Assembly: GCA_029856525.1 (NCBI GenBank)
Contig: JAHQXC010000079.1
Coordinates: forward strand, 1 to 5,237
DNA from: Candidatus Odinarchaeia archaeon
Lineage (GTDB): Archaea > Asgardarchaeota > Odinarchaeia > Odinarchaeales > Odinarchaeaceae
Length of the DNA: 5,237 nt
Reading direction: 5' to 3'
The notes below the pieces were generated by a model. That model made no database searches and was not told where the DNA came from. It worked only from the letters and a program-made list of their open reading frames with translations. The position numbers and the translations under genes are program-made. This document shows, one piece after another, positions 1 to 5,237 of this stretch (position 1 is its first letter; each line of letters begins with the position of its first letter).

Positions 1-36
1 AATTAAATTATCTAGGGGATATTTATCCTAGTGAAT

Positions 37-43
37 GAGGTGA
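37..43 (+). promoter_or_regulatory. Shine-Dalgarno GAGGTGA for the GGR-family gene
   Basis: GAGGTGA 4 nt upstream of the TTG at 48; complementary to the archaeal 16S 3' end. Confidence 0.75.
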
Positions 44-47
44 GTTT

Positions 48-1250
48 TTGACAGCTAGCATATATATAATAGGCGGTGGACCTGCAGGCTGTCTGCTAGC
101 AAGTAAACTCGCAAGTAACAATGTAAATGTCACCGTATTCGAGGAGCATCCTGAAATAGGTCTCCCAGATCACTGCGCTGGTTTAGTGAATTGTAAAAAT
201 CTTCAAAAATTTTTTAACCCACCTAAAAAGATTATTAAAAACATTGTTAAAGGCGCGGTTATCCGCTACAACCACGGGGTCATCTATTTATCTAGAAATA
301 TTGATGAAGCGTATGTGATAGATAGGCCTGGGTTAGATCAGTATCTAGCTTTGAAAGCTCAAGAGAAAGGGGCGGCGATAAGAGTCAACCAGAAAATAGT
401 AGGTTTAAAGAGGGTTAACGGAATGTTTAAACTTATATCAGCTACAGGTGAAGCCTTTAATGAAGCTAGCGTCATAGTCAACGCGGCTGGTGTTAAAGGC
501 CTTTTCTCGAAAACCATTAACCCTATCGCATCTAAGTACCTTAACGCCACCCCGGCTATCCAATATGAAATGTATAATGTGAAGGATATATCAAAAGACC
601 ATGTTGAATTATATTTCAATAATGATTTAACTCCAGGTTTCTTCAGCTGGATAATCCCTTTAAACGAGGAGACTGTGAGAGTAGGGGTTGGCGCGCGGGC
701 ATCCAGCCTTCAGGATAGAATTCAGTATTTTATTAGAAAAATAGATTTCAACGCTTACAGGTTTAGAAACTCAAAGTTGCAGGCTGTTAAAAAAGGATTA
801 ATATTAACAGGGGGGCCGGTGAATAAAACATACTGGGATGGGGGGATACTTTTAGGAGATGCAGCCGCCCAGGTGAAGCCTACAACAGGCGGTGGTTTAA
901 TCCTAGCAGGGTTATGCGCTAACATAGCGGCTAGAATACTGATTAAAGCAGCTGAAACACGAAATTTTTCAAGCAGCTTTCTCTCAAAATATCAGGCTTC
1001 ATGGAGGAGTATATTAAGCGCAGAGTTAACTTATATGAAATATGTTAGATATCTCTTAGATGGATTGGATAACACTCATCTAACCATGTTTTTTGAAAAA
1101 ATAAAGGATAGCAACATAGTCGAGGCGATAATATCGGAGGGCGACATGGATTTTCAAGCTAAAACCGTTAAATCCGTTATGAAGAAACCTATGTTTATTA
1201 GACTAATACCGTTAACACTATTAGGGTTAACTAAACACGCGTTAAAATAA
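48..1250 (+). CDS. Geranylgeranyl reductase family FAD-dependent oxidoreductase (DGGGPL-reductase-like), 400 aa, TTG start
   Basis: N-terminal Rossmann motif IIGGGPAG, PDHCAG (PxxC), IDRPGLDQYL, PGFFSWIIP (variant of YxWxFP) and GDAAAQVKPTTGGG, all in the GGR family order. Confidence 0.85.
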   Translation: MTASIYIIGGGPAGCLLASKLASNNVNVTVFEEHPEIGLPDHCAGLVNCKNLQKFFNPPKKIIKNIVKGAVIRYNHGVIYLSRNIDEAYVIDRPGLDQYLALKAQEKGAAIRVNQKIVGLKRVNGMFKLISATGEAFNEASVIVNAAGVKGLFSKTINPIASKYLNATPAIQYEMYNVKDISKDHVELYFNNDLTPGFFSWIIPLNEETVRVGVGARASSLQDRIQYFIRKIDFNAYRFRNSKLQAVKKGLILTGGPVNKTYWDGGILLGDAAAQVKPTTGGGLILAGLCANIAARILIKAAETRNFSSSFLSKYQASWRSILSAELTYMKYVRYLLDGLDNTHLTMFFEKIKDSNIVEAIISEGDMDFQAKTVKSVMKKPMFIRLIPLTLLGLTKHALK

Positions 1251-1355
1251 TTGCAGTAAGATTTTTAAAGAAAATAATTAAATGTACTCCAATCGTATTC
1301 ATTCAGTTAAGGATGCGTCTATAGAATACTTGTATAGATTTTAGGAGGAAACTTT

Positions 1356-1532
1356 ATGGAAGAGATTGAAACCCCTCTCTGCTCGTGTTGCGGACATGTG
1401 ATACCACCGGATGATGCCGCCGTGCATTTTTCCTGCCCAGGTTGCGGTGAAATAACAATATGGCGTTGTGAACGCTGTCGAAAATTCGCGAACACTTATA
1501 AATGTGTTAAATGCGGTTTTGAAGGTCCGTGA
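1356..1532 (+). CDS. Small Zn-ribbon protein, DUF1610/HVO_2753-like, 58 aa (not in ORF track)
   Basis: Manual translation MEEIETPLCSCCGHVIPPDDAAVHFSCPGCGEITIWRCERCRKFANTYKCVKCGFEGP*: four CxxC motifs and the family's C-terminal CGFEGP. AGGAGG RBS at 1343-1348. It lies directly upstream of EF-1beta, a conserved archaeal gene pair. Confidence 0.92.
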   Translation: MEEIETPLCSCCGHVIPPDDAAVHFSCPGCGEITIWRCERCRKFANTYKCVKCGFEGP

Positions 1533-1545
1533 AGGGGAATTTTAT

Positions 1546-1812
1546 ATGGGTAAAGTTTTAGCGGTTTTAAATATAATCCCACAAGATCAGGAAATAGATC
1601 TTAACAATATATGCGATAAAATAAAGCACAGTTTACCTGACAACATAAAATACCATGATTCTAAGATTGAACCGTTCGCATTCGGTGTTAACACGTTAAA
1701 AATCAGCTTTATATTAGATGACAGTGAAGGGGGAATGGATATTTTAGAAGAGTTAATAAAAAACATAGACGGTGTAGGTGAAATTTCAGTAGAGCATTTA
1801 ACATTAATCTAG
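1546..1812 (+). CDS. ef1b: Archaeal translation elongation factor aEF-1beta, 88 aa
   Basis: MGKVLAVLNIIPQDQEIDLNNICDKIK...EPFAFGVNTLKISFILDDSEGGMDILEELIKNIDGVGEISVEHLTLI matches the aEF-1beta pattern (EP.AFG, D..GG, I.GV..V). The ATG at 1546 follows AGGGGA. The track's start at 1468 falls inside the Zn-ribbon gene. Confidence 0.93.
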   Translation: MGKVLAVLNIIPQDQEIDLNNICDKIKHSLPDNIKYHDSKIEPFAFGVNTLKISFILDDSEGGMDILEELIKNIDGVGEISVEHLTLI

Positions 1813-1838
1813 TTTTTAACTGCATCGCGAGAAACCCT

Positions 1839-1860
1839 GTGAAAGCTGGGGTGAAAGCTG
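1839..1860 (+). repeat. 10-bp direct repeat GTGAAAGCTG x2
   Basis: Exact copies at 1839-1848 and 1851-1860, separated by GG. Confidence 0.8.
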
Positions 1861-2012
1861 AAAAAGATGTTTATAGTTTCCAAGGAAATTCGGCAACTAT
1901 GAATATAAACTAGACAAGGATGCTTATTCATTTTATGCTTGACAATACCATCCAAGTCAAGTAGTAGAGTATCGGAAGCAAATGTTTGAAAAAGAGAAGA
2001 CCGCATTTTTTC

Positions 2013-2049
2013 TGAAGCAGGAAGCCTCCGATATGGAGGCTTAGTTCAC
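2013..2049 (+). mobile_element. IS200/IS605-family right end (TnpB omega-RNA 3' scaffold-like), with no transposase or TnpB gene; the degenerate element may extend left to about 1820
   Basis: TGAAGCAGGAAGCC, then a perfect hairpin AAGCCTCC-GATAT-GGAGGCTT (2022-2042), then AGTTCAC. This matches my recollection of archaeal IS605/IS1341 right ends (GAAGCAGGAAGCC-hairpin-GTTCAC) and parallels the ISDra2 right end (GAAG...GAATC-hairpin-GGTTCAA). Not verified by search. Confidence 0.68.
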
Positions 2050-2059
2050 AGCAGTAACC

Positions 2060-2126
2060 TAACGTTAAGCTAGCTTAAATACTCGTGAATAACTTAAATT
2101 AAGTATAATAGATTTATAATTTAAGT
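2060..2126. promoter_or_regulatory. Putative cdc48 promoter with a palindrome/inverted-repeat cluster
   Basis: TAACGTTA (2060-2067), TTAAGCTAGCTTAA (2065-2078), and a perfect 10-bp inverted repeat ACTTAAATTA (2092-2101) / TAATTTAAGT (2117-2126) overlapping the TATA-like TTTATAAT (2113-2120). GGAGG RBS at 2146-2150. Confidence 0.5.
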
Positions 2127-2160
2127 AGTCTATTTTTTCATAAACGGAGGCTCAAATTTC

Positions 2161-4326
2161 ATGGAAGTTTCCCTTCGCGTCGCCGAGGCTTATCCCAGAG
2201 ACGTCGGTAGATTTGTGATAAGATTTCATAAGAAGATATTCAAAAATTTAGGGATAACCCCCGGGGACATTATAGAAATACGAGGCCACCGGCGGAGTGC
2301 AGGGATAGCTCACCCTCTTCAATCTGATGATGCAAAAGATAATATTGTTAGAATAGACGGTATAATGCGGAAGAATCTTAGAGTTGGAATAGGGGATAAC
2401 GTTTTAATTAAAAAAATAGATGAGCAAACCGCTAAAACGATTATTTTAGCACCTCTCTATAAGCTAAGTGAAGGTGAAATATCACCGGAATACGTAAAGG
2501 AGAAGCTGTTAAACTATCCGGTGTGTAACGGTGATATTCTTCTAGTGCAGCTGGGAATAAACAAGGAGGTTAAATTCAAAGTCTCGAGTACAACACCGTC
2601 AGATATAGTTGTTGTTAGAACAACCACTAAACTAATTATTTCAAATGAAATACCAGACGAGACTGGTAGAATCCCTTATATAACATACGAGGACATCGGC
2701 GGCTTTAAAAAATCTATAAGAAAGATAAGGGAGATGATAGAACTTCCCTTAAAATATCCTGCCTTATTCCGTAAATTAGGTGTTGAACCTCCTAAAGGCG
2801 TCTTGATTTACGGTCCGCCTGGATCAGGTAAAACACTGTTAGCTCAGGCTGTAGCTAACGAGTCTAACGCCTATTTCATATCTATAAATGGACCTGAAAT
2901 AATGAGTAAATATTACGGGGAATCTGAAAAAAGGTTGAGAGAAATTTTCACAGAAGCTGAGAGAAACGCACCGAGTATAATATTCATAGATGAAATAGAT
3001 GCGATCGCTCCTAAACGTGAGGATACAGTTGGAGAAGTTGAACGGAGGGTTGTAGCACAGCTGCTCACTCTAATGGATGGAATTAAATCTAGAGGATCTA
3101 TTATAGTGATAGGCGCGACTAATAGAATTAACGCAATAGATCCGGCTCTTAGAAGGCCTGGAAGATTCGATAGAGAAATTGAATTAGGTGTGCCGGATTA
3201 CGATGAGCGGCTTGAAATATTACAAATTCATACTAGGAGTATGCCGCTTGATAAATCAGTGAATCTTTCAAAAATAGCCGAGCTCACATACGGATTTGTA
3301 GGCGCTGATCTAGCAGCTTTATGTAGGGAGGCTGGGATGCGGGTTATGCAGCGGATTTTATCCGGCGCAGAAAGCTTAGACGAGGATTCAATAAATCTTA
3401 AATTAGATGGTAAAATCACAGTAACAGAACAAGACTTTATAGAAGCGTTAAAGGAGATAACACCTAGCGCTCTCAGAGAGATATCAACTGAAAAACCTCA
3501 AGAAAAGTGGAGTAATATAGGAGGTTTACACGCCGCGAAAAAAAAGCTTTTAGAAGCTGTAAATCTTTCATTAAATAAATCCAGTGTTTTCAGAGAAATC
3601 GGTTTAAAGCCTTATAATGGGATACTAGTATACGGTCCACCTGGCTGCGGGAAAACAATTCTCATCAGAGGCTTAGCTAATGAAGTTAACGCGAACTATA
3701 TCGAAATTAAAGGAGCTGAGTTGTTTTCAAAATGGGTTGGTGAAACTGAGAAGGCGATAGGTGAAATATTCAGAAAGGCTAAAGCCATTTCACCTTGTAT
3801 TATTTTCTTTGATGAAATAGATACTCTAGGCGCTGCACGTGCTACCGGGGGAGCTTTAAATGATAAAATCGTAAACCGTCTTATAGCTGAAATAGACGGC
3901 ACTCTCTCCCATCAGAAAATTATAATAATAGGCGCCACTAATCGACCTGACGCATTAGATCCGGCTCTAATCAGAGCGGGAAGATTTGATTTAATTCTCT
4001 CTATACCACCCCCAGACTATAATGAACGTTTAGAAATCCTTAAAATCTACACTAGTAAAATAAATATGGATAGTGAAGTTAGTTTAGAGGAGATCGCTAA
4101 ATTAACTGAAAACTATGTTGGCGCTGACCTACACGCACTCTGCCGTGAGGCGGCTGTAATAGCGTTTGAACAGACTGGAAGCGGTAAAACAGTAAGACGC
4201 GAACACTTCGAGGAGGCTATGAAACTTATACGGCCATCTCTAACCAAGGATGTAATTGAATGGTATAAGTCTTTCGAAAGAAGATTCTCTAAAGTTATAA
4301 GCGATTATAAAGCTCATATAATTTAG
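2161..4326 (+). CDS. cdc48: Cdc48/VAT/p97-family type II AAA+ ATPase, 721 aa
   Basis: N-terminal double-psi-barrel start ([13 protein letters not shown]). D1: [28 protein letters not shown]...[15 protein letters not shown]2: [43 protein letters not shown]. Confidence 0.96.
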
Positions 4327-4340
4327 GAGTTGAATGTGAA

Positions 4341-4604
4341 ATGTGCGCTAGTTTCTGGGAGAGTTCTCTATTAAAAAATAATCTTTTAACGATAATAGCT
4401 AAACATCAAGGTGTAATCTTAGATGACGAACTTTACACGATACTTAAAAAAGATTACCCCGACCTCTCATATAAAGAGTTTAACAGAATGCTAATGGAGC
4501 TTGAAATACAAGGTTTAATATATGTTTCACAAATCACAAAAACTAAACGTCGTGTTGAATTAGTGAAAGAGGGACAGGAATTTCTTGGAGTAGGGGAAGA
4601 TTAA
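4341..4604 (+). CDS. Small winged-helix protein of unknown function, 87 aa
   Basis: Three predicted helices followed by a beta-wing (SYKEFNRMLMELEIQGLIYVSQITKTKRRVELV). GGAG RBS at 4326-4329 overlaps the cdc48 stop. It resembles small wHTH proteins I recall next to cdc48 in TACK archaea. Confidence 0.75.
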   Translation: MCASFWESSLLKNNLLTIIAKHQGVILDDELYTILKKDYPDLSYKEFNRMLMELEIQGLIYVSQITKTKRRVELVKEGQEFLGVGED

Positions 4605-4665
4605 TATTCACGGTAAAGATTAAATATTAAGCTTGTGATTAAAACGTTTAAAAAAGGTGGTTTAC

Positions 4666-4827
4666 ATGCCGATAACAGATCCTGATAAAAAATATATTGC
4701 AGCCCATTCGCTACTCTATGTTAACATATGCAGGAAGTGTGGTGCCCGTAACCCTTTAAATAATAAGAAGTGTAGAAATTGCAGGTCTTCTTCACTTAGA
4801 CCTAAAAAGCGTGAAATAGGTAAGTAA
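4666..4827 (+). CDS. rpl40e: 50S ribosomal protein L40e, 53 aa (not in ORF track)
   Basis: MPITDPDKKYIAAHSLLYVNICRKCGARNPLNNKKCRNCRSSSLRPKKREIGK*: ICRKCGARNP...KCR.C...LRPK signature. AGGTGG RBS at 4655-4660. Confidence 0.96.
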   Translation: MPITDPDKKYIAAHSLLYVNICRKCGARNPLNNKKCRNCRSSSLRPKKREIGK

Positions 4828-4890
4828 ATGTGCGCTTATATTAAAATGAGTCTTTTCAAAAAACTTATAATTTTTATAGTTTTCGAAATC

Positions 4891-5009
4891 GGGCGGGTGG
4901 TCTAGGGGTTATGACGCCGCCCTCACACGGCGGAGATTAAAGTATTTAAACCGCAGATAAATCATAAGTTTAGCGGTGTTCGGGGGTTCGAAACCCTCCC
5001 CGCCCACCA
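4891..5009 (+). tRNA. tRNA-Val(CAC), CCA encoded, with 43 nt of intron sequence at noncanonical position 45/46 (exons 4891-4935 and 4979-5009)
   Basis: Acceptor stem GGGCGGG/CCCGCCC + A + CCA; D arm GTCT-AGGGGTTA-TGAC; anticodon arm CCGCC-CT CAC AC-GGCGG; T arm GGGGG-TTCGAAA-CCCTC. Joining the exons gives exactly 76 nt with variable loop AGTTC. Confidence 0.92.
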
Positions 5010-5109
5010 CCCTACAGCTAAATTTTAAAATCGTAAACAAAAAACTTAATAATGTTTTAATCTCGTATAAATTTCATTAATTTGATTATGCTTTTACCGG
5101 GATGGTTTT

Positions 5110-5237
5110 ATGATAGATTATAATGATCCTCGCCGTGAAGAATATGTACAGAATGTTTTGAAAATAATCCAGGAGAAAAAGTTGAAATTCGTCCGCTTAC
5201 AGTTCATTGATATCAATGGAGTGGTTAAAAGCTTCGC
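5110..5237 (+). CDS. glnA: Glutamine synthetase (type I), N-terminal fragment running off the window
   Basis: MIDYNDPRREEYVQNVLKIIQEKKLKFVRLQFIDINGVVKSF matches the GS N-terminal V...I.E..VKFVRLQF.DI.G..K pattern; only 42 codons are visible. Confidence 0.85.
   Translation, partial: MIDYNDPRREEYVQNVLKIIQEKKLKFVRLQFIDINGVVKSF

What the first reader, a model, noticed from the sequence alone, without database searches (positions are those of the whole stretch)
4930..4981. tRNA-Val(CAC) with two tandem mini-introns at the same site (45/46) sharing one helix strand, implying obligate ordered splicing
Seen in sequence: I tested all five 43-nt intron registers (starts 4934-4938) and none gives a complementary 4-bp central helix; for 4936-4978 it would be GCGG facing GCGG. 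A two-step model fits. Downstream intron A (4957-4978, 22 nt): H = CCGC(4951-54)/GCGG(4973-76), bulges AG^A and TG^T, inner stem TAAAT/GTTTA with loop CATAA. After A is removed, upstream intron B (4936-4956, 21 nt): H = GCGG(4930-33)/CCGC(4951-54), bulges AG^A and AG^T, inner stem TTAAA/TTT(A)AA with loop GTA. The same CCGCAG acts as the 5' helix+bulge for A and the 3' helix+bulge for B. Cutting B first would leave GCGG opposite GCGG, an unspliceable dead end. In the precursor, 4930-33 can stay in the anticodon stem, which favours A first. Established: archaeal endonucleases cut after the second nucleotide of each 3-nt bulge, and multi-intron and noncanonical-position tRNAs are known, mainly in Thermoproteales. 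Inference: intron A was inserted exactly at intron B's 3' cut site. Both introns start AT(T)AAA and are nearly the same size, which looks like a snapshot of intron gain. The exon-side helices are only about 1 bp (relaxed HBh'), implying a broad-specificity endonuclease.
Basis: partly seen in the sequence, partly recalled or inferred. Interest (0 to 1): 0.8.

Follow-up and report, generated by a model that had tools for sequence, protein, structure and literature searches.

The report
Two abutting introns in tRNA-Val
A valine tRNA gene of an Asgard (Odinarchaeia) archaeon holds two tiny protein-spliced introns placed end to end that use the same four bases for their cutting motifs, so the downstream one apparently has to go first; this is a neat, conserved variant of the already known ordered splicing of multi-intron archaeal tRNAs.

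Summary
Window 4891-5009 is the only tRNA-Val(CAC) gene found in this 1.32-Mb Odinarchaeia MAG, and it carries a 43-nt insert after nucleotide 45. No single bulge-helix-bulge (BHB) motif can remove the insert. The only strict route is intron A (4957-4978) first, then intron B (4936-4956). Both use CCGC 4951-54 as a helix strand, and they share the bond 4956|4957 as a cut site. Removing B first leaves an insert with no usable motif. Such a route is rare in shuffled inserts (4 of 5000). All four species of the genus keep both introns. Exons and the three helix strands are invariant, while the rest of the introns and the flanks vary. The genome encodes an alpha/beta splicing endonuclease with the broad-specificity loop, and RtcB ligase. 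There are no RNA data, so the order is inferred. A three-cut, one-ligation path is not excluded. The "snapshot of intron gain" idea is not supported, because the pair predates the split of the four species. Ordered splicing of nested archaeal tRNA introns is already in the literature. This scan had also noted the same gene in two sister genomes. Verdict: real, a new variant of a known kind, moderate interest.

The parts
4891..5009 (+). tRNA-Val(CAC) gene, including the encoded CCA (5007-5009)
   Evidence: Rfam RF00005, 49.6 bits. After the two introns are removed ARAGORN calls a 76-nt tRNA-Val(cac). Exons are 75/76 invariant in four species.
4891..4935 (+). 5' exon (nt 1-45: acceptor, D arm, anticodon arm, A44 G45)
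   Evidence: Rfam alignment; sequence read directly.
4936..4956 (+). Intron B (21 nt), upstream; predicted to be removed second
   Evidence: BHB GCGG[AG^A]...CCGC[AG^T], complete only after A is gone.
4957..4978 (+). Intron A (22 nt), downstream; predicted to be removed first
   Evidence: BHB CCGC[AG^A]...GCGG[TG^T] with a 5-bp inner stem, contiguous in the precursor. Two compensatory pairs in its hairpin among four species.
4979..5006 (+). 3' exon (U46 U47 C48, T arm, acceptor 3' strand, A73)
4930..4933 (+). GCGG: 5' strand of intron B's central helix; also nt 40-43 of the anticodon stem
   Evidence: invariant.
4951..4954 (+). CCGC: shared strand, the 3' strand of B's central helix and the 5' strand of A's
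   Evidence: Invariant in four species, while 22 of the 39 other intron columns vary.
4973..4976 (+). GCGG: 3' strand of intron A's central helix
   Evidence: invariant.
4955..4957 (+). Middle 3-nt bulge AGA. The bond 4956|4957 is A's 5' cut and, in the precursor, B's 3' cut
   Evidence: Both motifs are found in the precursor. The middle base varies (G/T/T/A) among species.
4934..4936 (+). 5' bulge of B (AG^A)
   Evidence: invariant.
4977..4979 (+). 3' bulge of A (TG^T); AA^T in one congener
4864..4878 (+). AT-rich, TATA-like stretch 13-27 nt upstream of the mature 5' end (possible archaeal promoter)
   Evidence: Read from the sequence only; not tested.

Best explanation
This is a functional tRNA-Val(CAC) gene whose variable loop, between nt 45 and 46, holds two abutting endonuclease-type (BHB) introns. 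In the primary transcript the intronic CCGC (4951-54) pairs with the downstream GCGG (4973-76), while the anticodon stem stays closed. That gives a clean BHB, which the alpha/beta splicing endonuclease cuts at 4956|4957 and 4978|4979. RtcB then joins G4956 to U4979. In the 97-nt intermediate the same CCGC pairs with exon GCGG (4930-33, borrowed from the anticodon stem). This forms the second BHB, which is cut at 4935|4936 and 4956|4979, and ligation gives a 76-nt tRNA with the variable loop AGUUC. Shown here: the motifs, their uniqueness, their conservation and the presence of the enzymes. Inferred: the cuts, the order and the ligated intermediate.
For: A-then-B is the only strict route, there is no one-step route, and B-first leaves GCGG facing GCGG. 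The route is rare in shuffles, 4 of 5000. The free MFE of the precursor contains the anticodon stem plus the CCGC/GCGG helix of A. Ensemble P(helix A) exceeds P(helix B) in all four species at 37-75 C, for example 0.56 against 0.14 for this gene at 60 C. The free MFE of the A-less intermediate contains B's helix at 37 and 70 C. All four congeners keep both introns. Exons are 75/76 invariant, intronic helix strands 8/8, other intron columns 17/39 and flanks 0/20, with Fisher p=0.003 for helix strands against the rest of the intron. There are two compensatory pairs in A's hairpin. The cut rule calibrates internally: the same rule applied to tRNA-Ala(GGC) of this genome gives AGGCC, the variable loop of the intronless Ala(CGC). 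AGUUC occurs in a natural intronless Val(CAC) gene (L068). The genome has an EndA alpha subunit (best match the A. pernix catalytic subunit 3p1z_B, with the Crenarchaea-type loop aligned), a beta-like paralogue and RtcB. No other Val(CAC) gene was found in the genome.
Against: There is no RNA evidence of any kind, because no RNA run was listed. Constrained minimum energies of the A and B folds of the precursor differ by at most about 1.1 kcal/mol and the B fold is 0.9 kcal/mol lower at 37 C, so a fraction of transcripts could enter the B-first dead end. Both motifs have exon-side helices of only 1 bp. B's inner helix is only 2 bp next to the central helix, and A's hairpin has a mismatch in one congener. 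With four sequences the covariation is not statistically strong (77 of 500 shuffles reach it). U46 is uncommon among the Val(CAC) genes seen here, which mostly read AGGUC.
Confidence: 0.75

Rival explanations
1. Same two motifs, but no ligated intermediate. EndA cuts A's two sites. Before ligation, the 5' piece ending in ...CCGCAG>p refolds into B's helix-bulge and is cut at 4935|36. RtcB then makes one ligation of the 5' exon to the 3' exon, which the tRNA body holds together. The order of cleavage still matters, but 'two full splicing cycles' is wrong.
For: After A's cuts, B's 5' site still has its central helix, bulge and inner stem, a relaxed HBh'-type motif of the kind alpha/beta enzymes with the extra loop are reported to cut (PMC5829648, PMC4090602). 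The enzyme here is of that type. The exons stay paired through the acceptor stem.
Against: RtcB ligation of the halves held in the BHB is normally thought to follow cleavage directly (my own knowledge). Nothing in the sequence distinguishes this path from the two-cycle path.
Confidence: 0.15
2. The 43 nt leave as one intron in a single step, through a recognition mode that does not need a complementary central helix. One possibility is two independent single-bulge cuts at 4935|36 and 4978|79 on alternative folds of one molecule.
For: Broad-specificity EndA can cut relaxed motifs (PMC5829648). Each outer cut site has a helix and a bulge in one of the two folds.
Against: No single BHB spans the insert. 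Each fold that presents an outer site also presents the middle site 4956|57, so the middle cut should occur as well. The internal CCGC and GCGG are invariant in four species, which is expected only if both internal helices matter.
Confidence: 0.05
3. The gene is a decaying pseudogene, or its insert is not spliced, and GUG codons are read by tRNA-Val(UAC).
For: No RNA data exist. Congeners do carry a Val(UAC) gene. ARAGORN and similar default tools miss the gene.
Against: Exons are 75/76 invariant across four species, whereas flanks are 0/20 and intron bodies 17/39. Splice motifs are preserved, with compensatory changes. It is the only Val(CAC) gene found. Most tRNA genes of this genome carry introns.
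Confidence: 0.03

Closest known systems
Nested multiple-intron pre-tRNAs of Crenarchaeota/Thermoproteales with sequential splicing (Sugahara et al. 2007 RNA; Tocchini-Valentini et al. 2009 PNAS; as summarised in PMC3978253 and PMC3728597)
   Same: There are several BHB introns in one pre-tRNA, and the last intron's complete motif exists only after another has been removed. An alpha/beta-type endonuclease handles relaxed motifs.
   Different: Here the inner intron is not inside the outer one but abuts it exactly at its 3' cut site. One 4-nt strand serves both central helices, and one phosphodiester is a cut site of both motifs. The outer intron can also form its helix and both bulges in the primary transcript, which creates a possible dead-end path. 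I could not read the two primary papers, which are not held, so I cannot say whether an identical layout is among their cases.
Single non-canonical 45/46 introns, e.g. tRNA-Thr(GGU) of Caldiarchaeum subterraneum (PMC3293823). In this clade: tRNA-Ala(GGC) of this genome and tRNA-Val(UAC) of its congeners
   Same: Same insertion site. The same use of the 3' strand of the anticodon stem (GCGG) as the exon half of the central helix. Similar size (21-28 nt).
   Different: Those genes have one intron at the site. Here a second intron sits at the first one's boundary.
Ordered processing of independent BHB motifs in Cyanidioschyzon merolae pre-tRNAs (PMC3728597)
   Same: Several BHBs in one precursor are processed in a fixed order.
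   Different: In C. merolae the motifs can all fold independently, and the order follows stability. Here the order is imposed by a shared strand.
Heavily interrupted tRNA genes of other Asgard classes (Atabeyarchaeia, Freyarchaeia/Jordiarchaeia; PMC11291895; bioRxiv 10.64898/2026.10.13.758758)
   Same: An Asgard lineage in which most tRNA genes carry non-canonical and multiple BHB introns.
   Different: Those surveys do not use the words nested, tandem, adjacent or sequential, and Odinarchaeia are not their focus.

Membership tests
Archaeal endonuclease-spliced (BHB) tRNA introns | 4-bp central helix flanked by two 3-nt bulges on opposite strands, with cuts after the second bulge nucleotide | tested here: met
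   Both A and B have 4 Watson-Crick pairs and 3-nt bulges. The cut rule was calibrated on tRNA-Ala(GGC) against Ala(CGC) of the same genome.
Archaeal endonuclease-spliced (BHB) tRNA introns | Flanking helices h (exon side) and h' (intron side); the strict hBHBh' form needs both, the relaxed forms need one | tested here: inconclusive
   A has h' 5 bp and h 1 bp. B has h' 2 bp adjacent (5 bp with a 1-nt bulge) and h 1 bp. So both are relaxed (HBh'-like), not strict.
Archaeal endonuclease-spliced (BHB) tRNA introns | Excision restores a canonical cloverleaf | tested here: met
   The 76-nt product is called tRNA-Val(cac) by ARAGORN and folds as a cloverleaf.
Archaeal endonuclease-spliced (BHB) tRNA introns | The host encodes a splicing endonuclease able to cut relaxed motifs, and an RtcB ligase | tested here: met
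   There are two PF01974 genes. The alpha subunit (188 aa) matches A. pernix EndA alpha at 6e-44 with the extra loop aligned; the beta-like paralogue (187 aa) lacks the His. RtcB is PF01139. Asgard alpha/beta EndA with the L1 loop is reported in PMC5829648.
Archaeal endonuclease-spliced (BHB) tRNA introns | Cleavage and ligation demonstrated on RNA | not testable with these tools
   No RNA run was listed for this DNA.
Nested / ordered multi-intron pre-tRNAs | Two or more BHB introns in one precursor | tested here: met
Nested / ordered multi-intron pre-tRNAs | One intron's splice motif is completed only after another intron has been removed | tested here: met
   B's motif with the exon base in its 3' bulge is not contiguous in the precursor. 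The only complete route is A then B.
Nested / ordered multi-intron pre-tRNAs | The inner intron lies inside the outer intron | tested here: inconclusive
   A lies exactly at the boundary between B and the 3' exon, not inside B. It does interrupt B's BHB motif at its cut site.
Nested / ordered multi-intron pre-tRNAs | Sequential processing observed in vitro or in vivo | not testable with these tools
   This needs an EndA/RtcB assay or tRNA sequencing.

The most novel reading that the evidence does not exclude
The exact abutment, with intron A sitting on the very bond that EndA cuts at intron B's 3' end, is a footprint of how archaeal tRNA introns are gained. In this reading a free excised intron was ligated by RtcB into a pre-tRNA opened by EndA (reverse splicing) and then copied back into DNA. 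If so, abutting pairs like this one would make the long-open question of BHB-intron gain testable. They should be enriched at EndA cut sites across intron-rich Asgard and Thermoproteales genomes.
Probability: 0.1. Interest if true: 0.7.

Novelty: new variant of a known kind. Interest (0 to 1): 0.4.

Why it matters
It is a compact natural substrate, 119 nt with three cut sites and one shared strand, for asking how the archaeal splicing endonuclease and RtcB handle competing motifs. It could also show whether splicing order is set kinetically by RNA folding, and what happens to mis-ordered products. The case shows that intron-rich tRNA genes in Odinarchaeia are missed or mis-read by default tRNA finders. 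The position of the second intron, on the first one's cut site, is a small clue about how such introns are gained. It does not change the known picture, because ordered splicing of multi-intron archaeal pre-tRNAs is established.

Tried and rejected
1) RNA evidence: no RNA holder was listed for window 4700-5237, so I did not use read laying. 2) One-step excision: no strict or one-G-U BHB spans the insert. The other single motifs near it would delete stem nucleotides. 3) Copies of intron A or B elsewhere in the genome (blastn-short): only short AT-rich chance matches. The best one (C123, 13 nt) lies in non-tRNA sequence. A first attempt with fuzzy regex timed out. 4) B-only or A-only alleles: an exact-pattern scan of the conserved anticodon arm in metagenome contigs and in one genome per species found 59 loci. 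Only two were Odinarchaeota, both already known congeners with both introns; all the others were intronless genes of other archaea. 5) Homology of B to the variable-region intron of the sister family (G004-G006), or to the Ala(GGC) or Val(UAC) introns: the sequences are too short and AT-rich to decide. The register of the sister family's intron is itself ambiguous, 43/44 or 45/46. 6) The primary papers (Tocchini-Valentini 2009, 2011; Sugahara 2007) are not held, so I relied on two papers that summarise them. 7) Minimum-energy comparison as proof of order: rejected as decisive, because the constrained energies differ by at most about 1.1 kcal/mol and their sign changes with temperature. Ensemble probabilities are more consistent, but they ignore tertiary structure and proteins.

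Full report
WHAT IS THERE. The window is contig C18:1-5237 of a 1.32-Mb, 127-contig archaeal MAG with 38.5% G+C and about 93% completeness. The Rfam tRNA model matches 4891-5006 at 49.6 bits, with about 45 nt left unaligned between nucleotide 45 and the T arm. Default ARAGORN reports no tRNA. Read directly, the gene has these parts:
- acceptor stem 4891-97 / 4999-5005
- D arm
- anticodon stem 4917-21 / 4929-33, anticodon CAC
- A44 G45 (4934-35)
- a 43-nt insert (4936-4978)
- UUC (4979-81)
- T arm 4982-98
- A73 and an encoded CCA (5007-09)

Upstream genes are a geranylgeranyl-reductase-like flavoprotein, aEF-1beta and a CDC48-type AAA ATPase. Orthologous contigs in the public genome collection are titled Candidatus Odinarchaeota (L105 and L108 are the contigs of G001 and G003). 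The organism is therefore an Odinarchaeia (Asgard) archaeon.

CHECK OF THE OBSERVATION. I wrote a scanner for bulge-helix-bulge motifs: a 4-bp helix, 3-nt bulges and cuts after the second bulge base. With it I searched for every way of removing the insert.
- No single motif does it, even with one G-U allowed.
- Exactly one strict route exists. Intron A (4957-4978) goes first: CCGC 4951-54 pairs with GCGG 4973-76, with bulges AG^A and TG^T and a 5-bp inner stem.
- Intron B (4936-4956) goes second: exon GCGG 4930-33 pairs with the same CCGC, with bulges AG^A and AG^T.
- B's helix and both bulges can also form in the precursor, where the third base of its 3' bulge is A4957. The bond 4956|4957 therefore belongs to both motifs.
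- If B is taken out first, the remaining 22 nt face GCGG with GCGG and no route is left.
- Among 5000 shuffles of the insert, 4 had any strict route of two steps or fewer. One had a two-step route with both inner helices of 2 bp or more.

All coordinates and elements in the finding are correct. The cut rule calibrates within this genome. Applied to tRNA-Ala(GGC) (C73), which has one 28-nt intron at the same site using the same GCGG/CCGC helix, it gives the variable loop AGGCC. That is identical to the loop of the intronless tRNA-Ala(CGC).

COMPARATIVE EVIDENCE. Three other species of the same genus carry the orthologous gene, and all have both introns. Column conservation across the four species:
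- exon columns invariant: 75 of 76
- intronic helix-strand columns (CCGC and GCGG) invariant: 8 of 8
- other intron columns invariant: 17 of 39
- flank columns invariant: 0 of 20
- Fisher p = 0.003 for helix strands against the rest of the intron

The middle base of the shared bulge varies (G/T/T/A), and the 3' bulge is TGT or AAT. Intron A's hairpin shows two compensatory pairs (A-U to G-C, and U-G to C-G or U-A). With only four sequences this covariation is not statistically strong, since 77 of 500 shuffles reach it. The same A-then-B route gives the identical 76-nt product in the congeners.

In the sister family of the order (G004-G006), Val(CAC) has an anticodon-loop intron plus a single 16-17-nt intron in the variable region, whose register is ambiguous. 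In the congeners the paralogous Val(UAC) has a single 21-nt intron at 45/46. The site is thus a recurrent intron position in this clade, and the doubled state is specific to, and old within, this genus. A scan of the conserved anticodon arm through metagenome contigs and one genome per species found no further Odinarchaeia alleles. All other archaea had intronless genes, mostly with AGGUC, and one had AGUUC, the junction predicted here.

MECHANISM. The genome has two PF01974 endonuclease genes.
- One (188 aa) matches the catalytic alpha subunit of Aeropyrum pernix EndA at 6e-44. It has the Tyr, His and Lys context, and the Crenarchaea-type extra loop is aligned.
- The other (187 aa) is beta-like and lacks the His.
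- RtcB is present.

Kaneta et al. reported that Asgard archaea have the alpha/beta enzyme with the L1 loop, which confers broad substrate specificity (PMC5829648). This fits the 1-bp exon-side helices of both motifs.

Folding supports A-first but does not prove it.
- The free minimum-energy fold of the precursor keeps the anticodon stem and pairs CCGC with the downstream GCGG.
- In the ensemble, helix A is more probable than helix B in all four species at 37, 60 and 75 C. For this gene the values are 0.56 against 0.14 at 60 C.
- After A is removed, the free minimum-energy fold contains helix B at 37 and 70 C.
- The constrained minimum energies of the two precursor folds differ by at most about 1.1 kcal/mol. 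At 37 C the B fold is 0.9 kcal/mol lower.

Some flux into the dead end cannot be excluded. Tertiary structure and proteins are not modelled.

I also cannot exclude a path with three cuts and one ligation. After A's two cuts, the 5' piece could refold and be cut at B's 5' site before any ligation. Order of cleavage would still matter, but there would be no ligated intermediate. No public RNA run holds this DNA, so the cuts, the order and the intermediate are all inferred.

The "snapshot of intron gain" does not hold. The pair is shared by four species whose intron bodies and flanks have diverged, so the gain predates their split. I found no sequence relation between A and B and no other copy of either in the genome. 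That B is the older intron is a reasonable inference: A cannot be spliced without B's CCGC, and single introns at this site are common in the clade. It is still only an inference.

COMPARISON WITH WHAT IS KNOWN. Two papers state that in some archaeal pre-tRNAs the introns are nested, and that the last intron can form its BHB only after the others have been processed (PMC3978253, PMC3728597). Both cite Sugahara et al. 2007 and Tocchini-Valentini et al. 2009. Ordered splicing is therefore a known kind.

What differs here is the layout. The second intron abuts the first exactly at its cut bond. One 4-nt strand serves both central helices. The outer intron can be cut prematurely. I could not read the primary papers, which are not held, so I cannot exclude that an identical layout is among their cases. 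Recent surveys of Asgard tRNA introns (PMC11291895; bioRxiv 10.64898/2026.10.13.758758) concern other classes, and the preprint does not use the words nested, tandem, adjacent or sequential.

Among about 13 intron-bearing tRNA genes of this genome that my scanner resolved, this is the only one with a motif that is not contiguous in the precursor. Some of those resolutions are doubtful. This scan had already noted the same gene in two sister genomes, and a follow-up there reached the same verdict. My tests were run independently on this window.

VERDICT. The feature is real, conserved and almost certainly functional. The two-intron, shared-strand reading is well supported in silico, and the order is likely but unproven. 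It is a new variant of a known kind and of moderate interest.

Noticed in passing
G000 contigs listed (e.g. C71:10389-10534, C5:342-474, C97:4171-4303, C48:9331-9459): Most of the 28 tRNA hits of this genome are 96-146 nt long and carry one to several non-canonical BHB introns. Only 28 tRNA genes reach the Rfam-based search, so many more are probably too interrupted to be found. Several of my automatic resolutions (e.g. C124 as Phe-aaa, C77:3199 as Ser-gct) look wrong and need manual work.
   Followed up: partly
G000:C73:4029-4128 (minus strand): tRNA-Ala(GGC) has one 28-nt intron at 45/46 using the same GCGG/CCGC central helix as intron B. Its 3' half resembles the intron B of congener G003 (...GATTTAAAC(A)CCGCAA). 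This could mean intron transfer between tRNA genes that share the anticodon-stem sequence, or it could be chance in AT-rich sequence.
   Followed up: partly
L120, L121, L122 (G001:C1:178840-178980, G002:C1:283100-283240, G003:C72:5220-5360, minus strands): The three congeners have a tRNA-Val(UAC) gene with a single 21-nt intron at 45/46. No such gene was found in this MAG, which may be an assembly gap.
   Followed up: partly
L043, L047, L048 (G005, G004, G006; sister family of the order): Their tRNA-Val(CAC) has a 29-nt intron within the anticodon loop and a 16-17-nt intron in the variable region. That intron's central helix either has a G-A mismatch (45/46 register) or is perfect but lacks flanking helices (43/44 register).
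   Followed up: partly
window 5110-5237 (+): An open frame starts at ATG 5110 and runs off the window. By eye its N-terminus looks like glutamine synthetase, but Pfam gave no hit on the 42-aa fragment.
   Followed up: no
window 4341-4604 (+): An 87-aa ORF between the CDC48-type ATPase gene and the tRNA has no Pfam match.
   Followed up: no
other contigs of G000 (earlier notes): First-stage notes report BHB-type introns inside protein-coding genes (gcvPA, kae1) and tRNA genes with three or four introns in this same genome. I did not check them.
   Followed up: no
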